Source: Candidatus Latescibacterota bacterium (GTDB taxonomy: Bacteria > Latescibacterota > UBA2968). Taken from it: a stretch of DNA of 64,000 bases. The notes beneath the pieces were generated by a model, which was not told the DNA's origin, searched no databases, and was given only the letters and a program-made list of their open reading frames with translations. Shown here one piece after another: positions 1-64,000 of this stretch (within the stretch, counting starts at the first letter, position 1; every line of letters begins with the position of its first letter). Made by a program: the position numbers and the translations under genes. The stretch covers positions 5,984,001 through 6,048,000 of the forward strand of contig OZ242311.1 of the NCBI GenBank assembly GCA_965207885.1, read 5' to 3'.

Positions 1-1
1 T

Positions 2-820
2 CGCATACAGTGTTGCGCCGGATTGATCTGACCTTTTTTGCTCTCTTCCATTTCCTTCTGTCCGACCGCTTTGCGCCATCGCTGTCGCATAAATTGTGCC
101 ATTTGGCCCTACACTCAGCGAGTGAATCTCTTTTTCACGGGCATCGTAAAGTACATCTGCACCACCCTGATCGCGCACCCGATAAATCAGGCCGCTGTTA
201 TCTGTGCTCGCATAAAGCGCGCCCTGAGCACCTATCGCGAGCGATACCACATTGGGATCTTTGCTCGCGTAGAGCGCGGTGACTTTGCCCTGTTTGTCAA
301 TTTTCAAAATGCGCCCCTGGTCCCCACCTGTGCCCGCATATAAGCCACCGTTTGGGCGTGCGACTATTGCAAATACATGGCGATCACCTGTCTGACAAAA
401 TTCCGTGGGTTCTCGTCCCGGGGCGATGCGGTAGATCAGCCCGCCCGGCGATGTGCCCGCGTAAATAGCGCCATCTGCGCCAATGGCGAGGCTAAAAATG
501 TGAACTGTTGCGGAATCGGGGGCATCAAATAACAGTTCTGCCCGATCGCTGTCGGGTTTGAGCATGTAAATTCGACCTTTATTGCCGGTTCCGATGTACA
601 GGGTTTTGTCCTTATCTACAGATAGTGCCCACACAAAGTCTTCACCTGTATCTGCTACCCGTTTATAGGATGGCGCCAATGTCACTGTGCCTTCCCGCGT
701 GAGCGACACGCCATCGGGTTCTCCTTTCAGGAAAGCCGTCTGTGAATCTTCTCGCCAAATTTTGGGCGACACTGCGTTTGCGATTGTTCCAAAGAAGATG
801 AAAAGCAGCACATGTGTCAT
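2..820 (-). CDS. Secreted beta-propeller repeat protein, 3' end outside the window
   Basis: Not in the ORF track. Manual translation from ATG 820 (or GTG 853): MTHVLLFIFFGTIANAVSPKIWREDSQTAFLKGEPDGVSL..., with repeats such as LYIGTGNKGRIY and IYAGTSPGGLIY; open to the window edge; directly follows the S55 protease. Confidence 0.8.
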   Translation of the reverse strand, partial: MTHVLLFIFFGTIANAVSPKIWREDSQTAFLKGEPDGVSLTREGTVTLAPSYKRVADTGEDFVWALSVDKDKTLYIGTGNKGRIYMLKPDSDRAELLFDAPDSATVHIFSLAIGADGAIYAGTSPGGLIYRIAPGREPTEFCQTGDRHVFAIVARPNGGLYAGTGGDQGRILKIDKQGKVTALYASKDPNVVSLAIGAQGALYASTDNSGLIYRVRDQGGADVLYDAREKEIHSLSVGPNGTIYATAMAQSGRTEGNGREQKRSDQSGATLYA

Positions 821-836
821 CCCCGCTCTCAATATT

Positions 837-2609
837 CTATCTTTTTTCTTCACCCGAACCTCTCCTGCTTGAAAATGTTGCACTACCGTCTTTGCCCACG
901 ACCAGAAGCGCCGTTTGACTGCCGGTCAATACATAGTTGGTCCGTACGTGTTTTTGGCTATATACCGACTGCTGTGATTTTTGCACGACATCTGACCCTC
1001 GTGCCAGTGATAGTGCTGACAGAACCGAAGTGGGCAGTCCCGAAATTTCGCGTCCGCCCATTGTCACGCTGGGGCGGGAAGCTATGAATCTTGCAACGAG
1101 CACATCATTGCGCCCCGATTTCTCGATCAGACCAATCAGTCCATCCAGTGTTTTGGGTTGATAAGCGGTGCGTTTCATATCTTGTAATCGCTGTTCGCGT
1201 TCATTTACAATCTGCAATATCAAACGTCCTGATGCCATAAACCCGGGAATTGGCAAGGCGACATCTACGGTCTCGCGCTTGCCCAGCAACGGAGCCAGCG
1301 CAATAGAGACGTGTACTGTATCGCCCGGTTCGTAGCGCGAACGATCCAATCGCAGCCCTTCAATACGCGCACTTTGGGTGCGTTCCTCAACGGATAATTG
1401 AAATATAGCCGAGTCAATATTGGCATCGACAAAAGGATTCTGGATCACTTGCGCAAGGGGTTGTGTCAAGCCCAATACCGCCAACCCAAGCCCCTGAGTC
1501 CCTGCGTACTTATTTTTTATTTTCACGGGTTCGCGTTTGGGCATGTGCAACGTCAATTGTCCTGCAACAGTGGTTTCACCCGTCAATTTCTCAGCGGAGA
1601 TAACAGAGGTCGCTACGGCCATTCGCACCAGCAATGGGCCCAATTCTCTGTGTCGAAATACCTCCATATTAAACGAAGCGTCGTGGTTGGGAGATACGAC
1701 AGAGATACGCACGGGCATCATTTCTGCTTCAGATCCTATTACGCCAGCAATGCCCGGTGCGCGATCTTGTAAGATCACACCGATATGTCGCGATGCTGTG
1801 CCTACCTTAAACGAAAGCATCTGGCTGGAAATCACTTCGTGAATAAATGCTGCGGTCATAGACATCGCCGTGCGACCACCAAATAACAGGGGATGTCCAA
1901 ATCCCACTACCTTATCACCCACGCGATGCGTGAGCGTGCCAATACCCGTGACACTGAGATCGCCCCGGACCAGTTGCACGCCCAGAGGCGCGCCCGGTTC
2001 AAATGGACCGATAGATAGAGATGGGTCTGTTCCGCCGCCGCCCTGCATGGGCAACAGGCCGTATTTTGACAATTCTTCTCGATATTCCACGACCACTTGC
2101 TGAGCAAATCCCGAGAGCATCAAAGGTACAGCCACGGGTTTTAGCACACCGCCATGTACGCCATCTATTTGTCCATTCCACGGCGCAGATCCAAATGTCG
2201 CGTTCGACAGGGTGTCTCGCGATGTGCGTTGGAGTACCGTCATCATTTCGCCAATTGGCGTGATTCCCGCAATTGGCTCTTCGGCGAATGCACCAATGCT
2301 GTAGCCGACTGCGCCGACGAGTTTGCCCTCGATATATACCGGACTGCCACTCATGCCGGCGATGACGCCCGTTTGCGCCATGGGGCCACCGGATAACCGG
2401 GCGAGAATCATATCGCTTTTTGGGCCAAAGACATTGCGTAAAACACCCAAAACTTCGACGCCAAATGTATCGATGCGGGTGCCCTGAAATACCGTGCGGC
2501 CAACGCCTTTCATGCCGCGCTGGATATCATCGACGGACATGTACAACTCGGCACTGCTCGATCCATATAGTATGCAGATTGTGAAAAATGTCAAAAATCG
2601 AGAGAGCAT
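837..2609 (-). CDS. SpoIVB-like peptidase S55 domain protein, secreted
   Basis: Signal peptide; GVIAGMSGSPVY catalytic-Ser motif; FGHP motif. Confidence 0.85.
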   Translation of the reverse strand: MLSRFLTFFTICILYGSSSAELYMSVDDIQRGMKGVGRTVFQGTRIDTFGVEVLGVLRNVFGPKSDMILARLSGGPMAQTGVIAGMSGSPVYIEGKLVGAVGYSIGAFAEEPIAGITPIGEMMTVLQRTSRDTLSNATFGSAPWNGQIDGVHGGVLKPVAVPLMLSGFAQQVVVEYREELSKYGLLPMQGGGGTDPSLSIGPFEPGAPLGVQLVRGDLSVTGIGTLTHRVGDKVVGFGHPLLFGGRTAMSMTAAFIHEVISSQMLSFKVGTASRHIGVILQDRAPGIAGVIGSEAEMMPVRISVVSPNHDASFNMEVFRHRELGPLLVRMAVATSVISAEKLTGETTVAGQLTLHMPKREPVKIKNKYAGTQGLGLAVLGLTQPLAQVIQNPFVDANIDSAIFQLSVEERTQSARIEGLRLDRSRYEPGDTVHVSIALAPLLGKRETVDVALPIPGFMASGRLILQIVNEREQRLQDMKRTAYQPKTLDGLIGLIEKSGRNDVLVARFIASRPSVTMGGREISGLPTSVLSALSLARGSDVVQKSQQSVYSQKHVRTNYVLTGSQTALLVVGKDGSATFSSRRGSGEEKR

Positions 2610-2720
2610 GCATTCACTTCCGCGTAGAAGGGGATAAGAGAAAATTTTTGCATTCTGATATTATACCGTTTTTTGGGGCGGTGAACAAGTTTCTTGTAAA
2701 ACATATCAAATCTGAGTATA

Positions 2721-3200
2721 ATGACAAATATGCAGATCACTTTGGTCACTGTGGGCAGGTTCAAAGACGCGTGTTATCGAGACGCCGCACAAAATTATAT
2801 CAAGCGACTACAACACTACGTCGCTTATGATGAGATTGAGGTGCGCGAAGAGCGCGGTGGCAAAAATGCCCGCGTGTCTGATATTATTGAGAAAGAAGGC
2901 CATCGCCTTTTAAGTGCGCTGCATCCAGATGCCACTGTGGTTGCTCTCGGGCCTTCTGGCAAATTGTGTCGTTCTGAAATTTTAGCCAAAAGATTGAACC
3001 ATGTGCGCGTACAAAGAAAAAGCCGCCTCTTTTTTCTCATTGGCGGCCCTTTTGGGCTTGCATCTCGAGTTTTGTCGCGTGCAGATTGGCATTTGTCACT
3101 TTCACCTATGACCTTTCCGCACGAATTGGCGCGCGTTATCTTGCTCGAGCAACTCTATCGCGCCTTTACGATTATCAGAGGTGAAAATTACCACAAATAA
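2721..3200 (+). CDS. rlmH: 23S rRNA (pseudouridine1915-N3)-methyltransferase
   Basis: FLIGGPFGL, LSLSPMTFPHELARVILLEQLYRA, C-terminal YHK. Confidence 0.95.
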   Translation: MTNMQITLVTVGRFKDACYRDAAQNYIKRLQHYVAYDEIEVREERGGKNARVSDIIEKEGHRLLSALHPDATVVALGPSGKLCRSEILAKRLNHVRVQRKSRLFFLIGGPFGLASRVLSRADWHLSLSPMTFPHELARVILLEQLYRAFTIIRGENYHK

Positions 3201-3224
3201 AACAATTTAGAAACCGCTTAAAAT

Positions 3225-3505
3225 CAGCCCGGGGGCAGGCGACTCACACAGCCTGGGAGAGATGATTCTGCAGAGAATCCGGCTACGTTGAGTCAACTCG
3301 CCCCCGGGTTTTAACATGTCAAAACCAAACCTGTGCTGATAAGGGGTAAATCAGTAATAGCGAGTTCACTAACTCAAATATATGGTAGAAAAATTGGAAC
3401 GGGGAGTTTAGATAAGCTATTCACAGATGACTGAGAAAATCCGATGGGGAATCGGGGTCACCTGCTTGACTCAGGGGGAGTTGACGAGTTTTTGCCACAA
3501 GAACG
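3225..3505 (-). ncRNA. Putative small RNA convergent with rlmH
   Basis: Minus-strand TTGACT(3539-3534)-17bp-TATTTT(3516-3511); no credible ORF downstream; long hairpin CCCGGGGGC...GCCCCCGGG at about 3228-3308. Confidence 0.4.
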
Positions 3506-3586
3506 GGCTTAAAATAAGCCATTGTTTTTATTAAGTCAAGAGTAGTTTTTTTTAAATCTGATATGAGCCAGATATTGTGTATCACA

Positions 3587-4891
3587 TCATTGTTTACCAC
3601 AGCCCAATGTGGTTCTATTTTTAAATAATCGCGTGTACAGGGTCGGTTCTTCAAAAATCCCTCCGCTTTGATCGTAGTAGTTCCCATCTAACACAAATGC
3701 ACCACCTCTGGGTCGCAACCACGATGCATTGGGCACGGGATATTCCGAGAGCATGCGATCCCATGTTCCGTAATTTTCCGGGCCGTTGGATTCCATCAGT
3801 CCCCCTTTCACACCGGGAAATGCAGGCAATCGCGCGGCCACGTTTTTGTTCCATTCCACCAGCACGGGTACACACGCATTATCCGCCACAAAACACGGTA
3901 CATTATATCGCATTGTGGCTTTGATCATGCGAAAAGCCAATGAGAGGGTTTTACCCGCGGGTTTGATCGCCATAGCGCCATATCCCTGTTCCAGACGGGT
4001 GTGTACATCCGCAATGGTTTCGATGCTCTCATCCCCTGCAAAACGGGCAGGCAAGTCGTGTACATCGATATCTGCTGGGCGGGAAAAGGGTTCTTCAATC
4101 AGGACAATGCGATCCAGAATACCTTCATTGTCCGCGTGATCTAATAAGCGCGCCATGCTGTTTTTTTCGCCATAACGACCATTGGCGTCGAGATAATAGA
4201 GCACATGGCCCGAATCCGTCATCTCCGTTTCGTACTGAGATGCCAGACTGTGAATCTGCGACAGGCAGGCCATGTCTGTTTTTACCATTTCAGTTTCATC
4301 TCCCGGATGCCCAATTTTGATTTTTAGTATGTACGCTCCGCTATCTAAAATTGCCCGCAATTCATCTATGGGCAGGGTATAACTCACTGCGGGTACGAGC
4401 GCGACATGCGATTGGCGATGGGATAAAAATGAGCGAAATTTTTCCGGGATTAAGGCGTCGAAGGTCGTCAATCCCGTCCGCTTTGCATACAAGATCCATG
4501 CGGCATTGTCCAGCGCTACCAGTGCAATTAGCGCAAATGTTCGGCGCAAATCCCCCTGGCCTGTGATCGCTTTGGCATAAGAAAAGACTTCGTTTTCAAT
4601 GGTGTCGAACAATGCGATTGGATCGGCAAATTCTTTCCCTTTGATGTGCTGTAGTGCAAATTCCAGGAGAGACGCCTGGAGCAAATTGCCGCCCATTTCC
4701 GTATGTGCAGCAAATACGGTAGCGTCTGACCACAGTACGGCCAAACCACCTATCCCAAAAGCCTCATACCCATCGGCATCTTTCAAGCGCACGACGAGAT
4801 TCCACTTTTCGTGAAAAGCCGATCCCTTAAACGCAAAGGGCCGTGCGAATGGCTCGCGCTGAATTTCTAAATCTGTTTCGACAATACGCAT
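3587..4891 (-). CDS. Enolase-superfamily protein (dipeptide epimerase / mandelate racemase-like)
   Basis: KIKIG, YLDANG, IEEP, GDES motifs; start placed at MRIVETDLE. Confidence 0.75.
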   Translation of the reverse strand: MRIVETDLEIQREPFARPFAFKGSAFHEKWNLVVRLKDADGYEAFGIGGLAVLWSDATVFAAHTEMGGNLLQASLLEFALQHIKGKEFADPIALFDTIENEVFSYAKAITGQGDLRRTFALIALVALDNAAWILYAKRTGLTTFDALIPEKFRSFLSHRQSHVALVPAVSYTLPIDELRAILDSGAYILKIKIGHPGDETEMVKTDMACLSQIHSLASQYETEMTDSGHVLYYLDANGRYGEKNSMARLLDHADNEGILDRIVLIEEPFSRPADIDVHDLPARFAGDESIETIADVHTRLEQGYGAMAIKPAGKTLSLAFRMIKATMRYNVPCFVADNACVPVLVEWNKNVAARLPAFPGVKGGLMESNGPENYGTWDRMLSEYPVPNASWLRPRGGAFVLDGNYYDQSGGIFEEPTLYTRLFKNRTTLGCGKQ

Positions 4892-4934
4892 TTGTTTGTA
4901 TCCTTTGATGTAGCGGTCAGACCAACCAGCCCCC

Positions 4935-4966
4935 GTCATCGCGGCAGGCTGTTAGCCGCGATCCAG
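4935..4966 (+). repeat. GTCAT-stem-loop-ATCCAG palindromic repeat, copy 1
   Basis: GTCATCGCGGCAGGCTGTTAGCCGCGATCCAG; related copies at 13365, 61574 and 61645. Confidence 0.75.
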
Positions 4967-5013
4967 GAAGTTTTTTTTTATTATTTTGTACTGCGGATTT
5001 TAGGATAATATAC

Positions 5014-5643
5014 ATGCCCAACGCGATTTGCAAGCCCTATATAGTTGGTATTGCCGGAGGCACTGGCGCGGGTAAGACCACACTGTCAAATATACTTTTT
5101 GATCATCTCGGGGATGATTGTGCGCTACGGATTTCCCACGATGCGTATTATCGCGATTTTGCCCATGTCCCGGCAGACCAGCGCAGGCAAATCAATTTCG
5201 ATCATCCCGATGCACTCGAGACAGATTTGCTGGTGCAACATCTTCAGGCATTATCCCGCGGGGAGACCGTGTTGATACCCACTTATGATTTTACTACCCA
5301 TTCCCGTTCTAATAGAACCCTTGAGTTATGCCCTCGCCCCATTATTATTGTCGAAGGCATTCTCCTGTTGGTCGAACAAATGCTGCGCGACGCTCTGAAT
5401 TTGAAAATTTTTGTGGATACGCCACCAGATATTCGCTTGATTCGTCGCGTCAACCGCGATGTTGATGAACGCGGACGCTCTCCCGAATCCGTTACCCTTC
5501 AATACCGCGAAACCGTGCGCCCCATGCACGATATTTATGTCGAACCCTCCCGCAAATATGCCGATCTCATCGTTTGCGGAGATCGCGATTTTACCATTGC
5601 GACAGATTTGATTTTGGGACATCTATGTACCTTAAAAAAATAA
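5014..5643 (+). CDS. udk: Uridine kinase
   Basis: GIAGGTGAGKTT P-loop, NFDHPDA, VEGIL, RPMH..YVEPS. Confidence 0.93.
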   Translation: MPNAICKPYIVGIAGGTGAGKTTLSNILFDHLGDDCALRISHDAYYRDFAHVPADQRRQINFDHPDALETDLLVQHLQALSRGETVLIPTYDFTTHSRSNRTLELCPRPIIIVEGILLLVEQMLRDALNLKIFVDTPPDIRLIRRVNRDVDERGRSPESVTLQYRETVRPMHDIYVEPSRKYADLIVCGDRDFTIATDLILGHLCTLKK

Positions 5644-5644
5644 A

Positions 5645-5668
5645 GGGGAGACCTCAAAAGGTCTCCCC
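5645..5668 (+). terminator. Hairpin between convergent udk and porin genes
   Basis: GGGGAGACCT-caaa-AGGTCTCCCC. Confidence 0.55.
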
Positions 5669-5745
5669 CTCTCGCCTGGTCGCATCTGATTAACCACGCC
5701 ACGAAGCAAACCAGAAATGCCGACCCGGATCGAGAATTGAATAAC

Positions 5746-6492
5746 TTACTGCCCAAATCCGATGCTTACGCCTCCCCAAATAGTGCGGTTGTCGGGATTG
5801 ATTTCTGTATCGGCATAAGAAAATCCAATGGTTGGCGCAATCGAGATTGCGCAGGCATTACAACTGAGAGAAGCTGTAACCGTGAGATCGTTAAAACCTA
5901 TTTTATTAGCACCCGTTTCATCTAATACGTAATTGCTCATCGCAACACTTGCACCGATGCTCAATACTTGCCCATCTTCTGAGCCGAGCGGAATGTCATA
6001 GCCTCCCGACAAAGACGCATACCAGGCCTCTACCAGACCAAAATCGTAATAAAATGTCAGTGCAGGTGATATGGCGTTATCCAGAGAAAGCCCAATATAA
6101 GCTTCTTGCGAGAGATTTGAGTCTTCATCTGCACTGGGAAATACGTATTGGATATAACCGATGGAAACGCCCAGGCCCATGTCCTCGCTCAAGGATCTCG
6201 AATAGTCGGCATAAAAGTCGAGTTCATCGACATTTTGGGTTTGGGTATCGGGATTTCTGTCATCAACGCGGTCTTGCACAAACCACGATCCCCACGCGCC
6301 TAATGACAAACCCGTTTCACCGAATCCCACCTCAATACCCGGCTGGGCCACAATTTTGTCATCGGCTCCGAGCACATAACCGCGCCAAATATATCCCGTA
6401 TAGCTATCTAGAGTAATACCGACCGACATCTGAGCATTTGCGGGGGCGATTAGAAAAATTCCCGCAATCAAAATGCCACATAATTTCTTCAT
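5746..6492 (-). CDS. Outer-membrane beta-barrel, TorF-like putative porin
   Basis: Signal peptide, Y.WRG near the N-terminus, ELDFY, alternating beta pattern, aromatic C-terminus. Confidence 0.7.
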   Translation of the reverse strand: MKKLCGILIAGIFLIAPANAQMSVGITLDSYTGYIWRGYVLGADDKIVAQPGIEVGFGETGLSLGAWGSWFVQDRVDDRNPDTQTQNVDELDFYADYSRSLSEDMGLGVSIGYIQYVFPSADEDSNLSQEAYIGLSLDNAISPALTFYYDFGLVEAWYASLSGGYDIPLGSEDGQVLSIGASVAMSNYVLDETGANKIGFNDLTVTASLSCNACAISIAPTIGFSYADTEINPDNRTIWGGVSIGFGQ

Positions 6493-6721
6493 AAGTCCCT
6501 CCTGATGAGTTTATACACAGTGATACATTATGACCTGTATGCAAAATTTTGTGGCGTACACACAGACCATATTTTGGATTTTGAAGCGTGTACTTTTAGT
6601 TTTTCATTTTCTCCTTTCTAAAAATATATGCGGAAGATGTTTCATTAGGGTTTCTTAAACATAAAAAAAAATGAAATAAAAAACAAAAATACGTCCAATG
6701 TTTCAAGTGTGTAAACGGCTT

Positions 6722-8473
6722 TTAAAAATAATAAATCAGATAAATTGCAAGAAAAATAATTGCGATGAGCACATTGCTTTGCGATAACCACGAGCGGCCA
6801 AACAATCCCCTATTACTGTGTTGCGCCCGAATACCCGCAATGAGTTTTCGAACCACCGCCTTTACATTCTGAAAAAAGGCATTGACGAGCGGTCCGCCTG
6901 TGCGGACAACGGCGCGAATACCTTTTGGTAAAGCGCGTCGATAAATCCAGTCTGAGTCGAGATTTACACCGGGCAATTCGGGAGGGTGCTTGCCTATTAA
7001 TATCAGTATCCCGACAATACCTCGCTTCCTCTGTGTTTCCAGAAATACGTCGATTTCACTCGTCAACATCAGTACCGCAAATGCCAGCACTGCGAAGAAG
7101 ACCAGTTGGAGTTGGAGCACGACGTGGGTCGTGGTATAGGGCACGTAATCTACGGGATGCGGCAACAGGTTGTAGAGCAGCGGTGGATAGGAGCCTATGA
7201 CAATACAGAGTATGGCAGAGATCGTCATGGCGATCCGCATGTTGAGGGGGGCTTCGGGACAGCGAATTCCAGAGTCGTGTGCAAAAAATGAAAAAAATGG
7301 AATTTTGACGCCTGCGTGGTGAAGCACGCCCGCCGATGCAAATAAGAGCACCAGCCAGATGGCCACAGCACCGCTGTCCGCGACGCCCTGCATGACCATG
7401 GATTTGCTGATAAACGCGTTGAACAGGGGTATTGCGGATATGGATGCGGCGCCTATAATACAGCAAGCACAGGTCCAGGGCATGGATTTATAAAGGCCAC
7501 CCAGTTCTGAGGCATTGATACGCCCGCTGGAAAATAAGACAGCGCCCATGGACATGAATAGCAGCCCTTTGAAAAGTACGTCATTGAATGCATGCGATAC
7601 TGCGCCGTTAATGCCCAGTGCGCCTCCGATGCCAATGCCCGCGACCATAAATCCGATCTGGTTGATCATGCTGTAGCTCAATACGCGGCGCATATCGTTT
7701 TCGATGGCTGCGTAGAATATCGGAAAGATGGTCATGATGGTGCCGATGTAGATGAGCAGGTCTTCACCGGGAAATCCGCGTGCGAGGGCATATACGGCGG
7801 TTTTGGTTGTAAAGGCACTCAAAAATACGGTACCCACGGGCGTGGATTCTGGATAGGCGTCGATCAGCCAGTTGTGGAGGAGGGGAAAGGCGCATTTGAT
7901 TCCAAAGGCGAAAAATATCAGGTAGTGATGTCCCTCATTTAGTCCGATGTGATCAAAGGCGAGGGATTTTGTGTTTAAATAGTAGAATACCGCGCCGAGC
8001 AGGAGTAGCAAGCCCGACGAGATGTGCATGACCAGATAGCGCATTCCCGACCGCAGTGCACACTCACCGCCGCGCGCCCACACGAGGAATACCGATGTGA
8101 TCGCCAGTAATTCCCAGAAGATGAACAGGGTGATCAGATCGCCGGCAAATACCGCCCCAATCGCCGATCCCGCGTAGATTAATCCCGTGCCGATTTGCAA
8201 CCGGTCTTTGAGATGTAGCGCGTAAATTGCGCCGATAAAGGCCGCCAGGTGGAACAGGTATCCAAATAGCATGCTCAAGCGGTCTGCACGCAGTATGGTC
8301 AGTTCGTAGCCGCCCCAGGTGATGTGCCACAGGGTGTCATCGGCAATGGTCAGCAGGTTTAAAAATCCGAGCACGGGCAAGCATACCGACGCGATGCGGC
8401 GCGGTGTGGTTGGCAGGCAAAATAAAAGCAGGCCACCCGCCAGCAGGATCAGTGCGGGATGAACCTCACTCAT
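6722..8473 (-). CDS. mrpD: Mrp Na+/H+ antiporter subunit D/A-like (third antiporter-like subunit)
   Basis: FIFWE, PLLHNWLIDAYPE, FTTKT, LFKGLLF. Confidence 0.85.
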   Translation of the reverse strand: MSEVHPALILLAGGLLLFCLPTTPRRIASVCLPVLGFLNLLTIADDTLWHITWGGYELTILRADRLSMLFGYLFHLAAFIGAIYALHLKDRLQIGTGLIYAGSAIGAVFAGDLITLFIFWELLAITSVFLVWARGGECALRSGMRYLVMHISSGLLLLLGAVFYYLNTKSLAFDHIGLNEGHHYLIFFAFGIKCAFPLLHNWLIDAYPESTPVGTVFLSAFTTKTAVYALARGFPGEDLLIYIGTIMTIFPIFYAAIENDMRRVLSYSMINQIGFMVAGIGIGGALGINGAVSHAFNDVLFKGLLFMSMGAVLFSSGRINASELGGLYKSMPWTCACCIIGAASISAIPLFNAFISKSMVMQGVADSGAVAIWLVLLFASAGVLHHAGVKIPFFSFFAHDSGIRCPEAPLNMRIAMTISAILCIVIGSYPPLLYNLLPHPVDYVPYTTTHVVLQLQLVFFAVLAFAVLMLTSEIDVFLETQRKRGIVGILILIGKHPPELPGVNLDSDWIYRRALPKGIRAVVRTGGPLVNAFFQNVKAVVRKLIAGIRAQHSNRGLFGRSWLSQSNVLIAIIFLAIYLIYYF

Positions 8474-8744
8474 CGTAATAGTCCTCCGACCGTAACAGCG
8501 TTTTTCTCAAGAGTATGGAGCCCCAGACGATTATCAAATAAGCGACAAATCCGTAAATGGCGTAGAATCCAAATCGGCCTTCAATTGGCAATTCGCCTTC
8601 GGCAAAAGTCAAGTGTCGATGCACGATGAGGTCGGTCAGGACCAACAACGTACACCACGCGAAGAAGCCCAAAATCAGCCAGCGCACGGATCCGAGATGG
8701 GCCACAAAGCGTTCATTCTGTTTTGGGGATTCGGGATGGTTCAT
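8466..8744 (-). CDS. Small 2-TM membrane protein in the mrp operon
   Basis: Start MNHPESP overlaps the upstream stop; GFYAIYGFVA and R.EDYYD C-terminus. Confidence 0.7.
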   Translation of the reverse strand: MNHPESPKQNERFVAHLGSVRWLILGFFAWCTLLVLTDLIVHRHLTFAEGELPIEGRFGFYAIYGFVAYLIIVWGSILLRKTLLRSEDYYDE

Positions 8745-10204
8745 GGCATGGCCCCTCCGATCATAAGCAACAGGTTCAGAACAGGTTCGGGATAGATATA
8801 GAGTACCAGGCAGCCGACGGCTGTAAATGATAAGGGGAGTACGCACGCAAGCGGTGCTTCGTGCAGGCCGTCGTGGTCATTGGTTGCGGACGCAAAAAAT
8901 GCATAAATGGGAATTGGCAACAAATAGAGGACGTTGAGTAGCGAACTGATGAGCAATACGCCCGCGGCCACATATTGATGGGCTTCAATAGAAGCCATAA
9001 CCAGATACCACTTGCTCCACGCACCCGCAAAAGGCGGAATTCCGATAATGCTCAGAGAGCCGATCAAAAAGGCGAACATCGTAAAGGGCATCTGCCGTCC
9101 AATGCCCTTCATGTCGCTGATTTCTGTTTTGTGCAAAGCTACCAGGATGGCTCCGGCACAGAAGAACAGGGTGATTTTGCCAAAGGCATGCGTTACGATG
9201 TGCATGCTACCGCCCAGCACACCCAGGTCATTTGCCAGCGACGCTCCCAGCACGATGTAGGATAACTGGCTGATTGTGGAATACGCCAGTCGTGCTTTCA
9301 AGTTGTCCTTTGTCATCGCTACCAACGATCCCACCAGTATGGTGAAGCCAGCGATATAGGTCAGCCATTCGCTAAGACCCGCATTCGAAAGCAGGTCTGT
9401 GCCAAAGAGGTAGATCACCACTTTCATTATTGTAAATACGCCGGCTTTTACCACGGCTACTGCATGTAGCAATGCGCTGACAGGCGTGGGTGCGACCATT
9501 GCCGCGGGCAACCATCGGTGGAATGGCATTAACGCCGCTTTTCCGGTTCCAAAGGCATAGAGACCGAGGAGGACGATTACAATACCTTCGCTCGCTTTTC
9601 CGGTTAGAATACCGCCCGGCGCAAATTCCAGCGTGCCGGTCAGTTGCCAGGTCCACACCATGCCTAGCAACAGAAAACCCACCGATGTGCTCATCAAAAT
9701 GCCCATGTAAATGCGTCCGGCGCGCATGGCTTCTTCACTGCGGTGGTGCGTTACAAGTGGATATGTCGATAGGGTCAAAATCTCGTAAAATATGAACAGA
9801 GTGAACATATTGCGGGCAAAAGCCACGCCCAGAGCAGCCGAGATCGCAAATGCGAAGAACACAAAAAACCGCGTCTGATTTTCTTCGTGATGCCCGCGCA
9901 TGTATCCGATAGCATAGATCGTGGTGACAATCCACAAACCCGATGCGATGAGGGCAAATATCATGCCCAATGGCTCTACCTGAAATGCCAGTGATAGGCC
10001 CGGCATTACGTCTATGACATGCGCGGCGGGTTGTGCGCCGTCCATTACCGAAGGCAGGAGTGAAATGACTGTGCCAAAGGTCAATACAGCCGCAACCAAT
10101 CCGATAGCTTCGCGCACATTGGGGCTGCGCGAGGTCAGTGCAATAAAGGGCATGCCCAGAAGCGGTAACGCAATGGATACGAGTATGGCGGTTGATCCAC
10201 TCAC
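8741..10204 (-). CDS. mrpD: Mrp antiporter subunit D family
   Basis: PFHRWLPAAMVAPTPVSALLHA, LAYSTISQLSY; GTG start overlapping the upstream stop. Confidence 0.88.
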   Translation of the reverse strand: MSGSTAILVSIALPLLGMPFIALTSRSPNVREAIGLVAAVLTFGTVISLLPSVMDGAQPAAHVIDVMPGLSLAFQVEPLGMIFALIASGLWIVTTIYAIGYMRGHHEENQTRFFVFFAFAISAALGVAFARNMFTLFIFYEILTLSTYPLVTHHRSEEAMRAGRIYMGILMSTSVGFLLLGMVWTWQLTGTLEFAPGGILTGKASEGIVIVLLGLYAFGTGKAALMPFHRWLPAAMVAPTPVSALLHAVAVVKAGVFTIMKVVIYLFGTDLLSNAGLSEWLTYIAGFTILVGSLVAMTKDNLKARLAYSTISQLSYIVLGASLANDLGVLGGSMHIVTHAFGKITLFFCAGAILVALHKTEISDMKGIGRQMPFTMFAFLIGSLSIIGIPPFAGAWSKWYLVMASIEAHQYVAAGVLLISSLLNVLYLLPIPIYAFFASATNDHDGLHEAPLACVLPLSFTAVGCLVLYIYPEPVLNLLLMIGGAMP

Positions 10205-11679
10205 GGCGTTACCCCTATCAATAATCCGGCGGCGCGTTGTGCCACGTTGACGGTTAAGTCCGTTTGAATACCAAAATACAATGTCGCTCCTGTCAAAATC
10301 CACATGGAGATCTGCATCATTAACGGCGCTTCCTTTATATTGGAATCATCATCGGCTTTCTGAAAATAGGCCACTTCAACGACGCGCCACACATATACTA
10401 CGGCGAGTAGAGAGCTGAGCAGGGCCAGCAGTGCTACGGGCCACCATCCGGCTTCCAGCGCGGCCAGGATCAAATACCATTTGCTGACAAAGCCCACTGT
10501 TAACGGCACGCCGATCAAGCTCAGACCCGCCAGTACAAAAGCCGCCATTGTTACGGGCATGCGTCGCCCCAGGCCTTTCCAATCGGTGAGGTCAGATGAG
10601 CCGAGGCGCAATACCGCGCAGCCTACGGCCAAAAATAGGGCGGCTTTCATCAGGGCGTGGTTAAACAGGTGAACAATCCCGCCGGTCAATCCGGTTATGG
10701 AAACAAAGCCGATGCCCAGCATCATGTACCCGATTTGCGCCACGCTGGAATAGGCCAATAATCGCTTTATATTGGTCTGGTAAATAGCGGATAGGGATGC
10801 CACGTAAATCCCGATGAGGGATAGGGGGATCAAAAAGATGTCGAGGTTGAGTTTTTCAAATACAAACTCGGCACCCCATACGGTAAATGTGAATCTCAGA
10901 AATACGTAGATGGATACTTTTGTCGCTGTTGCAGCCAGGAAAGCCGTGACTAAAGAGGGCGCGTAACAATAGGCATTGGGCAACCACATATGCATGGGGA
11001 ACATCGCCAGTTTGATCAACATGCCCACGGTTAAGAAGGCGAATGCGACCATTGCGGTGCGGGTTTCGAACATGGCGGGCAAGCGCTGGGATAGATCAAA
11101 CATATTCAGGGTGCCGGTCATCATGTACATCAGTCCGATGCCGATGACAATAAATGTGGCTCCCAATGTGCCCATGAGCAGATATTGATAGGATGCTGTC
11201 AATGCGCGCCGATCGCGTCCCATGGCGATGAGGGTATAGGACGATAGCGATGATATTTCCAAAAATACAAAGACGTTAAACGCATCGCCCGTGATTGTAA
11301 TGCCCATCAGTCCGGTGAGGCAGAGCAAATAAGCTGTGTAAAATAAATAATGCTGCTTACCGGCGACTTCATCTACCACGCTCGGCAGTGCAAAAAACGT
11401 CAGCACGGCGGCGATGGTCGAAACCAGCAGCAGCACATAAGCGTTGATCGTATCGACGCGGTATTCAATGCCCCAGGGGGCAATCCATCCGCCTATTGCA
11501 TACGAGATCACGCCTTCTTCGAGCACGCGGATGAGCAGCATAGATGCTATGCCCAGAGAGGCCAAACACACGAGAGATGCAAAAGCCCACACCAGCGTTT
11601 TTTGCCGCAATAACACACATAAGGGGGCCGATACAAGGGGTACAACGATCAACAATATGGGCAGATGCATATCAATCAT
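10201..11679 (-). CDS. mrpD: Mrp antiporter subunit D family
   Basis: FVFLEI, FPMHMWLPNAY, LLAYSSVAQIGY, NHALMKAALF. Confidence 0.9.
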   Translation of the reverse strand: MIDMHLPILLIVVPLVSAPLCVLLRQKTLVWAFASLVCLASLGIASMLLIRVLEEGVISYAIGGWIAPWGIEYRVDTINAYVLLLVSTIAAVLTFFALPSVVDEVAGKQHYLFYTAYLLCLTGLMGITITGDAFNVFVFLEISSLSSYTLIAMGRDRRALTASYQYLLMGTLGATFIVIGIGLMYMMTGTLNMFDLSQRLPAMFETRTAMVAFAFLTVGMLIKLAMFPMHMWLPNAYCYAPSLVTAFLAATATKVSIYVFLRFTFTVWGAEFVFEKLNLDIFLIPLSLIGIYVASLSAIYQTNIKRLLAYSSVAQIGYMMLGIGFVSITGLTGGIVHLFNHALMKAALFLAVGCAVLRLGSSDLTDWKGLGRRMPVTMAAFVLAGLSLIGVPLTVGFVSKWYLILAALEAGWWPVALLALLSSLLAVVYVWRVVEVAYFQKADDDSNIKEAPLMMQISMWILTGATLYFGIQTDLTVNVAQRAAGLLIGVTP

Positions 11680-12028
11680 TCACGCGGTCCTGTTCTATGA
11701 TTTCATCTTCCTCAATTGTATCATAAGCTTCTCCAATTCGCACGACGAGTGCCAAACCCAGGGAGAGCGTTGCGATGCCCACGACAATTGCCGTCAGGAT
11801 GAGTACATGGGGCAATGGGTTGGAATACACCTCAATACCTTCTTCCAAAATTGGCGCAGTACCACCGCTGACCTTTCCCACGGTGATATAGAGCAAGAAA
11901 ACCGAAACCTGAAAGATACTCAGACCAATCAATTTTTTGATGAGATTGGGACGCGCAATTGCTGTGTACAATCCAATCATCATCAAGACCATACAGGCCC
12001 AGTAGTTGAATAATCCAACGGAGATCAT
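11672..12028 (-). CDS. mrpC: Mrp antiporter subunit C
   Basis: NPLPHVLILTAIVVG. Confidence 0.92.
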   Translation of the reverse strand: MISVGLFNYWACMVLMMIGLYTAIARPNLIKKLIGLSIFQVSVFLLYITVGKVSGGTAPILEEGIEVYSNPLPHVLILTAIVVGIATLSLGLALVVRIGEAYDTIEEDEIIEQDRVND

Positions 12029-12450
12029 CGCAATCGCCTCCGGCCTGCAAAAGAAAAAAAGATGGCTATCATCACTGCGGCCACGGTAATACCCACGCCG
12101 AGTTCGACCAGAAAGATGCCCAGATGTTGTCCGTGCGATGCATGTTCCGGATCCAGAGCAGTGTAATTCAGGAAATTGTAACCGAGAAATAGGGAGACCA
12201 CTCCCGTGCCCGCATAGAGCAAGACGCCGAGTGAGACGAGCGTTTCAATGATGCGGGGTTTTACAATTCTTTTTGCGGCTTGCAGGCCAAAAATCAGCGT
12301 GTAGAGGACTACTGCTGCGGCAAAAATCACACCGGCTTGAAATCCTCCTCCGGGTCCGAAGTCGCCGTGAAATTGCACGTAGAGCGCGAATAACAGTATC
12401 GGAGGAATGAACCACTTGCCCACTACGCGGGGAATACTCTGATGTCTCAC
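12025..12450 (-). CDS. mrpB: Mrp antiporter subunit B
   Basis: HG..GPGGGFQAG, ELGVG. Confidence 0.92.
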   Translation of the reverse strand: MRHQSIPRVVGKWFIPPILLFALYVQFHGDFGPGGGFQAGVIFAAAVVLYTLIFGLQAAKRIVKPRIIETLVSLGVLLYAGTGVVSLFLGYNFLNYTALDPEHASHGQHLGIFLVELGVGITVAAVMIAIFFSFAGRRRLR

Positions 12451-12986
12451 TGCTTGTCCTCCTTGCGCCTGATATGTCCCAGGAGCAATATTACGCCGAT
12501 ACCGGCTGTAAAAATCACGGCTACTTCACCCAGTGTATCGTATCCCCGGTAGCTCGCCAATACCGATGTTACAATATTGGGGATTCCCATTTCTTTTCCC
12601 GATTTTTCAATATAGCGATCGGCAACGTGCTGGTGAACGGGCGCATTGGGGTCGCCGAACATCGGCATGTCCAGTGTGCCGTAAATAAGCGCGCTGCCCG
12701 TAATGAGCACGACGAGCAGTGCCAATGCGTTATTTTTTTTGATAATTTTTTCTTCGCGCGTGGTCAATGATAGGGTGCCCAGCAAGAGCACGGTTGATAC
12801 GCCTGCTCCGACAGCCGCTTCGGTAAATGCGACATCGACGGCGTCGAGCAATGTAAATACGATAGCCGCGAGGAAGCTGAATATGCCCAGCATCACTGCG
12901 GCCATAAACAAATTGTGCATTCGGGAAACCGCAATCGCGAGTACTATCATAAAAGACAGCAGGGCGATGTCCAGAATTTCAGTCAT
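12447..12986 (-). CDS. Mrp DUF4040/MrpB-related subunit
   Basis: AVDVAFTEAAVGAG, NIVTSVLASYRGYDTLGE. Confidence 0.88.
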   Translation of the reverse strand: MTEILDIALLSFMIVLAIAVSRMHNLFMAAVMLGIFSFLAAIVFTLLDAVDVAFTEAAVGAGVSTVLLLGTLSLTTREEKIIKKNNALALLVVLITGSALIYGTLDMPMFGDPNAPVHQHVADRYIEKSGKEMGIPNIVTSVLASYRGYDTLGEVAVIFTAGIGVILLLGHIRRKEDKQ

Positions 12987-13311
12987 GCTCATTTTTCCCT
13001 TTGTTGTCGGGGTCGTCAACAAATGGCTTGAGGCCCGACGTCAATGCCGCTTTGCCCACTGCGTGGGTCGATGTGGGACTGGTGATAAGTAATATCACCA
13101 GAATCATCACCAGTTTTACTGTGACCGTTGTCAGGCCGCCCTGAAACATCAATCCTATGAGAACGAGGCCCGCCCCCAGTGTGTCGGTAATGCCACCGCC
13201 GTGCATGCGGCTGTAAAAATCGGGCAAGCGCAACAGCCCCAGGCCGCCTATCATACACAGAATACATCCCGGGATGAGGCAAATCCAGCTCAATATATCG
13301 AGAATCGTCAT
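12979..13311 (-). CDS. mrpG: Mrp antiporter subunit G
   Basis: GLLRLPDFYSRMH, TSPTSTHA. Confidence 0.92.
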   Translation of the reverse strand: MTILDILSWICLIPGCILCMIGGLGLLRLPDFYSRMHGGGITDTLGAGLVLIGLMFQGGLTTVTVKLVMILVILLITSPTSTHAVGKAALTSGLKPFVDDPDNKGKNEHD

Positions 13312-13364
13312 GGTTTTTGGGTCCTGTTTAGCGGTCAGCAAATCAGGTGCTGTATCTGAAAGCC

Positions 13365-13424
13365 GTCATTGCGGCATGGTCCCCGTATAAAGGCACTACG
13401 GGGCATGCTTGAGCCGCAATCCAG
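13365..13424 (+). repeat. GTCAT-ATCCAG palindromic repeat, copy 2, extended loop, between mrpF and mrpG
   Basis: GTCATTGCGGC...CCCCGTA..TACGGGG...GCCGCAATCCAG. Confidence 0.65.
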
Positions 13425-13438
13425 TGGTTTTTCCTTTT

Positions 13439-13708
13439 TTATTTTTCCGGATCGGCACCCAGATCATTATAGGTCACAAATTTTAGAACGGCCAATGTAC
13501 CGATAAAGTTGATCAATACATAAATAAGGGCGAGGTCCAGAAAATCGGGTCGGTCAGTTAAAAATCCGAGTACGGCAATGAATAATACGGTTTTGGTGCC
13601 AAACATATTTACCGATAGGATGCGATCGTACACAGTCGGCCCCAATAGGGCGCGGCAAAGTGCCAGTGCCATGGTGACCAATATGCCGATCATTGCCGCA
13701 ATAAACAT
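13439..13708 (-). CDS. mrpF: Mrp antiporter subunit F
   Basis: GPTVYDR, DLALIYVLINF. Confidence 0.92.
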   Translation of the reverse strand: MFIAAMIGILVTMALALCRALLGPTVYDRILSVNMFGTKTVLFIAVLGFLTDRPDFLDLALIYVLINFIGTLAVLKFVTYNDLGADPEK

Positions 13709-13709
13709 C

Positions 13710-14189
13710 TCATTGCTCCAGTGCCGTCGTCACGCGGCGGTCCATATCGCCGCTCTGTACATCGTCAGCGGCTTCTTTTGTCAGGGCATGTACCACAATA
13801 TCTTCTTCGTCCAGGTCGAGTGATACAGTGCCGGGGGTCAGGGTTATTGAATTGGCAAAAATGACGCGACATAGATTGGTTTTTTGCGTTCCCGTTACGC
13901 GCACTATGCGCGGGGCAATGGGCAATCTGGGATTCAAAATGCGTTTTGCCACGTCGATATTCGCTTTGATAATGGCCCAGGCCAGCCAGGGAATATACAC
14001 AACTATGTGTCGGGCCAGATTAATCTGGATCCCTTCTTCATCTACAATATCCAGACGTCCCGCCAGATAAACGACAAAAGCGCAGGACAATATACCCATG
14101 GTGAGGACGAGTGTGTGATAAAATGAGTAATGTCCGGACAAGAGTAGCCAGAGGGCAAATGACAAAACGAAAAAAAAGATGTATCGCAT
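13710..14189 (-). CDS. mrpE: Mrp antiporter subunit E
   Basis: ANSITLTPGT; start at MRYIFF behind a GAGG RBS. Confidence 0.92.
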   Translation of the reverse strand: MRYIFFFVLSFALWLLLSGHYSFYHTLVLTMGILSCAFVVYLAGRLDIVDEEGIQINLARHIVVYIPWLAWAIIKANIDVAKRILNPRLPIAPRIVRVTGTQKTNLCRVIFANSITLTPGTVSLDLDEEDIVVHALTKEAADDVQSGDMDRRVTTALEQ

Positions 14190-14422
14190 ATAAACCTCGG
14201 ATGAAAAGCGGTGAGATGTAAGACGTAAGAGGAGAGTACACCGCCCAGCCCCACAGGTGGAACGCAATCGGGAAAGGCACAAAAAACCCATTCGTTCGCT
14301 CGAATGGGGGATGTGCAAACTATTCTATTTAATATTTTTTAACGCAAAAAATCAAGCGAAATATCGCGTTACGTCTTATTTTAAGATACTGCAATCCCAG
14401 ATTTAACAGAAAGGTACAGTCT

Positions 14423-14722
14423 GTGTCAACTATTTTGATCGCATATCTGTTTACAGCACTCGTTTTTGGATTTTTTCTCTATTATTTTGTTTGGCGAAAT
14501 CGCTATGTGACGCAGATTCGCCTATCTGTTTACAAAGTTGAAGGGCGGGTTGTGAGTATTGAGCGCGTGGTGAGGGATATTCAGGTGAATGAACATCAGG
14601 ATCTGCTGGCATTAAAACGCATTGAGTGGAAGGTTATTTACAAAGACCGGGATGACAATCTCTGCGAGACCCGTTGCCGCGTTGAAGGAGGACAACTCGA
14701 CTGGTATCCTCCATTGAGCTGA
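14423..14722 (+). CDS. Hypothetical protein with N-terminal TM helix
   Basis: AAGG RBS, hydrophobic N-terminus. Confidence 0.6.
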   Translation: MSTILIAYLFTALVFGFFLYYFVWRNRYVTQIRLSVYKVEGRVVSIERVVRDIQVNEHQDLLALKRIEWKVIYKDRDDNLCETRCRVEGGQLDWYPPLS

Positions 14723-14725
14723 TTA

Positions 14726-14950
14726 TCACACCTTTTCCGCGATGGAGACGGTGTTCTGATCTTTTTCCGCTTTTTTGCGCCGTGGGCATGTAAAGCACGC
14801 GGAGTCTTCGTCCAAATCCTGTTCAGAGGTTTCCAGGACATCGCCACAACAACTCTGCTGCTTTTTTTTGTACTGCGCAAATGTCAACGCACCTGCCATA
14901 AACGCAAATGCTATGATGAGAAAGATCGTCGCTGTCAATATGGTTTCCAT
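14726..14950 (-). CDS. nqrM: NqrM-like Na+-NQR maturation protein
   Basis: Single TM followed by SCCG and CFTC cysteines; downstream of nqrF-apbE on the same strand. Confidence 0.6.
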   Translation of the reverse strand: METILTATIFLIIAFAFMAGALTFAQYKKKQQSCCGDVLETSEQDLDEDSACFTCPRRKKAEKDQNTVSIAEKV

Positions 14951-14976
14951 GTTGTTGTCCCTAATGGAAATTGCGC

Positions 14977-15005
14977 TTGAAAGCGGAAGGTGGGATGGCT
15001 ATACT
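14977..15005 (+). promoter_or_regulatory. Sigma70-type promoter of the DUF433 TA operon
   Basis: TTGAAA-17bp-TATACT. Confidence 0.6.
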
Positions 15006-15013
15006 TATCTGAT

Positions 15014-15300
15014 AGTCCGTAAAACCCACAGCCTTCAGGCGTGGGATAATAAGGGCATAAATTTGTAGCTTTAGCGTATAGACACATTGACATACCACCC
15101 TTGTGTGAGTATCATACCATCAGGTATGGCGTTCTACACGAAACATCCCCCCTGTGTAGGTAAAACCTGAAGGTCAGCCCTATTTGGCTGCTTTTACCCA
15201 GTGAACAAGCTACACAGAATTGCCCATGGGTCCAGGACGATGTACCCAGGCGGGGTCAATCGCCAAGAAGCCCAACACGTTCACGGTTGGGAGTCGTCAC
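15014..15300 (+). mobile_element. Non-autonomous IS200/IS605-family mini-element with no tnpA or tnpB
   Basis: Left hairpin AAAACCCACAGCCTTCAGGCGTGGG after (C)TGAT; right end AGAAGCCCAACACGTTCACGGTTGGGAGTCGTCAC; internal TTGACA-17-TATCAT. Confidence 0.7.
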
Positions 15301-15338
15301 GTGTGTTCTACGCTAAAAGCATTAGAAAGGAATGAAAA

Positions 15339-15569
15339 ATGAAATTTCAACGTATCACTATTTCTGCCGACCAAATGGGGGGATTGCCCTGTATAAGGGG
15401 TCTCCGTATCCCCGTTTCTGTCATTGTTGATCTCGTCGCTGCAAACACATCTGATGAGGAAATTTTGAGGCTCTATCCCGATCTTGAACCCGAAGACATA
15501 CGCGAAGCACTCGCCTATGCAGCGGTCGCAGTGCGTGAACGAGAACTTCCTCTTCAGATGACACCATGA
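15339..15569 (+). CDS. DUF433 family antitoxin
   Basis: [14 protein letters not shown]...[17 protein letters not shown]. Confidence 0.9.
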
Positions 15570-15934
15570 GATTTCTGGTTGATAATGCGCTTTCGCCATT
15601 GCTGGCTCAAAGGCTCGTTGAAGAGGGATACGATACTGTACACATTCGCGAATATAACATGCAATCTGCATCCGATGAAGATATTTTTCGACTTGCTCAA
15701 AGAGAGGATAGGATCATCATTTCGGCTGACACTGACTTTGGCACATTACTCGCATTGAGAACTGCTATCAAACCATCTGTAATCCTTTTTCGAAGAGGTA
15801 CAGAGAGGCATCCAGAGCAACAATTTAAACTTTTACAGGCCAATCTACCGACTATTTCCAATGATCTTCAAGATGGTAGCATTGTTGTTTTTACTCAAAA
15901 TAGCATACGGATCAGGCCTCTTCCCATTGTATAA
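15566..15934 (+). CDS. DUF5615 PIN-like toxin
   Basis: [24 protein letters not shown]; ATGA overlap with DUF433. Confidence 0.9.
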
Positions 15935-15956
15935 AAAACAAACGTCTTCTCTCCTC

Positions 15957-16961
15957 TTACTTCTCCCCTCTTATCATTTTCTCAAAACTTTCCGTCATTT
16001 TTTCTACGAATCCATCTCCATGTCTTACAATCATAAATACGGCGAGGTTGTGTTTTTCTGCAAATGCAAATCCCTTTTTCGGTCCCATTACGTTGATTGC
16101 CGTGGCCAATCCATCGGCGTAGGCGCAGCTTTTGTGTAGTACTGTTACGGAGGCCAGGGCATGCGTTATTGGCCGCCCTGTGCGCGGGTCAATGGTGTGG
16201 GAATACCGTATGCCGTCGCGTTCAAAATAATTGTGGTAATCACCCGATGTCGCCATGGATATGTTGTCCAGGGCGAGTGCTTTTTGTAGTTCACCCTGTC
16301 CGGCTGGACTCGCGATGCCAATTCGCCAGAGTTGTCTCAGGTGATTGTGTCCCTTTGTCCGCAGTTCGCCGCCGATTTCGATAAAATAGTGATTGATGCC
16401 CAAACTGTCCAGATAACTCGCTATGCGATCTACACCAAATCCCTTGGCTATTGCGGATAAGTCGCAATAGATTTCAGGGATTTCTTTTTTTATGGTAGGA
16501 GCAGATAGATCGACGCGAATTTTTTCGTAGCCGACCAGCGCTCTGTGAGCGTTAATTGAGTCGGGCGATGGTACGCGCTCGGGGATGGCGTTGGGTCCAA
16601 AACCCCACAGGTTGACCAGCGGCCCAATGGTGACGTCAAACGCGCCATCAGACCAGGTGCTGATTTCTCGGGCGATGTGTAAAACATAAGCAAAGTCCGA
16701 TGAGACTGCAAACCAGTCTGTTGAAGGCGAGCGATTGAATTGGGTGATTTCGGAGTTGTCCCGATAAGTGGACATCTGGCGATTGACTTCTTCTAATCGA
16801 GCGAAAATTTCTTTGCTCAATACCTTCACGTCCAGAGTTATCTCACTTTGGACGATCTTGACCTGAAATGTCGTTCCCATCGTAGGACCGGAAATTGTCA
16901 CCAGCTGATCCTGACATCCGATTAACAGGATTGGAAATATCCATCGCCAAATTCTGTTCAT
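15957..16961 (-). CDS. apbE: FAD:protein FMN transferase (lipoprotein)
   Basis: LLIGC lipobox, TMGT, DLSAIAKGFGVD, ATSGDY, HTIDPRTG. Confidence 0.95.
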   Translation of the reverse strand: MNRIWRWIFPILLIGCQDQLVTISGPTMGTTFQVKIVQSEITLDVKVLSKEIFARLEEVNRQMSTYRDNSEITQFNRSPSTDWFAVSSDFAYVLHIAREISTWSDGAFDVTIGPLVNLWGFGPNAIPERVPSPDSINAHRALVGYEKIRVDLSAPTIKKEIPEIYCDLSAIAKGFGVDRIASYLDSLGINHYFIEIGGELRTKGHNHLRQLWRIGIASPAGQGELQKALALDNISMATSGDYHNYFERDGIRYSHTIDPRTGRPITHALASVTVLHKSCAYADGLATAINVMGPKKGFAFAEKHNLAVFMIVRHGDGFVEKMTESFEKMIRGEK

Positions 16962-17465
16962 TTTCCTTCATATGCCCCGAATGTCGTGTTGAAAGCTGTG
17001 TCTCTCTATCTCAGGTATTAGCAGGTCTGAATGGGAATTGGGAATTATATTACGCACACTATACCCATCGCTTCACTTCAAAATACAATTTAAAATTTGA
17101 TCGCACTGTAAATATAAATAATTTCAATGGTTTATACAAGTATTATTAAACTTGTTTGACACGGCGTTTTGATCTCTTTATATTCTCCAAAACAGCGAAT
17201 AATCCGACAATTCAATGAGGAGGTTGACGATGTTGCCCAAACCCGATTCATAGTTGGGTTGCAATAAAGTATTTGGTGGAGATTTTTCGGCATACAGCCT
17301 GTGCTTTTAGGCGGGTTTTGACAATTGACACGCACACAAGGAGGAGGGCCATGCCACCAACGAATTTATGCGGCTCCGATGAGAAGTCATACTGTGAATC
17401 ACTTTTGATCGAGGCCGCTTTTTTTTCCCCAAACTCGTGGAACTTTTCCCCAAACTCATGGAGGT

Positions 17466-17915
17466 ATGATCATGACCATTCAAGATATTCTCGACCAAAA
17501 AGGTCGCCGCGTGATTACGATTGGCCCTTATCACACATTGGATGTGGTGCTGGCTACGCTGATTCAAAATAGCGTGGGTGCGCTTGTCGTGCAGAATCGA
17601 ATAGGAGATTTGCTCGGTATTATCACGGAGCGAGATCTGATGCGCGAGGTGTATAATGACGCGGATTTGCAGGCTGTGCGCGTTGAAGATGTGATGACGC
17701 GCGATCTTGTTACAAGCAATCCGGATTCCGATATTGAATATGTGATGGCAGCGATGACAGAGGGACGATTCCGGCACATGCCGATTGTTGACGAGGCGGG
17801 TCGTCTCGCTGGCATTGTGTCGATTGGCGATATTGTTAAGGCCAAGTTGGAATATGTTGAGGAAGAAGTGATGATATACAAGGACTTTGTCACGCTGGAT
17901 TGGCGGGCATCATAA
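17466..17915 (+). CDS. CBS-domain pair protein
   Basis: GIITERD, FRHMPIVD, GIVSIGDIVK. Confidence 0.92.
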   Translation: MIMTIQDILDQKGRRVITIGPYHTLDVVLATLIQNSVGALVVQNRIGDLLGIITERDLMREVYNDADLQAVRVEDVMTRDLVTSNPDSDIEYVMAAMTEGRFRHMPIVDEAGRLAGIVSIGDIVKAKLEYVEEEVMIYKDFVTLDWRAS

Positions 17916-17947
17916 CACAGGAGGTTGATGTGTCTGAAGAACTACCC

Positions 17948-17990
17948 GAAAAAAAAGTCTTCGGTTGCTGGTGAACCGAAGACTTTTTTT
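17948..17990. terminator. Bidirectional intrinsic terminator (CBS / nqrF)
   Basis: A-run AGTCTTCGGTT...AACCGAAGACT T-run. Confidence 0.8.
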
Positions 17991-18009
17991 ATGTACTTTT
18001 TGAACTGGA

Positions 18010-19260
18010 TTATCCGCCAAAGTCGTCGAATAAGATATTCTCGGGTTCCACGCCCATATCGTCCAGCATATCCATGCAGGCCACTAACATCAGTGGGGGA
18101 CCGCAGATATAATATTCACAATCTTCAGGTGCCGGGTGATCTTTTAAGTACTCATCGTAGAGGACCTGGTGAATAAATCCGGTCAGGCCAGTCCAGTTGT
18201 CTTCCGGCATGGGGTCGGATAATGCCACATGCCATGTAAAGTTATCGAAATCGCGCTGCAATCCGTCGAAGTCATCGACATAGAACATTTCATTCAGGCT
18301 GCGCGCGCCATACCAGAAGGTTACTTTGCGGTCTGTCCCAATGCGTTTGAATTGATCGAAGATGTGCGACCGCATGGGCGCCATGCCAGCGCCGCCACCG
18401 ATGAAGATCATTTCGGCATCGGTTTCTTTGGCAAAGAACTCGCCGTAGGGTCCCGAAATGGTCACGTCATCGCCGGGTTTTAGATCAAAAGTCCACGACG
18501 ACATTTTGCCCGGTGGTATGCCCGTTGTGCCCGGAGGGGGAGATGCCACGCGGATGTTGAGCATGATGACCCCTTTTTCTTCGGGATAATTCGCCATTGA
18601 GTACGCGCGGAAGACGGGTTCATCTACTACCGAGACATTGTCCCATACATTGAAATGATCCCAGGTACTTTTAAAGCGGTCTTCCCCGTCGGCGGCTTTG
18701 ATGTCGAAGTCGCGGTAGTCAACGGTGTGGGGTGGACATTCGATTTGAATAAAACCACCGGCTCGGAACCCGACGTCTTCCCCTGGCGGCAGTTCGAGGA
18801 CGAGTTCTTTGATGAATGTGGCGACATTGTAATTTGAGAGCACTTTGCAGTCCCACTTTTTGATGCTAAATACTTCGGCGGGTACTTCGATATCCATATC
18901 GCCTTTCACTGTTACCTGGCACGAAAGCCGACACCCTTCCCGCGCTTCTTTGCGGTTGATGTGCGATCGTTCGGTGGCTAAGATATCGCCGCCGCCTTCG
19001 CTGATCGTCACTTTGCACTGTCCACAGGTGCCGCCTCCGCCGCATGCGGAGGATACAAAAATTTTATTGTCGGCCAATGTGTTGAGCAATTTGCCGCCCA
19101 TGGGAACCGAAATGCTGTGGTCGGGATCGTCGTTGATGGTGATGTGAGCCTGTCCCGAGGCAACCAATCGCGATCTGGCAATGAGTATAACCGCTACCAG
19201 CATCAGTACAATGGTGGTAAACATCCCTACACTGAGTAAAATTAGCCTTACGTCTTCCAT
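18010..19260 (-). CDS. nqrF: Na+-translocating NADH:quinone reductase subunit F
   Basis: [12 protein letters not shown] 2Fe-2S motif, [27 protein letters not shown]. Confidence 0.97.
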
Positions 19261-19283
19261 ATTATCTCCACGCTTGCCTGGAT

Positions 19284-19895
19284 CTAAAGTTGAATCCCCG
19301 AAAAGAGCATAAATGCCATTGCCATCAATCCTACGGTCATAAATGTAATGCCCAGCCCACGCAATGCAGGTGGGACATTGCTGTATTTCATTTTTTCGCG
19401 TATGCCCGCCAGTCCGACTATGGCGAGCGCCCAGCCCGTGCCACTGCCCAGTCCAAAGACGACGCTTTCTGAAAAGTTAAAGTCGCGCTCGACCATGAGT
19501 AGCGAACCGCCCAGGATGGCACAGTTCACTGTGATGAGCGGCAAGAATATGCCCAGGGCGTTGTACAGGGTGGGTACGTATTTGTCCAGTACCATTTCCA
19601 GAATTTGAATCATCGCGGCGATGACGCCGATATATGTGACCAGGCCCAAAAATGTGAGATCCACATTTGGCAAACCCGCCCAGGCGAGCGCGCCTTCGGT
19701 CAGGACATGGGTAAAAATGAGGTTGTTGATCGGCACTGTAATCGTCTGCACCACGATCACCGCAATGCCCAGTCCGACAGCGGTTGCCACCTGTTTGGAG
19801 ACGGCGAGATATGTACACATGCCCAGGAAGAAAGCGAGGGCCATATTTTCGACAAAAACGGCTTTGACAAATAAGCTGATATAGTGTTCGGCCAT
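19284..19895 (-). CDS. nqrE: Na+-NQR subunit E
   Basis: [22 protein letters not shown]. Confidence 0.95.
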
Positions 19896-19896
19896 T

Positions 19897-20580
19897 TTAA
19901 TCCTCTTCCACTTGCTCGGGTTTCCACGCTCGCACAACCCAGATGAAGAACCCGATTAAGAAAAACGCACTCGGCGATAATAACATCAAGCCGTTGGGCA
20001 TGTACCAGCCGCCTTCGGTGACGAGTGGCAAAACGTCAACGCCCAGAAGTTTACCCGATCCCAACAGTTCGCGGAAAAAACCCACCACAATTAAGATGGT
20101 GCTGTAACCAAATCCATTTCCCAGGCCATCTAATAAGCTGTGCGTGGGGGGATTTTTCATTGCAAATCCTTCGGCACGTCCCATGATGATGCAGTTGGTA
20201 ATGATCAGGCCGACAAAGATCGACAACTGCTTGGATATATTGTAAGCAAATGCCTGGATAGCTTCGTCGGCGATAATCACAAGCGCGGCAATAATGGTCA
20301 TTTGAACGATGATGCGCACGCTGGATGGAATGTGATTTCTGATCAGGCTTACCGATATATTGGAAAGCGCCATAACAAAAATGACCGCCATAGACATGAC
20401 GATTGAGGTTTCCAGCTTTGTGGTTACCGCGAGTGCCGAACAAACTCCCAATACCTGACGCCCGATGGGGTTGTCATCAAAGACGGGCGTCCATAACAGG
20501 CTTTTGGCTTCTTTCGCCGTCAGAGACGGAGATGGTGGCACTTCTGGCGCTTGTTCTTCCCGTTCGATTACTTCAGCCAC
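19897..20580 (-). CDS. nqrD: Na+-NQR subunit D
   Basis: [29 protein letters not shown]. Confidence 0.95.
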
Positions 20581-21370
20581 GAACACCTCCTTGTTTCAGG
20601 GTGTCTAAAAATCGACCGTATCCTTCGTTGCCCAACCAATATTTGAGCATGCTGTCTAATCCCCGCGTGGTGATGGTCGCCCCCGAGAGGCCATCGACCT
20701 GATATTTTGCTTTTACACTTTTGGGATTTACCTGGCCTTTGATTACGGAGATGGCGACATTGCCCGCATCGTCATAAGCCTGTTTGCCCGGCCATAATCC
20801 CTTCCATCTGGCGTTATCCACCTCGCCACCCAATCCCGGGGTTTCGCCGTGTTCGTAAAATGTGATGCCCTGAATGCTTTGCAGGTCATTGCCCAGAGAT
20901 ACAAAGCCGTAGAGCGTGGACCAGAGGCCATAGCCGTAGATGGGCAAGATAATGCGCTGCAATTTGTCGTTTTCCATCACTTTATAGACGAAGATGTATT
21001 TCGGACGGTTGCGAATATTTGCAATGTCTCTATCCGCATCAACAGAACGCCCAAAAGTGGGGTCGGCGGCCATTTTCTTTAAGTCATACGTATCTATGTC
21101 GATGCCAGCGGGATATTCTTCAGTGTTCAAGATCTGCCCCGTGTCCAGTTCAATAAGCAGTGGTACGACTTTATTTTCGTAAACGGACTGGACATCGACC
21201 GAGGGATCGTACAATCCACCCGCAATCAGAATATTTTTTACTTTGTCGAGGCGTTTGTTTTCTTTTTGGATATCGTGTAAGGACACAGCAGTCAGAGAAA
21301 CAAAAAGAGAACAGACGAGACAGAGGGCCACCGCAACAAAGATCGTTTTTTGGATGCTGTCATTCTGCAC
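20573..21370 (-). CDS. nqrC: Na+-NQR subunit C
   Basis: [27 protein letters not shown] site. Confidence 0.95.
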
Positions 21371-22559
21371 GGGCCAGTCTCCTTTGGATATTGCGGTTGA
21401 TAAAGACGCGGTCGATGATGGGCGCGAATACGTTGGCGAATAATATGGCCAGCATGATGCCTTCGGGATAGGCCGGGTTGGTCACGCGGATCAATACTGT
21501 CATGACGCCTATTAAGATGCCATAGATCCATTTGCCCTGGCGCGTCATGGTTGCGCTGACTGGATCGGTTGCCATAAATACCGTGCCAAATGCAAAGCCG
21601 CCGATGACAAAATGCCAGGCTGGAGATACGTTGAGTAGCGGATTGGTGGTGCTGCCGATCCAGTTGAAGAATAGTGCAGATACAATCATGCCGATGGTTA
21701 CACCGGCCATGATTTGCCACGAGCCAACGCGGGTTAATATCAAAACGCCTGCGCCCAATAAACAGCAAAGGGTTGAGGTTTCTCCCATGGATCCCGGAAT
21801 AAGACCGATAAAGGACTCCCACCATGTGTAATCCAGCTGGATATGGGTATCGGCATAGGCCGCCAATGGCGTTGCCTGGCTATATCCATCGACGGCGATC
21901 CAGACTGCATCGCCCGAGATTTGCGCGGGATAGGCAAAATAGAGAAATGCGCGGCCCGTGAGCGCGGGGTTTAAGAAGTTCATTCCCACGCCGCCGAAAA
22001 TTTCTTTGCCTATTACAACGCCAAAGATGATGCCTATGGCAACTTGCCACAGGGGTATCAGGGGCGGCATTGTGAGGGGGAATAGCGTGCTGGTGACGAG
22101 AAATCCCTCGTTGATCTCGTGTTTGCGGATGACTGCGAAGATGGCTTCGCAGATGCCGCCTGCGGCTATGGTTACGAGTTGTACGGGTACAAAATAAATG
22201 GCGCCTATCGCAAAACAACTGATTATATCGGAGGGCAGGAAAGACAAGCCCAGTGCCTGGGCGATCCAGATGTGCCAATCGCCAGTGCCGATTGCGCCGA
22301 TGTTTTGATAGGCCAGGCTCGCTTGCAAGCCCGTGTTGTACAGGGCGAATAAAATACAGGGTTGTAGCGAAAGGACGACTGTGATCATCATGCGCTTCAG
22401 GTCCATGCCGTCGCGCACATGGGCATCGGCCTGAGTGACTTCGCCGGGGGTATATAAAAATGTATCTCCGGCTTCGTAAAACGGATACAGTTTTTCGAGT
22501 TTGCCGCCTTCTTCGAAGTGTTCGGCCTGTTTGTCCAATAAATCGCGTAGGGGCTTCAC
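21360..22559 (-). CDS. nqrB: Na+-NQR subunit B
   Basis: [30 protein letters not shown] site, FMATDPVS. Confidence 0.95.
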
Positions 22560-23911
22560 TATCCTTCCTTTTCAATTTCGGTGAGATTTTCGCGCAAAAT
22601 AGGTCCAAAGTCCATTTTTGATGAGCACGAAAATGTGCATAGTGATAGGTCTTCTTCCTCCAATTCCAGTATGCCGAGTTTTTCGGCGTCGTCGAGGTCG
22701 CGGGTCACGAGTGCCCGAATCAAAAAGTTGGGCAAGATGTCCAGCGGCATGACGTCGTCGTAATTGCCATGCGGCACGAGTGCGCGATGGCTGCCATTGG
22801 TGGAGGTGTTTAATTTGAGGCGTTGGCCAAAGAACATTTTGGACAGTGCCAGGTTCTTGATGGTGAAAAATTCGAATCCCGGCGTGATCCAGCCCAAAAA
22901 GGCGCGTTTGTTGCCTTCTTCCAGTGCGGTAATTTGCTGGTGATACCGCCCCAAAAAGGCGCGGGTTTCATCTGCTTTGCGCCCGGAGAGAACAGAGCCG
23001 CTGATGATTCGGTTTTCGACGTTTTCGAGTTCGCCTTCTATCAGGTCTATTATTGAAGCTCCCAGACGGGTGCGGATCAATTTGGGGTGTTTCACGGTGG
23101 GGCCGCTCAGAGCGACTATGCGTTCGGTCATAATCCGCCCGGTTGTGAACAGATACCCCCATGCTATGACGTCCTGAAGGCCGATGTGCCAGACTGTTTT
23201 GTTGCGGTGAACGGGGTCTAAGAAGTGGATGTGCGTGCCGACCAATCCAGCGGGGTGCGGTCCAGTAAATTCTTCGATCTGTACGCGGTCGTCGTCGATT
23301 TCGGGCAGGTCCAACTCCGGGTCTCTGCAGAGAAAGATCGTCCCATCTACGAGTTTTGAGATGATTTTCAAGCCCAATGCGAGATTTTTTTCCTGTCCAG
23401 CCAATACACGCGCCATGTCAGGGGATAGGGGGTTGGTATCCATCGCGTTGACAAAGATGGATCGGGGTTCTGTCGCGGGGTCGGCTACCTTGCCAAATGG
23501 CCGCGCTCTCAAGGCGGTCCACTGTCCCGATGAGATGAGTTGTTCTTTGACTGTTTCCCGGTCCAGGTTGTCGATTTCGTCTGCTCGATGGGATTCAAAG
23601 GTAACTTCATCGTTGCCTTCCAGGCGGATGACCGTTGATAAGAAGGCGCGTTTTATTCCCCGGTTTATGGAGATTACTTCGCCTGCACCGGGTGAGGTGT
23701 AAAGAACACCTTCCATTTTTTTGTCGGTGAACAATACATCGCCGAGTTTGACGCGGTCTCCCACTTGAGCCACGATTGTGGGACGCATGCCCACATAATC
23801 TTCACCTGAGAGTGCTACGGTCTGGACTGGCTTGCCATTTTGTACTGTGGATTGATCGGGTACGCCGCTAATGGGAAGGTCGAGTCCTTGTTTAATTTTT
23901 GTCAATGCCAT
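22559..23911 (-). CDS. nqrA: Na+-NQR subunit A
   Basis: [34 protein letters not shown]. Confidence 0.95.
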
Positions 23912-24326
23912 TATGGTCCTCAATTTTTCCAATAAAAAAAGCAACCACAACTGTCAAATAGCCTTAATAAACAAGGGGGAGGACAGACAGTGCAGTTGCT
24001 ATTTTGCAGGTGCTATGAGCACCTGCATGCATTGGAAACAAATCCATCGTAATCCAGATAAAGAACAGATGTGTTGTTCAAAAATGCAATAGTTTTCTTG
24101 TTTGCGAATAAATTTATTATAAGCGTTTTTAATTGTCAAGCAAAAGGCGTTGTGTCAGGGGAAATAAATTGTGTGAGGGTTTTCATGGTACAGGAAGGGA
24201 ACCCGTATGTTCCCCAATTCGTTATAAAGTTCAATAGAAGATTTGCACTTGTGCAAATGGGGCGAATAGGGTATTTATGAGAGCGGTGGGAAGATTCTCG
24301 AAAACTTTTACAGACATGGATGCGAT

Positions 24327-26672
24327 GTGAAACACACGATACTCAATTTGTGGATTATTTTGTTTCTGATATTACCTGGGCGGGCGACTTCAGAGGTGGT
24401 GGATTCGCTGTCTGTTTTGGAAGAGGCTGTGAAAGTTGCGCCAAAAGATGGCGATGCATGGGTTGTGTTGGGCAATTTGTATCTCAATGCTGGGGAGATT
24501 GAGAAGGCTGATAATGCATTTCGCAAAGGGATTCGGTATGCCGGGACGGCAGAAGCTTATGTGGGGTTGGGGCGGGCGTATATGGCGCGGGGACGGACGC
24601 GGGCGCGACAGGGGTTGCCGTATTTTCGGATGGCGCGGGCAAAGGATCCGAAGTCGATAGATGCCGAGTTGTATCTGGCGCGGGCAAAGGTGATGCTGCG
24701 CGATCTGGATGCTGAGGATGCGTTTCGCCGAGTGATTGCAATAGCACCGGATTACGCGCCGGTGTATCTGGAATTGGCGAATTGGTATGTGAATAACAAT
24801 TATGAAATGTATTACGGCGAGATTCGCCTGCTGTACGAAAAGTATCTGAGACTGAGGCCGGGTGATGTCGAGGCGCTCTACGGATTGGCGGTGTCTTATA
24901 CGGAGGAGCACGAGTATCGGAATGTAGTCGAGATTGGCGAGACGGCGTTGGCGAAGAATCCGGGTGAAGCGCGATTGTTGGCGCTGCTTGCACAAGCTTA
25001 TGCAGGTCTGGGTGATCCGGATCGGGCGTTGGCGTTGTTCGCGCAGTATTTCGATGTGATTCCGGCAGAAGAACGGGTGCTTTACAAAGATTTGCAGTTG
25101 GTGGCAAGGCCGGAGGAGTTGCAAGAATATGAATTGCTGCCAGAAGATGAGCGCGCCGCGTTTTTGACGACGTTTTGGCGCAAGCGCGATTTGACCCTGA
25201 TATCGGGTGGTCTTGCGCGAGAGGCAGAGCACTATCGTCGGGTGTGGTTCGCGCGGACGCATTTTGCAAAAGCCGTGCAGCCGTGGGACAGGCGCGGCGA
25301 GGTGTATATTCGGTATGGAGAGCCGGATTATCGGTCGCGTTCACACGCGCCCAATGCGGTGCCGAGTGCCGAGGCTGAGGCGGTGAAGGAGCGATTGGCT
25401 CTGGATATTGAGGGTGATTTTGTGGCGTCGGGTGAAATGACTGCGGAGTCGTTTTTTGGCGGTGTGGAGGATGAACAGCCAGTTGGGGATTACGAGGGTG
25501 TTAATCTAATTGAACCGGTTTATCCCGTGACTTTTAACGAGCGGTCAATGCCGTGGGAGTCGTGGATTTACACGCAAGTTGGCGGTGGTGTGGAGTTTGT
25601 GTTTGTGGATGAGTTGCTCAATGGCAAGTGGCAGTTTCCCCCGCTGCCAGATGGTACGCGTATGTCGGGCGAGCGGTTGTCCGCGCTTTTGCGAATCCAT
25701 CCGGGCGCGGTGTTGAACGATGTGGTGGCTTCCACACCGGAGTATTTTGATTTGCCGCCGGGGATTGAACCGCTGGCGTTTTATTACGATGTGGCGCGCT
25801 TTAGAGGAGAAGAGGGCAAGACCGGGGTCGAGGTGTATTACGGGGTGCCGACGCTGGAGGTGGGTATTGAGAATGAGAACGGGCATGTGCGCCGTTCAGT
25901 GGTGATTTCAGACGATGAGGGTGAGGAGGTGTTTCGGACGCGGGATGATTTGTATTTTGGGGGTATTGATTCCGGGCAGTTGAAGAGAGGGACATTTGTG
26001 CCCGATGTGGCTTATCTGGAAGTGCCACCTGGTACCTATCGCATGGCGGTGCATTTGGCTGATGTAAATTCGGGTAAGTGGGGGGTTTATGTGCAGGATC
26101 TGGAAGCGCCGGTATTTTCCGATTCACTGGCGATGAGCGATCTGGAACTGGCGTGGTCCATTGGTGATGAGGAGAGGTTTCACGACAAGTACCTCAAGGG
26201 CGATGTGTGGGTGATGCCCATGCCGTCGCGCAGTTTTGTGAATGATCGCAGTGTGTTCGTTTATTACGAGGTCTATAATTTGCAACGCGATGAATTTGGG
26301 CAGACGCGATACAAGGTGTCCTATACGATCCAGCAGGATGTGCGGTCGGGGTCTTCGATTTTTGGGCTGTTGAGTGGGGGATTCAAAAGATTGATGGCGA
26401 GGGGTAGAAAGCCACAGGTGGCGGTGAGTTATGAGCATGTGGGGCGAGATGTGTGGGAGCCGATCCATCTGGAGCTGGATTCAAAGAAGATGATCCTGGG
26501 CCTCAATCAGGTTGAGGTTGAAGTGACGGATTTGTCGAGTGGTCAATCTGTGAAGCGCGAGGCTATTTTTAGATTGGAATCACCGCCAGTGGCCGAGAGA
26601 CAACGGCGAATTCAGGGCGATGATGTGCGACAGGGCAGGCGCGGGAGACGGGGGGTGAACGATGAGAGGTGA
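24327..26672 (+). CDS. Secreted TPR + GWxTD-like domain protein
   Basis: Signal peptide, TPRs, FWRKRD...EHYRR...PWDRRGEVYIRYGEPD. Confidence 0.8.
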   Translation: MKHTILNLWIILFLILPGRATSEVVDSLSVLEEAVKVAPKDGDAWVVLGNLYLNAGEIEKADNAFRKGIRYAGTAEAYVGLGRAYMARGRTRARQGLPYFRMARAKDPKSIDAELYLARAKVMLRDLDAEDAFRRVIAIAPDYAPVYLELANWYVNNNYEMYYGEIRLLYEKYLRLRPGDVEALYGLAVSYTEEHEYRNVVEIGETALAKNPGEARLLALLAQAYAGLGDPDRALALFAQYFDVIPAEERVLYKDLQLVARPEELQEYELLPEDERAAFLTTFWRKRDLTLISGGLAREAEHYRRVWFARTHFAKAVQPWDRRGEVYIRYGEPDYRSRSHAPNAVPSAEAEAVKERLALDIEGDFVASGEMTAESFFGGVEDEQPVGDYEGVNLIEPVYPVTFNERSMPWESWIYTQVGGGVEFVFVDELLNGKWQFPPLPDGTRMSGERLSALLRIHPGAVLNDVVASTPEYFDLPPGIEPLAFYYDVARFRGEEGKTGVEVYYGVPTLEVGIENENGHVRRSVVISDDEGEEVFRTRDDLYFGGIDSGQLKRGTFVPDVAYLEVPPGTYRMAVHLADVNSGKWGVYVQDLEAPVFSDSLAMSDLELAWSIGDEERFHDKYLKGDVWVMPMPSRSFVNDRSVFVYYEVYNLQRDEFGQTRYKVSYTIQQDVRSGSSIFGLLSGGFKRLMARGRKPQVAVSYEHVGRDVWEPIHLELDSKKMILGLNQVEVEVTDLSSGQSVKREAIFRLESPPVAERQRRIQGDDVRQGRRGRRGVNDER

Positions 26673-26691
26673 AGTTTTAGAGAAAAGCGAG

Positions 26692-26723
26692 AGGCGATCA
26701 CATAATTGTGATCGCCTTTTTTT
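26692..26723. terminator. Intrinsic terminator between convergent genes
   Basis: AGGCGATCACA-taat-TGTGATCGCCT followed by a T-run. Confidence 0.75.
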
Positions 26724-27963
26724 ATGTGCCGGATGGTGTCCATCCCAGATCGCCGAACTGTCGGGAGGTCAGAGCGCGAATTTCACGGGCGCGGGCGAGG
26801 GTTTCGTCGCGTTCTTCCCGAAGGGATTCGGGACGATAGACTTTGCCAGCCCGGATGGTGAGTACGGGATGGATGTTTTTGCGACCGATTTCCAAATTGT
26901 CTCTGACGTCGTGAAATTGGAATTCGCCTTCGCGGATTTCAAAGGCCGATAGGTCTGCGACGGTGCCGATTTTGAGGGTGCCCAGATGCTCGCTTCTGCC
27001 AATGGCGGCTGCAGCTGCGGTGGTGGTTTGGCGGATGATGTCGGGGAGTTCGATACCCAGATTGAGCAGTTTAGAGGCGGTTTCTGGGAGACTATAGACG
27101 GGATCGTTGATTGAACCGGAGTGGATGTCGGTGCTGATGACGTCGGGGAGAAAGTCCTGGGCGAGGGCTTTTTTGGCGGTTTCAAAAAGGAAACTGCCGC
27201 CGCCATGACCGACGTCGAAGAGAATTCCCTGCTGGCGGGCATGGTGGACTTCGGGGCGGATGATGTGCTGGCGGTTTAAAATGGTGTCGCCAATGGTGGC
27301 GTCTCCGTCTCCGCGATAGCAGTGGGTGACGATGTCGCCCGGGCGCAGTTCGGCCAGGATGTCGGAGAGGGCGATGCCAGCACCCATGTGGACCATGACG
27401 GGGGTGTGGGACATGTCGGCGGCTTGAACGGCCAATTGTAAGGGGACGATACCGTTTTCTCCGGTGATGGTTTTGCTGATGCGTACTTTGACGCCTACGC
27501 AGGTTTCGGGATAGGTGTGGACGACGTAGGCGGTGCGTTCGGGGTCGGCATATTTGATGTCGGTCATTTCTCCAATGGGGCCGTAGGTAAGACCGATGCC
27601 GCTGATGTGGACAAAGGTGAGAATCTGGGTGCGGGCAGGAGTGGCGATGAAGTCGCGGAAGGCGAGGAAATTGGCCCAGCCGGGGCTGCCAGCGTCAACG
27701 ATGGTGGTGACGCCGGTGGCGAGACAGAGGGCATCGGCTTGAATGCCCCAGGTGGTCGCGCCGGCAAAAACATGGGCATGGATATCGATCCAGCCAGGGG
27801 TGAGGATTTTGCCGGTAAGGTCCAGGGTTTCTCTGGCGGGATCGGTGATGGATTCGGAGAGGGCGGCAATGGTGGCGTTTTGGATGGCGACATCGCGGAT
27901 GGCGTTGAGGTTTTGGGAGGGATCAATGACGGTGGCGTTTTTCAGGAGGAGGTCGTAGGGCAT
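26722..27963 (-). CDS. Amidohydrolase/deacetylase family metallohydrolase (dihydroorotase-like)
   Basis: PGWIDIHAH, GVTTIVDAGS, DVGHGGGSF, ISTDIH. Confidence 0.85.
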   Translation of the reverse strand: MPYDLLLKNATVIDPSQNLNAIRDVAIQNATIAALSESITDPARETLDLTGKILTPGWIDIHAHVFAGATTWGIQADALCLATGVTTIVDAGSPGWANFLAFRDFIATPARTQILTFVHISGIGLTYGPIGEMTDIKYADPERTAYVVHTYPETCVGVKVRISKTITGENGIVPLQLAVQAADMSHTPVMVHMGAGIALSDILAELRPGDIVTHCYRGDGDATIGDTILNRQHIIRPEVHHARQQGILFDVGHGGGSFLFETAKKALAQDFLPDVISTDIHSGSINDPVYSLPETASKLLNLGIELPDIIRQTTTAAAAAIGRSEHLGTLKIGTVADLSAFEIREGEFQFHDVRDNLEIGRKNIHPVLTIRAGKVYRPESLREERDETLARAREIRALTSRQFGDLGWTPSGT

Positions 27964-27976
27964 GAGGGTATTCCTC

Positions 27977-28672
27977 TTACTTCAAGTGCCGGTCGAAAAA
28001 TTCAATGGTTCTGGGCCAGGATGTGCGGTCGCCTGCTTCGTTGTAGCGAGAGCCGGTAAAGTCCATGAAAGCGTGGCCAGCGTTGGGGTAAGCGAAGAAT
28101 TCGTGTTCTTTGTTGTGGCGGGTGAGTTCGGCGTCGAGGGTTTTCATGTCTTCGGGGGATGGGTTCTGGTCTGCTTCGCCAAAATGGAACAGGAGCGGGC
28201 AGGCAATGTCGGCGGTTCGCTCGAAAGGAGATGGGATGTTTTCGCCCAGGGCGGTCATCGTGTTGCCACCGTAATAGGCAACAGCGGCTTTGAAGCCGGG
28301 GATGGCGGCGGCCATAAGATAGGCTACGCGGCCGCCCATGCAAAAGCCAGTGATGCCAAGGGCGTTGTTATCGACCCCGGGATGGTCGTTCAGGAAAGCA
28401 ACGGTGGCTTCGATGTCGGCGATCATTTCCAAGTCTTTGAGGATGCCTGGACTTCGCGTGTCATTGATGCCCAGGCGGTGGTAGAGGTCGGGTGCTGCGG
28501 CGACATAGCCAGCCTCTGAGAGACGGTCGCACATGGCGTGAATGAAGGCATCGGTGCCACCGGCATGCATGCCGACGACGACACCGGGAAAGGGACTGTC
28601 GCCATCGGGGAGGGAGAGATAGAGGCCCATGTTTTGGTCGTTAACGGGGATGGTTTCTGTGAAGGCTGGCAT
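27977..28672 (-). CDS. Dienelactone hydrolase family
   Basis: GFCMGG nucleophile elbow, AGHAF. Confidence 0.9.
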   Translation of the reverse strand: MPAFTETIPVNDQNMGLYLSLPDGDSPFPGVVVGMHAGGTDAFIHAMCDRLSEAGYVAAAPDLYHRLGINDTRSPGILKDLEMIADIEATVAFLNDHPGVDNNALGITGFCMGGRVAYLMAAAIPGFKAAVAYYGGNTMTALGENIPSPFERTADIACPLLFHFGEADQNPSPEDMKTLDAELTRHNKEHEFFAYPNAGHAFMDFTGSRYNEAGDRTSWPRTIEFFDRHLK

Positions 28673-28696
28673 TGGGAGTCTCCTTTTTTGTTGTGT

Positions 28697-29611
28697 TTAG
28701 CCCCTGCGATCGCTCCAGATATTGTCGGCGTCGATGGGTTCTTCTGTATAGACAATGCCCTGATCGTCAATGCCCAGGACGGGCAGTTCTTCGTGATAAT
28801 TGGAATAAGGTCCCCACATGACTGCGAGTTGCTCAGGTGTCATGCCGTCGGTGATTGACTGATCCCAATAATTTTTGGGCGGTGCAACTTCTTCTGCGGT
28901 TCCCTGCCGGGCAGACGTTCTGCTGGTGTATTTGTAGAGTATGGATCGGCGCTGGTGTTCTGCTTGCCAGGGCAAGGTGCCGTGCGTTTGCGCGCCGTCC
29001 ATGAAAAAGAGGACATCTCCCGCTTTCATGGCGGGTTGAACGAGTACGTCCCTGTCGCTTTTGAAGTATTTGAGGTCTTCGGGTATGATGTATTTGGATT
29101 TGTGTGATCCCGGTACGGCGACAAATCCGCCATCGCCTTTGCCGACGTCTGATAGTTGATAGGAGACCGTGACGCCGCCGCAGTGCATTTCGCCGTTTTG
29201 ATTGCGATAGGCCACATAGGGTTTGTGGCGGTCGCCCGATCCGTGCAGCCGGAGGCCATCTACGCCTTTGACGTGACCGATTAACTCGGGGCCGTGGTCG
29301 AGACGGAAGCCTCGGCCACACATTCTGTTGAGGCGAGATACGATCTGGGGATGGACGAGCATTTTTCTGAAGGGATCGGAATACGGCGAAGGCATTTCCA
29401 GGAAATAGGGATGCTTGTTGCTGGTTCTGACGACTGTGGTTGCCCGAACATCCGGCCTTCCGGGCAGGTTGTCAGAGTCCTGGATTTTTAAAATTTCCCG
29501 GGTGTAATAATCGATGGCTTCATTTGCTTCTGCGATTTCATCGGGGCTGAGTACTTGAGGTACGACGAGATGCCCGGTGAGGTCCCAGAAGTATCTTTCT
29601 TTTGCGTCCAT
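28697..29611 (-). CDS. Phytanoyl-CoA dioxygenase (PhyH) family
   Basis: GGFVAVPGSHK, KAGDVLFF, HGTLPW; TTG start. Confidence 0.85.
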   Translation of the reverse strand: MDAKERYFWDLTGHLVVPQVLSPDEIAEANEAIDYYTREILKIQDSDNLPGRPDVRATTVVRTSNKHPYFLEMPSPYSDPFRKMLVHPQIVSRLNRMCGRGFRLDHGPELIGHVKGVDGLRLHGSGDRHKPYVAYRNQNGEMHCGGVTVSYQLSDVGKGDGGFVAVPGSHKSKYIIPEDLKYFKSDRDVLVQPAMKAGDVLFFMDGAQTHGTLPWQAEHQRRSILYKYTSRTSARQGTAEEVAPPKNYWDQSITDGMTPEQLAVMWGPYSNYHEELPVLGIDDQGIVYTEEPIDADNIWSDRRG

Positions 29612-29660
29612 TGCGGGTTTCCTCGCGTTTTTATTCTGGAAGTAGAGTCCGTAATGAACT

Positions 29661-30641
29661 TCAAAAATGTTTAAAATTCAAGATAAAAAAGCGGTCAGTG
29701 TTTTGTATCCGTTGTTTTGCCAGCGCGACTGCGCCGAGAAGTACAGAGCGGTTTTTGAGTTTGGCAGGGGCGATTCTAAGGCTTGGACGGTGAACCGGCA
29801 TGAGGAATCGAAGGGTTTCTCTTCGCAGCGATTCAAATAGGATGCGTCCTGCGTTTGAGACGCCGCCTCCGATGACGATGACGTCGGGGGCGAATGCGTT
29901 TACGGCCATTGCCAGACCCTGTCCGAGGTCGGTGCAGATTTCATCGACGAGTGCTCTGGCATAAGGGTCTCCAGAACGCGCGGTGTCGAATAGGGTTTTG
30001 GCTGTGATGGGGTTGTTGTTTGCGGTTCGCGCGATTGCGATGCCTTTGCGTGGATGTTTTTGCACCGCTTCTGTTGCGCGCTTGCCGATGGCAGTGCCAG
30101 AGCACAGGGCTTCGAGGCAGCCGCGATTGCCGCAGTCGCATTGGGGCCCGTCGCGCAAGATAGGGACATGTCCGAGTTCGCCGGCATATCCGTTGCCACC
30201 GCGGTAGATTTCGCCGTTGATGATGATACCCCCACCAATGCCGGTGCTGACCGTGTAGTAGATGATGTGACGACTGTTTTTGCCCGCGCCAAAAGTAAAT
30301 TCTCCCAGTGCGCCCACGTTGGCGTCGTTGTCGATTATTGCGGGTAAGCCGAGGTGTTTTTCGACAATTTCCGGCAGTGGGCAATCGTCCCATCCGACGA
30401 CGTGGGTGGAGTTGACGATGCGCTGTGTGTCGAAGTTGACGGGGCCACCAAATCCAATGCCGCAGGCCGATACGGATGATTGTGCGATCAGTGTTTTGCT
30501 TGCTGCGAGTATGCGGTCAATTCTTTTGTCGGCGTGGTCTGCGCGATCTGTTTGGTGCTGGATGTGTTTGATGACGCGGCCGTCGGGCGTGGCAAGGGCC
30601 AGGCCAAATTGGGTGCCGCCGATGTCAATGGCGAGGATCAC
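29661..30641 (-). CDS. ROK family sugar kinase
   Basis: IDIGGT, DNDAN, GIGGG, ELGH, CDCGNRGCLE; GTG start coupled to the upstream stop. Confidence 0.9.
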   Translation of the reverse strand: MILAIDIGGTQFGLALATPDGRVIKHIQHQTDRADHADKRIDRILAASKTLIAQSSVSACGIGFGGPVNFDTQRIVNSTHVVGWDDCPLPEIVEKHLGLPAIIDNDANVGALGEFTFGAGKNSRHIIYYTVSTGIGGGIIINGEIYRGGNGYAGELGHVPILRDGPQCDCGNRGCLEALCSGTAIGKRATEAVQKHPRKGIAIARTANNNPITAKTLFDTARSGDPYARALVDEICTDLGQGLAMAVNAFAPDVIVIGGGVSNAGRILFESLRRETLRFLMPVHRPSLRIAPAKLKNRSVLLGAVALAKQRIQNTDRFFILNFKHF

Positions 30642-31843
30642 GGTGTGGCTCCAGATGGCAATAGCGTACGGCGCACGAGCAGGGCAATGACGCCTGAGAT
30701 GGCAATGGCTGTGACCATGGAGATGGATGAGGCGCTGTAAAACTGACTGAAGAGGGTGACAAATAATCCCGCTGTGCTCATTTGTATAAATCCCATGAGG
30801 GCGGAGGCGAGTCCGGCTTTTTCCGGATAGGGCACGATTGCGCCAGCCATTGCCTGGGGGCGCACCATACCGCCGCCTATTGTGAATAAACACATTGGGG
30901 CGATGATGGTGATGACCGAAAATACGCCCGCGAGTTTGAGTCCCAATAAAAGCATGCCCGCGCCTGCTGCGATCAGGCTGCCAATTTGAATGATGCGTGC
31001 GCTGCCGAGGCGATTGTTGAGGCGGCCAGATAAAAATGCGCCGATCATGAGTCCCACGGCGACCGATCCAAAACAGAAGCCGTAGAGTTGGGGCGAGACG
31101 CCCAGTTCGGTGATGAGTACAAAAGATGAGTTCGTGATAAAGGCAAACATGCCCCAGAATAGAATGGCGACCATAAAGGTATATCCGAGGTACTGGCGGC
31201 TGCTCAGGAGGTCGCGGTAATTGGCTATCATGCGCGTTGGATTCAGGGCTGTGGGGTCCATCATGTTATTTGTTTCGGGTACTGCCCACAGGTAGCCCAA
31301 AAAAAACAGAGTGCCCAGCGCGCTGAGTACGACAAAGACGGCTTGCCATCCAAAATAGGTTTGTAAGAATCCACCTATTATGGGGGCGAGTATGGGGGCG
31401 AGAGCAATGGCTGTGGCCATGTAGGACATTATTCTGGCGGCGTGGATTTCGCCGTATATGTCGCGTACTACAGCGCGGCTTACAGAAGGGCCACTGCCCC
31501 CTGCAAATCCCTGTAATACGCGAGCCAAAATGAGTGCGCCCACTGTGGGGGCAAATAGGCAGCCCAGGCCCGCGAGGGCGTAACAGGCCAGGCCGATGAG
31601 CAAGATGGGGCGGCGGCCAAATCGGTCAGAGAGGGGACCAAAGACGAGTTGTGCTGCGCCCAGTGCCATCAGGAATAGGGTGACGGCGGGCTGGATGTGG
31701 GTGGGTTGGGTTTGAAATTCCCGCACCATTGCCGGCATGGAGGGCAAAAACATGTCAATGGACAGGGGGGGCAGACCAGACAGGCCGGTTAGCAAGATGG
31801 GAATGAGGATGCGGGAGGTGGGAGATTGTCGTTCTGAACTCAA
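30638..31843 (-). CDS. Bcr/CflA family MFS efflux transporter
   Basis: SIDMFLPSMP, GPLSDRFGRRP; TTG start chosen. Confidence 0.9.
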   Translation of the reverse strand: MSSERQSPTSRILIPILLTGLSGLPPLSIDMFLPSMPAMVREFQTQPTHIQPAVTLFLMALGAAQLVFGPLSDRFGRRPILLIGLACYALAGLGCLFAPTVGALILARVLQGFAGGSGPSVSRAVVRDIYGEIHAARIMSYMATAIALAPILAPIIGGFLQTYFGWQAVFVVLSALGTLFFLGYLWAVPETNNMMDPTALNPTRMIANYRDLLSSRQYLGYTFMVAILFWGMFAFITNSSFVLITELGVSPQLYGFCFGSVAVGLMIGAFLSGRLNNRLGSARIIQIGSLIAAGAGMLLLGLKLAGVFSVITIIAPMCLFTIGGGMVRPQAMAGAIVPYPEKAGLASALMGFIQMSTAGLFVTLFSQFYSASSISMVTAIAISGVIALLVRRTLLPSGATP

Positions 31844-31857
31844 ATTATGCCCTTCCG

Positions 31858-32082
31858 CTAAATCAGGGATATGATGAACCAGATAATGACGATGGCGACA
31901 AAGGGCGATATGTCCAGGCCGCCCAGGTCGGGCAACACGCGGCGAATGGGTACGAGTACTGGATCTGTGATGGCGCATATTATTCTGATGAGTGGGTTGT
32001 ATGGATTGGGATTTATCCACGAGATGAGTGCTCGTGCAATGATGATGTAGCCGTAAATTTTGAGCAGGGTTACTAAGAACAT
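31858..32082 (-). CDS. YggT family membrane protein
   Basis: SWINPNPYNP...TDPVLVPIRRVLP..GGLDISP. Confidence 0.9.
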   Translation of the reverse strand: MFLVTLLKIYGYIIIARALISWINPNPYNPLIRIICAITDPVLVPIRRVLPDLGGLDISPFVAIVIIWFIISLI

Positions 32083-32250
32083 AAGAGGACCTTTCGTAAT
32101 GAGGTTTAAAGGGAGATTGGATAAATTATCAGTTTGCGCGAGAAAAGCAACGGAAAAGCCAGGGCTAATCGACGCGTGTTTTTTTACGAGCCAGAGGCCT
32201 TTTGGACGTTGCACACGTTGGGAAATTTTGGTATTCTGATGACTACTGAT

Positions 32251-32333
32251 CCCGGGGGACGGCACAGGGACCGTCCCCTACTCGGACACGATCATTGCCT
32301 GTAATGTAGGGGCGGCGCCCCCGTGCCCGCCCG
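32251..32333. repeat. Divergent pair of GTAG-type REP elements
   Basis: GTAGGGGACGGTCCCTGTGCCGTCCC (minus) and GTAGGGGCGGCGCCCCCGTGCCCGCCC (plus); near-identical copy at 61615. Confidence 0.8.
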
Positions 32334-32351
32334 CTGACCACCGAGAGCTTT

Positions 32352-35075
32352 GTGATGCGCTCTGTATATTTTCCTCTTCTGATCTGTCTTTTGCCGCTTC
32401 AGGTACTGGCAAGTTCGCCGCCCTATCAAAAGGTCGCCGATGTTTCGCTTGCTGGTTCGCTTTCTCTCCAGCATTATCGCCTCGCCAATGGCCTTCAGGT
32501 TGCGATTGTGGAGGACGATACCAGACCTGTTGTGACATGTCAAATCGCCTATCGCGTGGGGTCTTCTCACGAAGCACCCGGCAGGCAGGGCATGGCGCAT
32601 CTGGTCGAGCACCTGGCAGTGGTTCGCTCATTCCCAAAGTCATTCTACCTTTTGGACGCGCCACACGCCAATGCCAGTACGTCGAAAGATGGTACGAAAT
32701 ACTACGCCACGGTTCCCAAAGCGCAGCTGGATACGCTGATCGCCTGTTTTGCCTGGGGTATGACGCAGTTTGATGTTTCGCAGGAAGAATACGATCTCGA
32801 AAAAGAGGTCGTTCTGGCTGAATGGGCGCGCAGCGCCAATAGTGCGCGTCGGCTTTTGTATAAAAAGATATATGCCCGCATGTTTGCAGGGCATCCCTAT
32901 CGGTACGATATTCTGGGTCATCGTGATACGATTAAGACTTTTACTCTGGATCAAGCGATTGTATTTCACAGGCGTTATTACGTGCCAAACAATGCCTGTC
33001 TTGTAATTGTCGGCGATGTGAAAGGGGCTGATATTTTACCCGTTGTAGTTCAACATTTTGGGGAAATTCCAAAGCGCTATGGGTTTATTCACGACGATAT
33101 TGATACGCTGGATGTCACATCTGTCTCCCAGGATTCCATTCAATATACAACTGCGTTGCATTCTTCTGTTTGGGGTGTTTGGCATATTCCGACAGATACG
33201 CATCCGAATTTTTATCCTTTGTATTTGTTTGATAAAGCTCTTTTTGAAGGTGAATATTCTCTTGCTCGCCAAAGGCTAATTGGTCCGGGGAAAGTTCTCG
33301 GGGTAAATTCCTATTTTCTCAATATGCGCGATAAAGGGCTGTTTTATTATATAGCTGACTTACCCTCGGGTGCGCGTTATGACTTTGAGGCAATGCCGCG
33401 AATTATTCAAACAGCTGTCGATTCTTTGTCTGAGGATCATCTTTGGCTGGCGAGAAACGAAGCGCGTAAGATTTTATATCGCACAATAACCAGTCAGTCC
33501 CGTCTGGCAAATATGATCTCTTCAGGATTCATTCGCACCAGTGATCCCGCCCATCGTCTCAAGTGGATGCAGAATCTCGATGGCATTACGATAGCGGATG
33601 TCAAGCGGGTGGTGAAGCAATATCTTTTGGACCAGCCGCCCCGCACCTTTGTCCTGATCTCTTTTGAGGAGCCAGCACCATCATGGAACGTGTGGCTTTA
33701 TGTGGGTATTGTGTGGGTTCTCGTGGGATTGGGAGGATACTGGTACTGGCGACGGCGAGTACTTGCGGTTGGATTATTTGCAGTCCTTTGCAATATTTCG
33801 GCAGCAGATGCAGAGATCCCCAATCACAAGATATATTACGTGCAGGACACGCGCGTGCCGCAAACGCGGCTTTCAATGAGGTATTATACAGGAGGGGATC
33901 TGCAGGAGACAATGGATACACGTGGTTTGTCTTTTGCGTTTTTTCGCCTGAATGATCTGGCATTACACGGAGAAGATAAAAAAGAGATGGACCGGCTTGG
34001 CGCAGAGTTCTGGTTCAATATTTCCGATCAATATGTTACCGTTAACCTGACCGTGTTTAGCGAAAATTTGGATGCGGCTTTGAGACGCCTGAAGGTGATG
34101 ATGAGAGATCTCACATTCTCTAAAGAACTGCTGAACAGGGAAAGGGCGCGGATCATAGACGATTTTGAGGATTACGTTGATGACCATGAGGTAACAGAGA
34201 TTTTTCGCTATCACCTGTACAAGTCTGACAGAGACCGGCGGGAGGGCACGCGCACAGCACTTGAAAATTTGACAGCACAGGACTTGCAACAATTTTGGAA
34301 TCAAACCTTGCGCGCAAAAGTCCTCTATTTTAGAGTGACTTCTGATCTGAGTAAGTCGGAAATTGAACGCAGTTTGCGCGTGATGACCCACAACCGGGTT
34401 CGAGATGGGTTTTCGCCACGTCCCCGTCCAAAACGCAAAGAGATTACGGGTAAGCGCGCTTTAATTTTGCCAAGCCCCCATCCGGCTGATTTTTGCAATT
34501 TGATAACAAATGGCTTGCCTCGCACAAATGAGGATTGGTTTGCACAAGCGGTTTTGGTCAATGCGCTAAACCGTCTGTTGTTCATTCGGCTTCGCGAACA
34601 AAAGGGCTGGTGTTATTCGGCTGGTGTGAGTATTCAGGAATGGACATCACCGCCAATACTGCATTTTGGGGCTAATCCTCGAAGTGTTTATACTTCTCAA
34701 CTTGTTCCCGAGATGTTTCGGTTGATTAACCATTTTTTGTCCGAGCCAGATTTTTGGGCGCAGGTGGAGAAAGGTCGCGAAAGGCTCAAGCGGGCGTATC
34801 ATTTGCAACTCGGTCCGCAGCCCAGACTCAGTCAGCAAGTGCGCTACGATCGCGATGGGGTGCCCGCGCTTTCGCTGGAGGAATACGAATCGGCTATTGA
34901 TCGGGTGACGGAAGAAGATATTCGCCGCGTTTTCAAAAGGATGCTAAAAGGTCAGAACAAATTGCCATTGCTGATGCTTATTTATGGGAATACTGACAGC
35001 ATTGAGACCGTATTGGATCACGAGGATATCAAGGCGAGGACGACGGTTTTTGATATTCAGACTCTGCTTGAATAA
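32352..35075 (+). CDS. M16 (pitrilysin-like) zinc peptidase, two halves joined by a membrane segment
   Basis: Signal peptide, YRVGS..E, HLVEH zinc motif, YYVPNNA; second M16 half with RLREQKGWCY. Confidence 0.85.
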   Translation: MMRSVYFPLLICLLPLQVLASSPPYQKVADVSLAGSLSLQHYRLANGLQVAIVEDDTRPVVTCQIAYRVGSSHEAPGRQGMAHLVEHLAVVRSFPKSFYLLDAPHANASTSKDGTKYYATVPKAQLDTLIACFAWGMTQFDVSQEEYDLEKEVVLAEWARSANSARRLLYKKIYARMFAGHPYRYDILGHRDTIKTFTLDQAIVFHRRYYVPNNACLVIVGDVKGADILPVVVQHFGEIPKRYGFIHDDIDTLDVTSVSQDSIQYTTALHSSVWGVWHIPTDTHPNFYPLYLFDKALFEGEYSLARQRLIGPGKVLGVNSYFLNMRDKGLFYYIADLPSGARYDFEAMPRIIQTAVDSLSEDHLWLARNEARKILYRTITSQSRLANMISSGFIRTSDPAHRLKWMQNLDGITIADVKRVVKQYLLDQPPRTFVLISFEEPAPSWNVWLYVGIVWVLVGLGGYWYWRRRVLAVGLFAVLCNISAADAEIPNHKIYYVQDTRVPQTRLSMRYYTGGDLQETMDTRGLSFAFFRLNDLALHGEDKKEMDRLGAEFWFNISDQYVTVNLTVFSENLDAALRRLKVMMRDLTFSKELLNRERARIIDDFEDYVDDHEVTEIFRYHLYKSDRDRREGTRTALENLTAQDLQQFWNQTLRAKVLYFRVTSDLSKSEIERSLRVMTHNRVRDGFSPRPRPKRKEITGKRALILPSPHPADFCNLITNGLPRTNEDWFAQAVLVNALNRLLFIRLREQKGWCYSAGVSIQEWTSPPILHFGANPRSVYTSQLVPEMFRLINHFLSEPDFWAQVEKGRERLKRAYHLQLGPQPRLSQQVRYDRDGVPALSLEEYESAIDRVTEEDIRRVFKRMLKGQNKLPLLMLIYGNTDSIETVLDHEDIKARTTVFDIQTLLE

Positions 35076-35236
35076 ACGACCATTCGCAGAGCGAATGGCT
35101 TTAGTGTTCGGTCACGAACACTAAAGGAGGCGAAGTATCGTCGTTTTTCGTGAGCGGTAAAACCTTTACCGCGAACAATAATTAATTTCTTCTATACTCT
35201 TGACGTTGTTTTTGTAGTTGGGTATGTTTTATGTAC

Positions 35237-35311
35237 AGCGGGTTGCCTCAGCATTTCTGTTTATTTCCTCCCTCCCGATAAATAGAGTGCTGTTGGCAGC
35301 CCGCTTTTTTT
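35237..35311 (+). ncRNA. Putative hairpin sRNA 1 (C-rich loop)
   Basis: TTGACG-17-TATGTT (35200-35228); about 27-bp interrupted stem, loop TTCCTCCCTCCCG, T-run. Confidence 0.55.
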
Positions 35312-35347
35312 ATTGACAGGGTTATTTTTGGAATTTATTTTGCTTTT

Positions 35348-35404
35348 GTAGCAGAATTACGAACCTTTGAGGGTGTCGGGAGGGAGCCCTCAAAGGCTTT
35401 TTTT
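35348..35404 (+). ncRNA. Putative hairpin sRNA 2 (G-rich loop)
   Basis: TTGACA-17-TATTTT (35313-35341); stem CCTTTGAGGGT/GCCCTCAAAGG, loop GTCGGGAGGGA, T7. Confidence 0.5.
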
Positions 35405-35414
35405 GTTTATAAAT

Positions 35415-35581
35415 AAAAAAGAGGCGCTGGTTGGGAGGGTATAACCAACGCCTCAAGGGATGTTGCATGGTACCGGATTAGACGCATTTGTACAGAAAAG
35501 AGTTCCAAGAAAGAGTAACGGCGTTGACTCAGCCGGGGTATAGGAGTCAACGCCGATATTTTTGCGACACGCTTTGTCGCA
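35415..35581 (-). ncRNA. Putative multi-hairpin sRNA 3
   Basis: Three hairpins including a perfect 12-bp stem (35519-35555) and a terminator with ATACCCTCCC loop plus T6 on the minus strand; promoter not clear. Confidence 0.4.
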
Positions 35582-35711
35582 TATTCTTTTACTTTTAAAG
35601 GCTGGAAAGGTTCCCGAATGGTGTGATTTTTTGTTGGCTCAAACAAGTTTTAACTTTTTGTGTTATGGTGTATATTGTTGATTCTCTAAAAGATGTGACC
35701 ATGGAGATGAT

Positions 35712-37220
35712 ATGGTAAATAAAAAAATAGAACGCTGGGGACTGTGGCTCGGTCCTGTGATTGGGCTGAGTGTCACGGTTTTTGGAGATCTCAAGCCGGG
35801 ACATCCCGAGGTGACACATACGGCAGGTGTGGCCTGCTGGATGGCGGTTTGGTGGATGACAGAGGCCGTGCCTTTGGCTGCGACGGCACTGTTGCCCGTG
35901 GTGCTGTTTCCCCTGCTGGGTATTATGAGCGGGCAAGAGGTTGCGCCACTTTATTTGAATCATATTATTTTTTTGTTTGTCGGTGGTTTTATGGTGGCAT
36001 TGGGCATGCAACGCTGGAATTTACACCGGCGAATTGCCCTGCGCTTGCTGCTCCTTTTTGGAGGGTGTCCCCGGTGTATTCTGACGGGTTTTATGCTGGT
36101 AACGGCGTTTTTGTCCATGTGGATTTCCAATACGGCGACAACGATGATGATGGTGCCTATTGCGCTTGCAATTGTGGTTAGAATGGAAGAGCAGGGTGTG
36201 GCATCTGGTTCTTTTGGCACGGCGGTGTTTCTGGGGGTGGCTTATGCGGCTTCAATTGGTGGGAGTGCAACGCTTGTGGGTACGCCGACCAATTTGTCTT
36301 TTGTGAGGATTTTATCGATTCATTTTGCAGAGGTTCCCGAGATTTCATTTGCGATGTGGTTTGCTTTTGCTCTGCCTCTGGCATGTGTGATGCTCGTTTG
36401 TGCGTGGGGTGCGCTTTGCCTTGTTTTTGGCATTCGCGGTCGCGGCGATGATATTGATCTGAGTGTGGTGCGCGCGCAATATGCCGAGTTGGGGCCGATG
36501 TCATTTGCCGAGAAGGTCGTGCTGGCCGATTTTGTATTGTTGGCGCTGTTGTGGTTGTCGAGACGCCCCATTCAAATTGGCGATTGGACGCTGCCGGGCT
36601 GGTCTCAGTTTTTCGAATCTGGCGGATTGATAACCGATGGGTCGGTTGCTATGGCAATGGCTCTGATTTTATTTGTCGTGCCCGCGCGGGATGGCGCGAA
36701 ATCCAGGGTGATGGATTGGCAAACGGCTGGCAATGTGCCCTGGCATATTGTTTTGCTGATTGGCGGTGGATTTGCTCTGGCAAGTGGGTTTAAGGAGTCG
36801 GGGTTGTCGCTCTGGTGCGCGCAGCAGTTGGAGGGTATGGGGCGCTTGCATCCTCTATTTTTGGTCGGTGGTTTGTGTGTGATGATGACTTTTTTGACAG
36901 AGTTGACTTCCAATACGGCAACGGCAGAGATGTTTCTTCCGGTTTTAGCGGCGTTATCTGTGGCGGTGGGTCTCAATCCATTGTTGCTGATGATTCCAGC
37001 CACGTTGTCGTGTTCTTGTGCGTTTATGTTGCCGGTAGCTACGCCGCCCAATGCAATTGTGTTTGGCACGGATAGAATTTCTATGCGCGATATGGCGCGC
37101 GTGGGCGTGGGGTTGAATTTAATAGGGGCTGTGATGATTACTGCTGCGATTGCTGTTGTTGGTCGCGTTGTGCTGGGTATTGAACTTGGGGTGATGCCCG
37201 ATTGGGCGAAAATTCAATAG
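35712..37220 (+). CDS. SLC13/DASS family Na+:dicarboxylate/sulfate symporter
   Basis: LSMWISNTAT, TELTSNTA, FMLPVATPPNAI. Confidence 0.92.
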   Translation: MVNKKIERWGLWLGPVIGLSVTVFGDLKPGHPEVTHTAGVACWMAVWWMTEAVPLAATALLPVVLFPLLGIMSGQEVAPLYLNHIIFLFVGGFMVALGMQRWNLHRRIALRLLLLFGGCPRCILTGFMLVTAFLSMWISNTATTMMMVPIALAIVVRMEEQGVASGSFGTAVFLGVAYAASIGGSATLVGTPTNLSFVRILSIHFAEVPEISFAMWFAFALPLACVMLVCAWGALCLVFGIRGRGDDIDLSVVRAQYAELGPMSFAEKVVLADFVLLALLWLSRRPIQIGDWTLPGWSQFFESGGLITDGSVAMAMALILFVVPARDGAKSRVMDWQTAGNVPWHIVLLIGGGFALASGFKESGLSLWCAQQLEGMGRLHPLFLVGGLCVMMTFLTELTSNTATAEMFLPVLAALSVAVGLNPLLLMIPATLSCSCAFMLPVATPPNAIVFGTDRISMRDMARVGVGLNLIGAVMITAAIAVVGRVVLGIELGVMPDWAKIQ

Positions 37221-37233
37221 GCGGGAGGTAGCG

Positions 37234-39009
37234 TCAATCCGCGACCTGTGACTCGCGGGTTGCAATGCGCGATAGTATTTCGCCATTGCGCGTGAGGTCT
37301 TGCGCCCGTACCATGCGCGCATAGAGTCCATCTCGGTCGATGAGGGAACTGTGGTTGCCCGTTTCGACCACGCGCCCTTCGTCGATTACAGCAATGGTGG
37401 GTGACCGGCGCACAGTGGAGAGGCGATGGGCAATGACGAGGGTGGTGCGATTTTGCGTGAGGCGATAAAGGGCTTCTTGAATAAGTGCCTCGGTTTCAAC
37501 GTCCACAGAAGATGTGGCTTCATCAAGGATGAGGATGGGGGCGTCTTTAAGCAGTGCTCGGGCTATGGAGAGGCGTTGTTTTTCACCGCCGGATAATCGC
37601 ACGCCTCGTTCTCCAATCACGGTGTCATATCCTTTGGGCAGGTCGCGAATAAAGGCATGGGCATTGGCTGCTTGTGCGGCTTCTCGAACTGTGCGTTCGG
37701 TCGCATCTGGACGACCAAAGATCAGATTTTCATATACTGTGCCGTGAAATAAAAAGACGTCTTGAAGGACTGAGGCGATATTTTGGCGCACAAAAGAGAG
37801 GGGTAGATCGCGCAGGTCATATCCGCCAATGCGAACCGCGCCTTGTTGGGGGTCATAAAATCGGGGCAAGAGGTTGGCAAGGGTTGATTTGCCCGCGCCC
37901 GTGGGTCCGACGAGTGCGAGAATATCTCCTTCATCAATGTACAGGTCAATGTCGTGTAAGACGGGTGTGTTGGGATCATAGCCAAATGTGAGTGCGTCAA
38001 TGTCGATATCCCATGTGATGGTTTTGGGCACGGTTACACCGGGCGCGTCGGTAATTTCCGGACGGATGGCGAGGAGTTGAAAAACGCGTTCTGTGCTGGC
38101 GGCGGCTTTTTGCAATACATCGTTAAAAGATGCCAGTTGCAAAAAAGGCTGGTAGATGTGGCCCATATAGACAATGAAGACAAATAGATCAGCTACCGAG
38201 ATGCTGTCGCTGAGGGCCATGTTGCCACCGCTCCAGATGACGAGTACAATGCCCAGTCCACCTGTGGCTTCAATGATGCCAGCGGGCAGGAGCGAGACTG
38301 TGTTGGCTTTGATCAAGCGGTCGTGAAAGGTGGCACTGCGGTGGGTTACCTGGTGGGCGCATTCCCGCTCGCGAGCAAATGATTTGATGACGGCAATGCC
38401 CGACATGTTATCCTGTACGAGGGCGGCGAGTTCGGAGAGCCGTTCGCGCACTGCATGCCACATGGCGCGCACTTTGGATACATAGCGATATACGAGAAAT
38501 GCCATGAGCGGAATGGGCAATATGGCGATGAGGGCGAGTTCCGGGTTGAGGTAAAAGAGCACGGCGATCATGGATATGGGGATAACCGTGGCGAGCGCGG
38601 TTTCGGGTATGCCGTGTGCAATAAAGTCTTCGATGGCTTCGATGTCGTTGATGGAGCGAGCCATGAGATTGCCGGTGCGCTGGCGATTGAAAAAGCTATG
38701 GGATAGGTTTTGCAGGTGCTTGTACACGCGCGTCATAAGCGCGTGCATCACGCGATAGGCAGTGACGTGGGAAAAGAAGCCATAACCATAACGGGAGACA
38801 CCGCGAAGCAGGTAAATTCCAAGGAGTAAGAGGCTGACTTCTATGAGGTCCCCTGCGGGTTTTGCTTCGGTGAGCCACTGGATGAGTTTGCGGATGAGCA
38901 ATGGTGGGATCAGATTGGCCGCTGCAAAGATAAGTCCACAGGCGATGCAGCATGCCATAAAGAGACGGCGACCTTCGAGCAGATCGTAGATTTGTTTGAT
39001 AAAGGTCAT
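37234..39009 (-). CDS. ABC exporter, fused permease/ATPase
   Basis: GPTGAGKS, LSGGEKQR, ILDEATS. Confidence 0.93.
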   Translation of the reverse strand: MTFIKQIYDLLEGRRLFMACCIACGLIFAAANLIPPLLIRKLIQWLTEAKPAGDLIEVSLLLLGIYLLRGVSRYGYGFFSHVTAYRVMHALMTRVYKHLQNLSHSFFNRQRTGNLMARSINDIEAIEDFIAHGIPETALATVIPISMIAVLFYLNPELALIAILPIPLMAFLVYRYVSKVRAMWHAVRERLSELAALVQDNMSGIAVIKSFARERECAHQVTHRSATFHDRLIKANTVSLLPAGIIEATGGLGIVLVIWSGGNMALSDSISVADLFVFIVYMGHIYQPFLQLASFNDVLQKAAASTERVFQLLAIRPEITDAPGVTVPKTITWDIDIDALTFGYDPNTPVLHDIDLYIDEGDILALVGPTGAGKSTLANLLPRFYDPQQGAVRIGGYDLRDLPLSFVRQNIASVLQDVFLFHGTVYENLIFGRPDATERTVREAAQAANAHAFIRDLPKGYDTVIGERGVRLSGGEKQRLSIARALLKDAPILILDEATSSVDVETEALIQEALYRLTQNRTTLVIAHRLSTVRRSPTIAVIDEGRVVETGNHSSLIDRDGLYARMVRAQDLTRNGEILSRIATRESQVAD

Positions 39010-39087
39010 AAATCTGTTTTGGTTTGAGGTCCGTTATGGTTGTGACTCAAACCTATTATTTGATGGGATAGAAGTCAAGAGAATAGA

Positions 39088-40110
39088 ATGGAGAGAACGA
39101 CTATGGTGATTAAAACAGAAGAAGAATTGATCGATCAGATGACGACTCCATCGCCCGAAGTGGTCGAGGCTGTGTCAAAGTTAGATGGTCCCGTGATGAT
39201 TTTGGGTATCGCGGGAAAGATGGGACCGACTCTATCAGAGTTGCTGCTGCGAGCCGGTGCAGATGAGGTGATTGGCGTGTCGCGGTTTTCCAATCCGCTG
39301 GATCGGGATGATCTGGAGGCGCGGGGTATTGCGACGATCAAGTGCGATTTGCTGGACGATGAGGGGCTGGCGCGGTTGCCTCGCGTGCCGTATCTCTATT
39401 TGATGGCCGGGCATAAGTTTGGGGCAACGGGCAACGAGCCGTTGACCTGGGCGATGAATGCGGCATTGCCCGCAAAAGTCATGCAACAATTTCCAGATTC
39501 GCGTATTGTTTATGTGTCTTCTGGCAATGTTTACGAATTTGCTTCGGTGACGGGTTCGGGTGCTCAGGAGGATGCTGCTGTCGATCCGATTGGCGAATAC
39601 GCCATGTCCCGGCTGGGCGGTGAACGGCTTGCCGAGTTTTATTGCAAAGAGAATCAAACGCCTCTGGCAATTGTGCGTTTGTTTTACGCGACTGAGTTGC
39701 GCTATGGCATCATTTTGGATATCGCCGAGAAGATTAAATCCGAGACGCCTATTGATCTGTCTATGGGCCATGTCAACCAGATATGGCAGGGCGATGCGAA
39801 TGCGTATTTGGCGCGGATGTTTCCGCTTTGTGCATGTCCTGCACGGGTGGTGAATATGACGGGTAGGGATGTGTTGTCGGTGCGCGATTTGGCGTTGCAA
39901 TTGGGCGAATATTTTGGTATTGATCCCGTGTTTGAAGGCGAAGAGCGCGAGACGGCATTGTTGGGTGATGCAGGGGTGCTTTTTGAGGAGATGGGGGCGC
40001 CGTGGGTTTCCGTTGAAGAAATTGTCTCGTGGGTTGCACGCTGGGTTATGAGCGATGGACGCACGCTGGGCAAACCGACCAAATACGAGTCGAGGACAGG
40101 GGCGTTTTAG
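39088..40110 (+). CDS. NAD-dependent epimerase/dehydratase family
   Basis: GIAGKMG, SSGNVY, GEYAMSRLG. Confidence 0.85.
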   Translation: MERTTMVIKTEEELIDQMTTPSPEVVEAVSKLDGPVMILGIAGKMGPTLSELLLRAGADEVIGVSRFSNPLDRDDLEARGIATIKCDLLDDEGLARLPRVPYLYLMAGHKFGATGNEPLTWAMNAALPAKVMQQFPDSRIVYVSSGNVYEFASVTGSGAQEDAAVDPIGEYAMSRLGGERLAEFYCKENQTPLAIVRLFYATELRYGIILDIAEKIKSETPIDLSMGHVNQIWQGDANAYLARMFPLCACPARVVNMTGRDVLSVRDLALQLGEYFGIDPVFEGEERETALLGDAGVLFEEMGAPWVSVEEIVSWVARWVMSDGRTLGKPTKYESRTGAF

Positions 40111-40125
40111 AAGGAGGACAGGACC

Positions 40126-41421
40126 ATGATAAAAGCAGGGATTTCAGAGGTGAATATCACGCCGCCAGTGGGGATTTCAATGTGCGGATTTGCCGCGCGC
40201 GAAGGGCCATCTGAGGCGATACACGACGAGTTGTACGCCAGGGCACTGGTGCTGGATGACGGCGAAACGCAGGTCGCAATTGTGGGGGCTGATGTGATCA
40301 GTTTTGCACCGGATCTGGTCACTCGGATCCGAGAGATAGTTGAGCATTCCGTCGGGATTCCGGGGGGACATATTTTGCTCAATGGGTCTCATTCCCATTC
40401 GGGACCCTCTGTGATGGCTTTCCGGTGTATGGGCGACCGCGATGTAGCTTATGAAGATGTGTTGTGCCGCAAGATTGTTGGGGCAATTAAAATGGCGGTC
40501 GAAGGATCGATACCCGCATCACTTTCGCAGGGGCGAGCACCCGTGCGTATTGCACATAACCGCAGAGAGATGCGCGACGGACGCATCGTGCTGGGCCATC
40601 ATCCCAAAGGTCCCGAAGCCCCCTGGGTCGATGTGGTGCGCGTAGATACAGCAGGCGGTGTGCCTGTGGCTGTTGTATTCGCGACTGCGGCGCATCCCGT
40701 GAATTTAAATGCGCTGTCGATCAGTGCAGAGTTTCCGGGATATGCCGCGCAATTTGTGCGGGATAATTTGGCGATGCCTATGTTTTTGCAGGGTTGTTGT
40801 GGGGATATTAACTGTGCGCCAAAGGACGGGAAGTTTGAGGGGTGCGAGTTGTTGGGTACGCGCCTGGGCGCGGCAACTGTGACGGCTGCGTTGTATGCCG
40901 AGAGGCTGGAGGGCGATGTGCTGGCGGTGAATAATCGGGTTGTCGAATTGCCTCTTATGGTACCCGATGTCGATGAAGCAGAGCGCGCACTTGCAGATGC
41001 CAAAGCGAATTTGCAACGCGTGCGAGAAGATAAAAATATAACGCCCTACCGACGCCGCCAACAATTCGAGGGGATGGTCGGGTGGGCAAAGGATTATGTG
41101 CGGGCTGCGAGAAGAGGCGGAAGTCCAACGGAGTCATTTGAGATTCAGACCATACATATTGGCGATATGGCAGTGGTGGGGTATCCGGGGGAGATGTTTG
41201 TCGATTACCAGTTGTTTTTAGATGATGCTTCTCCTTGTGATAAAACGATTGCACTGGGATATACCAATGGGTGTATTGGGTATGTTCCGACTGCCGATGC
41301 CTATCCTGTTGGTGGATACGAAGTCGAACAAGCTTTTAAGTATTATGGAACATTAATGATAGGTGCGGAGTGTGAAGATATGATTAAAACGACGACTGTC
41401 GAAATGCTGAGAGAGATGTAA
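40126..41421 (+). CDS. Neutral/alkaline ceramidase-like hydrolase
   Basis: ITPPVG, HDELYARAL, SHSHSGP, GYVPT..AY..GGYE. Confidence 0.8.
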   Translation: MIKAGISEVNITPPVGISMCGFAAREGPSEAIHDELYARALVLDDGETQVAIVGADVISFAPDLVTRIREIVEHSVGIPGGHILLNGSHSHSGPSVMAFRCMGDRDVAYEDVLCRKIVGAIKMAVEGSIPASLSQGRAPVRIAHNRREMRDGRIVLGHHPKGPEAPWVDVVRVDTAGGVPVAVVFATAAHPVNLNALSISAEFPGYAAQFVRDNLAMPMFLQGCCGDINCAPKDGKFEGCELLGTRLGAATVTAALYAERLEGDVLAVNNRVVELPLMVPDVDEAERALADAKANLQRVREDKNITPYRRRQQFEGMVGWAKDYVRAARRGGSPTESFEIQTIHIGDMAVVGYPGEMFVDYQLFLDDASPCDKTIALGYTNGCIGYVPTADAYPVGGYEVEQAFKYYGTLMIGAECEDMIKTTTVEMLREM

Positions 41422-41653
41422 AAAGAATCTATATATTGTATAATAAAGCATTTATACCACTTGAAATTGTAGAAAATGCTTGACAAATAGTGCGTATTAT
41501 CATAGATATATTTTTTGGGAGAGTGTTTATTTTTTGTTGGTTCTCTATAAGCACGGGTTATGTGTACACCGAGAGCCACCACATCGCATCGAGCCATATG
41601 CCGACAGTACACATGGTACGGGGAGCCATTATCGGTACTGTTGTGGAGTCTCA

Positions 41654-42838
41654 ATGTATCGAAACGTTTTCTATATGGTGCTGCTGGTCGTGCTTTTTCC
41701 CCTTTCGGGATACGCGCAATCAGATGTCGATATTGATTTTGACGATAACGGCGTTGTTGATCTGCAAGATCTTTTGGCTCTGACCGAAGCCTTTGGTACA
41801 AATGATGCGAAGTATGATTTGCACCCGGATGGCGTGGTTAATTTTAAAGATCTTATCATTTTTGCCAGTGCGTACAATCAGGAAGATACTTCTGAACCCG
41901 TCACCGAGGAAGTCGAGGAGCAAGAAGCCTCTGCTCAGGTCGAATTTTTTGAGCTTTTGACGCCGAATAGCCGGCCAAATGATCTGGCGATTGACTCTCG
42001 AGGGTATATATGGTTTACAGAGATGGGGGCCAATGCAATTGGCCGATTAGAGCCGCGCACAGATATGATTCGCCGATTTTCTTTGACCACGCCGGGTGCG
42101 CAACCACACAGTATTGCTCTCGACAGTCAGGGGCACGTCTGGTTTTCAGAAATTGCCGCCAACCGCATTGGCCTCCTGGATCCCTTCTCCGATGATATTC
42201 AGGAGTTCACTGTTCCGACTCCGGGCAGTCGGCCAATGAGTTTGAAATTTGACGATCAATGGAAGCTCTGGTTTATCGAGAGTGGAGCCGACCGCATTGC
42301 GCGGCTGGATCCGGTCACCGAGACGATAGAAGAATTTCCAATTGGTGAGGAAGATATCACACTTGGTTCGCTTCAGATAGATGATGGCGGGCGGGTCTGG
42401 TTCGTCAATCACGAACAAAGTCAGCTGGGTATGCTCGATCCCGATACTGAAGAGATTACCACCTATTCGCTTCCAGATAGCGGTTTTGCTATTGGGCAAA
42501 TGGGATTGGATTCAATAGGGAGGATGTGGTTTACGGATACGGATTCGACAAGGCTGGGCATGTTTGATTCTATCACCAGGCAAACGCGTTTTTTCCGGTT
42601 TCCCGAAAAGATGGAATCTCCACATGCTTTGCAGGTCGATTCGAATGATCGCGTGTGGATCGGTGGACAATCGTCGGGATGGCTGACCAGTTTTAGTTTG
42701 CAAGATACAACGTTTACGCTCTATGAGATTTCCGATGATGATGTTGAGGTCAAAAACTTGCGCATTGATCGCAGAGGTGTTGTCTGGATTGTCGATTCAG
42801 AGGGGAATCGCATTGGACGGATTGAAACGTCTGATTAA
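41654..42838 (+). CDS. Secreted EF-hand/dockerin-like + Vgb-like beta-propeller protein
   Basis: Signal peptide, DFDDNGVVDLQD and DLHPDGVVNFKD, repeated WFTE..AN.IG.L.P blades; GGAG RBS before ATG 41654. Confidence 0.8.
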   Translation: MYRNVFYMVLLVVLFPLSGYAQSDVDIDFDDNGVVDLQDLLALTEAFGTNDAKYDLHPDGVVNFKDLIIFASAYNQEDTSEPVTEEVEEQEASAQVEFFELLTPNSRPNDLAIDSRGYIWFTEMGANAIGRLEPRTDMIRRFSLTTPGAQPHSIALDSQGHVWFSEIAANRIGLLDPFSDDIQEFTVPTPGSRPMSLKFDDQWKLWFIESGADRIARLDPVTETIEEFPIGEEDITLGSLQIDDGGRVWFVNHEQSQLGMLDPDTEEITTYSLPDSGFAIGQMGLDSIGRMWFTDTDSTRLGMFDSITRQTRFFRFPEKMESPHALQVDSNDRVWIGGQSSGWLTSFSLQDTTFTLYEISDDDVEVKNLRIDRRGVVWIVDSEGNRIGRIETSD

Positions 42839-42901
42839 TGGTTTATCCCATCGCCAGAGGAAATTTAGATTTTAAGGACGAGCGGGAATCGGTCTGCAAG
42901 C

Positions 42902-42930
42902 AAAGCACTCTAAATATAGAGTGCTTTTTT
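42902..42930 (+). terminator. Intrinsic terminator
   Basis: AAAGCACTCTA-aata-TAGAGTGCTTTTTT. Confidence 0.75.
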
Positions 42931-43008
42931 ATTTAAAAAGGCGTTGACACACCGGATAGGGCATACTATATACGGTTTATGCGCTAAAGTTATACAGGGT
43001 CAACGGTT

Positions 43009-44412
43009 ATGAAATCTTGCAATATCATTTTTTGTTTTGCTCTTATCGGGTTGCTGGTTTTGCCATGTGATGCTGATCAGTTGGTGTTGATGTCGCCACA
43101 TTCAGATGAGATCCAAAACGAGTTTGAGTCGGCTTTTGTGGCTTTTTATAAAGAGACCACAGATCGAGATGTGCGGGTAGAGTGGCTCGATATCGGGGGG
43201 GGCACGAGTTCGATTTTGCGTTATATCAAATCGGAATTTGGGCGGTCGCCAGAGGGTATTGGCATCGATATTTTTTTTGGCGGAGGCACCGCGCCTTATG
43301 TAGATTTGTCTGAGCGCGGGCTGTGCCAACCCTATCGGTTGTCCGATGCTGCGTTCAATCGATTGCCCGCGCAGATTGGGGGGGTTCCGCTTTACGATTC
43401 GGCCTATCAATGGTATGGTGCAACGCTGTCGGGTTTTGGCATTGTGTATAATCGGCGCGTGATTGAAATTTTGAATTTACCCCTCCCCCAAACCTGGGCA
43501 GATTTGGGCGCGCCGGAATTGTTTTCGTGGGTTGGTTCGGGCGATCCGCGCAAGAGTGGCAGCGTTCACATGGCTTATGAATTGATTTTGCAGGCTTATG
43601 GCTGGGAAAGAGGATGGGAAGTGATTACCACAATGGGGGCCAATGTGCGAAATTTTGGACAAGGTGGCTCTTATGCCCCCAGGGAAGTCGCTGTGGGCGA
43701 AGTGGCTTATGGTTTGTCTATTGACTTTTATGCATGGGCACAAGTCGCAGAAGTGGGCGATGAATACGTGGGCTTTGTGATGCCCGATAATTTGACCATT
43801 GTCAATCCCGATGGCATCGCCATCTTAAAGGGTGCGCCAAACCTGGAGGTGGCACAGGTATTTTTGGAGTTTGTGATGTCCGATGCGGGGCAGAAGCTCT
43901 GGTTTTTGAAAAAGGGCGTGCCGGGCGGTCCTGTCAATAAGCAGTTGAACCGATTTACCGTATTGCCAGATCTGTACACGCGCTATCAAAGTGATGCTGC
44001 GGTGACGTTAAATCCCTTTGAATGGCGTTCCGATTTGATATACGATGCTGAACTGGGTAGCGGGCGCTGGCGCGTGTTGAACGATTTGATCGGCGTGATG
44101 GTCATTGACTCACAGCGGGCATTGCAAGCTACCTGGAAGGACGCGATGACAGATGGCGTGTCAGAAGAAGAACGCAAGAAGCTGTCATCTGTACCTATTT
44201 CTGAGGCTGAAGCACTGAAGTTGGAGCAGTTGTGGGGAGATGCCGAGATGCGCAATCGCACAATGGCTGACTGGACGGATTTTGCGCGCGACAAATACGG
44301 TGCTCGCGATGTGCCTTTGTCTGTGCGTATTACCAATGCGATTACTCTGTTTTTCCCCATGGGTATTGCCTGCTGTGTGGTGGCTTATTTGTGGCGTTTG
44401 CGCAGGAATTAA
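43009..44412 (+). CDS. ABC transporter substrate-binding protein (Fe3+/thiamine-like cluster) with C-terminal TM helix
   Basis: DIFFGGG, DPRKSGS, DGIAILKGAPN; first gene of the ABC operon. Confidence 0.85.
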   Translation: MKSCNIIFCFALIGLLVLPCDADQLVLMSPHSDEIQNEFESAFVAFYKETTDRDVRVEWLDIGGGTSSILRYIKSEFGRSPEGIGIDIFFGGGTAPYVDLSERGLCQPYRLSDAAFNRLPAQIGGVPLYDSAYQWYGATLSGFGIVYNRRVIEILNLPLPQTWADLGAPELFSWVGSGDPRKSGSVHMAYELILQAYGWERGWEVITTMGANVRNFGQGGSYAPREVAVGEVAYGLSIDFYAWAQVAEVGDEYVGFVMPDNLTIVNPDGIAILKGAPNLEVAQVFLEFVMSDAGQKLWFLKKGVPGGPVNKQLNRFTVLPDLYTRYQSDAAVTLNPFEWRSDLIYDAELGSGRWRVLNDLIGVMVIDSQRALQATWKDAMTDGVSEEERKKLSSVPISEAEALKLEQLWGDAEMRNRTMADWTDFARDKYGARDVPLSVRITNAITLFFPMGIACCVVAYLWRLRRN

Positions 44413-44424
44413 AAAGAGTGAGAT

Positions 44425-45522
44425 ATGTTCGGAATCAGGCTGGAAAATGTGACCAAGCGTTTTGACAATGTTCTGGCATTGGATCGCATCAATCTGGAAA
44501 TTGACGCGGGGGAGTTCTTTTTTTTGCTGGGTCCCTCTGGTTGTGGCAAAACCACGTTGTTGCGCATTTTGGCGGGTTTTGAGCAGCCCGAGAGTGGTCG
44601 GGTGATTTTTGATGAACGCGATATGACTCCTGTACCTCCGCACGAGCGCAATACGGGTATGGTGTTTCAGAATTATGCGTTGTGGCCTCACATGACGGTC
44701 TGGAAAAATGTGGAATACGGCCTCACCATGCGCAATATGTCGCAGCACGCGCGCGATCAAAAAGTGAGGCGCGCTCTGGAAATGGTTCAGATGAGCGGTT
44801 ATGCCGAGCGGTCGCCCAATCAGCTTTCGGGAGGGCAGCAACAGCGCGTGGCTCTGGCGCGGGCACTTGTCATAGAACCGGGTGTTGTGCTGCTGGATGA
44901 GCCGCTTTCCAATCTGGATGCGCGATTGCGGTTGGAAATGCGCGAGCAGTTACAGGATTTGCAGCGGACTTTGGGTGTTACGATGATTTATGTGACACAC
45001 GATCAAAAAGAAGCGCTGGCAATGGGTGCGCGCATTGCGGTTATGCAGATGGGCAAGGTGGCGCAAATCGGTACGCCTCGGGATGTTTACAGGCAACCGA
45101 TCACGCGCTTTGTCGCGGATTTTATTGGCGAGATCAATTTGATTTCTGGGGAGATAAAATCTGTGGGATCCGAGGTGATCGCTGCAACAGATGTGGGGAA
45201 TATTCGCGGACAGGCGGGATATGAGGGTGTTCAGGTGGGGGATCAGGTGTTGTGCGCGATTCGGCCCGAGGCAATGGATTTTCTTTCGGATGAATCTGGG
45301 ACGGCGGATAATGTCATTTTTGGGCGCGTGCGGCGTGCGATTTATCTGGGTGAAGTCGAGCAATTTTTTGTTGAATTGGCGAGCGGCGATCAGATCAAAC
45401 TGATTAAGTACGGCGCGACTGTGCAGCACGCACAACCCGGCGATGAGGTGCGACTGGGGTTTTCGAAGCAGCAGGTGGTTGTGTTGCGCGATGAATCGGA
45501 GGACCGCGATGAGGCGGTTTGA
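44425..45522 (+). CDS. ABC transporter ATP-binding subunit (FbpC/PotA-like)
   Basis: GPSGCGKT, LSGGQQQR, DEPLSNLD, TOBE domain. Confidence 0.93.
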   Translation: MFGIRLENVTKRFDNVLALDRINLEIDAGEFFFLLGPSGCGKTTLLRILAGFEQPESGRVIFDERDMTPVPPHERNTGMVFQNYALWPHMTVWKNVEYGLTMRNMSQHARDQKVRRALEMVQMSGYAERSPNQLSGGQQQRVALARALVIEPGVVLLDEPLSNLDARLRLEMREQLQDLQRTLGVTMIYVTHDQKEALAMGARIAVMQMGKVAQIGTPRDVYRQPITRFVADFIGEINLISGEIKSVGSEVIAATDVGNIRGQAGYEGVQVGDQVLCAIRPEAMDFLSDESGTADNVIFGRVRRAIYLGEVEQFFVELASGDQIKLIKYGATVQHAQPGDEVRLGFSKQQVVVLRDESEDRDEAV

Positions 45523-47194
45523 TCTCAATTTGCCCACGCTCATTTTTCTGGTGGGGTTGATCGGCTTTTTTGCCTTGTTTTTGTTTTATCCCCTGTGGTA
45601 TGCCTTTGTGCAATCGCTGGTGGTCGATGGCAGGTTTACGTTTGCGTTTTACGAATTGATGGTGACGAGTCCGGTTTATCAAGAGGCCATTCTCAATAGT
45701 TTTCGGCTGGGGATGATTACGACTATTGCGACTACGTTGCTCAGTTTGCCTCTGGCGTTTTTGCTGGTGCGATACAATTTTGCGGGCAAAGGATTTCTCA
45801 ATGGTTTGATTCTGGTGCCTATGGTTTTGCCCCCGTTTGTAGGGGCGATAGGCATGAAGCAGATGTTTGCACGTTTTGGTTCTATCAATTTGCTGCTTCT
45901 GGATTTGGGACTTATCGATCAGCCGGTAGATTGGTTTGGCGGTGGTGGTTTTGTGGGCGTGGTGATTTTAGAGGTGCTGCATCTCTATCCCATTATGTAT
46001 CTCAATGTGGCCGCTGCGCTTGCCAATGTCGATCCGAGCCTGGAAGAGGCGGCGCGCAATATGGGCAGTAGCGGGTTTCGCCTTTTTCGCACGGTGACAT
46101 TTCCACTGATGTTGCCAGGCTATTTTGCCGGGGCGATTATTGTTTTTATCTGGGCGTTTACCGATTTGGGGACGCCGCTTATCTTCAATTACCGTCAGGT
46201 TGTAGCGGTCGAGATTTTCAATTCTATTGAGGATATTAACGAAAATCCGATGGCTTACGCGCTCGTTGTCTTCGTGTTGCTGTTGACGGTTTTTTTCTTT
46301 TATCTGTCAAAGGCGACGCTGGGCAATCGCCGCTATGAGATGATTGCGCGAGGGTATATCAGTTCGGGATCGCGCCCTGCTTCTCGCGGGATGACTGTGT
46401 TGATTTACGCCGCGATGTTGTCGCTTACGGGCATTGCTCTGATTCCGCATTTGAGTGTGTTTTTGACGTCTATTGCCGAGCGCTGGTTTATGGCTGTGCT
46501 GCCCCAGGAGACGACCGGGCGATTTTATGCGATGGTTTTTGAACACCCGATGTCTCTGTCCAGTATTGAGATGAGTCTGATATTGAGTGTGTTGAGTACG
46601 ACGCTGGATGTTGTGTTGGGGATTGCTATTGCGTATTTGCTCACGCGCACGCGCATTCCGTATAAGGGCGTTTTAGATGCGGTGGCGATGTTGCCCTTAG
46701 CTCTGCCCGGTCTGGTGCTGGCTTTTGGGTATTTGGCGGGGTATTCGGGTACTTTTTTGGATGCGCGGCACTATCCCGTGCCACTGCTGGTTATTGCCTA
46801 TGCGGTGCGGCGGTTGCCCTATATGGTGCGTGCGGCGTATGCGGGTTTTCAGCAGACGAGTGTGACGCTGGAAGAGGCGGCTCAGAATTTGGGGGCTTCC
46901 CGGTTGCGCACGCTTTTTCAAATTACATTTCCACTGATTTTAGCCAATCTGGTGGCTGGCGGTATTTTGTGTTTTGCGTTTGCAATGCTCGAGGTGAGCG
47001 ATAGTTTGATTTTGGCGCTCAAGGACGAATACTATCCCATCACAAAAGCGATTTACGCGCTTATGGGGCGCATTGCAGATGGCGCGTATTTGGCCAGTGC
47101 GATGGGTGTTTTTGGTATGGTGTTGCTGATTGTGAGTTTGTTTTTGGCCGGGCGATTTTTGGGCAGGCGCATGGGCGAGTTGTTCCGCGCTTAA
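45509..47194 (+). CDS. ABC transporter permease (FbpB-like)
   Basis: Two EAA motifs (LEEAARNMG, LEEAAQNLG). Confidence 0.92.
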   Translation: MRRFDLNLPTLIFLVGLIGFFALFLFYPLWYAFVQSLVVDGRFTFAFYELMVTSPVYQEAILNSFRLGMITTIATTLLSLPLAFLLVRYNFAGKGFLNGLILVPMVLPPFVGAIGMKQMFARFGSINLLLLDLGLIDQPVDWFGGGGFVGVVILEVLHLYPIMYLNVAAALANVDPSLEEAARNMGSSGFRLFRTVTFPLMLPGYFAGAIIVFIWAFTDLGTPLIFNYRQVVAVEIFNSIEDINENPMAYALVVFVLLLTVFFFYLSKATLGNRRYEMIARGYISSGSRPASRGMTVLIYAAMLSLTGIALIPHLSVFLTSIAERWFMAVLPQETTGRFYAMVFEHPMSLSSIEMSLILSVLSTTLDVVLGIAIAYLLTRTRIPYKGVLDAVAMLPLALPGLVLAFGYLAGYSGTFLDARHYPVPLLVIAYAVRRLPYMVRAAYAGFQQTSVTLEEAAQNLGASRLRTLFQITFPLILANLVAGGILCFAFAMLEVSDSLILALKDEYYPITKAIYALMGRIADGAYLASAMGVFGMVLLIVSLFLAGRFLGRRMGELFRA

Positions 47195-47214
47195 ATGAAA
47201 ATTCAAAGGGGCTT

Positions 47215-50200
47215 GTGATGGACTTGCGGAGATGGATAATTATTTTTGCAGGGGGTGTGATAGGCATGGTCAATGCGGCGATGGCACAGAATACACCGTG
47301 GCACTACAGTTTTGAGGAAACGACGCTGTCGGCGGCCTATCGGGCAGATGCGGGTAGTCAGGTTTCGCTTTCGACGAGACGTTATAAGGCGGGGCAGCAA
47401 TCTCTGAAGTGGGCATGGCAGAATAATGGGCGGCTTGTGTTCACGGATCCGGCAACACAACGCAATCGGACGCTGAACGGTTTTCGGGCGTGGGTGTACA
47501 ACGAGGAGGCGCTCGATGAGGTGCTGACGTTTGGGTTTGGTACGGAATCTGAGTTGTCGGCAAATAATCCGCGTTACCGGTTTGAGTTTGGTTTGAATTT
47601 TACGGGCTGGCGGGCGATGTGGATCAATTTGGAAGATGATGCGCGGAATAATTCTTATACGGGTCCGAGAAATGGGCGTGTGACGGCGTTTGAAATCCGT
47701 GCGCCGAATGGTGGAACTGTGTATCTGGATCTGGTGGAATTGGTGGAGAGAATTCATTTCAGGCGATCTCCCGATGCACAGGTTCCATTTGTGAATGGAG
47801 GTATAAATACAAGTGGCGAGAGAACCCGCGAATACAGATGGAGTCTGAATACATTGCCGGGTCCGCTTCCTTTGCAGATCACTGATGATGAACGGAGGGC
47901 TCTTGAGACGATTGCGGCGCGATATGAGGCGTGGGTTCTGGGTGATGGGGTGAAAGATGATCAGCGGGAGCCAGTGAGGATTCGGCTCAATGAACTTACA
48001 GCATACATAAGGCGCGGGCATCGCAATCTCGCAGATTACGAGATTCGGCGGGAAGATGACCGCATTTTGGGAAAGCCTCTGTTTGCAGCCCTTTCACCCT
48101 ACAGGCCCTATTTTCAGAGTGTTTTTCAAAATGTTTTGTTGCGTCTGGTGCTGGATTATCGGTTGAATGGCAATGAGGAGGCCAAAGATCGCGTGATAGA
48201 TGTTTTCGATTATCTGCACGATCAGGGTTGGGCAGAAGGCAGTGGTGTTGGCGCGATGCATCACGAGTTTTTACGGATTGCGAGCTATGCGCATGCGGTG
48301 TATTTGATGCGGGATGTTTTGGGTGATACGAATCGACTGGAACGGGAATTGGCGAGTTTGAAATGGTATAGCATGTTTGGCGAGTTGTATGAACAGACCT
48401 GGGATCCGGGCACGAATGCAGATTTTTTGCGTTCGGTGGCGATGTATCGGTTGTTGTGCATTTTGATGATGGACGATTCGCCCGAGAAGGTGGCGAATAT
48501 GCATCGCTATGTGGCGTGGTTGAATAATGCGCTATCTATTGCACCTGGCTGGCTGGATACGATTAAGCCGGATTTTGTGGGTTTTCACCATCGGGGTATT
48601 TACGCCAATGCGTATGCGCCAAACGCCTTTCACGTGGCTTCTGTTCTGGTGTATTTGTTGCACGATACGCCTTTTGCGGTTGCAGATGATAAGCGCGATA
48701 ATTTGAAGCAGGCACTGTTAACAGCCAGAGTTATGACGAATACGTATGATATTTCAACGGCCATTAATGGGCGCTTTCCGCTTAATACAACGGTAACGGA
48801 TGGTCTTTTGCCGGCGTATATGTATGTGGCTTTGAGTTATCCTTCGGTGGATGCGGAATTATCGGGCGCGTTTATGCAGCTTTGGAGACCTCAATCGCAG
48901 TTGCTGATAGAAGGTTTGTTTGAACAGGTAGCTTCTCGGATCATGTATTTGCACACGCCGGGTGCGATGCAGATGATGGCGGATTTTGCAAGTGCGGGAT
49001 ACCCACCTATTGCTGTGCCTTCTGGTCACTGGACATTGCCTTATGGCGCGTTGTCCATTCATCGGCGTGGAGACTGGATGGTGAGCATGAAGGGATGGAG
49101 CAAATACGTGTGGGATTACGAGTCGTCATCTGGCGGAGAAAATCAACTCGGTCGTTATTTGAGCTATGGTTCGATGCTGATTTACGGCAGTGGCGATCCG
49201 GTCACGCGTGAGGCGAGTGGGATTGTGCGGGATGGGTGGGACTGGAGCATGTGGCCCGGTACGACGGTGATTCGCCTGAGTCATGAGCAGCTCAAACACG
49301 AGGGGCGCGATCGCAATTTTTCGGATGAGACTTTTGTGGGTGGGGTGAATATAGAAGGGCAGAATGGTGTGTTTGCGCTGAAGTTGCACGATACGAGATT
49401 CAATACGAGTTTTCGGGCGGTTAAGACGGTGTTCTGTTTTGACGATGTGATAGTTTGTCTGGGTTCTGGTATTGAGAATGATGATGGTGGGCATGCGACT
49501 GTGACGCCGCTGTTTCAGGCGTCTATCTCTGAAGATCGGCCTACGGGAGTGAATGGGGAAAATGTGCGGGGGATTCCTTATGCGTTTTCGGGGACAAAGG
49601 GGCAGAGGGCCTGGGTAATGGATTCACGGGGCAATGGGTATGTGATTCCAGATGGGGGCGACTTGCGGGTGCAGCGCCAGGTACAAACTCCTGGAGATTT
49701 TGGCAGCGAGGGTGGTACAGGAACTTTTGAATTGGCGTATCTGGATCACGGTCCTATGCCTCAGGGTGCGTCATATCACTATGCCGTGCTGGTTCAGAGG
49801 TCGCCTGATAGGGTGCGTGCGTTTGCGAGTGCGCCGGAATACGATGTTTGGCAGCGAGATCATCAGGCACATATCGTGCATCATCGCGGGATGAAGATGA
49901 CGGGCTACGCGCTGTTTGAGACGGATGCGAGGCCGACAAATGGTCCGGTTGAGGCTGTATCTTTGCCGAGTTTGGTGATGACCCGCGAGATAGGTGATGG
50001 GTTATTGCTTTCGGTGGCTGATCCGGATTTTGGGTGGAGCTGGGAGATCCAGACGCCGCATCGGCAGGATGGTTCGCTAATTGTCAATCAGGCGAGTATG
50101 CCCCGGAAGGTAGAGGTGACAGTGCGCGGAAAATGGCGTTTGGATCAGTCCTATGATCTGGTAGAGATTGTAGAGGAGAACGAGGATCAGACGGTTGTGG

Positions 50201-50496
50201 CTTTTATTTGTCAGGATGGCGAGAGCGTAGAGGTGAAACTGATATCGGGAATAAGTGTGAGTGTTGCAAATCTGGATTTTGATGGGGACGGTGTGATCGG
50301 CATAGGGGATTTTTTGCTTTTTGCCAGTAAATTTGGTCTGTCGGAGGGTGATGCGGGTTTTGAAGCAAAATACGATCTGGATGGCAATGGCATAGTGGGA
50401 ATCAGCGATTTTCTGATTTTTACACAGGGATTTGGTAAACCGGTGGGTGGAAAGCCAGTGGCTCTCCGGAATGGAGGAGAAAGATTGGGATCGTGA
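47215..50496 (+). CDS. Chondroitin ABC lyase-like polysaccharide lyase (PL8) with C-terminal EF-hand/dockerin-like domain
   Basis: LNFTGWRA, DQGWAEGS, KPDFVGFHH...AY, GRYLSYGS, GWDWSMWPGTT; C-terminal DFDGDG and DLDGNG loops. Confidence 0.85.
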   Translation: MMDLRRWIIIFAGGVIGMVNAAMAQNTPWHYSFEETTLSAAYRADAGSQVSLSTRRYKAGQQSLKWAWQNNGRLVFTDPATQRNRTLNGFRAWVYNEEALDEVLTFGFGTESELSANNPRYRFEFGLNFTGWRAMWINLEDDARNNSYTGPRNGRVTAFEIRAPNGGTVYLDLVELVERIHFRRSPDAQVPFVNGGINTSGERTREYRWSLNTLPGPLPLQITDDERRALETIAARYEAWVLGDGVKDDQREPVRIRLNELTAYIRRGHRNLADYEIRREDDRILGKPLFAALSPYRPYFQSVFQNVLLRLVLDYRLNGNEEAKDRVIDVFDYLHDQGWAEGSGVGAMHHEFLRIASYAHAVYLMRDVLGDTNRLERELASLKWYSMFGELYEQTWDPGTNADFLRSVAMYRLLCILMMDDSPEKVANMHRYVAWLNNALSIAPGWLDTIKPDFVGFHHRGIYANAYAPNAFHVASVLVYLLHDTPFAVADDKRDNLKQALLTARVMTNTYDISTAINGRFPLNTTVTDGLLPAYMYVALSYPSVDAELSGAFMQLWRPQSQLLIEGLFEQVASRIMYLHTPGAMQMMADFASAGYPPIAVPSGHWTLPYGALSIHRRGDWMVSMKGWSKYVWDYESSSGGENQLGRYLSYGSMLIYGSGDPVTREASGIVRDGWDWSMWPGTTVIRLSHEQLKHEGRDRNFSDETFVGGVNIEGQNGVFALKLHDTRFNTSFRAVKTVFCFDDVIVCLGSGIENDDGGHATVTPLFQASISEDRPTGVNGENVRGIPYAFSGTKGQRAWVMDSRGNGYVIPDGGDLRVQRQVQTPGDFGSEGGTGTFELAYLDHGPMPQGASYHYAVLVQRSPDRVRAFASAPEYDVWQRDHQAHIVHHRGMKMTGYALFETDARPTNGPVEAVSLPSLVMTREIGDGLLLSVADPDFGWSWEIQTPHRQDGSLIVNQASMPRKVEVTVRGKWRLDQSYDLVEIVEENEDQTVVAFICQDGESVEVKLISGISVSVANLDFDGDGVIGIGDFLLFASKFGLSEGDAGFEAKYDLDGNGIVGISDFLIFTQGFGKPVGGKPVALRNGGERLGS

Positions 50497-50513
50497 TAGT
50501 TTGAGGCCTTTAT

Positions 50514-50557
50514 AACAAACAAAAGCCGCCACATTATGTGGCGGCTTTTGTTTGTTG
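50514..50557. terminator. Bidirectional terminator
   Basis: AACAAACAAAAGCCGCCACAT-t-ATGTGGCGGCTTTTGTTTGTT. Confidence 0.8.
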
Positions 50558-50833
50558 TTACTCAGAATGCGACTTGTCCCAAATGGGTTTTACTTTTTCG
50601 ATGACTTCAGCATCAGTCGGGCTGGATGCGACGATGTTTGTAAATTCTTCAGCTTCAACTCCGAGTTCCTCCAGGAACTTTCTGTCAGCTGGTCACGGAT
50701 AGACGTAGTCACCGATGCAGCCTCGCAATTTGGCGCGGGCTTTATCCGTAATGCGCGGGAGCCAGGGCATGTCGCCCATGTAAAGCTGACGGCTACGCGG
50801 TCTAAAATCGACGGCGGAACTGAGTTTGTCCAT
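50558..50833 (-). CDS. DUF5069-like small protein with in-frame TGA (probable selenocysteine)
   Basis: GAAGGAGG RBS; MDKLSSAVDFRPRSRQLYMGDMPWLPRITDKARAKLRGCIGDYVYP[TGA]PADRKFLEELGVEAEEFTNIVASSPTDAEVIEKVKPIWDKSHSE; hairpin after the TGA. Confidence 0.75.
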
Positions 50834-50906
50834 TGTAGATCCCTCCTTCAAGTATAATGGCTTTTACAATTGTTAAAACATAGTGATTTTGGCGATGGAT
50901 AGCAAG

Positions 50907-51479
50907 TTAGAAAGTAAGGGTGTATGTGCTCAATGTTGTGTCGCCGTATTTTTTTTGTCGGGAGAGGATGAGGCTGGGAAAGGATTTTGGTAGCGTTGTA
51001 CGAGAGGCGTGTTGTACGAGAATGCGTGCATTGGGCGCGAGTATCGGAGATGTTGCGAGGCGGGTGAGTATGGTGCAGGACATAGGGTGTCCGTCTAATT
51101 GTTGGTGATAGGGAGGGTCGAGGTAGATGATGTCGAATAGGGCTTTTACATGCGCGAGTTGGGGCAAGAGTTTTTGCGCGGGACGCGCGTAAAGATAGAT
51201 GCGGTCGTTGAGATGCCAATTGTCTATGAGCTGTGCGATGAAGCGGTTGCAGCGGCGGTCGGGTTCATTGATGACTACCTGAGCGCCGCGGCTACAGGCT
51301 TCGAGGCCGATTTGACCAGAGCAGGAGAAGAGATCGAGGAAATATTTGCCGCAGAGGATTTCGCCCAGAGAAGAGAATACGGCTTTTTTGACAAAGTCGG
51401 ATGTGACGCGGGCATTGCCGTGCTTTTTATTGTTAAAGGGGATGCGGCGACCCTTAAATTCGCCAGCGATGATGCGCAT
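50907..51479 (-). CDS. rsmD: 16S rRNA m2G966 methyltransferase family
   Basis: MRIIAGEFKGR, LDLFSCSG, SRGA, DPPY, YGDT. Confidence 0.88.
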   Translation of the reverse strand: MRIIAGEFKGRRIPFNNKKHGNARVTSDFVKKAVFSSLGEILCGKYFLDLFSCSGQIGLEACSRGAQVVINEPDRRCNRFIAQLIDNWHLNDRIYLYARPAQKLLPQLAHVKALFDIIYLDPPYHQQLDGHPMSCTILTRLATSPILAPNARILVQHASRTTLPKSFPSLILSRQKKYGDTTLSTYTLTF

Positions 51480-51490
51480 AAGAGTGTGTT

Positions 51491-53971
51491 TTAATTTCCA
51501 TACCGGAAGCGCACTTCGCGTTCAATGCTCTTGCCACTGATTAGATCGGTTACGATGATTTCGAGTGCGTTGACACCGGGTCTGACTTTGTTGAGTACGA
51601 TTTCGACGTATTCGCGCTCGTCGGCGTCGCGTCCCGTGAGTTCGTTGGTGATGGCCACCTGGGGTTTGCTGGTTCTAAAGATGGTACGCAACCCCGTGGC
51701 CACTGCGCCAAATACACCAACGGCGGGCATGGCACTGGAGCGAATGCGGTATTCGGTTTTGTAGCGGGTTTGTCCAAAGGTGTCTTTGGTCAGATTGTAG
51801 ATTTCAAAGTAGGCATAGACATTTTGCTTTATAGCATAACTGCGCGTGGGTATGGGAATGATCCACACGTCTTCTTTTAGGAATTTTGTTGCGCCTTCTT
51901 CTGCAATGTTCGAGGCCAGTTGAATTTCGCTGACCTGAAGCTCTGGGATCTGGTAGTCTCTGACCTGGAGTTCTTGCCGGTAGAGACCGGTGCGTCCAGA
52001 GATGAGGTCTTTCATTTGTACTTGAAGTTCGTATTTGCCGGGCGGTACCTGTGTCTTGATGATTTCAGGCACAAAAGCACCCTGTTCGGTTGTGTTGGGT
52101 ACCTGTGCGCCGCGATACGCGAACTCATCGGTTGTGCGATAGATGGATGTGTGACCTTCATTTGCCAGCGCAACGGCCAATTGTACGTGTATGAAACTCG
52201 AATCAGCTTCTTGCTCTATTTCGACCTGCTCGGGCGGGATGCCGTAATAAATCTCGAGATTGGTTTGCCCGTCGGGTCCGCGGAAGTGCGCCAGATCATA
52301 GTAGAAATTGAGTATGTCGCCGGGAAGTCCAGGGCGATAAAAGTCGGGCGAAGTCGATACAGCTTGCTGATAGATGACTTCGGGCATGTGTTCGGTCATG
52401 CGGGCGATATACGCGATGGCGTCGGGATCTTCGGTTGTGGCGTCGGGCAGTGGGGCAAAGTCATAGCGTCCATTGCCCCATTCGTCGGTAAAGGTAATCT
52501 CTATGCCCCCATTGATCTGAATATAGGTCCAGGTTTCCCAGGGCACGGTATCAATTTCACTGCCAATGGTAACAGGTGAAAAGCGGCCAAATTGCAAGCG
52601 GGTGTTGAGTTGCCCGGTTTGCTCATCGAGGACGCTTCCGATGGTGCCATCGCGTTCAAATGGATTGCGCTCAAAACCGAGTCTGAAGTCCGCAGCCTCA
52701 CCGCCTTCGGCCTCGGGGAGTTCGGCCATACTTTCATCGGCAGCTTCGCCGGCTTCTTCGGCCGTAAAATTCTCATCGGCGATGTCCATAGGATCGTCTT
52801 GTTCAAAGAGGGAGCCTGTTTCGCGGCTGGTGCGAATGGGAAAGACGGGACCTGTGAAGGTGAAGAAGGCCGCTTCAGGACCGTAGATGTCAACGGCCAT
52901 CTGTGTGCGCACGCGCTCCACTTCGGCGGTCTGGACAAAGTTGCGATCATTGGAGCGCGAGCGGTAGTCGGGTTCGCCATATCGAATATAAACAGCACCT
53001 CGCTCATCCCAGGGATAGACATTGGACGAATAATAGGTGCGCGCATACCAGGTGCGGCGGTAGTGTTCGATGACGCGCTCGTTGAGTTTGGTGAGGATGT
53101 CTGGGTCGCGCCGTGCCCAGAATTGCTCGCGATATGCCTGTTGTTCGGGTCCCGGTGTGGCGGCGCGGTATTCCTGGAGTTCTGTATCTGAGGCAATGTA
53201 GGCAATATCGGTGTAGTGTGCGCGTTCACTGCCTTCGATGTTGGCGAGATAGCGCTCGAAGAGTTCGAGGGCTTTTTGCGCCTCGTCGTTGTAAAAATAA
53301 CCCTGTGCAACAATGGGCAAGAGCGGAACGACGTCGGGATTTGCCGAGAGGTAGGGGGCAATATGTTCGAGAATTTTGTCAAATGCTTTGGCCTGTACAC
53401 AGGCTAAACCGTAATAATAAAGGCCCTCGGGATTGTCGGGTTCAAGTTCGACGTATTTCTGATAATACTGCATAGCCCTGGTGTGGTCTTCTTGAAATCG
53501 CTCATAGACTTCGCCGAGCAAGCGATAGGCCGGACCGTAGTTGGGATCGAGTTTGGTGGCGCGCTTGGCTTCGCGGATGGCTCTACGAAAATTGTAATAA
53601 GATTGCATTCCCCGCGTGGGTGCTTCGGCATATGTAAGGCCAAGTCCGACATAGGCTTCGACGAGGTTTTTGTCGAATTTTTTGGCTGTTTTGAAGGCGC
53701 CTTCAGCTTCTTTGTATTCTTTCCGTTTGAGATAGATATAACCCAGTTGGGAATACACATGGGCGTCTTCGGGGAAAAGTTCTAAAATGCGTTGGAGAGT
53801 GGCCATGGCCTCGTTGATTTCACCAGCTTGAATCTGACGCTGACCCAGGGCAAACATCGTATTTCGGTAGGTTGTGTCTTGTGGAGGCGTTTCATCTTCT
53901 TCTGCAAAAAGAGGCAACGCAATGCAAGATGCACAGCAGACAACCATCCAGAACCGCAATCCAATTTTCAT
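51491..53971 (-). CDS. Secreted TPR + GWxTD-like domain protein (paralog of 24327)
   Basis: Signal peptide, TPRs, FWARRDP...EHYRR...PWDERGAVYIRYGEPD. Confidence 0.8.
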   Translation of the reverse strand: MKIGLRFWMVVCCASCIALPLFAEEDETPPQDTTYRNTMFALGQRQIQAGEINEAMATLQRILELFPEDAHVYSQLGYIYLKRKEYKEAEGAFKTAKKFDKNLVEAYVGLGLTYAEAPTRGMQSYYNFRRAIREAKRATKLDPNYGPAYRLLGEVYERFQEDHTRAMQYYQKYVELEPDNPEGLYYYGLACVQAKAFDKILEHIAPYLSANPDVVPLLPIVAQGYFYNDEAQKALELFERYLANIEGSERAHYTDIAYIASDTELQEYRAATPGPEQQAYREQFWARRDPDILTKLNERVIEHYRRTWYARTYYSSNVYPWDERGAVYIRYGEPDYRSRSNDRNFVQTAEVERVRTQMAVDIYGPEAAFFTFTGPVFPIRTSRETGSLFEQDDPMDIADENFTAEEAGEAADESMAELPEAEGGEAADFRLGFERNPFERDGTIGSVLDEQTGQLNTRLQFGRFSPVTIGSEIDTVPWETWTYIQINGGIEITFTDEWGNGRYDFAPLPDATTEDPDAIAYIARMTEHMPEVIYQQAVSTSPDFYRPGLPGDILNFYYDLAHFRGPDGQTNLEIYYGIPPEQVEIEQEADSSFIHVQLAVALANEGHTSIYRTTDEFAYRGAQVPNTTEQGAFVPEIIKTQVPPGKYELQVQMKDLISGRTGLYRQELQVRDYQIPELQVSEIQLASNIAEEGATKFLKEDVWIIPIPTRSYAIKQNVYAYFEIYNLTKDTFGQTRYKTEYRIRSSAMPAVGVFGAVATGLRTIFRTSKPQVAITNELTGRDADEREYVEIVLNKVRPGVNALEIIVTDLISGKSIEREVRFRYGN

Positions 53972-54215
53972 GGTGTTCTCCCGATGGAAAAGTCGGAGGA
54001 CCAGATGTGTTTTAACATTTGTTATTATATTGTAAGGCAATGTCTTTGTCAATAGATTCCAATCGGTTAAACCTCATATGTGAGACTATGTTGATAACGC
54101 TTGACCGATGGGTCGGTTCCGCTTTTTGCGATTCGGTACTTTTCCCTTTAAAAAAAGAGTCTTATGTTGAGTCAAAGGGCGAGAATTGGAGCTAAATCAT
54201 TTTGGAGGCGATTTT

Positions 54216-55535
54216 ATGCGGTATCGCTTTTGTTGGATTGTCGCATTTTGGGGGCTGATTTTTGAAGGTGTTTCCGCAGATGCAATAGGAATTCCATTGG
54301 ACTTGTCTGCGATACTGGGTTCTGTAACGGTTGAGCAGGAGCAGAGGCAACGCTATAATATACAGCCTCGCATACGCATTGGGGACTTGTCTGCGGCTTT
54401 TGATCTGGAGATTTTTTTGGATCATGAGGGGCGTATTCGGGATAGTGGCTGGGATTTTTCGAGTCGCCGAAGAGGGATAGAGAGTTTGTTGCGAAAAATT
54501 CACTACGTGCGCTATGGAGATATCGATGATCGCAATCGGCGGCTGTCTGTACATGTCGGTGCTTTAGAATGGGTGACATTGGGCACGGGGCTGGTGATGC
54601 GCAACTATCGCAATACGCACGGTTCACCGGGGATAAAACGCGCGGGTTTGGACATGAGAATTCGCCATGTTTTCAGGCGTTTGACAGTGCGCGCCCTGAT
54701 CGGCAATTTGCTGGATTTAGAAGGCGGTGGACCAGTTTTTGGAGGGCGCGCCGAGTTTCAACCGGTTCCGCTATTGGATATGGGTGTCACAGCGGTTGTG
54801 GATGCAGATCAACTCAGCGGCCTGCCCGATTCAATTCGCGCAGATCTGCCGCGCGATGCGTTTGCAACCGCGAGTGTTGATGTGGGCTATCCGTTTATCG
54901 ATAGGCGACATCTAAGGGCGAGGCTGTATGCGGGTGCTGGGCGAATTCTGGATGAGGATAGTGGTACGGGTCTCGCTTTGCCCGGTGTGATGGTTGATGC
55001 AGGACCGGCGCGATTGCAGGTTGAGTATCGATGGGTGAACGGTCGGTTTCAGGCCGGGCATTTTGACGCGCTCTACGATGTCAATCGCGCGATTGTCGAT
55101 CCGGGTACGGGGGCTATTACCACGCGCGAGGCCACGTTGCAGTCCGCGTCGATGCAAGGGGTGTTTGGCAGTGCTCTTGTGAGATTTTACGGCATTTTTG
55201 TGGCGAGTGGTTCCTATCAACACTTGCGCGGAGATGTCGGCGATGCCCAAATTGTGGAAGGTCGCGCGGGTATGATACCAGAATTTTTGGAACAGATACC
55301 CAAAATAAAAAAAGTAACACGGGCAGAGGGGTATTTCGAGAAACGCTTTCGGAATGTCAGCCTGAGAAGCTTGTTCGATGGTACGCCCAATACGCGGTTT
55401 GGATATGTGGTCGCGCTGGAACCCGTAAAGAATACGGTGGTGATAATGGAGGCCGAATTTACTTATCTTCCAGACGGCTCCGGCGGATTTAGGCGCGAAC
55501 GGATTTTGAATATTCAGACAAAGATACAGCTTTAA
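54216..55535 (+). CDS. Hypothetical outer-membrane beta-barrel protein
   Basis: GGAGG RBS, signal peptide, KIHYVRYG, TLGTGLVMRNYRN, amphipathic strands. Confidence 0.7.
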   Translation: MRYRFCWIVAFWGLIFEGVSADAIGIPLDLSAILGSVTVEQEQRQRYNIQPRIRIGDLSAAFDLEIFLDHEGRIRDSGWDFSSRRRGIESLLRKIHYVRYGDIDDRNRRLSVHVGALEWVTLGTGLVMRNYRNTHGSPGIKRAGLDMRIRHVFRRLTVRALIGNLLDLEGGGPVFGGRAEFQPVPLLDMGVTAVVDADQLSGLPDSIRADLPRDAFATASVDVGYPFIDRRHLRARLYAGAGRILDEDSGTGLALPGVMVDAGPARLQVEYRWVNGRFQAGHFDALYDVNRAIVDPGTGAITTREATLQSASMQGVFGSALVRFYGIFVASGSYQHLRGDVGDAQIVEGRAGMIPEFLEQIPKIKKVTRAEGYFEKRFRNVSLRSLFDGTPNTRFGYVVALEPVKNTVVIMEAEFTYLPDGSGGFRRERILNIQTKIQL

Positions 55536-55540
55536 GTTGT

Positions 55541-58522
55541 TTAGAATCCCTCAAACTGGCTCAGGTCTGCAATGCCGTCGGGCAGGGCGGCGATGTGCTG
55601 GGCGAGGGCGAGGCGCGATTGCTTGAGGTCGGGATCATCGACCATGATGAACACGTCTTCGAAGAAGCGGTTGATGGGGTCGCGCAATTCGGTCATGACC
55701 TGGATCAGGGCGGTGAGTTTGTCGTCGGCTGTGTCCATTGTTTTGCGCGCGGCGAGATAGGCTTTGTGCAGTGCATTGGAAGCTTCTTCGGGGTCGCGGT
55801 CGGGATTGAGGTCGTAGTTTTCCGAGAGGTCGCGCACAATGCGTTTGCACCGCGCATGGGCGTGCAGGATATCGAGCCATTGATCGGAATGGATTTGCGC
55901 GGTAAATGCCCGGGCAATCCGCTGGATTTGATAGGGGTCGTCCAGGTTCGCCGCAATCGCAGCGGAAATCGCGTCGTGGCGCAGGCCTTCGTCTCGAAGG
56001 ACGACTTCGAGGCGGCGGATGATGTAGTCAAAGGCTTCGTCAATGGCTTCTCGTTTGACCACAACGGGCAGGTGAACGGCGGCTGTGTTGAGGCTCTGGC
56101 GAAGTGAAAAATGCATTTTGTAACCGAGGAGATTTGAAAGCAGTCCCAGGGTATCGCGTCTGAGACCATAGGGATCGGCATTTGAGCGGGGTTTGATGCC
56201 CACGCCAAAAAGACCGGCGAGGCTGTCGAGACGGTCGGCAATTGAGACGGCGAGGCCAGGTTGTGTTTGGGGCAGGGCGTCGCCCGGGAAGCGCGGGTGG
56301 TAATGGTCTTCAATGGCGCGCGCAACGGCTTTCGTTTCGCCTGAAGACAGGGCGTAATAGCGGCCCATGATGCCTTGCAGGGAGGTCATTTCGACGACCA
56401 TGCTGGTCGCCAGGTCGGCTTTGCACAATACGGCTGCGCGCAGAGCCGCTTTTTTATTTTCTCCACGAAGTTCAAGCGCATCAGATAAGTCGTTGACGAG
56501 TTTTTCAATGCGGCGGGTTTTGTCGCGCATGGAGCCGAGTTTTTCTTGAAAGGTGAGGGTGTCGAGGCGCGTGAGAAAGTCGCCGAGTTTTTTGGTTGTG
56601 TCGTCTTCGTAAAAAAATCTGGCGTCGGCATATCGGGCGCGTATGACGTTTTCATTGCCTTTGACGACGAGGTCGGGGTCGTCGGGTATTCCGTTGCACA
56701 CGGTGATGAAACTGGGTTTGAGGTTGCCTTTTTCGTCGAGTACCGGGAAGTATCGCTGGTGTTTTTTCATGACGGCGATGAGCATTTCACGGGGTAGGGA
56801 AAGGCGCGCGCTTTCAAAGGTGCCACAAAGCGCGTGCGGGGCTTCGACGAGGTCGGTGACTTCGTCGAGGAGGTCGGGATCTTCGGGCACGTTGCCGTCT
56901 ATTTTTTTGGCGAGTGTTTCAACTTGTTTTTTAATGGTTTCCCGTCGTTTGTCGCGGTTGACTGCGATGCCGTGTTTTTGCATTTGCGCGCGATAGTCAG
57001 TAGCAGAAGCGATTTCGATTTTTGGCGAGGCATTGGGGCGCAGCCCGCGGCTCGTGCGTCCTGCTGTTGTGCGCGCATAAGTGAATGGGATGATTTGATC
57101 GCCAAAGAGGGCGACAATCCAGCGGAGGGGACGCGGATATGCGATGCCTTCGGAATTCCAGCGCATGGTTTTGCCAAAGCTGAGTTTGGCGATGAGTTCG
57201 GGCAGCAGTTCAGAGAGGATTTCCTGGGTTTTGCGCCCGTATATGGTGATGCCCGCCCAGACGTAGTCGTCGCGCTGTTCCACGTCTGATGGATCAATGC
57301 CCTGTCCGCGGGCGAATCCCTGAAGTGCTCGGGTGGGGTTGCCGTCATTGTCATAGGAGATGCGGATGGCCGGTCCGCGCGCTTGTCTGATTTCATCGGG
57401 TTGCCGTCCCTGTAAATTTTTGACGATGGCATATTGCCTGCGCGGCGTGGCGCTGACTTCGATGCTGTCGTACGAGAGCTTTATTTCGTCGAGGTGTTCG
57501 GGCAGCAATTTTTCGAGTTGTGCTATGGCGCTGACCACATCGGCAGGTGGCAGTTCTTCAGAGCCGATTTCGAGCAGGAGATCGGCGGTATCTACTTCGG
57601 GCAGGTCGTCGGCTTTGGATACCAGTGGGGGTTCGTCCTTTGATGGTTCTACAAGGGGATGTCCCTGGTCTGCGCGCTGTTTGAGATATGCTTCGGCTAT
57701 TTGGCGCGAGAGGTCGCGCATTTGGGCGAAGAAACGGGCGCGTTCGGTTACGCCAATTGCGCCGCGCGTGTCGAGTAGATTAAAGGTGTGTGAGCAGCGA
57801 ATGACGTAGTCGTGTGCGGGTATGACGAGGTCGCGGTCGAGGGCTGCCTGGGCTTCGGCTAAAAAGATGTCGTACATGGATTTGAGGCGGTTGACGTCGG
57901 CCCAGTAGAACTCGTAGTTGCAGTATTCTATTTCTTGTTTTTTGAGGATGTCGCCATACGTCACGGTGTCGTTCCACTGTAGTTTCCAGACTTCATCCAC
58001 GCCTTGAAGGTACATGGCAATGCGTTCGAGTCCGTAGGTGATTTCAACGGCTACGGGATCGAGTTGCATGCCGCCAGCTTGCTGGAAATAGGTAAATTGC
58101 GTGATTTCCATGCCGTCTAACCACACTTCCCATCCCAGGCCCCAGGCCCCCAGAGCGGGGGATTCCCAGTTGTCTTCGACAAAGCGGATGTCGTGCGCTT
58201 TGCAATCGAGACCCAGTGCTTCGAGACTTTTGAGATATAGTTCCTGCGGGTTGCCGGGGTCGGGTTTGAGGATGACCTGATACTGGGTGTGCATTTGCAT
58301 GCGGTTGGGGTTTTCACCAAAGCGCCCGTCGTCGGGGCGGTAGGAGGGTTCAACATAGGCGACGTTCCACGGTTCGGGTCCGAGGACGCGCAGAACCGTG
58401 GCGGCGTTCATGGTGCCTGCGCCCACTTTTTCGCTGTAGGGTTGCCATATTATGCAGCCGTTGTCGGCCCAGAAGCGCTCAAGGCGCATGATCAGGTCTT
58501 GAAAATTCAGGTGGTTACTCAC
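55541..58522 (-). CDS. glyQS: Glycine--tRNA ligase, fused alpha+beta subunits
   Basis: Alpha motifs [25 protein letters not shown] in frame with beta motifs [19 protein letters not shown]. Confidence 0.95.
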
Positions 58523-58628
58523 GGTTGGTTCCTCAATTGGTGGATCGCGATCAGCGGTCAAAGGTCAAATGATACTCTGATTTTGGGTTTGTGTCAACTT
58601 GTGGTCGGTTTTCACGCGTTTTTTCTTC

Positions 58629-58730
58629 TTGCAAAAGCCGTTTTTCTCGCCTATATTTTGGGACAAATGACGACTGACAAAATAAATAGATTGAATACAA
58701 ACGCTCCCTCATAAGGGGGCGTTTTTTTTT
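58629..58730 (+). promoter_or_regulatory. pyrB promoter, 15-aa leader ORF and attenuator
   Basis: TTGCAA-17-TATATT; ORF 58667-58714; hairpin AAACGCTCCCT-cata-AGGGGGCG followed by T9, upstream of the pyrB RBS. Confidence 0.65.
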
Positions 58731-58746
58731 ACGCGGAGGGTAAGAT

Positions 58747-59673
58747 ATGGATAGTCTGTTTCACGTGCTTGAGGCGCAGCAATTTAGCCGAGATGTTATG
58801 AATGAGATTTTTGACGTGACGCGCGAGATGGAGCATGTGGTCAGCCGTTATGGTTCGAATATTTTGAATCGGCGGATTATGGCGACTTTGTTTTACGAAC
58901 CGAGTACGCGCACGCGGTTGTCTTTTGAGGCGGCGATGTATCGCCTGGGCGGCGAGGTGATTACGACGGAGAGCGCGCAGGAGTTTTCTTCGGCGGCAAA
59001 GGGTGAGACGCTGGAGGATACGATCCGTATTGTAGAGGGGTATTCCGATGTGATTGTGTTGCGGCACTACGAGGGTGGCTCTGCGCGGCGGGCAGCAGAT
59101 GCGGCGTCGGTTCCCATTATCAATGCGGGTGACGGGCCTGGGCAGCATCCCACGCAGGCGCTTTTGGATGTGTACACGATTCAGAAGGAGATCGGCAGGT
59201 TAGATGGTATTCGCGTGGCATTGGTCGGCGATCTGGCAAATGGTCGCACGGCGCGGTCGCTGGCTTATTTGTTGACGAAGTACGAAGGTGTGAAGTTGTA
59301 TTTTGTCGCGCCAACTGTTGTGCGTATGAGAGATGATATCAAGGCGTATCTGACAGAACACGGGGTGGTGTTTGAGGAAGAAGAAGATCTTATGAGCGTG
59401 ATGTCGAAGGTGGATGTGGTGTATCAGACGCGGATTCAGCGCGAGCGGTTTGGCGACCGGATAGAAGATTACGAGCGGGCGCGGGGAAAATATATTATCG
59501 ATGTGGAGACGATGTCGGCGCTTTCGGAGAATGCGATTGTGATGCATCCCCTGCCCCGGGTGGATGAGATTGATCCGGCTGTTGATACAGATCCCCGCGC
59601 TGCGTATTTTCGCCAGGCACATAACGGTGTTTTTATTCGTATGGCGCTGTTGCAGATGGTGTTGGGGATGTGA
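58747..59673 (+). CDS. pyrB: Aspartate carbamoyltransferase
   Basis: FYEPSTRTR, KGETLEDT, QHPTQALLD, HPLPR. Confidence 0.97.
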   Translation: MDSLFHVLEAQQFSRDVMNEIFDVTREMEHVVSRYGSNILNRRIMATLFYEPSTRTRLSFEAAMYRLGGEVITTESAQEFSSAAKGETLEDTIRIVEGYSDVIVLRHYEGGSARRAADAASVPIINAGDGPGQHPTQALLDVYTIQKEIGRLDGIRVALVGDLANGRTARSLAYLLTKYEGVKLYFVAPTVVRMRDDIKAYLTEHGVVFEEEEDLMSVMSKVDVVYQTRIQRERFGDRIEDYERARGKYIIDVETMSALSENAIVMHPLPRVDEIDPAVDTDPRAAYFRQAHNGVFIRMALLQMVLGM

Positions 59674-59682
59674 TGAGGGAGT

Positions 59683-60108
59683 TTAAGGTCGCGTCTCCTG
59701 ATCTCTTTCAAATATCATGAGTACGATAGAATCAGAGAGCGATTCTGTTACGGCAATCCGGCTCTGGTTGTTGTAGAAAAATCCCGAAAAATTTCTTCCT
59801 GACGTGGAAAACGTAATTTCAAGTTTCGAATTGATAGCGTAGTTTCCATCTATCTCCCAAATACTCTGGTCTGGACTGCCAAAGCTCGCAGACAAGCGAT
59901 AGGTTCTGTCGGGGTTTAATTCGATAAATCCAGTGGGTGGATTTTCTTCCGCCTCATGATTTCGATAGATCTGAGCGTGTCCAATTCCCGTGTCAACTTT
60001 AACCGCCTGCAATGTGTAGATCCCCGCCACTGCCTGTGGCGATGTGGGCGATTCCGCGCCACAGGTAATCAAGAGCAATCCCAGAAATATAATTGCGATC
60101 CGTTTCAT
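59683..60108 (-). CDS. Hypothetical lipoprotein (lipocalin-like)
   Basis: MKRIAIIFLGLLLITC lipobox-like; VAGIYTL. Confidence 0.65.
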   Translation of the reverse strand: MKRIAIIFLGLLLITCGAESPTSPQAVAGIYTLQAVKVDTGIGHAQIYRNHEAEENPPTGFIELNPDRTYRLSASFGSPDQSIWEIDGNYAINSKLEITFSTSGRNFSGFFYNNQSRIAVTESLSDSIVLMIFERDQETRP

Positions 60109-60146
60109 GACAGCCGGTCTCCAGGTGCCTTTTTTCCTGGATGTGT

Positions 60147-60205
60147 ACAATTTTTAGCTAAATTCTGTTGAAATTATGACAATTTTTAGCTAAATTCTGT
60201 CGAAA
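60147..60205 (+). repeat. 27-bp direct repeat with palindromic core, probable operator
   Basis: ACAATTTTTAGCTAAATTCTGT(T/C)GAAA twice, period 32. Confidence 0.8.
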
Positions 60206-60217
60206 GAGGATAAAAGC

Positions 60218-61546
60218 ATGATAAAAAGAGATCTGGAAAAACGTCTGATTGCATATCTATCTCGTCGCGTTGAACATTCGAATGTCGCCCTGTTAGAAGG
60301 CGCGCGGCAGGTTGGTAAGACCACGCTTATAGAATCTATCAGGCCGAAACTCGACCGCGAGATCCTCTATTTGAATTTAGAGGAGAACAGCCGCGCGGTT
60401 CACGATCTCAATTCTTGCAGGGATTTTGCAGATTTTGAGACGTATCTTGCGACTGTGTATCAGTTCAAGGGCGACGGTCAGCGCATTTTGTGTATTGATG
60501 AGGCGCAAGAGAGTTCTGTGCTGGGTGGGTTTGTGCGCTTTATGAAAGAAAAATGGCAGCACACACCGGTTATTCTTACGGGTAGTTCTATGTCGCGTAT
60601 CTTCGGGCCGGAGACGCGCTTTCCCGTTGGAAGAGTTACGCGATTTTTGCTACAACCCTTCAGTTTTAGAGAGTTTCTTCGTTGTGGAAAAGAAGAAGAG
60701 TTGCTCGCTTTTGAAGATCCCTTCCAGATACCCCTGTTTTTGCATGAACGCCTTCTCAAATACGTGCAGTCGTATCTCGATGTGGGAGGGCTACCGGCGG
60801 TTGCCTCATCGTTTTTTGACCAGATGGATTGGCGGCAGTTGCGTCGAGATTTGTATCTCGACTATCGCAGTGATTTTGCCAGGATTTTTTCGGCTACCGA
60901 AGCCTCTTTATTCGATCAGTGTTTGCGCGGTGTGGCATCAAATCTCGGTAGCCCAAGCAAGTACGCGCAGATGGTTCGGACGACGTCAGCTCTTTATAGA
61001 AGGGTACCGGATTTTCTGGAATTGCTCGAGTCGTGGAAGCTGATTTACAAGTCCAATATCCAGGGTACACGCCCAGAGCAACAGGGCTTTTCGCCCAAGC
61101 GCTATCTTTACGATCCGGGATTGGCCAATGATTTGCGGCTGACAGCGCTGCCGCGTATCGATATTCTCTCAAGTCTCGATGCCGCTCAGCGCGCGCCCCT
61201 TGGGGGTATTATTGAGAATATGCTGGCGACTGAACTCGTGGTATTGGGACAGGATTTGACGGGTTGGAAAAAGGGTGTTAACAGTTCTGAAGTCGATTTT
61301 ATTTTTCGCACGGCATTGGGCAATACCATACCCATCGAGTGCAAAGCGTCTCTTGTCACAAGGCCGCGGGATACACGTGGTCTGTCAGAATACGCTGCGC
61401 GGCATGGGAGCAATCTGGGCATTCTCGTCAATCTCGATATGCCAGGGAAACTCACGACATCTTCAGGGCTAAATATGATTCACATACCGGTTTATCTAAT
61501 TGATTGGCTTGGTGAAGTAATAGAAAGTGAGACGGAGAGTTCTTAA
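60218..61546 (+). CDS. AAA_14 ATPase with DUF4143 / nuclease-like C-terminus
   Basis: GARQVGKT, IDEAQ, LTGSS, GGLP, YLYDPG, EVDF...IECK. Confidence 0.88.
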   Translation: MIKRDLEKRLIAYLSRRVEHSNVALLEGARQVGKTTLIESIRPKLDREILYLNLEENSRAVHDLNSCRDFADFETYLATVYQFKGDGQRILCIDEAQESSVLGGFVRFMKEKWQHTPVILTGSSMSRIFGPETRFPVGRVTRFLLQPFSFREFLRCGKEEELLAFEDPFQIPLFLHERLLKYVQSYLDVGGLPAVASSFFDQMDWRQLRRDLYLDYRSDFARIFSATEASLFDQCLRGVASNLGSPSKYAQMVRTTSALYRRVPDFLELLESWKLIYKSNIQGTRPEQQGFSPKRYLYDPGLANDLRLTALPRIDILSSLDAAQRAPLGGIIENMLATELVVLGQDLTGWKKGVNSSEVDFIFRTALGNTIPIECKASLVTRPRDTRGLSEYAARHGSNLGILVNLDMPGKLTTSSGLNMIHIPVYLIDWLGEVIESETESS

Positions 61547-61573
61547 TCATCAATCAACCCCATCAATAGCGCC

Positions 61574-61677
61574 GTCATCGCGGTATGGTGTTGAGCCGCG
61601 ATCCAGAAGGTTTTGTAGGGGACGGTCCCCGTGCCGTCCCGTGTGTCATCGCGGTATGATGTTGAGCCGCGATCCAG
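61574..61677 (+). repeat. Composite repeat: two GTCAT-ATCCAG palindromes flanking a GTAG REP
   Basis: GTCATCGCGGTATG.TGTTGAGCCGCGATCCAG twice around GTAGGGGACGGTCCCCGTGCCGTCCC. Confidence 0.8.
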
Positions 61678-61692
61678 AAGTGTCCAGAACGA

Positions 61693-62391
61693 TTATGACA
61701 GATCTTTCCATTCGTCAATGGTCGGTGTATTGATATCTTCGCGATAGATGACTTTGCCCTGAATGGCACTGCACACTTCTTCAGCCGGTATAGGAATAGA
61801 ACCGAGTTCTATAAGGTGGGCATTGTCCGGTGAGTCCAGGACGAATACCGGCTTGTTTTGAGCGAGTGCGTCTTTGCATAGCGTCTCTGTTTTGCCACCC
61901 GGTTCTGCGTGGGCGATGAGGATGCAGTCGGTGAGTGCAGCGATGTGTGCGTTGCGCCGGGCTGCTATGGCTGCGGTTGGGCGATGGATGTTGCCGTTGA
62001 AAAAGGAAAGGATTAGTAGGCGTCCTTCGGCGAGCGGTTTCTTCCAGTTTTTCGGCGTTCGCATGCGGCTGAGTCCCCGTGCCGGGCAGACGACAACGGG
62101 AGCCGTACCCCGCAACAACAGATCCAGACACTCCTTCTCCATTGGCGACTGAAAACCGCCGATGATCGTCGCGTCTGTATCTCGTAACGTCCGTGAGAGA
62201 TCGTAGGTCTTGAGGATTGTATCGCCGGGAGCGCGCACCGAACAGAAGAAGCTGAGCAATGTACTGTCGAGTACATTGAGGTTGCCCTGCGCTGTGACCG
62301 TCAATAGCTGCCCATTATCGGAACAACGCCGTAATGCCGCTGGATAGTCAGGAGTATTGGGCGTTAAAAGTATTTTGTTCTCAGGATTCAT
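61693..62391 (-). CDS. Short DprA/Smf-like (SLOG fold) protein
   Basis: DYPAAL, GNLNVL, FCSVR.PG, IGGFQSPME, RRN, GGKT. Confidence 0.75.
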   Translation of the reverse strand: MNPENKILLTPNTPDYPAALRRCSDNGQLLTVTAQGNLNVLDSTLLSFFCSVRAPGDTILKTYDLSRTLRDTDATIIGGFQSPMEKECLDLLLRGTAPVVVCPARGLSRMRTPKNWKKPLAEGRLLILSFFNGNIHRPTAAIAARRNAHIAALTDCILIAHAEPGGKTETLCKDALAQNKPVFVLDSPDNAHLIELGSIPIPAEEVCSAIQGKVIYREDINTPTIDEWKDLS

Positions 62392-62398
62392 AGCAAAT

Positions 62399-62626
62399 TT
62401 ATGACTCAACGGATTCCTCTAAATCGCCTGCCTTGAGTGCTTCATATTCGCGCAAGTCGTCCTCAAGGTCGGCAAGCTGGCTCTGGATTGCTTCCTTTCT
62501 TGCTTTGAGCAATAGCGGATGGATGCCTGAAGATTCAGCTACTTCCTTCTCCAGTTCCCGCAAAGCTTGTGAGAAACGATCAGCCTGAGCGCTGGTTATT
62601 TTGTACTGGTGCTCGTTTTTGATCAT
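62399..62626 (-). pseudogene. N-terminal fragment of an XRE-type regulator/antitoxin, HTH missing
   Basis: MIKNEHQYKIT...SQLADLEDDLREYEAL resembles the N-terminus of HTH antitoxins but stops before the HTH. Confidence 0.5.
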
Positions 62627-62656
62627 GTAATTCAGTTCGCCCTATTAGCATCGCAC

Positions 62657-62878
62657 TCAGGCTCTAATTTCACCGAGTGCGATGTCTTCGATGATGACCT
62701 GTTTGAATATCTCTGGATCATCTAGCCGCTTCATGGCGTCGAGAATTTCAATGCCCGCGAGGCGGTCTTCCTCATCGTAATCCAGCGCAATCCCGTCTTC
62801 GAGATGTTTCGTTGTCACTGTTGTTTCTTTGAAGCAAATGTACAGTGCATCCACCTCTCGATCATAAGATATTTTCAT
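62657..62878 (-). CDS. DUF2283 domain protein
   Basis: MKISYDREVDALYI...DYDEEDRLAGIEILDA. Confidence 0.88.
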   Translation of the reverse strand: MKISYDREVDALYICFKETTVTTKHLEDGIALDYDEEDRLAGIEILDAMKRLDDPEIFKQVIIEDIALGEIRA

Positions 62879-62919
62879 TGTTATTTTCTCAAAAAATCGA
62901 AGTTCGCAGGCGGTTGTTT

Positions 62920-63225
62920 TCAAGCAGGCTGATAGCGTTTGACTTCTATCTCATCAGCCCGCGCCCGCATTTGCGCGGCGTCGTACCACGCCTGCATTCG
63001 CAACAGTGTGTCCATGCTGATGCCAAAGGCTTTCTCAATACGCAGCGCCATCTCCGCAGATAGGGTCGCGCTGCTATTCAACAGGTCAGAAAGAGTGTCC
63101 TGAGGAACGCCCAGAATCTCAGCTACATCTGCGACGCTTAATCCCAACTCCTCGACGATTTCCGTGCGGATGAAATCGCCGGGATGCGAAGGCGTCATAG
63201 TTATCTTAATGCCGTTGTCAGCCAT
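62920..63225 (-). CDS. higA: HigA/VapI-type antitoxin
   Basis: HPGDFI, LSAEMALRIEKAFG, LLRMQAWYD. Confidence 0.88.
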   Translation of the reverse strand: MADNGIKITMTPSHPGDFIRTEIVEELGLSVADVAEILGVPQDTLSDLLNSSATLSAEMALRIEKAFGISMDTLLRMQAWYDAAQMRARADEIEVKRYQPA

Positions 63226-63360
63226 TAGTGATAATCTTTCAAGTGTAATAAAAATCCCGCGCTGGAATGACCAGACGGGATTTTTGTAATGTACGCCAGT
63301 GTTTGGAACAAAAAACAAATTACGTCCTGATTTCGCCACTTGTACAACACCTGCCATTGT

Positions 63361-63579
63361 TTATCCGAGTTTAACCAGAATCAGCATTCCAAGTGTTACA
63401 ATCGTGGTGACCTGGATGCCGACCAGCCAACGAAAGTCTGTTCTGGCTGCTTGTTGAATTTGCTCAACGCGATTCTCAAGGCTTGTCAAGCGCGTGCTGA
63501 TTTGCTCAACAATGCCTTCAATACGGCTCAAGCGGGCGTCAAATTCTGCCAGCTTGTCTTGTGGTGTCGGAACCTGCAT
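63361..63579 (-). CDS. Small coiled-coil protein with C-terminal TM helix
   Basis: Heptads RLSRIEG..RLTSLENRVE, then FRWLVGIQVTTIVTLG. Confidence 0.7.
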   Translation of the reverse strand: MQVPTPQDKLAEFDARLSRIEGIVEQISTRLTSLENRVEQIQQAARTDFRWLVGIQVTTIVTLGMLILVKLG

Positions 63580-63657
63580 GGAAAACGCTTTCCTGAATTT
63601 GGTAAGGGATTAGCAGACCTATCAGTAGCCACTGATTCTGAGCATTCATTTTTTCAC

Positions 63658-64000
63658 TTTCCTGTAGGAAGCCACGTCCTTTGGGCGTGGTCAGAGATAG
63701 TTGGCTTTGCCGTTAAGCCGTTTTGTGGGTATATTTCGCAGGTGCTATCGTAGCGCACACAAAGGCACTCTCTTTGAGAGTAAACGGTTTCGGTGTGGGA
63801 GAGCACACAAAACCCTCTCTGTGATGTTAGTTGAGAGGCAGATTTGGCAACAACAGCGGTATGGATTGCGGTTGTGTTGTCGTCAAATCTGATGGGCATA
63901 GTTAGGGGCCTGACCTCCCAAACCTGCGGTAGCAATCCGCTGCTGTCAACTGCCCTGAAGTCTCGCCACGCAGTGAGCGGTTTAAACCTAAGCCCTTGCT
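63658..64000 (+). mobile_element. Second IS200/IS605-like mini-element, probably running off the window
   Basis: End hairpin GAAGCCACGTCCTTTGGGCGTGG; TTGCCG-17-TATATT (63707-63735); structured non-coding body; ends in AAGCCCTTGCT. Confidence 0.55.

Follow-up and report, generated by a model that had tools for sequence, protein, structure and literature searches.

The question raised by positions 35200-35404 of the window (the whole stretch of 64,000 nucleotides analysed here) is whether two adjoining units, each containing a promoter, a stable hairpin and a T7 run, are the genes of two small RNAs that act on each other. The two RNAs, named RNA1 and RNA2, are probably real and interacting, as judged from comparison of sequences, and they are probably a regulator and its RNA antagonist. 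The sequence-only reading had described two units, each with a sigma70-like promoter of 17-nt spacing, one hairpin and a U-tract, and all of these elements were found in place, as follows.

35200-35228, + strand: RNA1 promoter, with the -35 box TTGACG (35200-35205), a 17-nt spacer and the -10 box TATGTT (35223-35228)
35235-35311, + strand: predicted RNA1 of about 77 nt, with the 5′ end placed from the -10 box and the 3′ end taken as the U-tract
35237-35305, + strand: long hairpin of RNA1, doubling as intrinsic terminator (fold of -38.9 kcal/mol)
35266-35276, + strand: apical C-rich loop of RNA1, UCCUCCCUCCC, 11 nt, with the RNA2-complementary segment at 35268-35280
35305-35311, + strand: U-tract of RNA1 (T7), adjoining the -35 box of RNA2
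35313-35341, + strand: RNA2 promoter, with the -35 box TTGACA (35313-35318), a 17-nt spacer and the -10 box TATTTT (35336-35341)
35337-35357, + strand: possible small 5′ hairpin of RNA2, predicted and lying partly upstream of the putative 5′ end
35349-35404, + strand: predicted RNA2 of about 56 nt, with a putative 5′ end
35364-35396, + strand: terminator hairpin of RNA2 with the G-rich loop (35375-35385) and the RNA1-complementary segment at 35374-35386
35398-35404, + strand: U-tract of RNA2 (T7)
35415-35454, - strand: possible 3′ end of a third small RNA, tentatively assigned, with the hairpin 35421-35454 and its loop AUACCCUCCC followed by U6 (35415-35420)

Both promoters and both U-tracts were found on the + strand, and the two genes do not overlap. 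The only ORFs over the units were one of 32 aa (35218-35316, + strand, over RNA1) and one of 48 aa (35322-35468, - strand, over RNA2), and indels of 1 and 2 nt among the homologues rule out a conserved reading frame. Promoter, hairpin and U-tract were kept in each unit and both stems were found to covary, which supports the claim that the two are self-contained small-RNA genes.

A promoter scan alone gave no excess over chance (2 sites against 1.6 ± 1.3 in shuffles). The pattern TTGACN-N16-18-TAnnnT was found at the same position before RNA1 in all 24 homologous loci, from 5 genera, and before RNA2 in 23 of the 24, the exception being the locus without RNA2. The same promoter type was found to precede the RNA2-like genes that are unlinked from RNA1. 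A conserved stretch, GTTGGGTA, was found at the -10 box of RNA1.

The RNA1 hairpin (35237-35305) was found to be unusually stable at -38.9 kcal/mol (z = -9.1), and none of 200 shuffles folded as well. The 11-nt loop was unpaired in both the MFE and the centroid folds. The C-rich loop, CUCCCUCCCGAUA, was found to contain an ultraconserved core, UCCCUCCCGA; in the alignment the core TCCCTCCC was invariant in 19 of 19 sequences, followed by the presence of conserved GA in 18 of 19. The stem was altered on both sides at 6 of 21 pairs, a count reached by none of 500 shuffles, with 98.5% of cells paired. Changes of this kind were found at 5 of the 10 pairs of the lower stem, and in the apical stem, where 6 of 11 pairs never vary, the sequence is kept and not just the pairing. 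The covariance model R1 scored 108 bits at the locus. RNA1 was thus found to present the unpaired conserved C-rich motif amid varying stems that marks a C-rich-seed sRNA.

A paralogue of RNA1, also with a CCCUCCC loop, was found elsewhere in the genome. The whole 6.23-Mb genome contains only 5 hairpins that have a stem of at least 11 pairs and show CCCTCCC, or the complement of this motif, in the loop, and 3 of these 5 were found at 35255-35454 of the window. The minus-strand hairpin (35421-35454) was found to contain a 12-pair stem (-20.2 kcal/mol, z = -5.6) and was kept, together with its A-run, across the genus; a promoter was looked for and none was recognised. The C-rich hairpins were multi-copy, and the RNA2-type RNA was single-copy in most genomes.

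The RNA2 hairpin (35364-35396) belongs to a fold calculated at -27 kcal/mol (z = -4.6), which again no shuffle among 200 equalled. Its G-rich loop, UGUCGGGAGGGAG, contained the core UCGGGAGGGA; within the core TCGGGAGGGA the nucleotides CGGGAG and the following G and A were invariant, whereas two of the 18 sequences have C for the first T and one of the 18 has A in place of one G. Pairs altered on both sides of the stem were found at 5 of 13 positions in one alignment analysis and at 6 of 11 in another, the latter with 97.4% of cells paired. The covariance model R2 scored 90 bits at the locus. The G-rich region of RNA2 was found to be accessible and to be the complement of its partner's seed, and RNA2 appears from its own promoter and terminator to be a stand-alone gene, as a sponge RNA would be.

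The segment CTCCCTCCCGATA of RNA1 (35268-35280) was found to be complementary to TGTCGGGAGGGAG of RNA2 (35374-35386) over 13 positions, with 11 contiguous Watson-Crick pairs and one G-U pair, exactly as the sequence-only reading had put it. When the 13-nt RNA2 loop was shuffled with its composition preserved, a Watson-Crick run of 11 nt was reached in 1 of 10000 shuffles. The loop duplex was calculated at -19.8 to -24.8 kcal/mol, or about -14 kcal/mol net of opening costs, of which the RNA2 loop accounts for 2.8-5.3 kcal/mol. The energy of the whole-RNA duplex (-33.0 kcal/mol by RNA.duplexfold) was rejected as support, as 246 of 1000 shuffles that kept the dinucleotides of RNA2 did equally well; since the method ignores intramolecular structure, this measure was dropped for loop-only tests. 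Two closed loops that form a helix longer than about 7 pairs come under topological strain, so that the full pairing of 11-13 bp may need opening of the stems.

RNA1 and RNA2 were found to be confined to two families within one Latescibacterota order. The tandem pair was found in all 20 genomes of the window's genus and in three further genera (g5, g7 and g9), and in most genomes of the window's genus the RNA1 promoter begins a few bases past the stop codon of an M16 peptidase gene. The -35 and -10 boxes and the loops were fixed in the alignment of the genus, whereas the spacers and stems diverged; in g5, g7 and g9 the lower and terminator stems were largely different and the loops the same. 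The 10-nt loop cores were almost invariant while the stems took compensatory changes. A fifth genus, g6, was found to contain the RNA1-like hairpin in 15 of 15 genomes and the RNA2-like RNA in 15 of 15, unlinked; in one of these genomes (G033) the two genes lie about 2 Mb apart, and the RNA1-like gene of this genus was found to have a promoter of its own and to be flanked by other genes. The two RNAs thus co-occur in 5 genera.

The models recovered the RNA2-type RNA from more genera (g1, g4, g5, g6, g7 and g9) than the RNA1-type. RNA1 was present and RNA2 was not found in G134 (94% complete), and an RNA2-like RNA was present and RNA1 was not found in G026. The model R1 missed RNA1 in g6, where the RNA1-like hairpin was reached through a loop 11-mer followed by a DNA search, and model-based absences (G026, G134, g2 and g3) accordingly mean only 'not found'. 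Weak R1 matches in G089, G118, G101, G033 and G025 were plain terminators on inspection. A scan of five genomes with the 9-mer TCCCTCCCG gave hundreds of matches and was uninformative; the 11-mer was usable. A metagenome scan for tandem pairs gave 6 stretches, only 2 of which were real (L243 and L244), and both of these were found to keep the complementarity without new loop variants.

The sequence-only reading had staked itself on the conservation of the loop complementarity in homologous loci, and this was borne out: of the 23 tandem loci, 21 were found to have at least 10 Watson-Crick loop pairs, and in g6 the loops matched over 9-13 nt in all 14 genomes in which both loops were read. The two weaker tandem loci contained 8 contiguous pairs in one case and only 6 in the other (9 of 10 with one mismatch). 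The bases flanking the core were G-A-U in RNA1 against A/G-U-C in RNA2 in the window's genus, and G-G-C against G-C-C in g6, with two positions altered on both partners. Loop pairs from the same clade averaged 10.1 and 10.8 Watson-Crick pairs against 9.5 and 9.05 across clades, a small advantage of only about 1 bp. The single-genome genera g5 and g7 were found to contain a mismatch at one of the two covarying flank positions. Compensatory changes were found within both stems; between the loops, both nearly invariant, the covariation is weak, comprising two positions and essentially one clade split.

The main reading, to which a probability of about 0.5 is given, is that RNA1 and RNA2 are two independent trans-acting sRNA genes whose products bind loop to loop, one neutralising the other, with RNA2 as the G-rich sponge of C-rich regulators. 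RNA1 would be essentially one long terminator hairpin presenting a C-rich loop, and RNA2 would be a short 5′ segment followed by a terminator hairpin presenting an exactly complementary G-rich loop. RNA1 and its paralogue, and perhaps also the hairpin on the minus strand (35421-35454), would act as regulators with C-rich seeds, pairing with putative G-rich, Shine-Dalgarno-like sites in mRNAs with no need of Hfq. RNA2 would be their antagonist, and its own promoter would set the level of free C-rich RNA, this being the presumed direction of control.

The further claim of an anti-SD repressor with its dedicated decoy is not established. No start-codon enrichment of loop-complementary sites and no candidate regulon were found in an 8-mer count: loop-complementary 8-mers at most 28 nt before candidate starts numbered 80, and a reversed control, which itself contains SD-like words, gave 98, with the gene starts approximated from ORFs. 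The longest matches of the target scan (9-12 nt) were rejected as mRNA targets, as they precede unrelated genes. RNA2 is not exclusive to RNA1, as CCCUCCC loops are also present in the paralogue and the third hairpin, and in two genomes only one of the partners was found.

It is possible, though unlikely, that the two RNAs are independent regulators without mutual action, RNA1 acting on G-rich mRNA sites and RNA2 on C-rich sites or on the anti-SD tail of 16S rRNA, the complementarity being a by-product of adjacent SD and anti-SD mimics. The 3′ end of the 16S rRNA of this genome was found to be CACCUCCUUU, so that both loops resemble an SD/anti-SD pair; the genes are unlinked in g6, only one partner was found in each of G134 and G026, and invariant loops are expected if many targets hold each. 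The complementarity, however, exceeds the SD-like core and reaches 10-13 nt, just 1 of 10000 loop shuffles of equal composition gets to 11 pairs, the flank bases differ between clades yet pair within each clade, and both RNAs are found together in 5 genera, all of which argue against this reading.

Rather improbable is the reversed direction, in which RNA2 would regulate and the C-rich hairpins (RNA1, the paralogue and the minus-strand hairpin) would be its decoys or targets. This would agree with the wider occurrence of the RNA2-type by models and with its single copy in most genomes beside multi-copy C-rich hairpins. In the characterised cases (RosA/RoxS and RsaI), however, as far as they are described in the available part of PMC8216469, the regulator of mRNAs is C-rich and the sponge G-rich.

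More doubtful still is a switch of SD and anti-SD mimics, in which RNA1 would extend the 16S tail (CCUCC within CCUCCCUCCC) and RNA2 would copy a strong SD, the two forming a co-evolving lock and key whether linked or not. If this were true, the ratio of the two promoters would set a block on SD-dependent initiation across many mRNAs, and the pair would act as a minimal toggle built from RNA alone, the first circuit of regulatory RNA on record for the candidate phylum Latescibacterota.

Assembled contigs over 35147-35402 were found in four RNA libraries, each of a different study; they give no start, end, strand or level and may include DNA carry-over, gaps in their cover carry no meaning, and in relatives such contigs extend from RNA2 into the following gene. 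The contigs of two studies start near 35327-35330; the samples contained several strains, and these starts may therefore be an assembly break. From the sequence features we infer transcription as discrete RNAs. It is very improbable that the units are no separate small RNAs but common terminators or repeat-like palindromes belonging to the neighbouring genes, or parts of a single read-through RNA whose loops kiss intramolecularly, since the run of contigs past RNA2 and the position of the RNA1 hairpin as first terminator past the M16 peptidase gene in most genomes of the genus are set against -35 and -10 boxes at a fixed distance in 5 genera with different upstream genes, unlinked genes in g6 with a promoter before the RNA1-like gene, T7 runs after very stable stems in both units, and 10-nt loops held invariant amid stem turnover, which plain terminators do not show.

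No match to CsrA was found in this 97%-complete single-contig genome (3 of 14 control genomes match), and none to Hfq, for which control genomes do match. A protein sponge of the CsrB/RsmZ type was rejected, as the genome is without a CsrA match and RNA2 contains one loop and has no Rfam match. It is hardly credible, more widely, that the hairpins are protein-binding decoys to which pairing is irrelevant, for instance with GGA in the loop titrating a protein like CsrA, or with the C-rich loop bound by another RNA-binding protein: two GGGA motifs were found in the RNA2 loop and the sequence conservation of the RNA1 apical stem (6 of 11 pairs never varying) could reflect protein recognition, but CsrA found no match here where controls did, the single loop of RNA2 is no array of GGA hairpins, the CsrB/Rsm families gave no Rfam match, and the loop-loop match of 10-13 nt would be left unexplained. 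A cis-encoded antisense kissing pair was also rejected, both genes being on the + strand, non-overlapping and unlinked in g6.

Rfam gave no match over the whole window at gathering thresholds. At E ≤10 over 34900-35900 six matches were found (11.7-16.8 bits against cut-offs of 50-100), of which five belong to unrelated families (FasX, two miRNAs, BTnc231 and AaHKsRNA41) and the sixth is BjrC1505, an alpha-proteobacterial sRNA (14.4 bits against a cut-off of 50). RNA1 and RNA2 are accordingly presented as two new predicted RNA families without Rfam match, and the likening of the pair to cuckoo/alpha-r14 and RsaE-type sRNAs gained no support as a matter of family membership.

The two families are now defined by covariance models, promoters and a distribution map, and full-text searches of the literature, a broader one among them, turned up no account of a regulatory RNA in Latescibacterota. 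The pair is a rare case in which a predicted sRNA-sRNA interaction is backed by the evolution of both partners, even after separation of their genes. Should the pairing prove real, the two partners, with a single hairpin each, would make a very small natural system for loop-loop recognition and Hfq-free sponge control, and C-rich regulators with G-rich antagonists would have arisen outside Firmicutes as well. The conserved loops may be used as a marker in metatranscriptomes of these uncultured bacteria.

The partnership of a C-rich with a G-rich sRNA is of an already known kind, and by analogy the closest relatives in function would be RoxS/RsaE, 6C, alpha-r14 and RosA/RsaI. In Bacillus subtilis, according to the available part of PMC8216469, the C-rich sRNAs RoxS (RsaE) and FsrA pair with targets in the SD region, and RosA, a separate sRNA with accessible G-rich regions, binds these C-rich sRNAs and limits their activity; RsaI with RsaG, RsaD and RsaE of Staphylococcus aureus is described there as a G-rich/C-rich analogue. 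The present pair likewise contains a C-rich loop matching a G-rich loop (10-13 nt), with a promoter and a terminator for each RNA. It differs in the lack of sequence or structure homology (no Rfam match), in its phylum, in the presence of one seed loop per RNA instead of two or three C- or G-rich regions, and in the adjacency of the partner genes in most genera; the sponge role of RNA2 is proposed by analogy.

In alpha-r14 (NfeR1, cuckoo), a family of alpha-proteobacterial sRNAs which is Hfq-independent, the ultraconserved anti-SD motif CCUCCUCCC is unpaired and the stems differ, as given in the available part of PMC10746234. RNA1 resembles it in the presence of an invariant C-rich loop above a lower stem that turns over. 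It differs from alpha-r14, which contains three motif-bearing hairpins in about 123 nt, in having one hairpin in about 77 nt, the motif CCUCCCUCCC and no Rfam match. We know of no dedicated G-rich partner of alpha-r14. The 6C sRNA has two C-rich loops. In Actinobacteria its C-rich loops bind several mRNAs without RNA chaperones, and no partner RNA is described in the available text (PMC6486639). The present RNAs differ from 6C in phylum and gave no Rfam match.

In the RNAI/RNAII pair of ColE1 and the CopA/CopT pair of R1, the partners are encoded by the two strands of one piece of DNA and match along their whole length. Recognition between RNA1 and RNA2 would start, as in those pairs, between complementary hairpin loops, whereas here the genes lie on the same strand without overlap, only the loops are complementary, and in one genus the partner genes are found megabases apart.

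The 636-base gap between the M16-family peptidase gene and the sodium:sulfate/citrate-type symporter gene was found to contain two consecutive units on the + strand, for RNA1 with a C-rich loop and RNA2 with a G-rich loop. They are two autonomous predicted genes: each has its own promoter and intrinsic terminator, and a single functional loop carried by a stable stem. The probability that they are real small RNA genes was put at about 0.85.

Features of the locus (window coordinates)
32352-35075, + strand, M16-family peptidase gene (Pfam)
35200-35205 and 35223-35228, + strand, RNA1 promoter, -35 TTGACG and -10 TATGTT with a 17-nt spacer (promoter scan)
35237-35305, + strand, RNA1 hairpin of 69 nt (fold -38.9 kcal/mol, z = -9.1), with the 11-nt loop UCCUCCCUCCC (fold)
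35305-35311, + strand, RNA1 U-tract of seven T
35313-35318 and 35336-35341, + strand, RNA2 promoter, -35 TTGACA and -10 TATTTT with a 17-nt spacer (promoter scan)
35364-35396, + strand, RNA2 hairpin, its loop containing GUCGGGAGGGA (fold)
35398-35404, + strand, RNA2 U-tract of seven T
35712-37220, + strand, sodium:sulfate/citrate-type symporter gene (Pfam)

Both promoter-hairpin-U-tract units were present where the sequence-only reading had placed them, the RNA2 unit beginning two bases past the RNA1 unit with its -35 box up against the RNA1 U-tract. The predicted lengths of about 77 nt (RNA1) and 56 nt (RNA2), for which the 5′ ends were inferred solely from the -10 boxes, were close to the estimates of about 75 and 55 nt in that reading. 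Its 13-bp loop match was borne out by the segments 35268-35280 and 35374-35386, complementary at 13 positions with 11 contiguous Watson-Crick pairs and one G-U pair. Neither unit has a conserved reading frame: only two short ORFs overlapped them, one of 32 aa on the + strand over RNA1 (35218-35316) and one of 48 aa on the - strand over RNA2 (35322-35468), and homologous loci were found to be separated by 1- and 2-nt indels.

The stability of the RNA1 hairpin was matched by none of 200 shuffles, and an 11-nt Watson-Crick run with the RNA1 loop was found in 1 of 10000 shuffles of the 13 RNA2-loop letters. The motif CCCTCCC occurred 512 times on both strands of the whole 6.23-Mb genome; only five of these occurrences were in the loop of a hairpin with at least 11 stem pairs, and three of the five hairpins were located at window 35255-35454. 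Two promoter-like sites were found in 1 kb against 1.6 +/- 1.3 in shuffles, which is the shuffle expectation, so the RNA1 and RNA2 promoters carry weight only because they are conserved. At the expected place, the RNA1 promoter pattern occurred in all 24 loci and that of RNA2 in 23 of 24, the exception being the locus without RNA2.

The intergenic region was matched in all 20 other genomes of the genus. The -35 and -10 boxes, the loops and the U-tracts of both units were fixed in the genus alignment, and the spacers, the 5′ part of RNA2 and parts of the stems were found to diverge in the four most distant members. The tandem pair was also present in three other genera (G024, G036 and G119/G122), where the lower and terminator stems were largely or wholly different whereas the loops, together with much of the RNA1 apical stem, were retained. 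Covariation within the stems, a check proposed in the sequence-only reading, was found in both RNAs. A MAFFT alignment of 19 RNA1 sequences showed two-sided changes at 6 of 21 pairs, with 98.5% of cells paired; neither value was reached in 500 column shuffles, and slid controls paired at 39-52%. Six of the 11 pairs in the RNA1 upper stem were invariant, an unusual degree of sequence conservation. In the RNA2 stem, two-sided changes affected 5 of 13 pairs in the MAFFT alignment and 6 of 11 in a model-fitted alignment of 25 sequences, which is biased towards structure.

The loops were compared in 23 tandem loci, comprising the window, 20 loci from the species-genome scan and two from genus g9. 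The longest inter-loop Watson-Crick run was 10-13 in 21 of them, followed by a run of 8 in G001 and of 6 in G024, where 9 of 10 positions pair with one mismatch. A scan of metagenome contigs added two further tandem pairs, both complementary and with no new variants. In genus g6, the covariance model of RNA1 (R1) gave no matches and RNA2-like genes were found standing alone; a search with the complement of their loop recovered an RNA1-like long hairpin whose loop is CUCCCUCCCGGC and which has a TTGACT-17-TATATC promoter of its own. DNA searches found the RNA1-like gene and the RNA2-like gene each in 15 of 15 g6 genomes, about 2 Mb apart in G033, and the loops matched across 9-13 nt in the 14 genomes with both loops readable. 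The RNA1-like gene sits between unrelated genes and was rejected as a leader. Two RNA1-like copies were found about 4-5 kb apart in G039, G136, G025, G032 and G027 and about 0.3 kb apart in G031, and the RNA2-like gene was single-copy in the g6 genomes with two RNA1-like copies (stretches L183-L203).

By their sequences, the loops are held complementary across the divergence of at least five genera, so the conservation of complementarity expected by the sequence-only reading stood. Covariation between the loops, a further check proposed there, was seen in part. Two core-flanking positions differ on both partners with pairing kept, the sequences being CCCG-A-U (RNA1) and A/G-U-CGGG (RNA2) in the window's genus and CCCG-G-C and G-C-CGGG in g6; in genera g5 and g7 (one genome each), the RNA1 A faces an RNA2 C at the first flanking position, a mismatch. 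Loops from the same clade formed 10.1 and 10.8 Watson-Crick pairs on average; for loops combined across clades, the averages were 9.5 and 9.05. This edge is small, and the inter-loop covariation is thin, being essentially one split between clades.

The loop-loop duplex energy was -19.8 kcal/mol over the 10-nt core and -24.8 kcal/mol over all 13 pairs. With an opening cost of 2.7-5.3 kcal/mol per RNA, the net energy was about -14 kcal/mol, which ignores the strain of joining two closed loops. Neither CsrA nor Hfq was found in the single-contig genome (97% complete), with matches obtained in control genomes. Their absence fits, by analogy, the chaperone-free GC-rich seed pairing described for alpha-r14 and 6C in PMC10746234 and PMC6486639, respectively.

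Part of the 3-kb stretch was present in 17 public runs, 12 of them recorded as RNA. Assembled contigs of four RNA runs, from four studies and recorded as coral or sponge metagenomes, covered the small RNA region at 90-99% likeness, for example at 35178-35356 and 35327-35402 (X1), 35147-35390 (X2) and 35330-35396 (X8). This shows that copies of the locus from relatives are present in RNA libraries; the contigs carry no strand, ends, level or proof of transcription.

An RNA1 paralogue was found by R1 on the minus strand of the window genome (G000:C1:3223234-3223315; L240:1435-1516), upstream of a gene for a molybdopterin-dehydrogenase FAD-binding subunit. A conserved GGTCTGAT segment precedes its long terminator hairpin, which has the loop UCCCCUCCCA. 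The paralogue was kept throughout the genus and also occurs in one nearby genus (L087). A third stable hairpin (35421-35454, minus strand) with the loop AUACCCUCCC (CCCUCCC) followed by U6 converges on the RNA2 terminator. The hairpin, loop core and A-run of this element (35415-35454) were kept across the genus and no promoter was found for it; it is a possible 3′ terminus of a third small RNA with a C-rich loop. At G000:C1:2469371-2469412, in AT-rich intergenic sequence a few hundred bases from an apparent tRNA gene, the loop of a perfect 17-bp palindrome reads TCGGGAGGGA or TCCCTCCCGA depending on the strand, identical to the 10-nt loop cores of RNA1 and RNA2. Three copies of a terminator-like hairpin (G000:C1 near 104055, 105285 and 578897) contained TATCGGGAGGG, which matches the RNA1-loop complement over 11 nt and lies partly within the stem.

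A stretch of about 100 nt (35076-35178) that contains two hairpins separates the peptidase stop codon from the RNA1 promoter. Other genus genomes lack it at that place, and their promoter lies at most about 15 nt past the stop codon. Parts of it match elsewhere in G019, in G017 and once more in the window genome (33 nt), and it looks like a small inserted repeat. Directly after RNA2 (between window 35404 and 35415), about ten genus genomes contained a 0.1-4 kb block. In several (e.g. L036:1759-2873) it encodes a sigma-70-family gene (regions 2 and 4, Pfam; reading in two frames in L036) and a 60-aa ORF without a family; others contained only a short remnant (90 nt in G006), and the window genome has no such block. 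The conserved block 35517-35600 contained a palindromic hairpin GGCGTTGACTC-N13-GAGTCAACGCC (35520-35553) and a small hairpin (35563-35581); in the most distant members of the genus its identity was 81-93%. Another genus (L032) also has the first hairpin, with other surroundings, and the block might be one more small RNA or a site for protein binding ahead of the symporter gene.

An exact-pattern scan for the RNA1 apical hairpin in one genome per prokaryotic species returned 25 stretches, 20 from Latescibacteria or Latescibacterota and one from a further bacterium with the full tandem pair; the four from other phyla had no hairpin and were rejected as chance. Among 151 genomes spanning the phylum, R1 matched in 29 and the RNA2 model R2 in 34, nearly all within two families of one order, and RNA2 was single-copy in the window genome. 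RNA1 was present in G134 (94% complete, 320 contigs), where RNA2 was not found, and an RNA2-like gene in G026, where model and loop searches did not find RNA1; since R1 also missed the g6 homologues, these absences mean only "not found". G023 (82% complete) contained the RNA1 paralogue and an RNA2-like gene. The Rfam search suggested by the sequence-only reading pointed to no known family, with no match in the whole window at gathering scores and, at E up to 10, just six matches at chance level, and a full-text literature search found no paper on small RNAs of Latescibacterota. RNA1 and RNA2 are thus, as predicted families, new in a phylum without described riboregulators.

RNA1 and RNA2 would meet loop to loop and titrate each other, and a functional pairing appears reasonably probable. 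The 16S rRNA 3′ end of the genome is CACCUCCUUU, so the loop of RNA1 looks like an extended anti-SD and that of RNA2 like a strong SD. The C-rich RNAs (RNA1, its paralogue and perhaps the minus-strand hairpin 35421-35454) would act as regulators and RNA2, the sole G-rich RNA, as their antagonist; with a separate promoter for each gene, the cell could adjust how much of the C-rich regulators is free. This repressor-plus-sponge direction, already proposed in the sequence-only reading, is tentative, the roles being assigned by analogy with the only characterised systems of the same design, RoxS/FsrA-RosA and RsaE/RsaG/RsaD-RsaI. In a simple tally, sites complementary to the loop were not enriched before start codons, which were approximated from ORFs, and no regulon emerged.

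These Firmicutes systems pair C-rich small RNAs (RoxS/FsrA; RsaE/RsaG/RsaD) with a G-rich sponge (RosA; RsaI), as described in PMC8216469, and RNA1/RNA2 was likened to them; RNA1 also resembles a one-hairpin version of alpha-r14 or 6C. Since no covariance model matches, RNA1 and RNA2 are placed outside the RoxS/RsaE, alpha-r14 and 6C families. A cis-antisense kissing pair was ruled out, as the genes are on the same strand, non-overlapping and unlinked in g6, and a Csr-type sponge was rejected because no CsrA was found in the genome. The unusual features of RNA1/RNA2 are that the partner genes abut and that each RNA is reduced to a single seed loop.

Follow-up and report, generated by a model that had tools for sequence, protein, structure and literature searches.

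A short-form DUF5069 gene with an in-frame TGA in a Latescibacterota bacterium very probably encodes a selenoprotein

A 91-codon frame interrupted once by TGA

The locus studied here raises one question: does a TGA codon in the middle of a short minus-strand frame end the protein, or is it read as selenocysteine (Sec)? The window, by which we mean the whole 64,000-nucleotide stretch analysed, comes from a Candidatus Latescibacterota bacterium (assembly GCA_965207885.1, contig OZ242311.1, positions 5,984,001 to 6,048,000 of the forward strand). An earlier sequence-only reading had pointed to a minus-strand gene that is missing from the open reading frame (ORF) track and consists of 91 codons with one TGA at codon 47. 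We recovered this gene as described; the TGA is the sole interruption of the frame, and translation with TGA read as Sec (U) gave the 91 residues quoted in that reading. The ribosome-binding site, the terminator and the hairpin that it had claimed were also found in their places (Table 1).

Table 1. Features of the Sec gene and its surroundings (positions in the window)
Feature	Position	Strand	Remarks
Shine-Dalgarno-like site GAAGGAGG	50842..50849	-	8 nt 5' of the ATG; read from the sequence
CDS, candidate 91-residue Sec-containing short-form DUF5069 protein	50558..50833	-	ATG 50833-50831, TAA 50560-50558; translated with TGA = U
In-frame TGA, codon 47, putatively read as Sec, context YVYP-U-PADR	50693..50695	-	Cys in the orthologue and family column
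SECIS-type hairpin, +13 nt from the TGA	50664..50679	-	AGTTCC 50679-50674, TGGA 50673-50670, GGAACT 50669-50664
Terminator-like GC-rich hairpin and T-run	50515..50545	.	12 nt past the stop codon; from the sequence and a consensus scan of both strands

In the ORF list made with translation table 11, the gene appeared only as fragments, such as a 52-aa ORF (50693..50851) that ends at the TGA. The SECIS-type hairpin doubles as the coding sequence for K-F-L-E-E-L, and an Rfam search returned nothing on it. A convergent 1093-aa ORF (47215-50496, plus strand) ends opposite the Sec gene. The terminator-like hairpin lies between the two genes and was read as a terminator on both the plus and the minus strand, so it is probably common to both. 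Rfam matches on this second hairpin were below threshold (best Thr_leader, 31.9 against 55 bits) and look like chance.

The read-through protein matched Pfam DUF5069 (PF16798) with 60.8 bits (cut-off 27, E = 2e-16), and this was its only Pfam match. The match comprised residues 12-83, and the sequence is conserved both before and after the TGA; in a six-frame search of the genome, PF16798 scored 56.1 bits for the Sec gene. When a 91-member family profile was compared with solved structures, one match was obtained (E = 6.5e-44), PDB 3omd, an uncharacterised 145-residue protein from Leptospirillum rubarum that has Cys at the site aligned to Sec47 and runs about 55 residues beyond the end of the 91-residue protein. 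The Pfam match is limited to profile positions 4-75, and the full 133-position domain is not covered by the 91-residue protein. As judged from this alignment, the Sec protein is therefore a short-form DUF5069 subfamily without the C-terminal third present in 3omd.

The DUF5069 family has at least 414 cluster representatives at E <= 0.001. We counted residues in 194 aligned domains of 180 proteins, which included 150 of these representatives. The column aligned with Sec47 held Cys in 142 domains, Ser in 21, 'W' in 5 and other residues in 13, and the residue was missing in 13. The hallmark family motif is G-D/E-Y-x-Y/F-P-C-P-x-D, and UGA codon 47 falls exactly at the Cys that most of the family has there. 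The Cys motif 'Y.Y.CP.D', which the sequence-only reading had given for DUF5069, was thus borne out by the alignment. The near-invariant family residues were P12, R13, L25, R27, D30, K31, R33, A34, G41, C/U47, D50 and D74.

The missing and 'W' rows of this column were traced further. Among the 13 rows with a missing residue, 12 were proteins that end exactly at ...YP, and four such truncated proteins end immediately before the TGA in orthologue loci. One 'W' protein (P0005) is the orthologue locus L041 with the TGA read as W, and the remaining four 'W' proteins presumably have the same cause. Public protein sets thus contain three wrong forms of the gene, namely products cut at the TGA, with spurious N-terminal extensions, products with Trp at the Sec column and a frameshifted product; these misannotated copies are among P0003-P0006, P0012, P0023, P0030, P0032 and P0033. 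The frameshift is in P0033, from a 367-kb contig, after residue about 29.

Two further DUF5069 genes were found in the same genome. The first (C1:2503276-2504091, L017/L018) encodes a 284-aa tandem two-domain protein, in which domain 1 is without the Cys and domain 2 has YIYN-C-PID; the second (C1:2933094-2933390, L020) encodes a 149-aa DUF5069 protein without the Cys. Larger proteins, of about 435-445 aa, are present in related genomes and have the DUF5069 domain two or three times.

The TGA codon and the hairpin in orthologues

We surveyed 61 related genomes, and 53 of them had an orthologue-level match (hand count). Exactly one in-frame TGA was present in 50 of the 53 orthologue genomes and none in three (G011, G018 and G059). 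Six genomes (G013, G032, G042, G053, G057 and G058) had paralogue-level matches only, G022 had only fragments at contig ends, and G055 had no match. A scan of one genome per species gave 123 encoding stretches, 80 of which were kept. The pooled orthologue set comprised 110 locus rows, corresponding to 83 distinct sequences that were colinear over about 88-91 residues. Their hosts were Latescibacterota, Gemmatimonadota and Poribacteria metagenome-assembled genomes (MAGs) and one Opitutales MAG.

At the Sec column, the 83 distinct sequences carried TGA (66), TGC (11) or TGT (6), and TGG was found in none of them. The TGA forms came from many independent assemblies and extended down to about 50% protein identity. 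Homologues were expected to show Cys here if the TGA encodes Sec, and Cys was indeed present in 17 of the 83 orthologue sequences, in addition to the 142 family domains counted above. Within the genus of the window, 18 of 20 sequences had TGA and two had TGC; both of the latter had a damaged hairpin, and close relatives therefore gave no sign that the TGA should be corrected to TGC or TGT.

A quick maximum-likelihood tree was built from 79 of the 83 sequences, with the Sec column masked and with L108, L109, L111 and L121 left out. It required at least five Sec/Cys changes, of which well-supported branches alone force two; these numbers come from only 90 columns, with many forks unresolved and an arbitrary root. 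The genus of the window, with its 18 Sec and two Cys forms, was recovered as a clade (SH-aLRT 97).

Bacterial SECIS elements lie just 3' of the UGA at a characteristic spacing and carry a G in the apical loop, as described by the bSECISearch model. The hairpin at codon 47 had a minimum free energy of -14.2 kcal/mol (z = -0.98), and 31 of 200 shuffled sequences folded at least as well. Its folding energy alone is not beyond chance, and its significance comes from its conservation. All 66 TGA forms share the same 12 nt at +18 to +29 (TTCCTGGAGGAA), four of them wobble sites. These same four sites were conserved at 0.41-0.76 in the 17 Cys forms, and other wobble sites in the TGA forms at 0.3-0.7.

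Pairing in a 7-bp helix was then examined in the TGA forms, for which there were 57 distinct segments. In these, 91.5% of the helix cells were paired, compared with 10-59% when the 3' partner was slid. The five inner stem pairs were intact in 57 of 57 segments, and one stem pair was G-C in 49 and C-G in eight and was never unpaired. The covariation score was reached by none of 500 shuffles, a figure to be read with the relatedness of the sequences in mind, as the relatives are not independent. The G-C/C-G exchange is compensatory; because it is confined essentially to one clade (8 of 57), it may represent a single event.

The Cys forms had 69.7% of the helix cells paired, and one core pair was broken in 10 of the 17. 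As the residual pairing shows, the conserved peptide F-L-E-E accounts for some of the complementarity. In the window's genus, the two Cys forms each had a different stem-breaking substitution, and both of their genomes retain selA and selB. This looks like a recent, gene-specific replacement of Sec by Cys, followed by decay of the hairpin that was no longer needed. The hairpin is thus conserved in its core, with a pair that changes on both sides, across the TGA forms and is not maintained in the Cys forms.

A possible lower stem (CAGCT/AGCTG) suggested by the sequence-only reading fared less well. The lower helix, tested as alignment columns 8-13/44-49, was paired to 71.9% in the TGA forms and to 73.5% in the Cys forms; its sole hint of covariation was the wobble pair 12-45, paired in 37 of 57 TGA and in 6 of 17 Cys forms. 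Since its pairing fails to discriminate TGA from Cys forms, the lower stem is not established and its specificity for Sec is unproven.

Decoding machinery and the weighing of other readings

The genome contains a full set of genes for Sec decoding, a check that the sequence-only reading had named. SelA (575 bits), SelB (386 bits) and SelD (369 bits) were all found above the curated cut-offs. The selA and selB genes are adjacent (C1:4303107-4306366), and selD is located at C1:5699073-5700198 (L014); both loci are outside the window. SelD itself contains Sec at its classical site (SCGG-U-ASKL), and a tRNA-Sec with anticodon TCA, detected by aragorn, lies about 100 nt downstream of selD on the same strand. 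The selD hairpin, which we used as a same-genome control for the bSECIS rules, starts 13 nt after the selD TGA and has a GGU loop; its geometry is the same as that of the DUF5069 candidate. Among the related genomes, selA was found in 57 of 61; by hand count, 49 of the 50 whose orthologue has the TGA possess it, the exception being G050, which is 80% complete and in 820 contigs. Neither selA nor selB was found in G059, which has the Cys form and a completeness of 86%.

With these components, decoding would follow the standard bacterial route, in which SelB acts together with a SECIS hairpin. SelB carrying Sec-tRNA(Sec) would bind the 6-7 bp hairpin with the loop UGGA, 13 nt downstream of the UGA, and Sec would be delivered to the ribosome at UGA codon 47 in place of termination. 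This genome's own selD would be decoded in the same way. The candidate resembles known SelB/SECIS-decoded genes such as selD and fdhF in that an in-frame UGA is paired with Cys in homologues and a hairpin with a G-containing apical loop stands immediately 3' of the UGA. It shares with the same-genome selD the distance of 13 nt from UGA to stem, in a genome with selA, selB, selD and tRNA-Sec. It differs from known genes of this kind in its unusually rigid SECIS core, with 12 invariant nucleotides across three phyla.

Three other readings of the TGA were weighed. It could be decoded as a residue other than Sec, either by a code in which TGA means Trp or Gly (like tables 4 or 25) or by near-cognate readthrough with Trp or Cys. 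We consider this very unlikely, although database proteins P0003-P0006 and P0012 have W at the column and the inserted residue cannot be told from sequence alone. TGA is the commonest stop codon of long ORFs in the genome, ending 1233 of 2984 ORFs of at least 300 aa, which indicates that it is not generally reassigned. The W protein that equals a TGA locus read with W points to a choice of the gene caller, and TGG is absent from the 83 DNA sequences. Homologues align Cys with the TGA, neither Trp nor Gly, and the full Sec machinery is present together with a hairpin like that of selD at identical spacing.

A still smaller chance is given to normal termination at the TGA, with a functional 46-residue N-terminal peptide and a conserved downstream stretch that acts as an RNA element or a separate peptide. 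Bacterial Sec decoding is usually inefficient, so that some truncated product probably arises too. The downstream half, however, shows protein-level conservation in the frame of the upstream half, and the Pfam and 3omd alignments continue through the TGA. The Cys forms are contiguous, and variation falls at third positions. The ORF list held neither a start codon nor a ribosome-binding site for a same-frame downstream ORF, and the fold predicted by modelling would need helices 2-4, all of which lie past residue 47.

Sequence errors were addressed with contigs of four other runs aligned to the locus. At the TGA and throughout the 16-nt hairpin, the contigs were free of differences. The CDS had 21 variant places, all at codon position 3, 10 of them 5' and 11 of them 3' of the TGA. 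Two RNA-library contigs from one study, X18 and X19, covered 50569-50863 and 50595-50852, respectively, and bridged the TGA. Their extent is almost exactly that of the Sec gene, which hints at transcription, but only weakly: DNA may be present in such libraries, and neither transcript ends nor translation can be read from contigs. Positions that lack contig cover carry no information.

The search of runs returned 23 rows with part of the stretch, from 11 studies. Contigs 95-99% or more alike to the locus occurred in runs labelled sponge metagenome (DNA and metatranscriptome), and one marine metagenome run had a contig 90-95% alike to it; the runs concerned are X5, X18 and X19.

The chance that the TGA is a nonsense mutation in a pseudogene or a miscalled TGC or TGT, so that no full-length protein is made, is negligible: the gene is split under table 11, the frameshifted copy P0033 tells that such assemblies do carry errors and TGC occurs in two same-genus genomes, but 66 of 83 distinct sequences, drawn from many independent assemblies, have TGA at this codon, all 11 variant places 3' of it are at the third codon position, the hairpin is perfectly conserved in TGA forms only, and independent DNA and RNA-library contigs are unchanged at the TGA.

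The proposal of a Sec-containing DUF5069 member was therefore supported; the tests that the sequence-only reading had suggested for overturning it were run, and none spoke against Sec. Taken on the comparative evidence, the locus very probably holds an intact gene of the expressed type, whose product is a 91-residue selenoprotein of short-form DUF5069.

The sequence-only reading had not counted DUF5069 among the classical selenoprotein families, and comparison with catalogues agreed with it. Table 1 of a 2026 review (PMC13188914) lists 119 selenoprotein families and subfamilies, each with a domain identifier. Neither PF16798 nor a YP-U-P/G motif is in that table; elsewhere in the review, too, '5069' does not occur as a domain number, nor do the strings YPU, PUP and PUG. 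No NCBIfam model matched the read-through protein at E up to 1. In the portion of the deep-Sep report covered by the comparison (PMC12013277), none of the nine new families corresponds to PF16798; the supplementary lists of deep-Sep and of BSepDB (PMC13326102) lie outside this comparison. A full-text literature search returned no paper on 'DUF5069', and for 3OMD, among the matches listed, the string was only an unrelated abbreviation. The sequence comparisons indicate that this is almost certainly a genuine Sec-encoding gene that uses the ordinary bacterial mechanism and belongs to a family outside the catalogue (Table 1 of PMC13188914 and NCBIfam).

Predicted structure and possible role of Sec47

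An AlphaFold2 (AF2) model of the protein was confident, with a mean pLDDT of 89.6, and consisted of a short beta-hairpin and four helices (residues 25-37, 48-57, 61-70 and 74-89). Since helix 2 starts at residue 48 in this model, Sec47 is predicted to cap the N-terminus of helix 2. The model and 3omd were superimposed by VIA-align with Z 12.6 and an rmsd of 2.0 over 84 residues, and Foldseek gave E = 2.7e-4 and TMq 0.78. The fold searches found nothing beyond 3omd; the next best hits were at E = 3.2 (Foldseek) and Z 4.0 (VIA-align), the latter a level common for helical proteins. The candidate is thus like Pfam DUF5069 and 3omd in its match above the cut-off, in the hallmark motif with U for C and in its fold over 84 residues, and it differs in being short (91 residues) and in having Sec instead of Cys. 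This membership explains nothing about activity, because the family is without known function.

We looked for a partner of the selenol within the protein. No UxxC or CxxU motif was found, and no Cys lies within three residues of Sec. Among the 66 Sec forms, a second Cys was present at position 39 only in 18, at position 71 only in 24 and not at all in 24; none had Cys at both positions. Cys39 and Cys71 may be facultative, interchangeable resolving cysteines in some lineages, or they may be there by chance. The 18 Sec forms with Cys39 are all in the genus of the window, where codon 39 lies at about 50719-50717 and codon 71 at about 50623-50621. Conserved basic and acidic residues occur elsewhere in the sequence (R13, R27, K31, R33, D30, D50 and D74). 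Ser occupies the Cys column in 21 of the 194 family domains, and a thiol is therefore not a general requirement of the DUF5069 family.

Selenoproteins with a thioredoxin fold and a UxxC or CxxU motif (Trx, Grx, Prx-like, DsbA-like and SelW-like) resemble the candidate in being small, in having Sec at a helix N-cap and in the exchange of Cys and Sec. The candidate, in contrast, is modelled as all-helical with four helices and has no UxxC or CxxU, and 24 of its 66 Sec forms have no other Cys.

Gene context gave no partner that is consistent across clades. An RsmD-like methyltransferase gene is upstream of the Sec gene in four Latescibacterota-type loci (L051, L081, L079 and L082); in the window, a 190-aa ORF (50907-51479, minus strand) 73 nt upstream has the same position and length as the RsmD-like gene (Pfam Cons_hypoth95) of L051. 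The pheA gene lies directly downstream of the Sec gene in eight Poribacteria-type loci. A fusion of glutaredoxin and a pyridine nucleotide disulfide oxidoreductase was found directly upstream in L108 (1752-2975), L109 (1756-2979) and L111 (1753-2979), which belong to one tight Poribacteria-type clade only. Domain fusions were similarly varied. Of 38 longer DUF5069 representatives, three carried Cupin_2, and single cases carried a NuoF-like FMN/4Fe-4S module, an AI-2E transporter, a methyltransferase or a dienelactone hydrolase; the rest had tandem DUF5069 domains or nothing else. This mixture is too diverse to indicate a function.

Sec is costly to encode, and in known selenoproteins it is almost always at the chemically active site. 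The conserved Sec/Cys pair therefore points to the functional residue of DUF5069. Because gene context and domain fusions are inconsistent, we claim only a site with a single reactive Sec. In such a 1-Cys-type site, the selenol would be the chemically active residue, and a thiol system of the cell, not an intramolecular CxxU pair, would recycle it. We consider the chances about even that this single Sec provides the reactive selenol, in a site that is either redox-active or binds a ligand, metal or metalloid, with an external reductant.

A broader proposal is put forward tentatively, as one that may well prove wrong. Short-form DUF5069 proteins could be an uncatalogued selenoprotein family of Latescibacterota, Gemmatimonadota and Poribacteria from marine and sponge metagenomes, in which a lone selenol at a helix N-cap sits in an all-helical, non-thioredoxin fold beside a conserved Arg/Lys patch and carries out a one-Sec redox reaction, or an oxyanion- or metalloid-handling reaction, without a described counterpart. 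If true, this would be the first clue to the function of DUF5069 proteins in general, with the orphan structure 3omd among them.

The decoding of this gene is mechanistically unsurprising, and the comparative case is very clean. The rigid SECIS core across three phyla, together with its decay in two recent Sec-to-Cys converts, offers a clean case from nature of a coding sequence that is also constrained at the RNA level. The analysis also exposes a systematic misannotation of the Sec gene in public protein sets, with truncated, Trp-containing and frameshifted copies. With this gene, the prokaryotic selenoproteome would gain a family beyond the catalogue of PMC13188914 and reach into poorly studied candidate phyla. 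For an orphan family with at least 414 cluster representatives and a solved structure, Sec47 marks the probable active residue.
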